64,000 nt of DNA from Pelomyxa schiedti (GCA_020536535.1 JAHLWZ010000373.1:1-64000), one strand, 5' to 3'; numbered from the stretch's first letter, positions 1-64,000 are shown. Notes: generated by a model not told the origin, from the letters alone. Translations and numbers: made by a program.

Positions 1-78
1 GACAACTTGGTTTGCCTTGGAAATCAGAGCTTGGTGGTTCTTCACCACAGCTTCCATCGAAGTGCACTGAACTCCCAG

Positions 79-652
79 TTTGTGTGCTGTGAGGAGGGAC
101 AAGCGCAAGAGGGCAACACAGGAGGCGCCGGGTGGCTGGGGTGACAACTCCCCGCAGTGCGGCGACAAGTTCCGCGGTGGTGACGGTGCAAGCGTACCCA
201 CGGGAACAGATGGGCGCGGTGGCGCCGGAGGGGGAGGGGGACTGTACGGGGGTGCTGGTGGTCAGATGTTCAGCAGCCTTTGCGGGGGCGACACAGGGGG
301 AGGGGGAGGCAGTGGGTTCGTGGTGGCTGCCGTGAGGGGCAGTGGGGGTGGGGGTGGGGTTGTGGTTGGCGATGGCGATGGCGGGTGTGTTGTGAGCGTG
401 ATCAGCTCACGCACCGTGTGTGGCGAACTTGCCACCACCTCCGAAACAGACACGACGCCACCCGAGACCAACAACGAGCACTACTGCGACGGTGCCGGTG
501 GTTGCGTGGCACCAACAACCAGAGACCACCCCGTTGATGGGAACAACGGGTTGGTTGTTGTCGTGGTCAAGGGGGGCGCTGGGACCGGCGGAACACCAAC
601 AACCAAGGTGTTTCACTACACTGGTCAGAACGAATCCCTCACCATCGAATAG
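79..652 (+). CDS. Terminal exon of a glycine-rich-domain protein (ALK/LTK-type Gly-rich repeats); 5' part lies outside the window or is unresolved
   Basis: ORF 80-652 has GGxGGGGxxGG repeats (GGAGGGGGLYGGAGG, GGDTGGGGGSGF), a GNNGLVVV closing motif and an F-x-YTG motif. In-frame TGA at 68-70 and a CCCAG acceptor at 74-78 suggest the exon starts at 79. Confidence 0.55.
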
Positions 653-738
653 ATTTCCCATACGCAATCAAACTTTGAATTGGCTGAATAAAATCATCAA
701 CGGACCCAGTTCAGCGTATTTTTTGGTAAGTGTTGAAG

Positions 739-1678
739 ATGGGGCAACGAAGGCTGGTTGTTGGCACGGGGATGTCGGCAGTGTCATCGGCGTTTCTAGT
801 CATTTCGTCACTCGCTCTCACCTTCGCGGTCTACTACCTGGAGTTCAAACCGGGCCCCAAGTCCATGCCCTTCATCTCCCTCACGATAGACTACCAGCCG
901 GTACTTTCTTCTTTTTCTTTTTCTTCCACCCACTACGTACCAACTCACCGAAAATAACACACACACGCACACACAGGGCAGCTGCATCGGCAACGTGTGC
1001 CTGTGGCTCGCGTCGTGCTTCATGGGCCTGGTAGTCATATTCGACCAGCGGCAAATGTCGGGGTGGGCCGACGCCCTCTTCGACGCGCAGCAGCAGCACC
1101 CCACGCGCCCCTCCTCGGGCTGCACGTGCCTGCCCTCGAGCTGGTCGCCGCGCAAGGCCCGCATCATGGCGGGCATAGCGTCGGTCATGGGCCTGGCCGG
1201 CGCCGTGGGCCTCAACGGCGTCGCCGGCGTGCAGTATCACAACCTGCCTATCATACACACTATATTCGCTGGCGTGTTCTTCACTTGCTCGCAGCTGCAT
1301 ATGGGGTTCAGGCTACTGGTGGAGTTTGCTTGCGCTTCTTCTTCTTCGTCACGGGCGGCTGGTTCTGGTTCGTCGTCTTCTTCTACTTCAGTGGCATCTA
1401 GGATTCTTGGGGTTTGCTTGATGCTTTTGTCATTCTTGTCAACTGTGGCTCTTATTCTGTTCATGCCTTCTCAGTGGATTACATTGAGTGCTCTTGGGGA
1501 GGTTGGAATGGTGCTGGCTGTTTCTACAAATTTGATGAGAATCACCGGCAGTTTGAGACAGTATATGTGTGGATTCTTTGTGGATGCTGTTTGTAAAAGG
1601 GATTTGCAGGCTCTTGACTTTGCTCAGGATGCAGATGACGACCTTGGCACACCAACAGAACTTGAGCAAATGGAATAA
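739..1678 (+). CDS. Frag1/DRAM/Sfk1 (TMEM150-like) multi-pass membrane protein, 2 exons
   Basis: Exon 1 739-900, phase-0 GT-AG intron 901-976, exon 2 977-1678. TM1 is followed by 'PFISLT', a 'HTIFAGVFF' helix and about 6 hydrophobic segments. Confidence 0.75.
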
Positions 1679-1701
1679 GAAACAAAATATTTTCATTACA
1701 T

Positions 1702-2842
1702 TCACCAATTACGAAAATTCAACTTTGGCCTCCTGTATGTTGGTACTCTTTGTTTGTTCTTTTTCTTTGCCCGCAAATTGGTGGTGAGAAACTGTCCAAC
1801 TTGTCCTTCTGGGTACTTGACAAGCCCCTACATAAATTAGAGAAAAGGATATGGAATATATTATTTCCTTTTTTTTAATTATGAGTAAGTTTGGCATACA
1901 GTTACAAGTGGCGGGGCTGAGAAAAATTCCTTATCTTCGTGCCTTCTAATGATTCCTTGCAGAGTGGGTAGCTGTGGCGCTGTTGTTTCACTCTGAGAAC
2001 TCGTGTGTCCACTCCAGTCAACCAAGAAGCTCGGAGTGGATGTCTTACTGTTATCTGAATCGGATGCTTCATTTTCATCACTGTGTGTTGTTGCTTCTGT
2101 TTCTATGGTTGCTGTTGCTGTTGTTTCTGATGGGTTTGTTGCCCCTGGATTCGCAGTTGCTTTTGTTATTGGCTCTGATGACATCTTTAGAAAAGGCACC
2201 ACTGGCTTCACCGGTGTCAGTTGAGTGTTAAATTTAGCCGAGCACTTTGCACCGAGCCTCCTGAGTGCGTGCATATCTCCGCAAACGCGAGATTTTTCGC
2301 TCAGCGCAGTGCCGAACCGCTGATGCCACGCCGCCGCGGCTTGAATTCGTGCAGCAAGTAGTTCCTTGCGGTACTGTTCCTTCTTCAACCTTTCGGCCTC
2401 TTTCCTGAGTCGTTCTTCTTCGGCATTCTGACCGGTCTCGTTTTCATTCTCCCCCTCTGCCGCCCCGTCGTCTTCCTCTTTCTTCACCTTTGCCTTTCCC
2501 TTCCGCTGTTGCCGCTTTTTGGACGATGACGTCATCGCGCGTTTGGCGTCGGCTTCTGGGGCGGCGCCGGCGTCCGCTTCGGCGCGGCGTAGGATCTGCT
2601 TGCGCAGCTCGGCGCGCTGCTCGCGCTCCGCGGGGCTGAGGCGGCGCCGCTTTGGGGCGTACGCCGCAGATTCATCTGTTGAGAATTGGGACGCGGGCTG
2701 GCGCCGTTGGGGTAGTGCTGCTGACGACGGGGCCTCGTCGTTTGCTAATTGTGGGTTGGTGTTGGGAACACGTTAGGGGCACAAGGAACGCGGTGGGCGG
2801 GGACGTCGCACCAAAGATCGAACTCAGCAGGGTCGTAGACAT
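1702..2842 (-). CDS. Hypothetical charged, low-complexity (K/E/R-rich) protein, 3 predicted exons, possibly nuclear
   Basis: The reading frame extends upstream of ORF 1879-2535 (PKRRR NLS-like motif). ATG at 2842, an intron with CTAAC branch point and TTAG acceptor, and a last exon ending at TGA 1702. Confidence 0.55.
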
Positions 2843-2938
2843 CGCATCCGGCAGATTAATTCCCGACGTGCAACTGGCCCAAGGCGAAAAAAAAATTAAA
2901 ATACAGTTGAAGATCGTAATTAAAAGGGTGCGATAGAG

Positions 2939-4767
2939 ATGCTCACACAGGCGCGGTTTGCTACTGTTGTTGGATCTACGCCAAAGGAGGCCAAGAAGGC
3001 TAATTTGTCCAAGAAAAACCTTCGGTGAGAAAATGGGTCTCGTGTCGTTTTATTATTCAGGCGTTACACGCACGAAACGCTTCTTTTTGTGACTTTTTTC
3101 TCTGTGAAGGGGGATAGACTCGGATGTCACAACGTCAGCACGTTCGCTTGTACGTTTGGATTTGTCTTGGAACGAGATTGATGATGCCGGTGCAGCGGCG
3201 TTGGAGTATTCTGTGAACTTGACTTGGTTGTCACTGGCCCACAACCAACTCACACACTTCAAGTTTGCTGCTAATATGCCACAGCTCATTGGTGTTTATT
3301 CTTCAACAGTTAACTGCAAGAATTTCTTATTGCACACAGTTCTTAATGTGAGCTTCAACAACATTGGGTGCGTTACTATTGATTGGCACATGGATTCTCT
3401 TGCCGCCCTTGTACTAAATAACAATCACATTCGCCTTATTCAAGGGCTTCAACTGTGCCGTGCACTAGACACTCTTGGTTTGTTCAAACAACAAAAATGT
3501 AAGATACTGATTCCACTTATACAGTTTTGTCACATAACGAGCTCACCGAACTTAAACTGCCACCTCTGCGTCTCAAGAAGCTCTCTATTTCCAATAATTA
3601 TGTAAGGTTTAACAATATACTGTTGGAAAGTGCTCATTGTGTGGCCAGTTGAGACAGCTGCCAGACCTGTCCCAACTGCGAGATATTGTGGAAATTAGAG
3701 CGGGCCAGAACAGGATAATGAGAATTCCACCCTGGATCGCCACTCTCGGGCATCTTAGGCTGTTAAACCTTAGTTCAAATCTGCTTCATGATGCCAAGTA
3801 ATGATGCCTTTCTATACCCTTTTAACAATGGGATACAGGGATGTGAAATTACTAAAAGATCTGATTGCGCTCAAATCTGTGGATCTAAGACACAACACTT
3901 CTCTAAAAGATTATATCCCCCTGGTAATTGCAAAGTAGGGAGAACAAAATGCTAAAACAATTACAGATTAAGGAAAATAAGACCGTATGTATAGCGGATG
4001 CAAAGAGAGTTCAACGAAAAAAAGTGCATGGAATCACAAAAAAGTTTTACACCCCGCCTTTATCTGATCCCCAAAATGCCAATCAAACCCTCTCTATTCC
4101 CCCATCCTCACATTACGCCTCCGGTGAAGCTTCTTCTCCTTTGGAGGAAGGTACACCAAGTGTCCCCAAAAAACTGCGAGCCACTTTACAGCAACCAAGC
4201 ACACCCAAATGCGTTTCCATTTTCGATGCACCATCAACATCACCTCCACAAGACAATGCCACATCAACTGCTCCAAAATGTACTTCAATTTTTGATGTAC
4301 CGCCAAAAGCAAACAGCAGTTCAGCACAGAATTCCACCGCAACCCAAAACGTCACACCACAGAATGCAACATCAGTAACAAAATCCATCGCGAAGGAGTC
4401 ACCACCGAAGGGGAAAACCGCTTCAGTTCTGACACTAAGAGCTGAACCAAATAGCACAGCTCCAAAAAGTACACACAAGTCGCCTCCGATCAAGGACAAG
4501 TCTCTACCAAGAGAGGGTACAAGTAAACATCCTGCATCAGAAGAAAGTACAACGACAAGTACCACCGCAAAGAGCAAGCCCAACACCAAGACCGCACCAA
4601 GAAATGAACCAGCACATGACCAAACTACAACACCGGCAACAGCAACAACTCCCGAAGATGCTGAAGCCCGGAAGAGAAAGAGAAAAGCTCAAAAAGCAGC
4701 AAGCAAGGAGAAGGTTTCTTTTCTGGAGCATGGGCAGTCATTTTTCACAGGGGAAACAACATGGTGA
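2939..4767 (+). CDS. SDS22-like leucine-rich-repeat protein with a long S/T/P/K-rich C-terminal tail
   Basis: LRR units LxxLDLSWNEI, LTWLSLAHNQL, VLNVSFNNI, LVLNNNHI, LRLLNLSSNLL and VDLRHN are spread over short introns. The tail is ORF 3928-4767. Confidence 0.8.
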
Positions 4768-4799
4768 TTTTACCCCTTTTGTTGCCAAGAGGGTGTGTC

Positions 4800-6855
4800 A
4801 CTTCGTAAAACAAGAAGAAATTTTTTGGTTTTCTTTTCAAGACAAAGTTTCTTTCTTTCGTACTTGAAGAACAGCAGAAAGCTCAGACATCAATGTGTGT
4901 AGTTCTTCAGCACGTTGTTGTTGTTCTTGCATCATCAGCCTTCTTTGGCGGGCTATTTCGGCCCTCTGCTGACGGCGTTCTCTCTGCTTTTCGGGTGATT
5001 CATTCCCAGAGTCCTCTTCTGTGTCACTAGTGACACTCTCTAGCACCACAGTGCTGGTTGCTGTTGTGGATGTTGCTGTGAAGGTGGAATCGGAATTATG
5101 CGGAGGTGGCGTTTGTGAACCAACTTCAAGGTTCTGGGTTTGGGTGGGAGGTTCGGTGTTTGCTTGTTGATGAGGTGGTTGCTCGGTATTGTTGTGCGTT
5201 GAGGGGCTTTGGGGTGAATTTTCGTTTTCCGACAGCCAAGTTGTGGACATATCTCTCCATTTTTCTGGTTTTGTATTTGGTTCTATTAGTTGCGTTCTGG
5301 AGTGCGGATAGTCTTACCAAGGAAGTATGCAAAGGTTGTGGACACACTGGCAAAGCAGTCATTTATTTCCGAGAGCGTGGGTTTCTGGAGAGGAGCGTTG
5401 TTCGGCACGTCAGTATATTGCTCTGAATATTGAAGAACCATCTCTTTGCACAGAAGCAGACGTGACTCCAGTGAGGGGAGCTTGCACCTCAGTTGGTCGC
5501 AATTTTCACCAAAGGAGTTATTTCTGGGCTTTGATTAGAAGGTTTCACTCAGAGAAAAACAAGCACACAGATTTAATGTCTTGCCTGGAGTAAAGGGTGG
5601 TGTTGGAGGGTTAATTGAAGTAGGTGTTGTCAGGAAGTGAGTTTCCTCCTCCACTACGGAAACTACTTGCCCTATTAGAGTGTTTAATTCTGTGCATGCA
5701 CAATTTGATTCCTTGCTGAGTCTGCAGTTTAAAGAGGTGATATAGCAAGCAGAAATCGATGAAAAATGAGAACAAAGACGACTGCATAGGCGTTGTTTTT
5801 GTTGCAAGATCCAGAGGGAAGATTCCACGGTATTTTGACTATCATCAACTACACTTAAATCACCTATTTAAGCTTAGGGGCCATTTTCAAAAGCAACCTT
5901 TCCAAAACTCACACCTTTGCATATCCTGCATGTTCTGAGGTGAGATAGGAGGGTATCCGAGCCTGGTACCACTGAGAGCTGTTTCCAGGCTTCAGATAAG
6001 ACCTCAATCACACGTAATTGCGTTGACAGTATGGCCTTACGTAGAGTAGCCAATTTGTGTGGGTTAGATCTCAGTTCAATACGGGAGATTGGAGGATAAG
6101 CAGCAGACTTTCCACTGCAGTAGCCCCGATGAAGTAACTCTTCACATAAATAAGTTGTGATCCACAAATTTTATTACAAAATTGTGGTTGGCCATAATAT
6201 TGGACTAGAGTAATATAGAAATAAAAAAAAAAAAGAGAGCAAGAAAACCTGCCTCTTGAACAAGTAGAATTTGTTTCTTCACCACCCTGATCCAAGAGAA
6301 AAGAGTGTCAATCAACTTCTCCAGGTTCTTCTCCCAACGCTCCACATCGCACCCACAATTCATTCCTACGCCAGTATTTTCACGCCAACAACGCCCAGGC
6401 GAGCTAGAGTGGCGATCGCAACAAGAAGTAAACAAAGCAACGTCAGCGGCCGTCACGAATCCTGAGCACAACATCCTGCTGCGAAAATTGTCCACGAGCG
6501 GGAGGTTCCCCGCCTCTCCCACTGTTGATTGATCAGTCTCATGTGTGCAATTGCAGGTTTCAGCCTGGGGTTCAAGTGGCTCATGTGGTTGGGTCTGATG
6601 CTGTGGCGGCAACAAACCCATAATGTGGTCTTGTTGTTGCTGTCGCTCGCGGTGGTGCTTCTGGCACAACTGGCCACGGTGGCTTGCGTGGAGACAATTG
6701 GGGGTCGGCGGCTTTGTGTCGCTCGGAGCGTTGCCGATTATGGGACCCGTCGTTGTGGGTTCCGATGTGCTGGTGCAGGTCGACGTGTTTGGACTTAACC
6801 CAAGACCAACAAGATAATTCCACCACGGTGTGCCCTCCAGTTCCACAATGTCCAT
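4800..6855 (-). CDS. Hypothetical multi-exon protein with a C-terminal coiled coil; 3' end approximate
   Basis: ATG 6855 opens a ~200-codon exon. Further open segments (5535-5828, 5330-5520, 4837-5250) are separated by GT-AG introns. The E/R/Q-rich C-terminus looks helical. No family recognised. Confidence 0.55.
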
Positions 6856-7025
6856 TGTATCGGTTTAAAAAAAAATCCGGGGCACGGAACGAAGGGTGAT
6901 CTGTTTGTTTCAGTATCACTGCCGGAGATGTGGTGAGTACTGTGCGTCAAATATCCAATAACAGAAAGTTCTTCAGAGCTTGCTCCCACAATTTCTGTTG
7001 GGAAGAAAAATTCACTTCGAGGTTT

Positions 7026-10000
7026 CATGGTCGTAAAGTTCAGCCCTCACAGCGGTGAGCAAATTTAGGCTTCCGGGAATTGCTACAAGCCGAATTCCAT
7101 AAAATACGAACCAATTTGAAAAAATCTTTCACCAAAGGGAGATCTGTGGGTGCGTTGGATGAGTAACGTAGTAGACAAGTCGCTGTTACGGGTGTCTGGT
7201 GTTATACAAGTCTTCCATGTGAGTTACCTCCTGTTCTGTCTTATTTTTTCTTGTTGGTAACTCTGCAAAACACGCCAGTACCTTAGCACACTGCCGCCTG
7301 AGTATCCGTCTCTACAAGATGTAATAGCTAAGATCGTGCCGGACGAAGTCATTTCGTTTTTGCACCTTGCGAACGGCATCGTCTCCGACTTTCTTAACGT
7401 TATTACCCGCTATTTATTTGGAAGAAACCGCTCATTTTTTAAACAGGATAGAGCACGCGCCGTTTTTGACTCTTGTGACAGAGACAATGACGGTCTATTG
7501 GATTCTAAAGAGCTTTCTGAAGCCATGAAACTCCTCCGAGTGTATTGCACTCACCACTTTCCCTTTATTCACACATACCAAAGAGATCCGCATGCAGAGG
7601 CACTGCAGTCATTTTTCAATTCTATTGGGTTTGACCCAGACACACTCGAAGTAGGACGTGATTTATTCTACCACATCTTTCCTGCCATTGCCATGTCATC
7701 TGTCATAATTGAATCTAGTTCAGTACTAAACCCTGAAAGTGAGAGTGGGGACAGCGCATCTGCTGCAAGTCCAACTCCGCCTCCTACAACTACCTCTACT
7801 GACATGTCCCTCCCGGCAGCCACAACTCCAGGTCTTCATTCTATCAAGCAAAACGCCAATAAACCACCAAAAAAGACGTGAGTGCACCAGAGTCTGATGA
7901 GAGTGGCTCAGTATCTGACATCGAACAAGAAGTACAGGAGCAAAAAAATTTTAGAAAAGAAGAAATAACTGCTAGTGCTGAATCTGTGGATATTGACTAC
8001 AGCGTTTCTCATGACTCTAGTCTCGTTTTGCAAGACGATCTCCTGTATCAAAGATGCCTCATTCCAGCTAAAATGACACCTACACAGAGACCCTCCAACA
8101 AATCCTAATGAACTGGAAGAGTATTGCAGAAAGATGAAGACTTACGTAGAGGTCAAAATTATATTTAATAAATAAGGTAAAATAAAAAGCTGATTCAAAT
8201 TCATCACTCTACTCTGTTTAGGCGTTAAAATTGCAGCTTTCCAGTTCAGAGGGTAATGAAAAACGGCTTCAAGAAATGCTTAAACGGAGGGAAGGTAACT
8301 TTAACCAACTGGAAGATCACTTAGGCAAAGTCGAAGAGCAGGTTAGAAGAAAAGATGAATTGATTTTAAGTCTCAAGTAATCCAACAACAATCTATGTCG
8401 TTCTCATTTATCCTTTAGGACTAAACGATCCAGAAGGACTTCTCATCATACTACGGGAAACCAATCTGGTGCAGCGCAAAAAACCGAGCAATCTAATCCC
8501 GTATCTAGTCTGATGCTATGTTCTCAAGTTAATTTCAATCTCAGACAGAAGAGCTGCACAAAGAACTGGAAGAACTAAGATTGAGCTATGCTAATCTGGT
8601 GAAAGAGCATACTGATCTTCAAGAAAAGCTCATATCCATTAGAAAGAACGACAGGTATTTACCAACTCTCTATTTTAAAATCTCATTTACCAATAGCACG
8701 TCTCCTCCTTCAGCCAGTTCAGAATTACCTAAAGTACTACACAATTCTGGTGGTCCCACAGAAGTATGCAAATACGTTTTTTGTTCATTTTTGACCCCAA
8801 GGAGGGAGCAAGCAATTGTACTACCGAGTCATCGGAAAAATCTACTTGGACTCCAAGGACGGGACTAAGAAGTTTCAACAATGGTTCTGATATTGAGTCA
8901 GATGACTCTTCAATATCAACTTCGTCTTCCAAGGAAAGTAAAGCGATCCCAATATCGCTCGAACAAGAAATTCAAGAAGAGATCAAGGACGAACAGACAC
9001 ACAAAAAATGTTGCATGGAACTGGATTCTCTAACGAGGCGGTATAACGATCTAGAAGAAGTTCACAAGAAACTACAAGAAACCTCGGAAGAACTCGTCCG
9101 CGATGCAAAAACCAAGTCACAAAATCTGCAAAATCAACTTGAACAACAACAGGCCGTTCATGTGGATAGAATGTCTCAGCTTCAACTTGAGCTTGAAACG
9201 GAACAAACAAGAAATAAAGAGCTACAAGCTAGATCAAGTAAGGCCATTGCTGAAGCTAAAGCGAAAGAACTCCAATTGGAAACACAATCTAGGCAGGCCC
9301 TGGGCAGGGTATCCACTCTTGAGCAAGAAGTAACGCGCTTGCGCAGTACCTATCAGCAAGCATTAAAGAAACTTGCTGCAAACCAAGAAACTTGCACAAG
9401 GCTTGAAGCTGAAGCTGCTAACCGTTCCAAGGAGATGGAAGAAATGGAAAGAACAATGACAAACATCAGTAAAAAGTTACATGAAGCTAGCAGGACTCGA
9501 CCCGAAAGAGATTTATCCCAGTCCCCCACCCTTATCCCACAACTTCCTTCCAGATTTATTAGTCCACAGTCTTCTCCTCCAAACGCTCCATCACCTATGA
9601 TGAACCCACCGTCACCAAGATCTAACCCAACGTCACCCATCATGATACCACAGACCCCACCCTACAAAATGAAAACTGTGGTACAGAAAGTAATTATGCA
9701 ACAAGATTCCTTAAAACAAGTAAAACAATTGGCCCTTGAGAATTCCTTAAAGCAAGCAACAGAGGCTAAGAATGCAATCGAATTGGAATATAATGCACTA
9801 CGCCAACTACATGAACAAACCGAAGAGAGCCTTGCTTCTGCCCTTAACCTACAACAGCAGCTACAAACCCGCTGTGATGAGCAATGCCTCGAACTGTCAC
9901 AAAATACCAAGAAGTTCGAAGAAGAACGTGCCACTTTGCTTCATGATATTTCTGATACAAAATTTAAGCTAGAGTCCGCACTGATTGAACTCGGACAAAC

Positions 10001-11038
10001 CAAAAATCGATGCGTGGAATTGGCTCAGCAGTCCACAGACCTCCAACATATGTTGCAGCACACAAATGAGGCCCACACCCAACAATATGCGGAGTATCAA
10101 GCCGTAATTCAGAGTCAGTCTAGGAAACGTGAAGAATTAGAAGTTGCTTTAACTGAGGCAACTACCAAGATTAAATATTTAGAGCAAGAACTGAATTCAG
10201 CATGTCAAAACGTGGGATTGCTTTCAGAAAAACTCTCACAGTCGACAAATACATGTAAACAGCTGGAACAAAACCTCTCTGTGTCCAGAGAAGAAACAAG
10301 AAAAATTGAAGCTCTTCTTGCGGAAACCCGAGGCAATGCGCAGGCACTAGAAACCAAAAAAGAAGAAATGAGAGCAAATCTTACCAGTGCTTTGGATCAA
10401 GTGCTGCAACTCAACAAAATGCTGGAGGAGGAGCATAATTTACACCAAAAAACGACTATTCAACTTCACCAGGCCAGAGAGGAGCTAACTAACTTGCAAA
10501 TAAGGGTAGAGGAATCTACCACATCCAGGAAAGATTCCGCTATACCCGACAAAGAAGACTCCCACTCTGATACATCCCCGCGGGACTTGGCGAATTATAC
10601 CTCCCAACTCGAATCGCAGCTTGAAGCAATGCAACGAGAATTGGATGCTGCCAACAGGAAGCTAGAGTCTGCCGTAGATGAAAAGAGTTGCAGTAACCAG
10701 GTAGCTCAGGTAGAATCTGAGCACGTTGTCGTACAAATGGAACCGGCATCACCAACAGCTGACCCTGAAAAACCGCACACGGAGAAGACTCCCCTCCTAC
10801 ATCATTCCGCGGACCCGCCTTTACACACCGCTACATCCACAGTAACAGCTATCAACATTCTCGAATCGGAGCTTCAGCCAATCAAACCCAAGACTTGCTG
10901 GAAAGTACCAGCCACGGCCCTGGTGACTGTAGCCCTATGTGTATGCCAATCCTCCATACCCATTACCTTCTTCTAATATTAGTCACAGTGCTCATGCTGT
11001 TGTGCTGTGGTTTGTCTCTGGTGGGTTTCTCGCAGTAA
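7026..11038 (+). CDS. EF-hand plus long coiled-coil protein with a predicted C-terminal transmembrane anchor (golgin/KASH-like architecture); start uncertain
   Basis: EF-hand loop DRDNDGLLDSKEL near 7480. The 736-aa ORF 8766-10976 is heptad-rich (Q/E/L/K). Splicing after 'VTVAL' to the acceptor at 10982 gives a hydrophobic tail ending TAA 11038. Confidence 0.7.
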
Positions 11039-11186
11039 GGACAAGTAATACTACCTGCACCCCGCACTTGTGCCACGTGTACTTTTTACCAACGGTGTTG
11101 TTTATTAAAAAAAAAAACAAAAAAAAGGACTCTAGTAGTCCTACAAAAAACGGCAACGTACAGTAATTTCATTTTGCACTTGTTAA

Positions 11187-12766
11187 TTAAAAGTTTTTGG
11201 CATGAAACTCTGTGGTTTCATTTTCCACAAACACGAGAGTTTGCCCAATGGTTTTCTTCCACTCCACAAGGCGCGCTATAAGTGTATCGATTTGGGCAGA
11301 ATCCTGTAGGAATTAGTGACTACAGGAACAAAACAAAGTGGGGATATTTACAAGAACTCTTGGCTTGATCCAGGAAATCTCAACTTGCTGGGCTACTTCA
11401 TCTATTGTGCCCTTGACCAAGCCGAGAGAGAGCGCCTTCATGACGAGTGTCTCGACCTATAGAATTGTGGGTTTATTTGGAAACCAAGGGCCGGTTTTGA
11501 TTACAAACCTCATCCACATTACGGGCTGTGGCTGTGGCAATATCCGCAAAAGAGAGGCAGTGGTCTTGTGCCGGACGTTTGAATACCAGTTGCATCAGTG
11601 CGAGAATAGAAATCTTTTGGCGCATAGCTGCAACATTCCTGGCTAATTGCTATTCTTGATTAATATGGAACTGAGGAATCGGGGGAAAATAAAACCTCAT
11701 TTCTCTGGACATCACTGGCGAGCACTGCTTCAAAGGCAGCCATATCACCACTATTGAAGGCAGTAAGCAAGGTATGTATCCAGGAAAGAGAAGATGTCTC
11801 AAGCAAGCGTTTGCTAATAGGATGTGCCATCTAAGTAGATTACTCACAAATCTTAGTTTTATTTTACTTACAAATTCCCCAAAGTTATAAATGTTAGGAT
11901 GAATCAAGGCACATAAGGCCATATCGAGAGCCAGCCCAGTCTGAACTTCCGTTGTGTATTCATGGAGATCAGCAAAATGCAAAAACTGCATCCCCATGGC
12001 GAAAAACTGTTCTTGGTCTCCTTTTATCTTGAGATTACCTGTAAGAATTCTATATCAACTTGGTTGGAGTACTTTGGAAAATTCGGTGCACAGCTTGTAA
12101 AACTCGGCACAAACTACAGGGTCTAAACCTGCTACACCCTCAAGTTCTTCTTGTGCGTGTTCCATGTAGTCTCTAGTGTTTGTAAGGACAGCATTGGGGA
12201 AAAAAGGGGTACGAGAAACAGACCTTGCTTTTAAAATATTTTGTGGTTCTGGTACTCTAAGAAAGAGCAAACCAAGTATAGCGGTAACAAATATGTGTGC
12301 GCCTTTGTCGGCTTTTATCTTGTTAATGAAGTCCGTGAAAAAGGTTATTCCATCAGCAACTAGATAGAGAAAGTCAGCAATTACCCCTGGAAGGGTTTAA
12401 GTACCAGAGTACTGAGTGGCAATGCGCTTAGCCAGCTTTGTGAGAGTGAGGAGGTTTAATTTAGTCTCGAAGTCCCGAATAAAGTTTTGGTACAGCTCAA
12501 TGAGCTCGTTCTGTGCGTGATCGTCCTTTTTCATAAACATTTCCAAGTAGTCAGTGAGTTGGTGCCAGTTCCTATTGCACAAAACCCGTCATTTGTTGTA
12601 GTTTTATCTTGCATTGTTTTTATTTTATATAAAGTACAAAATACACGTGATTCAAAAAAAAAAAATACCTTCTCTCGTAGAGTGAGGCCATTGTGGAGTA
12701 ATCACCGGCATGACGTGTGCACGTGTTCATTTGGTGCTCCAGAAACGTACGCACTTTTGCGCTCAT
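11187..12766 (-). CDS. PSMD13: 26S proteasome non-ATPase regulatory subunit 13 (Rpn9), multi-exon
   Basis: Motifs [49 protein letters not shown] and the C-terminal RLVEWKK. ATG 12766, TAA 11187. Confidence 0.93.
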
Positions 12767-13019
12767 TTTCGATCTAACTTAGTCTAAAGGGGTGTCGCTG
12801 GCTGTGGCTTGTTGTTCAATTTTTGTTTCCCTTTTCGATTAGTTTCGGTCCCAGCTCCTCAGGATGAACCCACAGATTGCTTTTCCTTCATGACTCTTGG
12901 TGCATAGTGCATTATAGAGGTGGGTGCTATTGATGACCTCAGTCAGACCCTTCAGCTAGGCGAAGAACCAGCGAAAATTAGGAGATTCGTTCATTCGTTG
13001 AATCTTTTAAACCCAGACA

Positions 13020-15758
13020 ATGGGGCTGCATGTTGGGGTTGTGTCACTCGTGGTCGTACTTACGGTGTCGTGTTTGTTGCATGTTGATGCATCTGTGACG
13101 TACACTGCTGGTTGCCTCAAGACATCTAGTGGGTCATTCCAGGTCTGTAGTATCTCCTGTTTTGCCGACGCGAAGCCCTTTTTTTTTTTCTTTTGGATTT
13201 ACACTTGTTTCACGCACTGGGGACATTTTAATGAGTGTGGTGCACTTCAAGTTCGTATTAACATTGTGAAAGATTGTCTTGGATGTTGGTCGTAACTCGC
13301 AGTACCTTGCGTGGGCTCAATATAACGACTCGCTGGATGACGTTGGGTGGGGCACTTTGCACGTTCATGCCTCACATGACGAGAGCCACACTGACGATGA
13401 CCTGATGTACTGCGCCGGCCTGGTGGAAGGCAGTCACCATTCTTTGTTAGGAGAGTTAGCGGCTGACATTGATTAGGAGCTTTGACACACACCAGAATGT
13501 CACAACATTATAAAATTTATGCTGACGGTATCTTGTCTGACTTTGGCACCACCACATGGCCAGATGATTTAATTACTTACATGAATGACAACATTGATTA
13601 CACAAACAATATGATTTCCGCTCATGTGTGTTTCCATTCAATGGGTTGTTTGCTGTTTCCCCTTTTTGTTAAGTAAAAAAATAGGCTGCCTCTGATCCAT
13701 GGTGGCGACAAGCTGGTTATGTGGTTGCACACACAAATGGCATTTTGGATGGATATCACCTATATCAATTAGCAGGCGAACAAAATATAAGGTTAACTTC
13801 TTTTTACTCTCAACAACAATTCTCATTATCTCAGTTATGTTGATATGTGGATCTATCAGTCTGCAGGTGATATGGATGACATTAGTCTGTTTATTTCACC
13901 AAGCAATTGGGTTGAAACTGCAAGTATGGTTCCATTTGCCTAGGTACTAAATTCATATTCTCCTAGATGGGAAGCATATCAAGGCTCCAAGTGGGTGGAC
14001 GTAGTGGGCGTTTTTCTTTAATTTAATGAATTTAGGTGACCAGTGGTATGACACACATCATCATTGCTCTGGAATGGTTTTCCTTCCAAGTGATTCTAGT
14101 GATATCTACTTTGCCCAGGTTTCTCTTTAATTTTAAACAAAAATCGTCTAAACCCCCATCAGGATTCTTGGTCTGCAATCAATACCATGAATAGAGTTCT
14201 GAAGGTTGTAGGATCCTTTCGTGTCGCGCACTCATTTCCAACCACAGGAGTACGATTTTCAACTCACAGAGCCGTCAACAGCCTCCACTAAATGGACTTT
14301 TTCATCCCACCCTGGCCTTGGATATTCTATGGATGACTTCTGGGAATTAGACTCTGACTTACTTGTTCTAGAGGTATTCATGCCTTGCCTAAATTTTTAT
14401 CTTATTCTCTTTAGACAACTTTGCACAACTGGAACACAACTTTGTATGAGTTATACTGCACACCAAGGGTTTGTTTTTCCCCTACCTTCAGCCGTCTAAA
14501 CAACAACTCCTCGGTATTTAGACCATTCTTTGCTGGCTTAGAGTTCAGGTACCTTTTCTTTCATTCTTTGCACAAATAACACACCTCCTTAGATCGCCAA
14601 TAGGTTTATTTCAAATATGTCTTTTGTTCACAGAGGTTATTGACCTCCCATAAGGATGTCCTCTGACGGTAGAACTTGGTGCAGTAACTTCATACGAGAA
14701 GTGTGCCTACTATTCCCACTTGATAACCTCTGACTCTTCTAACAGAACTCTGGAACGTACAATAATCAATATGTAGTATGGTCTTTATCGTTTCACAAGT
14801 AATGTCTTGTAGTTTGTTGTTGACACCAAGAAATTCACTCCTGGCACTAAGCCCACTTCTGGTCTTCTCTGGGCTATTGAACAACTTCCAGGAGAGTATG
14901 TGGCAATTTTTGGAGTGTAATGAAACATTAACAACAATAATCATTAGGTATGAGATGGGGGATAGAACAGCTGAGTTGGTTGCAAATACTTACGTGCCAA
15001 GCTACAACACCCCTTTCTTCACTAAAATTTATAACGATGCCGGCTACCCGGAGAAAGGTTCCGCCGGAACAAGGTTATGTTCACACTAACGAGAAGTAGT
15101 TGAAGAAACACAGAGCAACTACTGGACCTACTGGAACAACAGGTTAGTTATTCAGCACAAGTAACCAAATAATAACACTTTACAAGTCGAATGCTCATCA
15201 CTGAGCGCGATTTTGCTTCTATCGATTCTTATGAGGCCTTTAAGGTTTGTTGGGTCTCACAGGTCACTTTTTTTTACCTGTCTTGCATACAACAGTCCTT
15301 CATGAGATACAACGATTGGGAGAACGACCCCCTGTCCAATGAAGACCCCGCAGAATCTATACAATCGCGTTATGATCTAAGACCCGACAGCTGTATTCCA
15401 TCTGGTACGGGATGTTACAACAGACTTCTGCAATCTAAAATACTCTAACAGGAACCATGAACCTCTGCCCTAGTGCTTTTGCAGGCCTGGATGCAAAAAC
15501 GACAAACTACCAACTATCACAGAATTTAATGTTTGATGCCATCAGTAGCCCTCAATATGAAACACAGCCTGTCTGGGTGTTTGGTGTAAGCTTTTCGATT
15601 CCTATTGTCATGAGCCTCATTCACACCCCTAGGTTGGGAAATGGGCTGATGTCGAATGGGATGGGCTTCCTCAAGTCTGGAAGGTACACCCTTTTTGTTT
15701 GTTTCAAGTCCCTAATGAACTACAGTTCCCTTGGATTCAATTTGCCCCAGATAAGTAG
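13020..15758 (+). CDS. Phospholipase B-like (PLBD/laminin-A family, Ntn-hydrolase), secreted/lysosomal, multi-exon
   Basis: N-terminal signal peptide. Motifs GWGTLHV..LMYCAGLVEG, nucleophile segment HHCSGMV..IYFAQ, FSSHPG..SMDDF, SYNTPF, MRYNDW..DP..I.SRYDL and GLDAK. Stop TAG 15758. Confidence 0.92.
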
Positions 15759-15937
15759 AGGCTCCATAAGCACCGACCTGGGAATGGGACCAGGGACCTC
15801 CCTCTTTGCTTTGATTGAATCTTTCCTGCTTCCCAACCAGTTCGGCGGAGAAAGTACAGCAATTCTAAAAGGTTCGGAAAGAACAGCAGCTAGTAGCCGA
15901 TTCTTTCTTTTTTTCTTTTTTTTTTTTTAAAAAAAAA

Positions 15938-16540
15938 GCGCTCACCACGTGCTGGTGAGCGCCGACGAGACACTTGGGTGAGTGTGCTCGCCGTAGTAAG
16001 TTTGGTTGGCACTTCGGTGAGTGCATGTTGTTTTTGGTTGGATAGAGCCGCCTGCTTGGGTAGGTAGGTTGCTCGTAGTTTTATTTTGAGTTGGTTTGCC
16101 GCGGTGGGCAGAGGGAATGCTGTGTGGGAAGAGAGCAATAAGACGAAGAAAGAGGGCGTTTATAGAAAGAGAGCACCGGTTACAGCCGAGAGCGAGTCAG
16201 CGGGTACCGACAAGTCCTCTCGATGGCAAGCAAAAACACATAACAATAGGGTTGAAAAAACAAGGTTGTTTTTTTCTTGTTGGTTCGAGCCGCCTGCCTG
16301 GGAGGCAGGTTGCTCATAGTTGTTGACACCTCGGTGGGTGTGCTCGTTGTAGTAAGTTGGTTCGAGCCGCCTACTTGGGTAGGTAGGTTGCTCACAGTTG
16401 TTGACACCTCGGTGGGTGTCTCGTAGGTTGTTGGTCACGCCTACTTGGGTAGGTAGGCTGCTTGTAGTTTTAGTTTTTGACGCTTCGGTGAGCGCCTGTT
16501 GTTTGTTAGTTGGTTAGAGCCGCCTACTGGGTTAGGAAAG
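15938..16540 (+). repeat. Intergenic array of two alternating short hairpin motifs (A: GAGCCGCCTRCYTGGGTAGGYAGGTTGCTC; B: GACACYTSGGTGRGTGT), about 78-nt period in the 3' half, preceded by a perfect 10-bp-stem palindrome
   Basis: A copies at 16045, 16287, 16364, 16438, 16517. B-like copies at about 15969, 16009, 16097, 16325, 16403, 16479. Palindrome GCGCTCACCA-cgtgc-TGGTGAGCGC at 15938-15962 follows a poly(T)/poly(A) tract. Confidence 0.9.
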
Positions 16541-16689
16541 GTAAGGGTGACAAAGGCTAATTATTGCCGGGTCTATAGTATAATATGTGCATGGTAAAAA
16601 ATCGAAATTCAAAATCTGGCCAAGGTTGTAAATTTCCAAAACAAAGATAATTCGTGGGCGCTCACACACTTCCAGAGGGTGTGGCTTCA

Positions 16690-17500
16690 GGGTTGCATAA
16701 TCTTTCTTGGATTACGGTCAAACTCAAAATGTGTCTTGGGAGCAACCACTGCTGGATATGGGGAAAGGGGATATGAGGCAACATCAATGGGACGGGGAAA
16801 AAACCAAACAAAGGCATACCAGGCCGGCTGAGCAACAATCACCAAGTAGGAATCGTGGAATCTTTGCACTGTTGACTGTTCCCTGGTGCCAAGGCAAAGC
16901 AGGTTTTTCCACGACGGCATTTGGAAGGCGTGTGTTTTGGCTGCGTGGATGAGTTGAGGGTAACCTTATTGAAGCAATCCCCATAGGTTTTGAAGTTATT
17001 CCGGTGCATTTTTGAAGTTGATGTTGCATGGGGAAATTTGAGAAAAGCATCGTTACTGATCCCTTGGACCCAATGTGTTATGGCTTGCGGTGCTCCAAGT
17101 GTGGAGGGTGCTCTCTCTACTGTTCAATGAAGTCATGTGATGGAATGGAAGCAGTAACTCACCAAAAATAGAAGTAACTTACCAAAAATTCAAAGTTATC
17201 TTTTCCATAGAGAACGGATCATGAGAGTCTAGATTCTTAACTGGGAGCGAACTTTGTTAGGATCTCTGCCACCCATATCTTAGATATTCATTTCAAGCAT
17301 ACTGGATGTGTACTCATTCCTCGGTAGCCACGAGTAAAATGCGCAAAGATTTAGTCGCGATTGTGCAGTGAGAAGATTCCCGAAACGATAGCCGACGACA
17401 GGGCTAAAATATTCCCACAATCCACAACAATTTCGGGCGGTATCAAACAACCTCCGCGTGTAATAATGGGAACGGCCGTTCGCCCGAGCCTCGAAAGCCA
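16690..17500 (-). CDS. Possible small spliced hypothetical gene or gene relic; boundaries unresolved
   Basis: A CTAAC...CCCAG acceptor, GTAAGT/GTGAGT donors and short open frames occur on the minus strand, but no clean model could be built. Confidence 0.25.
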
Positions 17501-17865
17501 GCATATCCTTTACCGCCGTCAATTGTGCGTGCTTGGCAGCGGCAGCGGCGGTCCTTCTTCCTTCCTCGCGTGCCTCTTCGTAAACTCACAAATCATTGAA
17601 CTCCTCCTTCTATTGGTGGCTGTAATATCCGCTTGGAGCATAGCCAAAGGGCCAGTCCCTCTCGTCTCACCCCCAAGCTGCAGCCGTCGTAGAAGATTCC
17701 GATGCTTCCGCGTCTACCTTTTCTCCCGTCTTTGGGTCCTTGCGTCTGATGCCAGTGGGCAGTACGAAAAAAAAATTCTTCGACACCCAACTTGTGCTGT
17801 ACGTAAGAACGGAAAACAAACAAAATCAATGTTGGTGCGCAACAGGTCTTGAATACGATAGTAAA

Positions 17866-20800
17866 ATGCAGGGCAGTAATGTCAACAACGATGTTCAAAG
17901 GTAGTGACCAGAGAAATTTTTGTTACTCATTCACGCACGGAATGCAGAGTAGGGAACACCTCGGACATCAGGGAATGGATTGTGGGAGTATTGGGGCCGA
18001 GCGAGGTTAATTTAGATGAGGGTGTTGATTTCCCAAATTCTCTCAAATCGGGGGAGCTATTGTGCCAGTATGTCTTTTTTATTGCCCCTATTTCTTTTTC
18101 TAATGTCTGTAGCTTGATCAGCAAGTTGTACCCTGGATGTATTTCTGACCTTTCAGCAATTGAGTGTCCAAGCCCAGAAATAAGAATACAAAGTTATCTT
18201 AAAGCATGCTCAGATATTGGCATGCATCCAACTGACACATTTTTACCTGAAGATATTGTGCTGGAATCGAACTTGCCTCTAGTATAGTTGTCTTTATTTT
18301 CCTGCCTTATATATTCGTTAATTTTTTCCCCTTAGGTATTCAAAAACCTAAGAGCCCTTGCAGAAATGCACAAGGGAAGTACTGTGACACAAGAGACACC
18401 AGGTACACCACTGCAGTCCAATAGCCCTTCTTCTGTGGAATCCAAGGACGAACTTGCACCAACATTTCCTGATGAAATTTCTCCAGAACATAATGAATTG
18501 GTGGCCTGGGTATGCAAATGAGAACTCAATTTGTAATGTCAATCCTTTGACTATCAAAAAAAGGCAAATCTATACCTGTCTAAAGCAAATCCCCCTTGTA
18601 CTCTAGAAAACCTTAGCACTGATATCCGTTCAGGTTTAAAACTGCTAAGGCTTCTTGAGGTATGACAACTCCAACAAACCGTTAGTTTCCGTACCTTATG
18701 CAATGTAAGGTTTTGACCAAAGAGCCATTGGCTTCAGTCTACCAGCTCTCAGAAGAACCCACTCTCTGGGAGAGACAACAAGCTTCAGAATTGGCCCTAT
18801 CCTTAATAGAGCAGCACACACTATCTAAAGTTGAATGCTGCTCTGCCGTTGGTACTTAACGTAATGCCATCAACTCCATTAAACATGCTAGATATCATTT
18901 CCGGAAATAGTCAAAATGTGGCTAAGCTGTTTTCACTTCTTCGGGACAAATATGACTTGGACTACCTTTATTTCAAAGTTGGATAGTATCAACTGATCTA
19001 CATTCCTTCTTACACCCACTAGGTACTCAACGAACGGTACTCGGCAAGGACTTCACTAACGGACAGCTATTCACAGTAACATCACATAACCTTCCAACGA
19101 AGTGTAAGAATACCATAATAGGTCACAACCAAGTGACTCTAGTGACACTGAAGTGGACTTGACCCAAGCTGAAGAAGATCCACTTGGTAGTGAGCAACAA
19201 CTTCCCCTTAAAACAAGACCAAGATCCAGAACGATTGGCGGGAGAATGAGCCTAGAGCTGCACGGAATAAAAAATGGCTTTCTAGCCAGCAGTCTGCGGG
19301 ACAGCGCGGATGGGTCACGAGAGGACAGCAGTGAGGGATTGCGATTGAGCAGTAGCAGTTTTGACGATTTCGATATGGACCTGGAAATTGCTCGACTTGA
19401 AATGATGCAAGAAGACTCCCCACAATTAGAGAACATGAAAGTACCCAAGTGCAAGAATTTGGACCTTTTGTTTGATCTAGAGCCCATCCCAAGCCTCCCG
19501 AGTGGCTCTACATTTTCAGGAATTCTTGATCACTTGAATCAAATTTGTAAAATAGACCTTTCCAGTGGGGAGGCAGAGGCAAATCAATCTGAGGATGTAC
19601 GAAACGAAATTATACGAGTAGTTACTGAAGAAACAAAGAAAGTTATGGCTCACACAAGGAAACTTGCTGAAGAGCATGTAGAATCATGTACCAAAAAGAT
19701 TCTTGAAGATATTTGTTCCAATAAATGCGAAAGCGTTTCTTACGGAAATTTGGATCAGACAGCACCTTTGCCCTCTTTCGAGAAACTCAAGCAAGAAATT
19801 GACTCAATTGAAAGAGAGGTAGCTGAAACTGAGATGACTCTGAAAAAGATTTCAGAAGAAAAAGCAAGGAAAAAACTTGCGAAAGAAGACAAACAAGTAC
19901 AAAATATCAAGTCAATTAAACATGTCAGGCAACCCTCACGTTCTGGCATCACTGTTAGTGGACGTGCCAGTCACAGAAGGACAGAATCAGCAGTAAAAAC
20001 ACCACTGTATGCTCATAAACTACAGTTACGGCAACGGCAACACCAAAGCCCAACAGCAACAAGAACCTCTCGAAGTCTTTCGGTAAGTGAAGATGACCAG
20101 GCGGAAATTGCCCAAGCCGCTGTGCGGAAATGTGTTGTTTCAGAGCTGCTAGATACAGAGCGCAGCTACTTGCGACATCTCCAGACGGTATCAGCTTTTA
20201 TAGCCAATGTAAGACATAAGAATGTACTTGGGGATGAAGAAATAAGATCAGTTTTTTCCAACTGGGAGCAACTGGCTGGGGTTCATGAAGTACTGGTAGG
20301 CGAGCTTACAAAAAAGTATGACTCCTGGTGCCCAAATACAACTATAGGCGATATATTCCTCACTAATGTACTTGCTACCTTTTTCTGCCACTAAGAATTC
20401 TTATCACAAATTCAAGGGGAAGGAGTTTTTAAAATATGAGTCCTACTTGCATAACTATGCAGCAGCGACGGTATCATTGCACTACTTGAGGCAACGCGAT
20501 CCAAAGTTCGCCTCCCTCATCCAAGTAGCTATTTCCTTTCTTAGGCACCTTCTCACTCCCTGTAAGCAATTCCATCAACAACAAACGGAGACCCACTTCG
20601 AACTACAAGCTTTTCTGATTATGCCAGGTGAGCAGACCAATAATTTACCATTATTCACCAGTTTTCCTACAGTACAAAGGTTGCCCAGATACTTGGTATT
20701 TCCGTTCCAATTATTGCAATCTGCTCACCCTATTTTTCAGCTACTCCTCGAAAATATGCAAAAATATACCAGTCCGATGCATCCGGATCGGCAAATGCTG

Positions 20801-21566
20801 ATCGACGCACATAAATATGTTCTTGAAACAGTTAACCTTCTTAATTCCGGAATTGACCCATCACTGGCTATTCGAGCACGAAAACTTGTTTCGGTGGCCT
20901 CTAGTATTGCTACTGATGATCCTACGGTATCACTTCGAATCCTTTCTCCACTGATTCATCACCATTCCAGCCTCTCGTAATTCCGAACCGTACTCTAGTA
21001 AGGTTGAGCCTCCTCTCTAAATTAGACTTTTAGTATTTCTTTGTTGTTTACAAATTCGCAGAGAGGGGGCCATCGAGGTGAAACTTCAATGGACTCCTTC
21101 CCTGGACAAGTCAATTCCAGCACCGCCTAGAATTCCCAAGCACAAGTCCACACCCTATATTTTCCTTTTTAATGATTTGCTCCTCTACTGCGACCAAAGT
21201 ACTCTTCCATTCCATGGTTTCAACTTTTTCTAACACAACCACAGTGAAAGCACCAAAGGATGGGAAACTATTCACTTTGCTTGAACTGATTCGGATAGAC
21301 CAAATAAAAAATGTACCTCCTTACACAGTCACATTTCACTCCCTAACTTCCCTTCCCATAAGGTGGTTTGCACGGCCACCTCTGTCCACATATCCCTGGG
21401 TGCTGTTTCACAAGCCAACACATGGATTCTCACCCCACAAAAATCCAAATCCCCCACAAGCAACCTGTCACTTTGGGAGACAGACATCAAGTCCCTGGTC
21501 ACAAAATCACAACAATCAGCAACTCACACCGTCACAACACTGGTCATACCACCTAATACACCCTGA
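17866..21566 (+). CDS. RhoGEF with tandem calponin-homology domains, coiled coil, DH and PH domains
   Basis: CH1 (DIREWI..LKSGELLC..YLKAC..G), CH2 (LVAWV..NLSTDIRSGLKLLRLLE), DH (VVSELLDTERSYLRHL; FLIMPVQRLPRY; KYTSPMHPDR) and a PH-like end (LSLWETDIKSL). Confidence 0.88.
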
Positions 21567-21699
21567 CTACTGTAAATGTGGCGAGGTGTCATGGATTTCT
21601 ATACTAGCTTGATCATACGCAACCTGGCGCCACCGTAAACTTTAAAAATTGAAATTGCAATCAAGCTCACGCAAAACAGGCAACCAACTTGGTTGCCCT

Positions 21700-21934
21700 A
21701 ATAACTCGGCACAGGGGTGTGTCTTGGGGGGTTGCGGTGCTGGGTTTCCCGCGGGTGGTTCTTCTCCTGCAAAAGTACAAGTGAGTGTTACTATTCAAAG
21801 TCAGGAAAAGCACACTTTAAAATGGTTCCAGCAGTAGTTGGACCCACACACCACAACCCCAACAAGCTTGTTGTGCACAATAACTCAGCACAGGGGTGTG
21901 TCTTAGGGGGTTGTGGTGCTGGGTTTCCTGTGGG
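21700..21934 (+). repeat. 56-bp direct repeat (21700-21755 and 21879-21934) encoding NNSAQGCVLGGCGAGFP(A/V)G
   Basis: Direct alignment shows 5 mismatches in 56 nt, all transitions. Confidence 0.9.
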
Positions 21935-22777
21935 CAGTGATTTTGGGAGGAGATGATACACTTTTTGATAGGGAAAATCACCACCCACTGATCCAGATAT
22001 GTAATGAACTTGATGCTTGAAAGAAGAAGTAATGAAAAATGAGTATGCATCACCACTGCTCTTAGTGCTAGACTGCTATTTGTTCCAATGACTGCCCTTT
22101 TCAGTGATTCATCCCTGAACTCTGAGATTAAAGCATGAGATGGTGTACATTACAAGAAGATTATTGTGGAGATAAATGGAAGTCAGATGCAGTACAAATC
22201 TTGGAGAAAGTCTACCCACACCAAGCAATTTGTGTTGGAATCACCTTGGGAAGAAGGTTGGATTTACCATTCTCGAACTTATGTATGCCAATTGAGACAA
22301 TTGAGATACAGGAACTTAGAGAGGAGTGCTACTTGGCAGGGGGTACACTTCTGGAATACAAACAAATTCCAAATTAAAATTTAAAGAAACCTGGTGTGGT
22401 GCAGGGGATCACACCTCGCCACACCTGGTCCTGATTAATGTGGAAAATCCCAACTTGGTCAGCTGTATTGGCCTGCTGATTCAAGTGGGCCATAGTGGCT
22501 CAAGCTAAAGCAACAAAGTAATAAACTCTTGTGTAATTCGGGCTTCTTTCTCCCTTACACAAGTAAAACAACAACCATCATCAATTGAATCTCCCTCAGG
22601 GTCCCAACAGATTCGGGGTCGTTCTCCCAGAAATCCATCAGGGATTAGAACCGTACTTAGAACTACAGCGACTCGAAGTCACCTCGCCACAAACACCCAA
22701 TTTCTCTTGATCCAAGTCACCAGACGCACCCTCCTAAACAGAAGAATTTCGTACTGGTACCACGAGAAAAGTACACG

Positions 22778-24240
22778 ATGGCCCACGTGCGCTTGTACCG
22801 ACTTCCCCAAGGGGCCGACGCGCCGTACGTGCCGCCCAGCGGCGAAATAGCATACGCGGTGTTGTGGGCGGACCAAGTGACCTCGTTCCTCCTCGTACGC
22901 CACCCGCGTTGCGGCGCCCAGTCGTGCCTGTGGGGCGTGCCCCTGCACTGGGTGGATGGCGTCATGTCGCAACTGTGCAGATTCGAGTGCCTGGAGATGC
23001 GGACCAGGGTGTACCAGAGGCACTCGTGGGCCAAGTACGCGAGCGTGGTTGTGTGCCCTGCTACGCTGGGGATAGTCGGCATGGTGTCCCAGCTGGCCGA
23101 GGTCCACATGCCCGCGAATTTTGTGGACGACGACACCTCGCCGGGGCCGTGGTGGGCCGGGGCAGGCCCCACGGCGTACCTGCATGCAGTGGAAAGGAAG
23201 CTGCGGCTGCAAATGAGTGCTGAGCATCTCTTTGGGAACAGATTCCCCTGGGAAAATGGTGAGTGGGGGGTGCTCAGCACAAAAACAGGGAGCTTTGTGC
23301 CGGTGGGTTTGTTGAGCGGGGGAGAGAGACATTTGGGAACCGCGTGCAATGAGAGGTGGATTGCGCAGTCTGGTGACAGCGGCCTGGTGCTTATCCAAGT
23401 TGAGAGCGGGAACCCTGTTGGGTCGTGTGTTGTGCACTTGGAAGGAGGGTGTGGAATTCACACAAAGTACAATCCTATCAGTTTTGTCAGTTCAGGGATT
23501 CTCTCTGTGACCAAGCAGGTCTCGGAAAAAGAGTTCATATTTATGCTGGTGGATGTTGAGAAATCTTTCTCTTCGAGAGCCGCTGTGGTTGTGAGAAGTG
23601 TTCCTGTAAGTTTGCCGCTCCCTTTTCCTCTGCCAAGTCCCTTTAGTCAACCGCCTTTATGCTGGTGGAGAGACCACTTTATGATTGCCGTGTTTTGCTT
23701 CAAACGTGGAGGGTTTAGCACAGTTCAAATCAGCGTCATCGACTTCCCGTCTGAGTCTTTGACAATCATGAACACCACGACGGTGAATGTGCAAGAGTTC
23801 TTTGCATTCAATTCATCAATCGGGTGGATCAAAGATTCAAAACCGGATCAACGCGCTCTTGAGCTGTGGAACGTAGACAACCTCACTAAGCCGCCTTGTA
23901 TTGTAAAGGTATCCGGCCCGACTTCTGTGTACCCTTGTGGAGACTATGCACTTCTCAGTCCAGGTTTTCCCTGTTCTAGATATTAAAAAAAAAACGATGC
24001 TACAATCCAACACCTCACATGAAATGTCAACAGAAGACTCCCTTTTCGACTCTCTTATATGCGCAAGCACTGGTACTGTTTTGATGATACTGTCATTCTT
24101 CAAACCTAAAACAAATTTTGGGGTGGAGTGGCTTAAACATGTTCCCTCATGCCGGGGAACTCTCCCAGTTCTCCCGAAAGCTTATGCCACCTCTTCACAT
24201 TCCTGACTTACAGCTTTTTCCAAAGAATTCATTGAAAAAT
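22778..24240 (+). CDS. Hypothetical protein of the 'HPRCG' F-box-like-motif family with a beta-rich C-terminal region
   Basis: 402-aa ORF containing FLLVRHPRCGAQSCLWGVPLHWV. Likely short spliced 3' exons (LICASTGTVLMILSF). Start and end approximate. Confidence 0.6.
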
Positions 24241-25080
24241 AAAGATTCCATCACCTGGTCGAAGAGGAAAAAATAAATTACAACTTGGTACCCGTCATCG
24301 CACCTCGGCCACCTCGACGCCATAAGCGTAGCAGAGTATGGTGCGGTGTGCTCACCGAGTTTGGACTACAAGAAATCCACTTCATCAATGCTGCGTCATC
24401 TCCGTGATGTTCACTCAGAATTAGCACTGTGGTTTTTCTTGTGACTGTGTTTTACACGGTAAAGGAAAATGCAACATTTTGTGCATAGCCAACTAGCATC
24501 TCTTGCACACATTCTCTTGTGCCAGAGCAAGCACTGCCGCTATTGAACGAGTGTGGAGTCAAGCACGATGCTCTGTTGCAAATTACGAAGCCAATTGCAT
24601 CCACACCTGCTAATGGGTTTAATACAAAGCTTTACACAACATGGCCACATGAGAGAGTTACAGATTTTTTTAAAAAAACGAACTAAACGAAGCCACCCGA
24701 TGGAATTAAATTTTGTATTTTTTTTCCTTCCTACTTTTCCCCTTAAACTTCGGAGGGGATAGGCTCCGCTCCCTTGGGACTGTTTTTTGTAGGAGTGTTA
24801 CAATCGTCATCACCTCAGAGAGTTCCACAATCTCATCTCCCCAGAAATGCGGAAAGAGACTTTGCTGGGATCTGAGCCGATCTGCTCCTGGTGCAAAGGG
24901 GAAAAAAAAAAAAAAGAGGCAAAGTCACTTTACAACTGCGTTTTAACAAAAAAACAAATAACCAACTGTGTTGCACTCTCCGTGCCGGCTCCGTAGGTGA
25001 CGAAACGACAACCACAGCCAACGCAACAGCTACCGCAACACCCAATTCTCTTGGCTGGGCTAGGCTCCGACTGTTATGAC

Positions 25081-25170
25081 GATTGCGACTGCGACTGCGA
25101 CTGCGAGTACAAACACAGGCGCAACCGCAACCGCGATCGCAATCGCAAACGCAACCGCAATCACAACCGA
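25081..25170. repeat. Hexanucleotide microsatellite cluster: (GACTGC)n and (CGCAAC/CGCAAT)n
   Basis: gattgcgactgcgactgcgactgcga followed by gcaaccgcaaccgcgatcgcaatcgcaaacgcaaccgcaatc. Confidence 0.8.
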
Positions 25171-25748
25171 ATAGCGGTCGCGAAGACCGCGACCACAACC
25201 TCGGCTACATCGACAATTCCCCCTCTTTAACTTTTTTTTTTTTTACCAAAGCATTAATCACTTGTGGGATACACGGCATTATCTCGTAAGTAAAGTACCC
25301 TCTTTACAGAAAGTTTTTAGATTTTCCTGAACTGCCCCACCAACATCTGTCGAGCCTCTGCCTTCTCCTAGTACACCGCACTCTCCTCACACCACAGTTG
25401 CACACAAGCCACACTACCGCCGTCCCTGTGCGCCGCGGTTAAACAAGAAACGCTTTTTTTCGCTCTCATTTTCGTTATCGGCGGTGTATCACCAAATCCC
25501 AAATCAATACATTTATTGGAAATCGCTGTGTGATCGAAATTATGTGAAATACCATACAATGGTGTTTTTTTTATTCAGCCAATTAAATTATTATTAAATT
25601 TTCCTTCCTACAAAACACCTGCTCACAGCAACTGCGATTGCTTATTCCAAATGAGGAAAGTTGAAGTTAATTTGTGTTTTCCAAAAAATACCTTTTGCTC
25701 GGCTTTTAAGCCAGAGAGAAACCGCCAACAAAGCTACAAAAAAGCAAG

Positions 25749-28700
25749 ATGACAAGCACAGCAACCAACCAACCAGCAAAGATGTTCCAGAAGTTGTTGG
25801 AAAAGGGTGTTTGCAATGGCGTGGGACCCCTCCAGCGGTTCTTCCAGACTGACCCATACAGCGTTCCCGTGGCGAACGTGGTGGATACCAAGGTCTTAAA
25901 GATCCGATACCCACATGAAATTGGAGATCCAGTAAGAGAAGCTGGGGTGAGGCTGACAACCGATCTACACGTTGTGGACGTCCTCATCCCTGACTCCGTC
26001 ATTGTGGCAGTCCGAATTTACTCAAAGACAGTTTGTTCCTCACTTCCCCCCTTCCCCCTCCCATTTTATCATTCTCTTCACCTCCCTCTTCGTTGGTTCC
26101 TTTGCTGACACCACACAACAGGGTGAAGTTCCTTCAGTCGAGGATGGGATGACGATGTACCCCAACACGAGGAGCATTGTGGGAGACACCTTTGCTGACC
26201 TGTGCGCTATCATCCACCATGGTTTGAAATGGGTAACAAGCAAAAACACGTTCCCCCCAAAACAAACACATGATGCGCCCCACGCACGTTACACCCGACA
26301 ACAAAAATGACACGCACCATGAGAGAAACGCCTGTAACTTTATTTGCAGGAAGGCGAACCGCAAATCAGGGAAACCGGCGTTCAGACGAAAGTTCCCGAA
26401 GACACGTACGCGCCAGTAGAGATCGTCACAGATAACGTGTATGGCCCGGCGCTCAAGGTGGTCGTCACGAGGGGCAACCCCGTCACCATCACCGTGTTCG
26501 CCAACAAGAAGTCCGCAGGTCCGCTCTGCTCCACGTTCCGGAATCCGGAGGTAATATGTTCCCATTACAATGAACGTGTCGTGGTTGACGATGCGTTTTT
26601 TGCCACAGTGGACGATGGTGTCATCAGATATTCTGTTCAAGACTTTGCAGGTGGTCGAGTACAAATACGAAGGGACCATGAGACAGGAGTGCTCCACGTA
26701 CTGGCACAGGAAAAAACTTCCGTTCTGTCAGTATCTTGGTTCGCCACCCTAAACAGTTAAACCTATGTTCCTGATCACTGCCGTGCAGGATTTGGGGAGA
26801 AGGGAGGAACAAATCTGTGCATGAACTCGCAGCACCTACAGTTCACCAACTGTGACAACTACCTGTATGAGGAGGTCTACAAGGTGGGACCGACTGACCC
26901 GAGCGAGCCACTGTATCACAGCAACCCCTTCTGGATCGAGTATGTCCCTGACAGACCCCTCGTCGGCGTTTACCTGGATTCTGTTGCTCCAGTATGAAAG
27001 AGCCCATTTCAAACTCCTCACTAAATCACCTGACAAGAAGCGCACTCTGCACCATCCTCAATCACACAAACCACACTAACCTACAAACCAAGAGTTTTGT
27101 GGACCTTGGCCCCGCTGAGTCAACCGAGATCGCCGTAGGGACATTGGTGTCACGATTCAGCTATTACATTATGGTGCAGAGCAGGCACCCGTATGACATT
27201 ACTTCGCTGTACTGCAAGTTGGAAGGTGCTGGGAGGGTGTTCCCCAAGTGGGTCCTTGGCTATCACCAGGGAAAGTTTGGATGGACTTCCAAGGGAGAAG
27301 TGCTCGACAGTGCAAAGAAGTTCCGTGATTGTGAGATACCCATTGACAGCTTCAACATCGACATAGACGTTCAGCACGAGCTACAGACCTTCACGATCAA
27401 CGAAAGGTTCAACGGGGTCTTCCAGGACCTCCTCAAGATGGGCTTGAAGAGCTCCACCAACATCACCCCCTACATAGCGCAAAATCACCCCGCTGCAATA
27501 GCAGTCTTGCAAGACACGACCAAGAGGGTCTTTGTGGGAAATGAGATGGCAGGAAATCCGCAGGGAAACCCTCCAGCATCGACGGAATACTCTCCGTTCT
27601 TAGGCCAAGTGGCGTACTCCCTAGAGTGCCCAAGGGGACTCTACCCAGACCTGGGTCACCCTGACGCCTACAGCTGGTGGCAGAAGTCATACGATACGCT
27701 ACTGAGGGCGGGGCTCAGCTACGTCTGGCAGGACATGGTGACGCCGGACATGCCCGAGGACATAGACGAGTGGAGATCTTTCCCACTCGACCTTATGCTT
27801 ACCGACAACACTTACAAAAGGCCTGGGGAGTCGTCGAGCAGCGGAACACCTCCAACAAGCAAGCCCTTGTCTAAGATTCCGGCGATTTGCATGAGGAACA
27901 TGTTCGCTCTGAACCTGCTGAGGGCCACTTTCAATGCGTGGGACAAACACGAGCTGCTGGCCACCAAGAGGCCGTTTATCATTGGAAGGGGAGGTTGCTC
28001 TGGGATGCACCGGTTCGGAGCCCTATGGACTGGTGACAACTCCGGCACGTGGGACTTCATGAAGGTCAACCTCGTCCAGTGCCTGTCCCTCGGGCTAAGT
28101 GGGCAGTTCATGTCTGGTGCCGACATTGGTGGGTTCGCCTGGGTCGATAACCAATCTTGGGTCGACCCAGAGTTGTTCATCAGGTGGCACTTGGCTGCTG
28201 CTTTCTTGCCTTGGTACCGCTGCCACTATAACGGCAAGTCCATCACCCCTTGGCCACCAAACGGCAACAAGTCAGGGAAGCTCTTCCAAGAAGTGTATGC
28301 ATTTGAAGAGCACGCAAATGAGGCACCTGACGACAGGCTTCTCTACACCAACGTGATGCCTGTATGCAAGTTTTACATTGAGCTGCGCTACAGGTTCATT
28401 CAGCTGCTCTACGACGGCATGTTCGGCAGCAATCGGAACGGGATTCCAATCTCCAAGCCCCTCTTCCTCCAAGATGGGTTCAGGGATCCCTCGCTCCACT
28501 TCGAGATGCTTGAGTACTGCAGCAACGAATACCTTGTTGGCTCTGACATGCTTGTGGCCCCCATCCTCAACAAGGGTAACAATGGAACGAGGAAGGTCTA
28601 CCTGCCGGCGGGAAGCAAGTGGTACCCGTTCACCAATAACTTCGCCCCTCTCGACCCTGAAACCAGAGGGAGGGAGTGGCTGAGCAAAGGAGTTCGCAAC

Positions 28701-29420
28701 CCGCCTTACGGTAGTATGGCAAGGCCGGTGGAGGGCGGCAGGCAGTTCGACTACTACGCCTCCCTGCAGTCCCCGTCTGACAAGCCGGACCACATTCCTT
28801 ACCTGCTGCCGATATACCTCCGTGCTGGGACGGTGATACCCACGGTCGAGCTGGAGCAGTTCGTTGGACAGAGGACACAAGATGGCAAGATGCAACCAGT
28901 GACACTCAATGTTATGCCAGGTGCCCCTTGTTCCGCAAAGGGCCGCTCCAAATACCAGCTTTACCTCGACGATGGCGAGTCGAGGGTGTCTTCTCCCTGC
29001 CGTGGAGTCTTTGACGAACGGCGTGGCTACAAGGACCAGTACGTGCACATATGTGTTCAGAACAGCGTGCACGAGGAGAGCAATGTGCTCGTCTCTCGCA
29101 AGGTGGAGCTTGACTGCCTCAACAGCCCTGACGTACCAGAACCCACCATCGCCGACCACACCAAGTGGTTGTGTGTTGCCTTCCACCACGACGCGGACCA
29201 CAACGACGTCTGGAAGAAGTACACCGTCTTTGTGCGCATTGGGAACGAAGAGAGGTTCCCGCTGCCGGTCGTTCCCAGCCTCACTGAATTCCTCGTCAGC
29301 AAGACCTCCCCTGTGGCCTTCCTGGATGACACCTGCCGTGTGACGCTGGTGAGGTTTGGTCAGCCCAACGAACCCATTACCAAGGGCAAGTACGTTGTGG
29401 TGACCCTCGAGCTCAACCTG
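25749..29420 (+). other. agll: Domain: alpha-1,4-glucan lyase (GH31 lyase subgroup)
   Basis: Motifs YLGFGEKGG, EPLYHSNPFW, FPKWVLGYHQ, DIDVQ, GLKSSTNITP, YPDL, nucleophile WQDMVTP (Asp 27732-27734), acid/base WTGDN (Asp 28035-28037), ELRYRFIQLLYD, PVEGG and YLDDGESR. These match recalled red-algal/fungal lyases, and the hydrolase-type DMNEP is absent. Confidence 0.9.
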
Positions 29421-32057
29421 TGTCCCCGTATGATTCGCACGGTCCTTGCTGACAAGCTTGATGATGGGTACTGGATCCACACTGCTGACCTTCACAGGAC
29501 CGGCAGGTCTGACCTCATTGCTTACGGCCTTGGGAAGGGCCAGATCACCGTCTATGACAACCTCGGTGGTGGAAAGTGGTCACCTGGCCAAGTGATTCAA
29601 GAGGTAACGCATGGATGCTTGTGTTTTTTTTTCGCTTTTGCTCTCCTATTCCATCATTCACCACTGTTGCTGACCAAAATTCCCCTCCCCCTCCCCAAAA
29701 CAACAATTTTTCAAGTTGATTGGACCGGTTTCCACAGACACATGGGACATCACAGGCAATGGCTACCCAGACTTAATCACATGCTACGAATATGGCAAAA
29801 ACATGATGGAACCCGATCCAAATGGTGGAAAGATCGTGTGGCTCGAAAATCCAGGGACTGGAGGGATGGTTCCATGGAAGCAGCACTACATTGGCCAGTC
29901 AATGTCCATGCACAGGCTTCGCGTCGGTCATTTCACTGATGCAACACGTATTCAGGTGCGTTCTTCAAATCCTTACCCCAAACCGTGTTTTAAATCACGG
30001 CGAGGTTCTGGGCCTGCCGATCGTGGGAGCAGTTGGAGATTTTGGAGCTCCTGTCCCTCTGTGCTTGTTCACGGCACCAACAGATGTGATAAACGCAACT
30101 AGCTGGGAGGCCACCAGAATTGACACGAGTATGTGCACTTCTATGGGCTTCCCTTACTCTGACGTCGTGTCTCCTCCCCCTTTTTTTCCTCCTTCATTCA
30201 GAGGGTTCGACATTCCATGTGATTCATGAAGTGTGTCTGATGAAGAACCCTGCAACATGGCTTGACTCCTTCATCATTGCGTCACAGGAGGGTTTGACAA
30301 AGTTTGTTTATGATCCTGCTGCTGGTGCCTTTAATGTAACTCTCTTGACTCAGTCCCCTTCTTTTTTTGACTTGTTTGGCAGATGGAGTCAATCACCAAA
30401 GGAGAGGTCCACGGCAAGGTATTCAATGGGTGTGGCAACGTGACCACGTTCAGGCACAGTGGCAAGGAGTGCATTGCGGCGATAGAACCGTTCCACGGGT
30501 ACGTACTGACCGTGTATGTGCAGAGACTATCAGGAGGATGGTCACAGCATATCGTGGATGTGTACGGCGTGCCCAACAAGAAAGAGGAGGGCCCAGCGCA
30601 TCACTTGGTCACTGCAGACATCAACAAAGATGGGGAAGAAGAATTGCTTGTCGCACTGAGGGGTCCTGCTCCTGCTGAGGGTGTTTTCATGTACAAGTGC
30701 AGCATGTCCTCCCCAGACGACGTCAAGTTCATCAAGTACCGGCTCACGCCAGACAGTGCTGCCAGGATTGCAGTGGGTGACTGGGACGGCAACGGCTCAA
30801 TGTAAGTGTAACTTTACTCGTCTCCCCAACTCTGTTCCATCTCTCTTGCTATCTCTTCTTTCTCCATTTTTACAACATCTCAGTGATATTGCCACGATTG
30901 GATACTCCGTGGCTGGCTACTTTGAAGCATGCAACAGCCGAGTGGCAGTTTTCTCGAACACTCTCACCCCGTCCCTCGATGCCTTGCCACTCAATCGAAT
31001 ACCGTTCCGAACTTGTCAAATATGGAATGACGTCGCATATAGCCAGAAGCAAGTCTCATCTGCAGATGCATGCGAGCTCACTATCTCGTTTGCTCAAATC
31101 GAGCCATCAGCAGAGGGGGCAAGGTACATTTCAGAGCCGCTTATCCTCTGCGCACAGGGTACAGAGACGCACTGCATGCGCATCATGTTGCTGCCTCCTT
31201 ATGCACATGCCTTCATGCCAGGGCTGGTGGACGGCTTCGAGAGCTACATCAAGATTCTCGCAGGTGGCCTCTCTAACCCATTCATCCCAATCTTGGCCAA
31301 TCCCCTCGAAAAGCGGTCCGCAATATTGCGCAGTATGTACCCACTCAGAAAAACCCCTCTTGAACCCAAAAAAAAAAAGATCCATTGGTTCAGGCCGGAC
31401 CAGAAGGGGCACTGTTTATGCTGTTCACAAAGCTTTATGGGGCAGCCAAAGAAATCACAGATACCTCAACACTGCGGTGGGTTCTGCCCAACGAGAATGC
31501 AACAGTGATGCCCTGGAAGCCATTCCCCCCGTTCGAGCGCTTCTTCAACTCGCGCTATATCCACGTCAACGTGGGCGGGACCCCCGTGGCCAGCATTCAG
31601 TTCTGGGCAGCTGGCCTTGGTGTGGACTGTGGCCTTCACGACCACAGCGATTTGGACGCAACCGCCACCTTTGGCGAAGTGCACCTGGCCCTTTACAATG
31701 GCAATGGTGATGGAGGCATGGTCTGGAAGAACGAAGGCGCCCCTGATGGCCACCTTGCCCTCCTTGCGGGTGAAGAGCATGGCCCGATCTGGGTCAAGGT
31801 ACCGCCGTGATCTCCACTCCCCCCTTTTCCTCCACTCCTAACAGCAAACCCAGAAACAGGGAGAGAAGAACGACAACGGCGGCTTGAAATACCCCATGCA
31901 CAAGTGGCAGGCGGGAGGAGTGTATGCTGGTGACGCCACTGCCGCTGCAGCCGACAAGTTTGACGTCTGGGTGGCTGTCGAGTACAGGGCGGCACTGCTC
32001 CAGCGCAGTCTCTTGATGGAGGCCAAGATCAAGAGGATGTTCTCTGAGAGGCCTTGA
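25749..32057 (+). CDS. Fusion enzyme: GH31 alpha-1,4-glucan lyase (EC 4.2.2.13) plus aldos-2-ulose dehydratase/isomerase (AUDH); roughly 1750-1800 aa (estimate), multi-exon
   Basis: Spliced model from ATG 25749 to TGA 32057. One 2511-nt exon (27093-29603) holds the lyase catalytic barrel, its C-terminal domains and the AUDH N-terminus in one frame without a stop. No signal peptide. Confidence 0.92.
29430..32057 (+). other. audh: Domain: aldos-2-ulose dehydratase/isomerase (beta-propeller plus two cupins); lacks the C-terminal lectin-like domain of the fungal enzyme
   Basis: Propeller motifs DGYW, YGLG, DITGNGYPDLI..YG..GGKIVWLENPG, MHRLRVGHFT, IHEV, EPFHG, AHHLVTADINKDGEEELLVA and DIATIGYSVAGYFE. 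Cupin motifs IQFWAAG..CGLHDH..FGEVH..NGNGDGGM, EHGPIW, YPMHKWQAG and FDVWVAVEY. Confidence 0.92.
31077..31154 (+). repeat. 78-bp segment (AUDH exon) with a perfect inverted copy at 34417-34494
   Basis: The reverse complement of 34417-34494 equals 31077-31154 base for base. Confidence 0.95.
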
Positions 32058-32142
32058 GTTTCTTTCACAAAGATTTCAATCAAATCGTAATGAAACACGT
32101 TCCATCAGAAGTTTTCGCACCTTTTTCCTGTTCGGTCTGATT

Positions 32143-33729
32143 ATGCGAAAACCATCGCACGACGAGCCTGTGCAGGGCGAAGCCACGGAGGGCCCATGCA
32201 CTGCCCCACTGCTGGCGCCCATAAGTACGCGCAACAGATCTGTCATAAGTGACTGCAACCGACAATGGCACTCGGGGGACTTTGACCTCCTTCCTGGTGT
32301 GGCTGTGGTTGCTCTTGGTTATGGGTCACGTGGTGGTTTTAATTTTATTGCTTACTGGTATCAGATGAAGTCGTTATTCAAGTTCTCTCTTGTTTGGGCA
32401 TGAAGAGTATTAGCAGAATGGGACAAGTAAAAATACAAATCCTGCTTTCATATGTTGCTCATATTTGAAAACAGACTTGCAAAAGGATGCACACCATTGC
32501 ATCAAGTGCCACTGTTTGGAATCACGTGGCTCAAAGAGAGGGATTACCTGAAAACAAACCTCTGAGTTTCTATGTGTCCAAGTATGCCTTTGTACATAGG
32601 ATAGTGAACGTTCTCTTCTGCTAACACTAAACTTGAGTAAGGTACACTGAGAAGAGAGAGCATAAATATGCTGCTAGAGAAGCAGTCGCCAATATTGAAA
32701 AGAAGCACCGATACCTGGTTATTCTTTGCGATAAATTGTCGTCTCCGTACCAAAACCCTTCTCAGGAAAAGAAAAAACGTAACACATGGTGCGTTCAATT
32801 TTTTACATCAAGGATTTGGGAGTGGTCCTATCCAGCGTTGCTTATTCTTTTCCTCGTTGCCGCAACACTGAAACTAGAAGAAATAATATTCTGGCCCTGG
32901 ATTGCAGTATTTGCCCCTCTATTTGCCATTTTCTGTCACATATATTTCTGTAACATGGTAAAGCATCATTTTACATTCTATTTGTGTTTCACTTACTATT
33001 TCTATTTCATTCTTTGTGAAGATATTTGCCCTGTGCAAACCTATCAACAATTACAGACTAGAACCGAGGGAGGGTGAGTGTAAGACCCCGGCGTGCAACT
33101 TTTTGTGGCTCAATGGTCACTATATAGAAAAGCTCAACAACAGGATAATATTCTATATGTACCTCTTCTGTCCCGTACCGTTCTTGCTCTTCCTTTTCCT
33201 GCAATTGTCTTGTTACATAATGCCGTGGTGGATTATTCCAATTCCTGCACAACTCATTTCCCTCGCCCTGATTCTCACACCGTTCGTTGCGAGGGTAAGG
33301 TGCATGTGCTCAGCCCCAAGCCAACTAATGTGGCTCATATTCCCAGTTTGTGGCATTCTGATGTGCACATTCCTCTCGCTCCTGTCAATAAAACTACTCA
33401 GTACGAATTCACTCACTTGGGTGGCGGTCATAGCACCGCTTCTGGCAATTGAATTTTGGATTCTGTTAATTCCGGCCCTACTAGCTGTTGTATCAAAAGG
33501 ACTTCGAATGTACTGGACACAAGGAAGCCGGCTTGGCACAATGATACTGGTAATGGATACCATCATACTCGGAGTTATAATTGTTTCATTTGGGCTGTTA
33601 CTGGCCCTCACCATGGATGGATTCCGTGACTATCAGTGGAGAATGATCCTCATTCCAATGTATATACTTGCTGGGTTCGTTACAACAGCCACAGTTGCTC
33701 TCAGTGTTGCTATGTATTCTGGTTTGTAA
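32143..33729 (+). CDS. F-box protein fused to a TMEM185/Fragile-X-F-like multi-pass membrane domain
   Basis: Splicing gives DFDLLPDEVVIQVLSCLGMKSISRMGQTCKRMH...VW (F-box), followed by repeated LKL...W.WxxVFAPL, WWIIPIP, TWVAVIAPL and WRMILIPM helices. Confidence 0.75.
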
Positions 33730-34416
33730 CAGTAAGACCCATAACAACCATGGAAAAAGTGAAGTGTACGAAAAAGGAAGGGGGAAAAAAAAAATTCGAG
33801 ATCTGAGGTTCACCCCCTTTTGAATTCTGCTGGGAGATCCTTACCTTCATCACCAGTCACCTGGCCGACATTGACCTCCGCCATACAGGGTCAATATCCG
33901 CCCCTTAGCATCGATCAACGTCAGGGGCTAGAGCGCATCGAATCCCGTGGCCTATTCCATCACGCAGGGTATCCTTTGGTTATTCTTCCCTTGTGGGTGG
34001 TTGTCGGTTACGGGAGAGCTACTTTCGCCCCCTGCTTGTCGATGTGTTGGTGGTCTCCCATTCCACCGACTTGAACCCTGTGGTGTCTACGGTCATCAGC
34101 ACGTCCTATGGCATGTTTACGTCTCGTGTTTCATATCTTCCGTCATAGGCGACGCAGAACTTGGTTCCGTTCCCAGTGCCCTCGAAATAGTCCCACATGG
34201 CAGGGCCTCGATCCCAGTCACCAGCCACCTCTCGATCTCGTGGAATCGCTCTCTCTCCATGGACTCCACCTCGGACGGCTTCATGCTCCAGAATATTATC
34301 TGGTGCTCTGTTGGTGAGATCGTCGGCTTCATCTTCCGAGAAACGAGGAGCGCCACGGGTTCCCTCTTGCTCATAGTGACCAAGGAAATCACGTGCCCTC
34401 CACTCTGCAGAGTTGC

Positions 34417-34494
34417 TGCGCAGAGGATAAGCGGCTCTGAAATGTACCTTGCCCCCTCTGCTGATGGCTCGATTTGAGCAAACGAGATAGTGAG
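34417..34494 (-). repeat. Inverted copy of 31077-31154
   Basis: 78/78 identity on direct comparison. Confidence 0.95.
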
Positions 34495-35392
34495 AAATGT
34501 GGAGGCTCCGTAGTATAATGGTTAGTATGGGAGATTTTGGCTCTCTTGATCTCAGTTCGATTCTGAGCGGGGCCATTAATTTATCTTCACGCTTCAAATT
34601 TTCTTGTTTTGGTGCTGTTGGCCAGGATATGTTGGAGCTTGAAAAGTTGAGAGTTGCCGCACTGTGCAAGTGATTTTTTGGAGTTACTCTTAGTCCTGAG
34701 AGTAATTGTGGTACTTGTTACAAAGGCATCAACTTGTTGGTACACGGTGACACGTTCGTAGTTTCAGCACATAGCTGTTTGGAAACTAGGTATTGAGCCA
34801 CGTAGTCCATGTAATCTGGCTTGAGAAGTTCTCTCAGACACCTTGTCGGATTTAGCAAACTGGAGCATGTATAAATATTTACCTTGACGTTCAAATTGGT
34901 TGGAGCCAAGTTGTTAATCAAAAATTGTATCCTCTCGATGATGGATGTCAGGGGAGTGCACTGTGAAATCTCGGTTGGTGCAGGAAGAGTGCATGAAGAC
35001 AGTACAAATTGTTCCACAACTGAGTGCTGTGATTCTGAGTGTGACTGGTGAACTGGATAGAAGTCGTGGCCTGTCTTCAGATCTTGAAGGTGCTACTAGC
35101 GGAGACATAGCTGAAAGTGGTTTGGTGGAGTTGAGGGCAGGGTCAGGTGGAGGTTGTGCGAAAGAAGAAACTGATGTTGCACCAGGCGGAGTACGCCGGG
35201 AGCTGATGGGTGGTGCCGTTTAACGTGGGGAAACTGTACGAAGTGGTGTTTGACGCGGAGAGGAAGGTTGCGAATTATTCTGAGTCTGCTGTGCGAGTAG
35301 GGCTTTGTATTTTTGCATATCACCATCGGAGATTTCCGACGGAGATTTTGGTTGCAGAGAATCATTTCCTTCGAAAATGCTGATGTTCTCTG

Positions 35393-35492
35393 NNNNNNNN
35401 NNNNNNNNNNNNNNNNNNNNNNNNNNNNNNNNNNNNNNNNNNNNNNNNNNNNNNNNNNNNNNNNNNNNNNNNNNNNNNNNNNNNNNNNNNNN
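35393..35492. other. Assembly gap (100 N)
   Basis: Run of N characters. Confidence 1.
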
Positions 35493-36286
35493 TGATGTTG
35501 CAGTCAGTGGTTTTGTGTGTTGTGGACTAGACTCTGGAATGAGGACCCAACCTGGCTCAAGAGATCAACATCTGGAATAGCACGATAGCAGTTAGCACCT
35601 GCAACGACAACCAGAGTAAATAAGAATAATAGATACCCAAAGTAATCCCTCTTTCTTGCCTAGAAGGCCCCAGATCACTACATTTTGGGCTGTAATTGGC
35701 AAATTGCATGTCAGATATCCAACAGGTATCCTAAGTTGTTTTTAAGTTAATACTTTGGATATACATAATTGCGCTACCTTTGCAACTAAGTCGACTGTTT
35801 TTTGTGGGAAGGATGTAGACTAGAAAGTCACGATGAGTTGGAAGAAGATTTCATTGATAGATGTAGCGGTCGAGGGTCTTCTAAAGGAATAAAGTGGGAT
35901 AACTTTGGGTGCCTGTTATTCTCCATTTTCTCGGGTTATCATTCATGCTGCAGGTGTTCCCTGACGTCACGACTATCATGCCATTCCAGTTAGTAGATCT
36001 TCTGGCACAGGTTGGTCTCTCATCCAGTCATTGTGTGCGTAGGGTTAAAAGTTGACAGTGTTGTTGCTGAGCGTCATAGTCAACTATGAATAAAGTCTTC
36101 GTCCAACTCATCTTGTCTTTAGTTCCTCACCATTAACAGTTCAAACACTCAAGTCACACATCTGCAACCCTACCTCCTCCACAGCTTGCTCCTTTGGTTC
36201 AACCAAACTGCAAACTTTTTTCCCGTTGTTTCGCGGATTTGGTCTCACCATTGGTTTTTTTTGAAATGGGATTTTGTTGCACCGCT

Positions 36287-39200
36287 TCAGTGTGTGAACT
36301 TGCTGCGATGGTGCTTGGATCGATCTTTACATTTATGACCCTTGGGGCACTTTGTTTTGGTGTGTGGCTGAAGGATAGCTATTGGGTAGACTGGTGGGTA
36401 TGTGGTAGTTGTTTTTGGTGGGGTGTAGCCATAGTCGTCAGGTTCCACGAGCTCGTCGTTGTATGTGACTGTTGCTCCATAGTGTATCACGTAGTACGGG
36501 AGTATCTGGTCTGTTTGTTGGTTTGATGGGAATGTGTGAATGAATCGGCCGCCGTTAGGTCAAGGATTGAAGGAGCTTGGGAAACGAACCGGAATCGAAA
36601 ATGATTATCTCAGTTTTGTCAGGAGATATGTGTGAATCATATCCGGGAACTTTGGCCGCTCCATCCTGAGGATGGTTATTTATTTGTAATATAGACAGTA
36701 AACAGAAACGTGACCATTCTATCCGTGCATAGAAACGGCTTGCCAAGAAGTACTTGGGCAAGAAGGAACTTTGATCCGCTTCTTACATAGCCCATACTGA
36801 GGCTGGGGAATTCCGAAAAATCTATGTATGATCCACGTTATTCCACTATGTCGAGTTTGAACGAAAGTTACAGATGCCGGCACCCCACCAGCCAGAATCA
36901 GTCGAGCTACCAACGTAACGGAGTTGGAAGTTATTGCGTACAATAGAGGTCTGGTCATATTGGGGTTAGGAGAAAAGTTGTGTATTGTGAAAGGTACAAT
37001 GTTTTCCTCTGCTGTTCCATGGAAAACTAGTATGGGGTTTGTCTCTGACCATGGCATTTTAGTGGCTAATTGCGCTCTTTTTCTTCGAAAAGCCTTGTTT
37101 ACAGTGAGTGACGAATGCTTGAGTGTTATTACTTTTTTACCTTAACATGTGGAGGATTCACTTTCAAGAAGAAATTTTGGTTTAGTTTGAATTTATGTGT
37201 TGGTTATTCCTTACCAATGTACTCAACTTTCGTAACCTAATTGAGTGAACAGGGGAAACAAGATAAAAATGATAACATACCTTGAAGTTGGTGTTGTTTG
37301 CAATTAAACGATAAAATTGGGATTCTGCCGTACGAAAATGCATCTACAAAATGTAAGGAATTCGTAGCACGTTTTAAAGGGTACCTGGCCACTGTTAATG
37401 TCCCCAAAAGAAGCAGTTTTAAAAAAAATTCATTTGTAAAGTCGGAAGATTACGCTGTATTGCTAAAGTGACGTTCTGGATGTAGCGTGAAAATTCTCAG
37501 GGTGTCTCCCTCAAGAGCCTTGACGCGAATTTTGGTTATTTTTAGAGACATGATTGTACCTCTTTTTCTCCTGGTAAGTACTGGATTTCCTCTTGGCCTC
37601 CACTCTTCTCAAGTTCTCTCCTAAGCAATAATGTAACTGAATACAACTGGAGGAAACAAACGCTTTTTTTTCAGCTTCTTCCTTCTCCCGGAGAAGTAGC
37701 TTGATTATTTCTGCTTGGGATTGTGCTTCCGCTTCCGCTCTGTGTAAATTGATGAGACCATTTAATAGAATAGAGTTCTAACTTTCTCCTTTGTGCTTCA
37801 GCTTCATTAGCCTGTCTGAATGCCGAGTCTATTTCTCGGGCTATTTGTTGGTCAGCTCGTTCCTTTTCCCTCTGCTCCCTGCAGGTAGTCACTCATTCAG
37901 TTCTTAGTCTCCCAAGGTTGTTGGAATGACCTTTCATTTTTTTCTCGCTCTTGTTGTTCTATTCTCTTGGCAGCAAGAGCGTCAGCCTCAATTTTGGCCA
38001 ATCGTTCCCTTTTTTTTTTTAGATTTGATATTAGAGTATTTATTTTGCACTTTTCCATTTGCTGGAGTGCCCTTTGAGAATCAGCTCTCTCCTTCTATAG
38101 AAATGTTAATCATGTAAAAGTAGTCTGCTTGAAAGTACTTCAAGCCTCCATCTAGTGACATTAGGGTCTTCAACCGGACTTGTTGGACTTGGACTTGTCG
38201 TAGTTGGGCTTGTCGTGCTTGGGGTTGTGCTTAGTGCAGGAGGGGTCGATTTTGGTGTGCTAGTGATGGGTGGGGAGGTGACATTAGGTTCAGGTGTTGA
38301 ACTCAATGACAAACAGTAGTCTAAAGCACGTTCTGTATCCATATTGAAAGACTTCAGAACTAGCAAAATTCGTTCTGGTTTTAAACTGGATAATTTAATT
38401 CCAAAGGATAGTGTAATTGGAAATAACCTGGGTATACATTCCAAAATTGAGTCAACGCTCTTTTGAACTTCAGGAGGAATTTTCTGTGGTACCTTTTTTG
38501 GTTATTTACAAAATCAATTCAAACAAGGGGGAACATACTGGTGCTGGAGGTGGCTTTGACAAGCAGGTATTAACGTGGTCGTCTATCTAAGACTGAATGA
38601 GGTGCAATTCTTGCAATAAGGTACCATACCACTGTTGCTGCAAAACTGGCTCCACAAATAGGGCACTGACATTGCGGAGAGGGAACAGACACCTGGGTTG
38701 CCGACTGAGGGAGAATTTTAGTTGGTTGTGGAAGAGGGGTTGGAGAGGTAGAGGTCACAGTGGTCGACGCAGTAGCTGATGTAGACGCCGCAGATGCCGA
38801 TGTTGGCATTAGTGTTGTGGAGTTTGGTGAGGGTGGGGAGGTTGGTGTGGGTGGCTGTACTGCTGTCGCGGTTTTAGGTGTGCTCGTGGGCGATTGCTGT
38901 ATTGCCTTCAGAGCTGCTTCCTGTTGTTGGATAATCTGGAGCCAGAGTGGTACTGGTCCAAGTGACGTTGGTGCATTGGATCCTTGTGACACTGTAGTTG
39001 ATGACGAAGGTTGAGCCGCGGAGGTCTGTGCTGTCACTGGTGGCAGACTTGTTGGGGTAGCTGCAGCTGACACTGCCGTTATTTTCTGTGATGTTGTTTG
39101 GATTGGAGGTGATATAGTAGCTACTGTTGATGTGGATGAAGGGGTGGAGGTAGGTAGTTGTGCCAGTGTTGGTGTTGGTAATACTGTGTTTGAAAGAGGA

Positions 39201-39783
39201 GCTGGGATGTGTGCAGGGGATTGGGCCACTGGAATTTGTGCTAGATTTGGTGCTGGTGGTGTTTTGGCAGGTGTGTTTGTAGGGAGTGCCAGGGATGTTG
39301 GTGTTGGTGTTGGTGTTGTTGATACTAATGGGGATGTGGGAGCTGTTGGTGTGGTGTTTTTAGGTGGTTCTGGTTGCGGTTTCACAGTTTGTGTTGCAGG
39401 TACATGGATTGGTTCCTGGGATGGAGGTGTGGCAATGACAGTTACACCAGATGCTGGTGTAATTTGGGAAGTTGGCACTAGAGTTGGGGTTACAACAGAC
39501 GTTTGAACCCCAACAAGAGTGCTGAGTGCTGAAGAAGAAGAACTGTTTGTTGGTGAAGGTGTCTAAAGATGGTGTAAAAAAACAAAACGGCTCCCAGATA
39601 TACATCTATAAAAAAAGAAAAAAAAACTCACAAAGAGAACGTTCAAGACATCGTCATTAGAGGGCTTCTTATGAGCACTAACGCTTGACAACTGCTTTGT
39701 ACGTCAAAAGTAGGGGGAAAAAAAAGTATGCAGAGCACCTTAGACCCCAGCAGATCCAAAAATGACCCATCGGCGCTTGTCAT
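36287..39783 (-). CDS. PARP-family ADP-ribosyltransferase with a P/T/S-rich N-terminus, UBZ zinc finger, CUE domain and C-terminal PBZ finger
   Basis: Spliced motifs CPICGASFAATIDDHVNTCL (UBZ), ILECIPSLKPERILLVLKSFNMDTERALDYCL (CUE), LVFHGTAEENI..GWWGAGIYFSEFPSLSMGY..LLAQVLLGK..GYDSHISPDKTEIIIF..QILPYYVIHY (PARP catalytic, H-Y-E) and KCPKGHKCKDRSKHHRSKFTH (PBZ). Confidence 0.85.
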
Positions 39784-39970
39784 TCTGTTTGCTTGCGCTG
39801 GCGTTCTTCCCCTTTTCAGCACTGCCTAACGATCACAACGGGTGGGATTCTTGTTAGAATTAAGATTTAATTCTCTTTGAGAACTGTTTCGGAAACTGTG
39901 GGCAACAACACTCTATACTCTAAAACTGTTTAAGGAACGAGGAGCTGTGTTTTCCTGCACTTTTTTCTTT

Positions 39971-40480
39971 TCACGAAAAGCACTCGGCTTTAGAGTCCGT
40001 AACGAACTCAAGGTAGTCGAACAGCAGGCCCTGAGAGCCCGACACCCTTGCCCAGGCCACATTCGGAATCGAGAATGTGCAGTTCTGCGGCGCCGAAGTG
40101 ACGCCCTCGTCCACTACCCACCACGACACGGTCTGCTGCGCCCCGGGCAGCACCACACTGGCCACCTGCCGGCTGCTGAAGTCCGTCCGATGGTCGCTGA
40201 CTATCCCGTCCCACACGTGGCAGAACTCGTCCGGCGTCATCGCGTAGCCGGCGGACAGGACCTGCGCGTCGGGCGTGAACGCGGCAGACAGCGCGTCGCA
40301 CTGCTCGGGCGTCGGGGCCGGCGGGGCGCCGTCGTGCGCCGCGTGCACCGCCGACTCGAACTGCGACGCCAGCGCCGATATCTGGGCGTACGTGTACATG
40401 GACGCGTCGGCCGTGTGCTGCAGTTGCACCGCCGCCAAAATAACTACTATCCCACAAGCGCAAAGTGCTTGCCACGACAT
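39971..40480 (-). CDS. Intronless secreted small protein, probable NTF2/SnoaL-like fold
   Basis: 169-aa GC-rich ORF with an N-terminal signal peptide, a DALSAAFTPDA motif, C-terminal beta-strand pattern and 4 Cys in the mature part. Confidence 0.6.
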   Translation of the reverse strand: MSWQALCACGIVVILAAVQLQHTADASMYTYAQISALASQFESAVHAAHDGAPPAPTPEQCDALSAAFTPDAQVLSAGYAMTPDEFCHVWDGIVSDHRTDFSSRQVASVVLPGAQQTVSWWVVDEGVTSAPQNCTFSIPNVAWARVSGSQGLLFDYLEFVTDSKAECFS

Positions 40481-40573
40481 CCCTCCACCTTGACGAAATA
40501 AATTTAAAGATTAATTCGTTGGGTTCAACGAAAAACACTAGATTTCTTAATAAATTACATATCACACAGCTAG

Positions 40574-42157
40574 TTAGGCTCCTAGCTTGTACTGTGAGGT
40601 AATGCATCTGGATCCTTGCTCATCGTATTGGTTCTTCAGTACAAAGAACCCATCTCTGTCTGCCATGATCTCAGCAAGTACACGTCCCCCTATAAATATT
40701 TGCTGTAGAAAAGAGATTGGAAAAAAGAAGGGACGGATTAGTGTGCAAGTAAAATGAGGTAGAGTAGAGATACATTTCGGCGATAAGAAGCAGATTCCAC
40801 AACTGTACGGAATCGTTTGCAATTTTTCTCGCACAAATTGCTAAAGTCCTGTTCAAGTCGTGATTCTACACCAGGAAGCATACTGCTTCCACCACTAATA
40901 TGTGCAATCAGAAAGCGGAGAGAGTGATTTGGGAATTACCTTAGAACAATGTGTTGTGAGAGACTAAATTGGACATCACTAGGAGCAGCGCAGAGGGAGT
41001 TGAATAACTTGGCGGCAATTCCGGGACAGTCTTTTTCCATTAAAGATGGCTGGAAGAGAACCTGTACGCAAGCAGTCATTAAATGATACGGATCCCAGAA
41101 TCGAACCTCGGCTGCCCAGTACCTTTCCTTGTCCGCTTTAATTACACGGCCATCAGGGAGTGCAAATTTCGCGAGATTAGTAATGGTTCCATATGATAAT
41201 TCATCTTCTTCAAGCGGGTTGTGCGAACAATAACACAGCTTCTCTTTGATTTGCCTCACTGCAAGGAGCATTAGTACCATTTCCTTTATCTGTGGAGAGA
41301 AACCAATCTCTTGATCTGCAGCTCTCTGGAATGGGTAACCTCGTAACATCAACAGCTTTGTGAGGTGGTTTGTCACGTCTTGCCCCGAAATATCAATGGT
41401 GGGAACGTTACTCAACGGGACAGATTCATATATTGGCATAATGGTTGTTGTACTGTCCCCAATATCAACTGAGACACCTGTAAGTAGGCCCTGAGCATAC
41501 AGTGCCAATGTGGGCTGATTGTATGAGGTGAGTATTAGCACTTTCTTTTCATCATGATACCTGTGGGGCAATGTAGATGCCATCGAATTTGAATCTCTCA
41601 AACATAGTTTCCACCATTTTCTGCCTAAAGGGAGTCAACTTTTCGTGCACCAAGTGTAGAAAAACCTTTTGTTTATCGGGTTCAACATTGGTTCAGTCAG
41701 TACAATTCTGGCATATTTGGGAGTGACCCTGAGTTTGTTTTCCAGCATATACTCCCATACGTGACACATGTCCCCCCAGTCATTAATATAACTTTTGAAT
41801 ATGGGATGGGACAGTGTCAGTTTAGTAGAATATTCCATAGCTTCATCACCCACAAAGAACTCAGGCATTGTCCTAATTAGGCACTATGAGATACCCCAAA
41901 TTAAAAAAAACCCACACACCCAAGTTCCTCATCAGTGCTGTGCAGTGGTCTTCCAATAACAGTGCGAAACTAATAAATATAAGAACGAAAGTACAAGAGG
42001 GAAATTTTACAATTGCATCAGGACATGGCAGAGTCATGTGCCTCAGGCGGCCACACTTGATTGAGTCTTCATCAAACGTTAGGTACTGAATTATGGGAAT
42101 GATAGAACGCATACATGTCCCATTATCAACAACTATGACTTGTGGGTTTAATGCCAT
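40574..42157 (-). CDS. Divergent actin-related protein, most like Arp2
   Basis: VVDNGT, VGDEA, NDWGDMCHVW, LTEPMLNP, DIGDS, Arp2-like [44 protein letters not shown]..RLE and [16 protein letters not shown]. Confidence 0.85.
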
Positions 42158-42600
42158 ACAAAATGTGTTGGGAGTCCACACAAATATAAAATGTAGTTGG
42201 CTTTTCAATCAAGCCTTTCAAATGTACACAGTATTTACACCTTGTCGATAATTAAATTAACTTGTTTGTGCTTGGCCACAACAAAAAGCCGTTTGCTTCC
42301 ATTCTCGTCTCCTCCAACTTGATTCGGAGACAAGTTGGGACGCAGCAGCGTATCGTTCAAATCCTGGCTGTACAATCCCGCACCACGGCCCGAGTTATGC
42401 ACGCTGAGCTGCCTCGGGACGAGTCTCAGCCGCTGTTTCGCAAGAGATTCCCGATTCAAATCACCGCAGTTTCCCATTATCCCTTCTTTCTCGAAATTCA
42501 GGGGACGGAGAACGGTGACTTGTGGTGACACACATCGATTGTGACACTTTTTTTTTTTTGTTTCTACTCCCCTTTCGGGTGTCGTTTTGGGGGGGGGAGA

Positions 42601-48497
<5,897 letters not shown>

Positions 48498-48615
48498 AGA
48501 TACATAACCCGAACCCTATCCCTGGTTGTACAATCAAGTTTGTTGTTGTTCCTAGAACTAAAAACCTATCTATCGATTCTATTCTATGAACCCATCAAAA
48601 AATTTCGAATAAACG

Positions 48616-50344
48616 ATGGACGACGAACTGCCGTCCTGGTACGACCACAGCTTGTTTTTGCCCGGCGAGTATCTCGAGGATGAGCAAGAGCAAGAGATAG
48701 AACCCACAATTACACCGCGGGCAGAGAAGGAGATGGAGGACCAGATCGCTGGCCCCGCCGTGGAGCTTCCCCACGAAATCCCTGCCGAGTGGGTGTCTTC
48801 TCGTCCGATTCTCACCACAATCGAGAACGACGAGGAAAGCGGCACACACATTGTGGCGGCGGGAAGAGAAGTAGATTATGGGAAAGGAGTAAAGTTCGAC
48901 TGCGTCTCGGTTTGGACGCCTTCGAATAAGCTGTTGTGGGGACGTTCTCGTTCTCCTTACGTTAATTTATTGGGGTCGTTTCCTTGTTCATTTTTAACAG
49001 TTTAAAAACCAAACGAAAACCAAAAAAACCTAACCTAATACTATGGGGAAATAGGAACTCAAGGAATTCAGACTCACTTGCGGTACCTTGGGATATGCTT
49101 TTCGCAATTCGTGCTCCTCCTAGTGTTACACAGTTTTTCGACAAAGCAATTATTGGAAGATGGTTAGGGTTTGCCCTGGCGCTTGGGGCTACTCACCAAC
49201 GAAAAAAATACCTCCTGCTTCCAGTTCCTGTTATTGAGACTATAGCGTCTTATGCTGCTCAGGCCTTATTGATCCCCATCCGGTTTTCCCTGTCTCAGGT
49301 CACATTGCACCCCTCATTTTTTGGTTTTTGTTTTTTTTACCTGTGACCCATTTCATAGCTTGCACGCGACACATCACTTCCTACTCGCTTAATACAAATA
49401 GCAGCAATGGAAGCTGTATGGCCCCACTGGAAGGACTGGGCCTCTTGTCATTGGACACTGCAACCAATGGCGTTTCCGACAATGGATCAAATTGTGGCCT
49501 TTATTCAGGCTGAAATTGCTCCACATTTTCATTTCTACTATGTCAATAGTCTCCACGCTTTCTTGATTTCCCAGCATGCAGTGGAAGTTACTATTAATGG
49601 TCTTGAACCCTTACTCTTGCAAAATTATTACAAGGCCTGCCTGGCGGGAGAACTTGTATTCAACAGCCAAATTAGTGGATTGTTCAAGTCGTTTGGTGTA
49701 TGCTTTGGCCCCCAGGCAACCGTTGTTGTTGGATCTGGGAGAAAAATTATCAGGCAAGTGTATGACCTGAGAGTTGATGACAAAGTGGCTACCGGCTCAA
49801 AACAATACCCGGTTTCAACAGTGCTATGCACTTGGCGGTACCATCTGCTTTGGTCTTCTCACTACCCTTACGCAAACCGATATCCAGGTGCATTCTCACG
49901 AGCCTTACTCCAGTTTACTCCCTCAAACAGAATGATGGTGCATTGCTTCAAATCACGTTAGACCACCCAATCCGAACTCACGGCAAGTGGTGCCTTCCAT
50001 CCCCGCACTCCCTCTCATACACTAAACAAATACCCTCACACCACAACAACGCCCCCACTTCAGGGTCATCCGCATCCACTTCAGAATCATTGCCGTCACT
50101 AAAACTGGAACTGGAATCCCAACCTGAACCCAAACTGGAGTACCTACCCCCAGGCACAACTGTGTACAACTTTGTGCTTCGGGGGCCCTGCAGAACTCTG
50201 CTTGTTGGTGGCATAAGGTGTTGCACACTGGGGATGGCAGTTCCGAATCACTATGAGCCATTTTGGGGCACTTCCAAAGTCACACAATGGTTGCAGTTGC
50301 ACCCAATGTTCCCAAATGTGGTTACTGTAAAGGCTTGTATTTAA
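48616..50344 (+). CDS. Protein with a C-terminal Vint (Hint-superfamily) domain and an upstream F-box-like motif
   Basis: GVCFGPQATV..DLRVDDKVATG, ITLDHPIRTHGKWCLP, VYNFVL..TLLVGGIRCCTLG and EPFWGT match the Vint pattern. LALGATHQRKKYLLLPVPVIETIA lies upstream. Confidence 0.72.
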
Positions 50345-50556
50345 AAAAGAGTAAATGCCCCCAACCCTGTTGTTACACGGTGCTTTTTCCCCTTTTTCCG
50401 CGTATTGATTTTCTCCCGGACATTTTTCACCCTTGAACGGTCACAGGAGCGCAACCCATGATCACTTTCTGATTCGTATCAACGCAATTATTGGAACAGA
50501 TATTAGCCAAAAAAAATAAACAAATAAACAGCCGTGACAAGAGGGGAGTGAGTGTG

Positions 50557-53546
50557 ATGACTTGTTTACAATCTCTATTCGACCAGTTTGGGGTGAACCT
50601 TTCTTTGTCCCAGCTTTTTTCCTTTGTCACACTGCCCAGTACTTGCTCGCGTTTCGAAAAAAATGTGAGGAAGTATTGACTTCTGTTCGTGCACTCGCTG
50701 AAGCCTCCGTTGGTGCGCCATGTGTTTTGCATTTTTCGAGCCAACCTCCAAAAGGGTTTTCTTCAGCAATGAATAGCCTTGCTTCTTCTGTGGAATCAGT
50801 TTCTGGTGTTATTGAACCACATCCAGCATTTAGTGCGGTATTGGCAGTTACATTTTGCATTCTTACTGGTTTAGATAATGCAGTTGGTTGCTTAGCTACC
50901 ACTCTGAGACTATCGTCATGTTCCGTTCACCAACTGGTTTAAGAGGTGTATTCACTTCAACTCTCTTACCTTCCACAAGATTGCAAAGATTGGCGAGCAC
51001 TTGCAAGGACCAATGGAAAGTTTCGTAAATTATGGGTACAAAGAAACTGAGGTGTTATTTACCTCTTAAAAGTATCAACGAATCCTCTGAAACAATCTAG
51101 GTTGTTTTCAAAAAAGTAAAAGGCCTTGGTCAAGACTTTGAAGTGTTGAATAAAACAAATGTCTCTACCGGTCCTGATCCTTTTGCACAGAGTGGTGGCT
51201 TTGTAAGATACTGTATTTTTATTCCTTTCCAAGTGAGAAAAAAGGAAGCACAAAAAGAGCTTGCCAAAACAGTGCTCGATGAGGCTATGGCGTCTCTTCA
51301 AACTGAAATGCAGAAACTCTCTTCGACTTGCAACACTTCTCTATTAAGATATTTTGGCAACACTGTGCGAGACATTTATGCCTTTTTCAGTAAAGTACTT
51401 TTCTTCATTTATAGTTTCATCCTTACCTCGAAGTAGACAAGTGACAAAGAGTGGAAGTTGGAGGCAGCTCAAAAGACCCAACTTGATTTAGACCTCACTG
51501 CTCTTGGTACTTTCAATAAAAATCCAGAATTTTGTAAACCCACCATTTTTGATGTTTCTAGGTCGTGACCCTGTCATTTGTTCTGGGCATCTAAAAATGC
51601 CTCAAGTAAAAAAAAATGAAGATTTTTTCTTCCGGCTCACTTCTGACTATTTGACGTGGTATTCCATCAATTTGGTTTGTATTTATTCCAACAAGTACCC
51701 ATCTCATGCAGCAGGTTTAGGATTTCAACCCTGCTAATCGTATCACAACTGCAACTTGCACTGCACGTATGGCAATGACAGGAGGCACGGAGTCCAGCAG
51801 ATGCTTTCAAGTTTTTACACCACAGCTTCCCAAACCATTGTTTCTCCAGGTTGGAAGTTATTTTATATTACCCAATATTTATTCCCGAAAAAGGCATCAA
51901 GCAAAATTGAGCGGGATAGATGGATGTCCTGTATTCAGGCCACCTTGGAAGAAGCTATCAATAGCCAACCTGTAGTTAAAAAAGTTGTCCTTCCAAGACT
52001 GGATGCAGTTTCAGTACTTAAAAGTGTTCCAGGCAATGATGTGTGCGCTGACTGTGGTGCAAAAGGTCTCTACCCCTGTTCTCTCCGTGTGCCTATTAAC
52101 GTTTCATAAGACCCAGACTGGTCCAGCATAAATCTGGGCATTATTCTATGCCTAGGTACGAAAACAATAAACAAAAACTATTTCTAAAATATCCTTCAAC
52201 CTAGAATGTTGTGGAATCCACCGAAGTTTTGGAACTAAGATTTCGAAGGTTCGGTCTCTTACACTTGACCAATGGAACAGTCCCGAACTCTTACTTGTAT
52301 GATTAGGTCTACTTTTTTCCCATTTGAATTCATCAGGTTTCCCCTCAACAAACAGTTCATGCAATGTATAGGCAATAGTATAGCCAATAGTATTTATGAG
52401 AGTAAACCGGATTCTGTGCAACAAAAGCCTACCCCTGCAGATCCCAACTCGTATTTTTACTTCTGATTTAATTTCCTTTCTCACTCAAAAACATGGAAAG
52501 CGAGAAATGGAAAGATTGGCTGAAGGCTAAATATTGTGATCGTTCTTTTGTTCAGCCACCATTTGTATCCCACAAGGAGCTTAACACGGTCACTGCCCAG
52601 AACCTTGGCTCCTCTTTTTTTGATTTATGTCATAGCAATTATACGAAATCTGTTCTGCACCAGAATCAAATGTACCAATGATAGTGAAACTCATCACCCA
52701 GGGTGCTGATAGCAATTTCACTTCTTCCAGTGATGAATGTCGATCCTGTTTACATCAATGTAATCTTTACGTTCTCCTTTTTGTTGTACTTACATGTTTG
52801 ATAGCGATTATCAAAGGTCGCCCTGAACATGCCGAGGCACTTCTTCAAGCTTGTTCTCTCTTGACTTCAAAACATCTATAATCTAAACTATCAATAGCGT
52901 GGTGCGGTTGTATACCCATGTGACAAGCGGGGATTTACACCTCTACACTGTGCTGCCTTTTTTAACAGGCCTAAGTGTTGTGCTTTGCTTCTTCGGCATG
53001 GCTTGGTATGCGATTGAACGAAAACAATAATATCTCACCTTCTACGTGCAAGGACGCTGCCGTAACTGATAAATACGGAAATACAGCCCTTGATATTGCA
53101 GTATGGAACGGTAGTAAGGAGACTATCGACGTTCTTAAGGACGTTGTCTCTAATGTAGTCACTCCGTCATTTTGTATCAGCTCATTCTATTACAGAGCCC
53201 TGCTGGACCATGGTCACAACAAGAAGATTGTGGGGCACCACCAAATACCACTGAGTTGCCTCCCTTCTCCGTCCCCCTACCAGTGAACACAGGAGCAAAA
53301 ACTGCCGCTTCTACTACAACTACACCAACAGACATCAAAGCTCTACCCTCCAAGCCAACAAAAACAGTACCAAGACCATCACTCACAACCTCTTCTTCTT
53401 CCACAGCACCACCAGCCGTATCTCAGTCTGACACAACAGTCCCTGTGCTCTCCTCACCAGTTCCAACCGAAAAATGGACATCCCCAGTCGTTCTAGACTC
53501 ACCCAAATCACCACACCATAAACAACCCAAGCCAGAAAATAGCTAG
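50557..53546 (+). CDS. ACAP/centaurin-beta-like ArfGAP: BAR-like coiled coil, PH, ArfGAP, ankyrin repeats and P/T-rich tail
   Basis: Spliced [30 protein letters not shown] (zinc finger plus catalytic Arg), [15 protein letters not shown] end [10 protein letters not shown], and ankyrin GFTPLHCAA / GNTALDIA. Confidence 0.88.
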
Positions 53547-53911
53547 CCATTTAATTAATTATTAAAAATAACAGAGGATCTCAGACCCATTAAAAGAACT
53601 CTGTAACTCCTTGCAGACATAGTGGCTCTTGGAGATTGACTGTTTGGTTCCTTTCACCCAAAAACCAAGATTCTTTTTAAAACCATAAAAACAGCTTTCA
53701 ATATTTTGCATGTCGAATTTTCGTGCTAGTAATTAAGATTCCACTCCTTTTTTGTTTTGCTGTGTTCCTCAATTGATTGATCATGTTTGAAGAGAGTCAA
53801 AGGTGGTTCTGTTGACCATGTATGTGTAGTGTACAGACAGCTGGTGAGGAAAAGATCACCATTCCACTCCAAAGGAACAGGCGACCATAAACCGGAAAGA
53901 ATAAATTCATT

Positions 53912-54520
53912 CTAGAAGAAATCCAGCAGTAGCTGTGGTAGAATTTTTCTAGTAGTTGGTATTAGACTTAGCTTAAGTGAGAACGAGAAGTTACTCAAGG
54001 TGCTCCGGAGTGATTGTTACTTTTTCGTCATTCTCGTCGTTGTCCGGGTCATCACGACTCAATGACGCCACGACCATTGCACGGGATATGGCCTCTGAAA
54101 TTTAAGTAAGGTACACCAAAATAACAAGGAAAGTAACCCTCAACAAATAGCCTTATCAATTCCGTGCTAGCTTTGATACCGTCACTTGAGCCAGTCAAAC
54201 CTATAACACAGTTAAAAGAGGAGAAGGGGAAGGAAAAAAAAAAAAAAAAAAAAGCGGGAGACCCAAAAGTAAAATACAAGCGCACACGTACATTATGGGG
54301 GCACTCACTCACATTTTGCATCGGGTTTCCTCAGCTCATTCCACACGAACTCCATGATTGCGGCCACGTGCTCCTCGGCCACAATGGCCCCGCTCCATTC
54401 GGCGTCATCAGGCGCCTTGGGCGCCACGCTGACTGCCAGCTTGGCTCCCCTCCCTGTCCCAGCACCGCTCCCGGTGCCCCCTCCCCCCCCACGGTGCCCA
54501 CGCCCTCCCCCGCGCGACAT
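53912..54520 (-). CDS. CENPX: Centromere protein X / MHF2 (histone-fold), 4 exons, Gly-rich N-terminus
   Basis: Spliced ASTELIRLFVEEAISRA...ITPEHLEKILPQLLLDFF matches the CENP-X C-terminal signature. Confidence 0.85.
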
Positions 54521-54599
54521 GTGTCAGTGATATCTGAGATTTTGTGCATTTTCACGAAGAACAAGCTGGCTGACGGGGCGCGGAAAACGTGCTGGGCTC

Positions 54600-56380
54600 A
54601 TTCCGTGTGTGCAAATTTGCATGCACCCAAAGACAACCAAGATTTGGGAGCACTGGTCATGTACGAGCAACAAACAAATGCTACAGCGACATCAGTAACA
54701 CACCATCCCCTTCAGCGCGGCGAAGCCGTGGACCGCGTTCTCAGTGTGTCGCGTGTAGTATAGAACGTTGTCACTCACCTTGTGCTGGACCCCTGCCAAG
54801 ACCGCGGGGCGTGGCTGCGCGAGCGCGACTGCTGCTTCCTCCTGCAGGCCGCGAACGCGCCGTTCCCCCTGGGTGCCTCGAGGTGCCTCCGATGGGTTCT
54901 GCGAAACGCGGTGGTGAGCAGGAACAACCGCAGAGAGGGCATTAGTGTGTGGAAGGGCCTCTGTGCTGGTGTGTGTACGTGGACACTTCTTGAGTGCCTT
55001 TGTGGGGCGGGGAGTGTGTCGTGCGTGGTCTGGAGTTGCCGTTCGCTCAATTCTTACCTGACATGGCATGAGGTGGACACGTTTGGATGGCGAGAAAGCT
55101 GGCTGCAAGTGGGTACACGGCGTGGAGCTGTTGCGGACTGCTGAAGTGGCCCCTGGATGAACCTGGCATGTTGGGTGACCTCAGAGATATCACTGACCCA
55201 ACAGGCTGCCTGTTGTACTGTGCGTGCAAGGGAGGCCACCTGGATTCTGTCAAGTGGGTGATGTCACGGTTTGATAGTGTAGGCAGTGAGCCGTGGGAGC
55301 TTGTGAAGCCATTTAAAGTTGCTGTGTGGTGAGGACATGTTGACGTGGTGATGTGGATGGCGGCTTCAACTTGTGCTGTGAGTACCTGCAAGAAATTAGA
55401 GTCTGAGAAGGGAGTTCCTTTTCGCTGCCATCCCGTCCTTTTTTTTGAGACACCAAGTTTGGAGCTTACTGAGTGGTTCTTCCCTGAGGGCACTAGAAAT
55501 GGGGATGAAGAGCACTGGCTGCTAACAAGTTTCATGAACTGCTTTCCATCAGGACTGGAAGAAGGCTGCCGGTGGATCACGAAAACCTTGCCAGTGACAA
55601 CTGTAACAGAAGAAACTATCCGCTGCATTCACAATGCCAAGGGCATCAAGTTGCTATTGAACAACTTTCCGGCAGTTGAGCCAATACAGAAACACATTCA
55701 GTGGGAACAAGGGTTTCATGGCCATGTGGTCAGGAAATTACATGTTAAGGTAAGAGTAATTCATTACCAATATTCAAAGAAAAACTATCTTCGTAGGACC
55801 TAAACTGGCTCGGGAGAGATGTCAACAAGTGTGTAAGAGTCGACAACTCATGGCATGCGGCAATCAATCGGACAGTGTTCTAGGGTGCTTACTGCCAAAA
55901 GTGACGTCACTCACAGAAGAACACTTAAGTTTCTGCCTTGTGAAGTCTCTTACCAAAGGCAACATACCAATTGCTGAGTGGCTTGATAAGATGTTCCACT
56001 TGATGGATCATGTGAACAGGGTTTTACCGAGTCCACTTTCCTTGCGCTCTGCTGTGAGAATCCACGACATTTGCGTGGTGCAATGGTTTCTTGCACGCGC
56101 TATTAGTGAGAAAACAGCGATGGAGGCCGCTCGGCTCTGCATCACCTTCCCATACTTATTCTGAAAGCATTCCATATTACAAACGCAAGTGTGGCTGCCA
56201 GGGATATTCTCTCGTACACAGGCCAAGCAGGTTTTTTCAGATGGCTACCTGTCTGAAAATAACCTTGTTGCTGGTTTGGCAGATACTCACTTGATCAAAT
56301 CTGGAAAGGTGTTGAAATGGTTTATTGAGTGAAGAACAGGTCAAGGTGAATGGCAACTCACTTCTGTACGGTTTGATTGA
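54600..56380 (+). pseudogene. Ankyrin-repeat-like gene relic with in-frame stops and frameshifts
   Basis: LYCACKGGHLDSVKWV and AVW*GHVDVVMWM (TGA 55330-55332 inside a repeat). TAG at 54761-54763, further stops near 56164 and later, and a frame change near 55090. Confidence 0.7.
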
Positions 56381-56861
56381 ATGTCCACTTCCATTTTACT
56401 GTATCTGAGGTGTGAATTTCTACAACTCAACCAACAAACCAATAAAAAAAAGGTTCTGAAAAGGGTAATACCATACCCTACAACAGTGGGAACATGGAAG
56501 ATGCTCTTGCAGGTCCTGAAAACCGCACCTGAAATGGACCAGTCATTTGTTTTGCATCACCTCTTCTGGATTGTAGTCAAATCACCCCTACACCTCCACA
56601 TCACTGCCGTGGCATTTTGTATTACACATCAGGCCCTGTTGATGTCATTCAAGCCCAATGCTGGTAGTAGTTCAAAGTACAAGGCGAATTGAATTGGCTT
56701 CTTCAATAAAAATTCTTCAATTTTTCGCGGTACAAAGACGTGCACTGAGCAATTTGTCTCGATAAGGAACACGTCAAGAACGAATTTCGTTCCCAAGTCA
56801 AGCCGGATCGGCATTTTCCAACCTGTAACGCAAGTTTGTGAAAAGAAGCAAAAAGACCAAG

Positions 56862-57371
56862 ATGGAAAACCGCACCGCAGCCTACGTCCTTTCAATGGTC
56901 GTCGAGGACGATCAAACCGCGTTTGTCGAAACTTCAGCATTCTACGTCAAGAGGGTACCGGATATCTCCCTCAAACAGCTACTTATGAGATGGACCGAAC
57001 ACTGGGGAGTCCCTCAGGAGGCCCTCCCTTTGGCCTGCTTATACATTGAGAGGTTGAGGGCCACGTCTTCAGCAATGACTCATTCGAAGACTACCTTCTT
57101 ACTGACACGCCACACAGTTCACAAGTGCCTAGTGGCGTGTGTTTGCGTGGCGACCAAGGTTCTGGTTGACGATTTTGGAAGACACTCCGCCATTGCCATG
57201 TCGTGCGGAATAAGACCAAGGACACTCACGCTTTTGGAAATGGAGGTTATGCAGCTGCTGGATTACAATTTGTTTGTGGATGAACAGGAATTCTGGGCCA
57301 TGAGGTCGCGAATCTTGCAAGAATCCTCACAGCCACTGCCTGTTTGTCTCATATCCTCTGCTACATGGTAG
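56862..57371 (+). CDS. PHO80/U-type cyclin, intronless
   Basis: VPDISL..LYIERL..TVHKCLVACVCVATKVLVDDF..A..CGI....L..LEMEVMQLLDYNLFVD. Confidence 0.85.
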   Translation: MENRTAAYVLSMVVEDDQTAFVETSAFYVKRVPDISLKQLLMRWTEHWGVPQEALPLACLYIERLRATSSAMTHSKTTFLLTRHTVHKCLVACVCVATKVLVDDFGRHSAIAMSCGIRPRTLTLLEMEVMQLLDYNLFVDEQEFWAMRSRILQESSQPLPVCLISSATW

Positions 57372-57571
57372 CCTTCTCAACATTGCTTCCATTCCGTGTG
57401 TACCTCTGTAATACCGAAAATTTTGTTCTTTTTGAAAAATGCATTCTGGGAAATTTCTTAGTGCAGTGGTCGAGGTCTTTAACTCAATTTGAAAAACATT
57501 ATGCTGGGAATGTTGTGCTGAACTAGAATGAAAGTTTTTTTTGTTGTTTACACAACAGAACAAATGGCAGT

Positions 57572-59020
57572 TCAAAGGTATCCAAGGGTGTGAAGTAACC
57601 AAATGTCTTCAGATTCTGTTGTAGTTGTTTCCACAAGGCAGGATATATTGCACAAATGCAACCAATGTCTTGTATCTTTGAAAGGTTGACCTACAAAGAA
57701 GCTGGATTTGAATTTAGGGTCGACTGGGAACTTGTGACACGCCGCACTGTTTCGACAATACATTCCTTGTGAGGAATCAGTTGAGAGAGTCTGGGTCTTC
57801 ACAATTGGCCATATATACTTGGAGAGGAAACACTGTTTTTTTGGATATGGAATTAACAAAGAAAAAGTATTTGGATCTGGAGGCATACTTGGTCAAGCTT
57901 TGTACCCCCACAGGACTTGGCTGTAATTTTACCGGCTTTTCTGCTCTCTATCACCAAGTTCATTAGTGACTCCATTGTGTTGTTGGGTCCAAAGCAGCCT
58001 CTTGTACCACCAAACATGCCTGGAGGTAAATGGAATTTTTAGTTTAAAACAGTAAAAGGAGTGTGGATCAGAGGAATCACCTGCAAGAATGGCAATACCA
58101 TGTAAAGGATTGTCACGTATAGCATGAAAAGGAAGACCAGAGGATATCCAATCATTTACAGCCAGTAAATCCCGGATATTCAATCGTGAATCAATGTCCC
58201 TTATGATCCAGTATCTGTTGAAAAATTTGGCTTAAAGGAGATAAACACTTGAAGCACCGAACTTTACAGAATTAAAACCAACCAAAAGCACAATAAAGGG
58301 AAAAGAACATGTACATGATCGTACTCGGCAGTTGGATCATCTGCAACATAATTCCTGTACATGTACATTATCTCTCTATCAGTCTGGTGTTTGCACTTGA
58401 CCACCTTTCAAAGTGTGAGCGTTCTTGCCACAAAACACATCGAAATGAACCTGAGCTGCCTGACAGTAGTCACAATTCAGTAAAGGTTCTATTTCCCCCC
58501 AGTCAATAGCATCAGAGACATAGAACCGGACTGCCCAGTCTGGATAGTATCTGCCATTTGGATGAGAATAGTCAAGGAAGAAAGGGGAATAATGATAAGC
58601 ATCTGTAGTTGGGTCATACATTCTAGCAGCCAATACATTCGCAAAAGCACCATGAATGACCCAATCAAAAACTCTAGTGCTGTTCCGCATTGGGAATATC
58701 GAGAATGACACCACCTTGTTCCATTCCTTTCTCACAAAACCCTTAGTTCCCGAATATACGGCAGCGTGTTCCTCACAAATTCTATCCGCCGACTGAGCAG
58801 ATTCAGCCAAAACTCGATACCGATTTTGTTGTTGCTCCTGATGTTGTTGAGGCACAGGGATTGGAATTGACACTTGATTTTGTTGCTGTTCCGACAATTG
58901 GTGCTCTTGCTCTTGGCTAGTTGACAAAGTGAAACCGAAGCCAAACATAAACGTGAGGATTTGCGTGAGGGCCATTCCGATCAGCACCCCGCATACCAGC
59001 CACAGGTGCTTGGATGCCAT
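57572..59020 (-). CDS. Type II membrane protein of an uncharacterised, putative glycosyltransferase-like family
   Basis: N-terminal TM plus Q-rich stem. Motifs [76 protein letters not shown] and FVGQ. Confidence 0.7.
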
Positions 59021-59157
59021 TATGGGACCGAGGACCTTGCAGATCGTGACGATTCGGTGGTGGTGCCAACAGTGATGAAAAAAAAAAGGAATGTTGGGGG
59101 AATGGGGTATGAACATCATCAAATTAAAGTCAATTTTGGGGTGGTGCGTGATAACAA

Positions 59158-60501
59158 TCAGCCAAGCAAGTTGAGCTTCTTGATGGCCTTGTATTGATCT
59201 GGAATCTCCTGGAGTGCGGCGACAGCAAATTCAACATCGTAGTTCTCAACACGGGGGCGTGACATTACATTGTGGAATGATACAAACTGGAAGTTATCAA
59301 ACTTGCGCTCTGCGGTTTCGTTAGCCTAGTCAATATCTGCGATCTATAGTGAGGTATACCTGGCAGTCTGTCGTCAAACTCTTCCATCAATTCCCATGGG
59401 CCATCCCCAACACTGTAGAAAGTTAGGCTTCATTTGTGAAAAAGCAACCGAACCCTATAGTTACAATGGAAAGTGCAGCACATTGAGACGCCCTAATTAT
59501 AGCTTGTGCTGTTGATTCTTCATTTGTAACTTGGCCATCTGCAATTCTTGTGATTGTTTAATTGTTGTATTATTTCCGAGTGTCAGTTGGACCTACATTA
59601 TCAATATGTGATACTGACGTGTCTCTTGTACAATTTGAACCGCCTTATCGATAAGAGGTGCGAAGTTTGTTGGTCCACTCATGTTGACATTAGGTGTGAT
59701 TTCATTATATCGAGCCAAGACCTCCCTTTTGATTCTGTTACCAGTCTCACATGAAGAATTTGTAAGGCATACGCCAATCCATAGCAGGGATGTCCATCTG
59801 GGTAGTAAGGGAAAACGGCTTTATCTGTAGTTGTAGCATCACCTAAAAACCTTGAGTGTTGGCATGAAAGCCACAAATGGGGGTGGCAAAGTACCAAACC
59901 CAAACACAGGAATTAACTGCAAAAAGGGTTGGCTACTATTAAGGGTACAAATAAAATACCTTATCATCATCGAAAGGCTCAAGAGTACGACCAATGATAT
60001 CAATCACTCGCTAAATTTTGTTATAATGGCCAAAGAGATAAATGTAATTTCCCACTTGGTACGGATTCATTGTATCAGGTGCAATGGCATGGAGACATCT
60101 GTTCCCAAAAGTATTCTTGCCTGTCCATGTGTTGCTCTACCTCGTCCTCAATACATCAAATGACTATTTTAAAGGTACCTTTGTATAGTCTATTCCGATT
60201 ATCAAATTCGAACTCCTACGAAAAAACTTAGCATTATATATGTCAAGAATTGAAAGTGTTTCAATTTAGTAACTTTGAAAACATTGTTGAACTTCTTCAA
60301 AACAAAAGGGAAAAAAAGTACGCACTCCAAACCGGCATCTCTCAGTCCTTGTTGCACTTGCTCGAGTGTCTTGTACCGATCCGGATTTGCAGCGAATGAG
60401 AAACCACCGCCGCTACTGGGGTGATGCGAATCGTGCTTTGCTGGTGCCGCAGATCCGGCTGCGTATTTGCGCTCACTCTCGCTACTGAACAACGACCCCA
60501 T
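59158..60501 (-). CDS. RGLG-type copine/vWA protein, N-myristoylation motif, no C2 or RING domain
   Basis: [60 protein letters not shown] and [20 protein letters not shown]. Confidence 0.88.
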
Positions 60502-60946
60502 CACCAGGGAAATTTTTTAGAAAGAAACAGTTAGCTGTTGATTTTCCCCTCAAAAAATTTGGGACTTTGAGAAACATGTGATTTCGCTTGGGTGATCTGG
60601 GGAACAGTGACGCAAACTGCCTACTTCCAAGTTGGCCCAAGTAAAAACAGTAGTAGTGTTAGGGGGAATGTTGAATCACAACACTCTCTGCTCACATCTG
60701 AAACTTGTCTGGATCCAGTTCCATTCGCATATTGGACGTTTCAGTCAAAAACCAGCCACACAAACAAAAAACGAAAACTATCATCAAAATCAAACGAAAT
60801 GCACTGGGTGCGCCCAGTGGATAAACTTGTTTTTTGTTGGTTGTTTTTATTTTTCATTCATTATGCCGTTTTTTGACTGAAACGTCCAATAAATAAACAG
60901 AGTTGAAACGACTTTTTCCGATCCCCAGATCAGTCGCTGAAAAAAA

Positions 60947-62308
60947 ATGCCTTTGACACCGTCGGAGCTCGTTGAAGTTGCCAAGACGTCAATAGTTAGT
61001 GGCGTGATCAGCGACGTCGTGATCGTTGTAGTGAGCGCGATGATTGTCGCGCTGCCGCCTGCTCGGAGCCAAATGTCGTGCAGGCTGGTGTTGTACCTGT
61101 GCCTTTCTGACTTGATATGGATCACATCTGCTGTGTATGGCCTCTCACTGGATATTCTAAATGAATGAGAGAAGCGAAGCGCGGGGGAGTTTGGGGGTTG
61201 TAAGATAGAGAGTACGAAAGGCAACATCATTGTGCAGAATTTTTTTTTTTTTTTTTTTTCCTTTTTTGCCGTTTAGTCACTTAATGGGGTCAACATAAAC
61301 AGGTATGGAGCTGCCTGGACACTTGCAAGTGGTGGAACTTCCCCAGGAATAGTTCCTTCAGACTCAAGTGGTACATATATGCCAGAGATGGGATGTGTTG
61401 TTTCGGGGTATCTCTTCCCCCTTATTGTATGAATCTGATGAAACTGAAAAGATTTTTCATGCAATTTGGTGCTACCTCTAGTGACATGTGGACGATTGCA
61501 ATTTCAGTTTTTCTGTGTATCACTGTAGTGTTCAAGCATGAGCCCTGGGACACCTTCTGGTTCAACGACATCACATTTGTAATTATTGTCTACGGCATTA
61601 CTGGAGTTGTTGCCTCACTGCCGTTTTTTGGATTAGGAGGGGGATATGGAAATGCTGGAGGCACTTGGTGCTGGTATTAACCCTCTCTTTACAGTGGTAA
61701 ATCTCCTCTTTTTCAACTATAACTTAAGTTTTTTTTGAAGGATCCACGGACAACGGGGGCGCTGGATTTTTGGGTTTACCTTCCACTGGGGTGCTGTCTT
61801 CTTCATGGGGTTTTTCTACATCTGGGCACTTATTTACTTCGTAAAATCAACTCAGCAAGCGCGGAGAATGTGCACTCCCGTAAACGCGGGAGAAACACGG
61901 GCTCGAGCTGCCAGAATAAAACTATTCAAAAGCCTAGCTCCATTTCCAGTTGCCTACGCGCTTATACTAATTCCCTCCACGGTGAATAGACTACAAGGAA
62001 CTTTCAACCCTGATGTACGGTTTTTTTGCCATTCTAAAACAATTATCACAACTCACTCTTTCCACCACAAGAATCCTCGAGTAGGATTGTTTATCACACA
62101 TGCCCTGATAGTACAACTTGAAGGAGCCATAAATGCCCTTCTGTATGGAGGCACCCACTTCACCATGCTCAAGGAAGGCTTGATGACATTCAGTCTAAAG
62201 AACTGCTTCTCACACTGGGGACCACATGGAAGCTACCAAGTCAAGGCCCACGACCCAATGGAAGTGCCCTTCGTGCCTCTGGATATTCAAACAGAAAACA
62301 CAAGCTAG
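60947..62308 (+). CDS. cAMP-receptor-like / GCR1-type 7TM G-protein-coupled receptor
   Basis: RLVLYLCLSDL, QFGATSSDMWTIAISVFL, YGNAGGTWCW, FPVAYALILIPSTVNRL and LEGAINALLYG, with seven hydrophobic segments. Confidence 0.82.
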
Positions 62309-62580
62309 CCATTCATTCTGCCCAGTGAGTGCAGGGGCACTTGTTGTTTGTGGTAAAATTGTCTTACTTTTCAAATAAGGAATAAAACTTTCCAACAATT
62401 CCCTTGTTATTTGCGTGATTCACCGGCCCTATAGCAAAAAAAAAAATTTCCTTTTTGTTGTAGGAAGACACTTCTCAGAACAATCCTGTGAAGCTCAGCA
62501 TTCACTGTCTGGATGGGCACCGAGGTACACTCCTGCACTTCTGTTGAAGTCGATTGTTCGTCGAAGAGCAAAAATTTGTG

Positions 62581-64000
62581 ATGTCGGGGGTTACAACGGT
62601 GGGCAACGTAGTAGCCGAGCATCAGCGGTCGACGCCCACGGCCGCCGCGTCGTGCACGGCAAAGAAGAAGGCGCCGCCCCGCACGGTGTTCGCGTGGGGC
62701 GGCGGGCGGTCGGGGGAGCTGGGGCACGCTGGGGTGGACCGCGAGGGCGTGTGCGCCTTCCCCGCGAGGGTGCCGGGGCTGCCCGACGACGTGAGCTGCG
62801 TGGTGTGCGGGGAGGCCTACACCGCGGCCCTCACCGACTCTGGGAAGCTCTACACCTGGGGTGTGTTTAGTTGTTTGTTATATATAGGGCATACATATAG
62901 GCTTGTTTGTTTGGTTTTTGTTGTTGTTGTTGTTGTTGTTTTTTTTTTTTTTTGTTTTGTTTGTTTGTTTGTTTGTTTTTTATCTGAATATGTATTTCTA
63001 GGGTCAACTCGAGGTGGTAAGTTGGGGACTGTTACACAGGAGGTGCAGTCACGTGGGGGGGATGTGTGTGGCACTCCTACATTAGTCAGCAGCTTGTCGT
63101 CAATGAGAGTGACTCAGATATCATGTGGCGAGAACCATATGGCTTGCATAACTGAACCAGGTTTGCTTTTTCCCCACTGTCTTGTTTCCCTCGTTAGGGT
63201 TCATATTAATAGAAAAAAAAAAAAGGATTTGCTTGGAGCTGGGGTAAGGGTACACATGGGTGTCTTGCCTCTGGGGCAGTCAAGGATAGATGGATTCCTG
63301 GGCCAGTTTTGCTGGATGGAAAACACCTTCAGTGTGTATTGCTCTTTTAGGTCCACAAGCCCTGAGAAACTCAACAGAGATGTTGTACAAATTCAATGCG
63401 GTTATATTTTCTCGGGTGCCATTTGCCAGGGAGGATCGTTACTTATGTGGGGTACCAATTCCTACGGCCAATTAGGGATTGGCTCTTCTGTACCTGAAGT
63501 TCACAATCCAACTCATGTTGAGGGACTTCCTCCAGTATGTACACCATTGTAACCAGCTGTCATTTATGTAATCAAGGTGAAAGAACTTTCTCTTGGTTCT
63601 TTGTATGCAGGAGCGGTAACAGTGGAGGGGGCAATTTACACATGGGGATACGGTGGATATGGAAATCTTGGCCTAGGATCAAGAGTATCACATAATAGAC
63701 CAGCTCTTGTGAAGGGTCTCTCTGAAGTTAAAGTTAAAACAGTTCATTGTGCCGTGGGTCAAATAAATCCTGCAACAGGGGGTGATGTTGTTGGGCACGA
63801 GGTAGTTCTTCTCTTCAGAAAAATTTAAGATTGTTGACTCGTAATCGAGGGACCCCACACAGTTGCCGTCAGTGAAGATGGTTCATTGTACACCTGGGGA
63901 ACCTGCCACAAAGGAATTCTTGGGAATATGTACAACAAGACGTTAATTTCCAAGGTATGTCACTCCTCTTGGGGCTACAAGTGAATTCCAATGAGTATGG
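62581..64000 (+). CDS. RCC1-repeat beta-propeller protein (runs off the window)
   Basis: VFAWGGGRSGELG, VVCGEAYTAALTDSGKLYTWG, ISCGENHMACIT, LLMWGTNSYGQLG and IYTWGYGGYGNLGLG. Confidence 0.9.

Follow-up and report, generated by a model that had tools for sequence, protein, structure and literature searches.

The question raised by the plus strand of positions 25749-32057 in the window (the whole 64,000-nucleotide stretch of Pelomyxa schiedti DNA that was analysed, JAHLWZ010000373.1:1-64000) was whether a GH31 alpha-1,4-glucan lyase and an aldos-2-ulose dehydratase/isomerase (AUDH) are encoded as one polypeptide, as a preliminary description had proposed. Homology-guided splicing, with the Mastigamoeba protein P0001 as the guide, resolved this region into a single gene of 13 exons (25749-26030, 26122-26232, 26350-26550, 26609-26738, 26789-26991, 27093-29603, 29716-29955, 30005-30128, 30202-30335, 30383-30801, 30884-31332, 31380-31798 and 31845 (or 31854)-32057, the last including the stop codon) that encoded 1811 aa. 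Its 12 introns were 46-117 nt in length and all GT-AG, and the neighbouring genes were eukaryotic (ATG17-like, RhoGEF, actin-like and RCC1); the spliceosomal introns and eukaryotic neighbours claimed for the locus were thus borne out. An additional intron (26551-26608) and a frame switch were present in the 5' exons, which left the fusion claim unaffected, and the conserved GFGEKGG motif was recovered only if the intron at 26739-26788 was spliced. Part of exon 11 also was found as a 78-bp perfect inverted copy 3 kb downstream.

The gene model was identical to NCBI entry KAH3763549.1 (P0259, 1808 aa) except for three residues at the last intron acceptor (31844 in our model and 31853 in the NCBI entry), giving a fusion protein of 1,808-1,811 residues. 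This entry is named "glycoside hydrolase [Pelomyxa schiedti]"; the newness of the sequence had been overstated, since the protein was already in NCBI and EukProt under that generic name. The P. schiedti annotation was obtained with PASA/EVM and transcriptome data (PMC8887013). No hydrophobic signal sequence was seen when the N-terminus was inspected by eye, consistent with the earlier reading that a signal peptide was absent.

The junction between the two halves, R1088/M1089 (29427-29432), was located within exon 6, where ...NLCPR was followed, from the methionine codon at nt 29430, by MIRTVLADKLDDGYW... The boundaries of this exon (27093-29603) matched those predicted previously exactly, and the reading frame was open without interruption from 26952 to 29936. 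Pfam analysis placed the TIM barrel and the C-terminal domain of GH31 in this frame, with AUDH_beta_propeller, FG-GAP_3 and AUDH_Cupin in exons further downstream; in the spliced full-length protein the GH31 (PF01055, E 4e-57), AUDH propeller (PF22301, E 7e-39) and AUDH cupin (PF18637, E 5e-23) models were all matched, as had been anticipated. Since stand-alone AUDHs start 7-15 aa before a DGYW motif that also is found just past the junction, a linker between the halves is essentially absent. In an uncultured eukaryote (L002), the closest GH31 homologue was unfused and ended 7 aa before residue 1088. The suggested search for further fusions identified a second P. schiedti copy on another contig (L001), which was 90% identical and had the same fusion, as did Mastigamoeba balamuthi P0001 (query residues 1-836 aligned to residues 1082-1918 with 51% identity); sequence conservation continued straight through the junction. 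With no stop at the junction, agreement with the public model and these additional occurrences, the fusion is real and is conserved in two archamoebal genera. No paper was found that described a lyase-AUDH fusion or the anhydrofructose pathway in Archamoebae, in agreement with the initial supposition that both were undescribed.

The GH31 half consisted of an N-terminal beta-sandwich (aa 1-357, 25749-27236, exons 1-6), which had a weak Gal_mutarotas_2 match at aa 167-313 (E 5e-5, under the Pfam cut-off), a catalytic (beta/alpha)8 barrel (aa 358-750, 27237-28415), and proximal (aa 759-891) and distal (aa 892-1088) C-terminal domains (28440-29429; PF21365, E 6.5e-11). Its best solved relative was the red-algal alpha-1,4-glucan lyase 2X2H (Gracilariopsis lemaneiformis GLase, EC 4.2.2.13), although in phmmer this lyase was only modestly ahead of glucosidase II (E 5.5e-35 versus 1e-31). 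In the alignment to 2X2H (SEQRES offset +11), Asn432 (27459-27461), in the motif STNITP, corresponded to Asn459, a position at which hydrolases have Ile. The motif VWQDMVTP contained Asp523, the predicted nucleophile (D553 of the lyase), and Thr526, which aligned with V556 (Asp523 to Thr526, 27732-27743); Asp624 (28035-28037), in WTGDN, was the predicted general acid (D665). At the V556 position Thr was the commonest residue in the WQDM clade, and Thr526 is neither Glu nor Val; a Glu-to-Val change reportedly moves MalA toward lyase activity. The N459 position was occupied by Asn in 37 of 40 WQDM-clade sequences and by Ile in 66 of 77 W.DM.EP sequences, which were taken as hydrolases. The pattern N432/D523/T526/D624 is of the lyase type, the hydrolase pattern being I/D/E/D (66/77). 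In the lyase, N459 assists the nucleophile in acting as a base (PMC12441222).

In the phylogenetic tree the WQDM clade was separated from the WNDMNEP hydrolases (SH-aLRT 100). The archamoebal GH31 sequences were placed between P0048, which is red-algal-lyase-like (2X2H E 6e-165), and fungal and bacterial WQDMTTP sequences; the fungal members were uncharacterised proteins from Rhizina, Terfezia, Fusarium and Calocera. Some relatives were labelled alpha-1,4-glucan lyase in NCBI/UniRef, and clade members were mostly named 'alpha-glucosidase'. Together, the clade and the signature residues support the original assignment of the GH31 half as a predicted lyase rather than a hydrolase. The amoeba protein shares with 2X2H the N-domain, the barrel and two C-terminal domains, the WQDM nucleophile motif, Asn at the N459 position, the absence of Glu at the V556 position and membership of the same major clade. 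It differs in its low similarity, with an alignment confined to the catalytic core, in having Thr instead of Val556, in grouping with the bacterial and fungal WQDMTTP sequences away from the red-algal branch, and in its C-terminal AUDH.

The AUDH half comprised a seven-bladed beta-propeller of the AUDH type (aa 1089-1478, 29430-30962; residues 32-433 of 4A7K) and a cupin region (aa 1479-1811, 30963-32054; residues 594-731 of 4A7K). The AUDH of Phanerochaete chrysosporium (EC 4.2.1.110, 4A7K) was the top match by sequence (E 2.6e-67) and in a Foldseek search with the AF2 model (E 9e-45, next match 9e-10), in which pLDDT was below 50 at model residues 391-447 and the TM to 4A7K was just 0.50. 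Residues from about 1479 to 1535 were poorly modelled, and neither the first cupin nor the segment between the domains was well conserved or well modelled. His1212 (29911-29913), in the motif MHRL, aligned with chain residue 155 of 4A7K and was one of the residues invariant in 92 propellers that have been retained (H1212, R1213, H1276, H1350, H1385, D1391, D1395 and E1399); His155 is said to be catalytic at the propeller metal site of AUDH. The putative cupin metal motif H1688-x-H1690...E1701-x-H1703 (31637-31684) aligned with HnH...EiH of 4A7K, and this HxH..E.H motif was invariant in 19 full-length AUDHs. By the general cupin motif these four residues are candidate Zn ligands, as presumably are their counterparts in 4A7K.

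The amoeba protein ended at approximately residue 735 of 4A7K and lacked the fungal C-terminal lectin domain. The earlier description of the AUDH as complete needs one correction: its propeller and cupin region are present, whereas the lectin domain that ends the Phanerochaete enzyme (900 aa) is missing. This domain (PF14200) was present in fungal relatives and absent from the amoebal, rotifer and L007 proteins; since most non-fungal relatives lack it, it is probably not a defining feature of the family. Like the Phanerochaete enzyme, the amoeba half has a propeller plus cupin architecture, an equivalent of His155 and the cupin motif. It is unlike it in sequence (approximately 30-33% identity), in its divergent first cupin, in the missing ricin-type lectin domain and in being fused to GH31 rather than forming a separate protein.

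On this sequence evidence, a single cytosolic polypeptide probably takes the glucan polymer through the anhydrofructose pathway to a pyrone. In the first step the GH31 half would act as an alpha-1,4-glucan lyase, with Asp523 attacking C1 of the glucose at the non-reducing end of glycogen or maltodextrin and Asp624 serving as the acid; the glucosyl-enzyme would then be resolved by syn-elimination and not by hydrolysis, to yield 1,5-anhydro-D-fructose. Elimination would be favoured over hydrolysis because Asn432 and Thr526 are found where hydrolases carry Ile and Glu. The AUDH half would then use His1212, at the metal site of the propeller, to convert anhydrofructose into ascopyrone M by dehydration, and the cupin metal site (H1688/H1690/E1701/H1703) may isomerise ascopyrone M to microthecin. 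With regard to the substrate channelling suggested in the preliminary description, the two sites of the fungal AUDH are reportedly approximately 60 A apart. The reactions predicted for the amoeba, from glycogen to anhydrofructose and pyrones, are the same as those of the Pezizales (Anthracobia, Morchella, Peziza). There each step has its own enzyme, namely a glucan lyase, an anhydrofructose dehydratase and an ascopyrone tautomerase, according to the account in PMC12441222 that cites Yu et al. 2004, whereas the amoeba, an anaerobic amoebozoan, has a single chain.

The same modules were found as adjoining genes elsewhere. In prokaryotes, of 80 loci that contain a WQDM-type GH31 gene, 54 had an adjoining AUDH-type propeller and/or cupin gene: a cupin-like gene (~235 aa) in 53, an AUDH propeller in 21 and both in 20. 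The ~235-aa cupin-like family was related to the C-terminal cupin of AUDH (hhalign probability 97.2%, E 3.6e-11). Three loci (L082, L087 and L088) had the order GH31, propeller, cupin, with gaps of 14-90 nt, and were collinear with the fusion; in L081 the GH31 gene was followed by the propeller gene and then by the contig end. The GH31 proteins of L081-L089 were 43-46% identical to the amoeba protein, and the propellers of the prokaryotic clusters 30-44%. Uncharacterised clusters such as those of Vibrio penaeicida (L082), Nostoc (L025) and Ca. Electrothrix (L027) share the three modules with the fusion, but as separate genes and with one short cupin protein instead of the double cupin of the amoeba. 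In addition, the gene for the closest full-length AUDH (P0158) lay in tail-to-tail orientation to a WQDMTTP GH31 gene on a eukaryotic contig of 27% GC. No paper describing a prokaryotic GH31-propeller-cupin cluster was found among those searched; the genomic linkage of these modules in one other eukaryote and many prokaryotes is independent of the fusion. Since the same modules adjoin as genes in many bacteria, the GH31-AUDH pairing is an old module that was not invented in the amoeba.

Two other readings of the locus bear on these results. That two neighbouring genes were merged into one open reading frame by faulty assembly or annotation is extremely improbable, and this has already been largely refuted. 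In its favour, the genome was assembled with SPAdes from single-cell data (PMC8887013), an extra N-terminal zf-C3HC part of the 2598-aa Mastigamoeba model may be a mis-merged neighbour, and there is the inverted copy from exon 11. However, the junction lies within one exon with no frameshift or stop, it recurs on two P. schiedti contigs whose encoded proteins are 10% divergent and in another, independently sequenced genus, and sequence conservation spans it. Alternatively, the fusion may be real and the GH31 half a hydrolase or transglycosylase, such as an alpha-glucosidase acting on glycogen or oligosaccharides, with an AUDH half that uses another 2-keto sugar, for instance glucosone, or some other substrate, and no anhydrofructose pathway. 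The Thr in place of Val at the V556 position, the modest phmmer difference and the commonest database name in the clade are consistent with this reading, and fungal AUDH (the Phanerochaete enzyme) also turns glucosone into cortalcerone, so that its substrate need not be anhydrofructose. Nevertheless, the two positions reported to discriminate lyases from hydrolases are both lyase-type, with Asn432 at one and a residue other than Glu at the other (526), the clade stands clearly apart from the hydrolases, and glucosone formation requires an O2-dependent pyranose oxidase, which is unlikely in an anaerobe. That members of this GH31 clade are repeatedly fused or adjacent to AUDH modules is most easily understood if AUDH acts on what the GH31 enzyme releases, and a hydrolase in the GH31 half is considered unlikely.

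If the pathway runs as proposed, its physiological role may be catabolic rather than the antimicrobial or bacteria-controlling one first suggested, a possible but less than even prospect: glycogen would be mobilised independently of ATP and phosphate, with the pyrone or ascopyrone serving as an intermediate to be metabolised further or passed to endosymbiotic prokaryotes, and not as a defence compound. Many free-living cyanobacteria and other bacteria carry the modules as housekeeping-like neighbours, with a gene for a PEP-utilising enzyme among the adjoining genes, and no sign of export was seen in the amoeba sequence. Against a catabolic role, none of the genes adjoining the fusion was found to encode an enzyme for the further breakdown of microthecin or ascopyrone; to our knowledge, none has been described for either compound. 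Pelomyxa has obligate syntrophic endosymbionts (PMC10579272), which fits catabolism, but in fungi an antibacterial action has been described for microthecin and ascopyrone (PMC12441222).

The fusion probably arose by the joining of neighbouring genes of a bacterial-type GH31-propeller-cupin cluster, possibly preceded by lateral transfer; in the propeller tree the archamoebal branch was apart from both the bacterial and the eukaryotic full-length AUDHs. Because the modules adjoin as separate genes in many bacteria, the little-known breakdown of glycogen via anhydrofructose is probably far more widespread than reported. A broader and rather doubtful proposal is that the pathway is an ancient unit of lyase-type GH31, propeller and cupin, spread over hundreds of prokaryotic species, which Archamoebae acquired and welded together. 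If true, the unit would be found in cyanobacteria, cable bacteria, Bacteroidota, vibrios and even Methanosarcina MAGs, and the anhydrofructose pathway would be no mere fungal and red-algal curiosity. In this scenario, free-living Archamoebae would have taken up the unit, probably from a bacterial source, and made of it one channelling enzyme that converts their large glycogen stores into a pyrone with which prokaryotic partners or competitors would be managed.

Pfam placed two GH31 domains, the TIM barrel and the C-terminal domain, in a stop-free reading frame on the plus strand (26952-29936), and the models AUDH_beta_propeller, FG-GAP_3 and AUDH_Cupin (AUDH, aldos-2-ulose dehydratase/isomerase) were matched in shorter open stretches 3' of this frame. 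HMMER was run with exon 6 as the query against 1.84 billion representative proteins, and only one of them aligned with the whole exon, including the AUDH start. This was P0001, an EukProt protein from Mastigamoeba balamuthi, residues 1082-1918 of which were 51% identical to query residues 1-836. The window gene (25749-32057, plus strand) was rebuilt with P0001 as guide, which gave 13 exons, 12 GT-AG introns of 46-117 nt and 1811 codons. Exon 6 in this model occupied 27093-29603 on the plus strand, with the GH31-AUDH junction, ...VVTLELNLCPR/MIRTVLADKLDDGYW..., inside it at nt 29430, in exact agreement with the preliminary description. Read-through of the 5' exons in three frames was ruled out by a stop at 26758 and by loss of the conserved '...YIGFGEKGG' motif; introns 26551-26608 and 26739-26788 in the 5' part were therefore required, and they restored the conserved '...YLGFGEKGG' motif.

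The spliced protein was identical to NCBI entry KAH3763549.1, 'glycoside hydrolase [Pelomyxa schiedti]' (P0259, 1808 aa, from an 88-kb contig of GCA_020536535.1), except for three residues at the acceptor of the last intron. The P. schiedti annotation was made with Augustus, PASA and EVM together with transcriptome data (PMC8887013). No RNA-derived contig encoding the protein was found in the collections searched. The G+C content was approximately 45% over the window and 52-55% over the gene, and the eukaryotic character claimed for the surrounding genes was borne out by ATG17-like, RhoGEF, actin-like and RCC1 neighbours. A 78-bp piece of exon 11, in the AUDH cupin region (31077-31154), was present as a perfect reverse complement at 34417-34494, approximately 3.3 kb downstream; this copy may reflect a small inverted duplication, or it may have been created during the single-cell SPAdes assembly.

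The GH31-AUDH fusion is real and conserved. In addition to the uninterrupted frame, P. schiedti had another gene (KAH3732937.1; P0154, contig L001) that was 90% identical to the window gene and whose architecture and exon pattern were the same, and the M. balamuthi protein showed the same succession of GH31, AUDH propeller and AUDH cupin. The search for further fusions, which the preliminary description had proposed, yielded these two proteins, and its claim of a one-gene fusion was upheld. Among proteins of 1429-4546 aa in a set of 5.8 billion, GH31 and AUDH were combined only in these three proteins, two from P. schiedti and one from M. balamuthi.

The M. balamuthi protein differed from the window gene in having an N-terminal zf-C3HC part. 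In P0001 (m51a1_g9193) residues 1 to about 790 are annotated as an extra segment of approximately 800 aa with a zf-C3HC (NuBaID) domain, which may be a neighbouring gene merged in error. No zf-C3HC gene was found upstream of the fusion gene in the window, so the extension is not common to both species.

The closest other GH31 protein was P0002 (49-53% identity), which is encoded on L002, a 248-kb eukaryotic metagenome contig with 39% GC. Its open reading frame ended 7 residues short of the junction position, and no AUDH was found within 10 kb downstream. In the fusion protein a DGYW motif followed M1089, and stand-alone AUDHs from fungi, bacteria and the eukaryote represented by metagenome contig L007 started 7-15 residues before DGYW. 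The end of P0002 and these starts indicate that a complete GH31 C-terminus was joined to a natural AUDH N-terminus, practically without a linker.

Residues 1080-1808 matched the Phanerochaete AUDH (4A7K) with an E value of 2.6e-67; residues 32-433 of the 4A7K chain aligned with the propeller and 594-731 with the second cupin. An AlphaFold2 model of this half, built with 19 relatives, had a mean pLDDT of 72, with a confident propeller and a disordered segment at model residues 391-447. Its best fold match was again 4A7K (E = 9e-45; runner-up, 9e-10); the TM score was just 0.50 because the domain orientation differs. H1212, within an MHRL motif, aligned with AUDH His155, which has reportedly been proposed as the catalytic residue of the propeller Zn site (Claesson 2012). 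The residues H1212, R1213, H1276, H1350, H1385, D1391, D1395 and E1399 did not vary across the 92 propellers compared, which came from amoebae, rotifers, fungi and bacteria, and the cupin motif H1688-x-H1690...E1701-x-H1703 was invariant in 19 full-length AUDHs. The AUDH had been described as complete, which held for the propeller and cupin region; the lectin domain PF14200, C-terminal in fungal AUDHs, was absent from the window protein and also from the rotifer and L007 proteins.

Bdelloid rotifers carried several AUDH genes (P0155 and its cluster members; Rotaria sp. Silwood1, CAF1283973.1 and others). In one rotifer family the AUDH propeller and cupin were annotated in a single protein of 1776-1842 aa together with the phospholipase D domains PF00614 and PF13091, a putative fusion. 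No GH31 gene was found within 10 kb of the Adineta AUDH.

Whether the GH31 half is of the lyase or the hydrolase type was judged from its relatives and from its active-site residues. Among solved structures, exon 6 was closest to the red-algal alpha-1,4-glucan lyase 2X2H (E = 5.5e-35), with a modest margin over glucosidase II (1e-31). The nucleophile motif was VWQDMVTP; WQDM-x-x-P was found in all of the approximately 40 best library matches and W(N/I)DMNEP in more distant ones. In a quick-search maximum likelihood tree (LG+G4) of 62 sequences, in which uncharacterised fungal relatives stood in for the characterised Morchella and Peziza lyases, the WQDM clade was split from the hydrolases with an SH-aLRT of 100. 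The archamoebal sequences formed one branch (support 96) with the L002 sequence and the bacterial-style P0003, within a crown group (support 100) beside bacterial and fungal WQDMTTP sequences. This crown group adjoined P0048 and P0058, the former matching 2X2H over its full length (E = 6e-165). Most clade members bear the database name 'alpha-glucosidase'; some relatives (Colletotrichum, Dacryopinax) are named alpha-1,4-glucan lyase in NCBI/UniRef, and Pezizales (Rhizina, Terfezia) were also among the relatives.

A Glu-to-Val change at the Val556 position reportedly pushes a Sulfolobus glucosidase towards lyase activity (Rozeboom 2013). Signature positions were transferred to the window protein through the 2X2H alignment (SEQRES offset +11), which gave N432, D523, T526 and D624, and the residues there were counted across 128 aligned GH31 proteins. 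In the WQDM clade 35 of 40 sequences had N-D-(T/C/V/D/S)-D, and Asn occupied the first position in 37; the window's pattern, N-D-T-D, occurred in 21 of the 40 and N-D-V-D in five, including the red-algal-type P0048 and P0058. The W.DM.EP sequences, taken as hydrolases, had I-D-E-D in 66 of 77 cases. In the lyase Asn459 helps the nucleophile Asp553 to act as a base, the residue being Ile in glycosidases, and the water-activating residues of hydrolases are missing (PMC12441222). Judged by alignment, both lyase-type substitutions are present in the window GH31, though with Thr instead of Val.

The two modules were also linked in the genomes of other organisms. The closest full-length AUDH, P0158 (33% identity), was encoded on L007, which has 27% GC, tail to tail with a WQDMTTP GH31 gene 389 bp away. 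Both genes of this uncultured eukaryote (L007:10001-15587; ENA ERZ12293615 scaffold_1223_c1) were intronless, encoding 728 aa (AUDH) and 1003 aa (GH31), and were surrounded by kinesin and KCNQ-channel gene fragments.

A scan of prokaryotes, with one genome per species, detected WQDM-type GH31 in 402 genomes, including many cyanobacteria, Ca. Electrothrix, Bacteroidota, Vibrio penaeicida, Paenibacillus and Methanosarcina MAGs. Of 80 loci fetched, 21 had an AUDH-type propeller gene (approximately 410-500 aa) within a few kb of GH31, 53 had, directly beside GH31, a conserved ORF of approximately 235 aa without a Pfam match, 20 had both and 54 at least one, all of these being lower bounds because many contigs were short. 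Most of these propellers shared 38-44% identity with that of the amoeba, and those of loci L014, L081 and L082 shared 30-34%. Profile-profile comparison showed that the 235-aa family was homologous to the AUDH C-terminal cupin (probability 97.2%, E = 3.6e-11), with HxxH, ExH, YPWH and VWxAxE motifs in common. Gene order was propeller, cupin, GH31 in cyanobacteria and Electrothrix. The GH31 segments closest to that of the amoeba (43-46%) were in the L081-L089 group, where L082 (V. penaeicida), L087 and L088 (Marinilabiliaceae) had GH31, propeller and cupin genes separated by 14-90 nt and collinear with the fusion; L081 (Polarisedimenticolaceae) had GH31 then the propeller after a 16-nt gap, and the contig ended thereafter. 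No AUDH neighbour was found at the bacterial GH31 loci L003 and L006. Gene fusion and conserved gene neighbourhood are both classically taken to mark enzymes that catalyse successive steps of the same pathway.

Examples of the prokaryotic clusters (among L010-L089) are L025:6891-12517, L027:6152-12280 and L082:9113-14868. In the Nostoc locus L025 a bacterial eRF1-like (baeRF family) gene lay just downstream of GH31 (12634-13803, minus strand) and a PEP-utilising enzyme gene just upstream of the propeller.

The GH31 half had P0003, on a bacterial-style contig, as its nearest outgroup. This outgroup and the collinear bacterial clusters fit with lateral acquisition of a cluster, which would have been followed by gene fusion in the Pelomyxa-Mastigamoeba ancestor. 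The propeller tree, however, was a three-way polytomy, and the double-cupin layout of the window protein resembled that of eukaryotic full-length AUDHs. No Entamoeba protein appeared in any homologue search.

If both halves act as their relatives suggest, the GH31 half would cleave glycogen in lyase fashion to 1,5-anhydrofructose, the propeller would dehydrate this product to ascopyrone M in a metal-dependent reaction, and the cupin would isomerise ascopyrone M to microthecin. The route would fit an anaerobe, since neither O2 nor ATP nor phosphate is required at any step. A hydrophobic signal sequence was not seen at the N-terminus on inspection by eye, and this points to a cytosolic enzyme; channelling between the fused halves is speculative. 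The preliminary description had proposed such a bifunctional enzyme making microthecin from glycogen; its architecture and enzyme types are supported, the interpretation as a whole only partly, and the role in defence that it also put forward is speculative.

The anhydrofructose pathway is described as a 'third' way of breaking down glycogen or starch and, to our knowledge, has been characterised biochemically only in some fungi and red algae. Full-text literature searches found no paper joining a glucan lyase to AUDH in a single protein and no report of the pathway in Archamoebae, both as the preliminary description had supposed, and no paper describing the GH31/propeller/cupin bacterial cluster. 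The sequences are already public, but only under the name 'glycoside hydrolase'. The Pelomyxa genome paper (PMC8887013) mentions neither the gene nor 'glycoside hydrolase', 'glucosidase' or 'glycogen', neither 'lyase' nor 'GH31' occurs in 300,000 characters of text from a 2024 review on prokaryotic alpha-glucan enzymes, and lyases are still described as fungal and red-algal enzymes (PMC12441222). The pathway itself is known; what is new is that its enzymes are fused and that the fusion occurs in a new lineage, and the prokaryotic distribution is apparently unreported.

The fusion, if it functions as proposed, would place the anhydrofructose pathway in anaerobic, glycogen-rich, endosymbiont-hosting amoebae. 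A natural single-chain lyase-AUDH would then be a ready-made test system for channelling of a reactive keto-sugar, and a compact biocatalyst for converting starch to anhydrofructose-derived pyrones. The prokaryotic side may matter more: GH31 in 402 genomes, with AUDH-type neighbours at about two thirds of the 80 loci, points to an unrecognised bacterial pathway.
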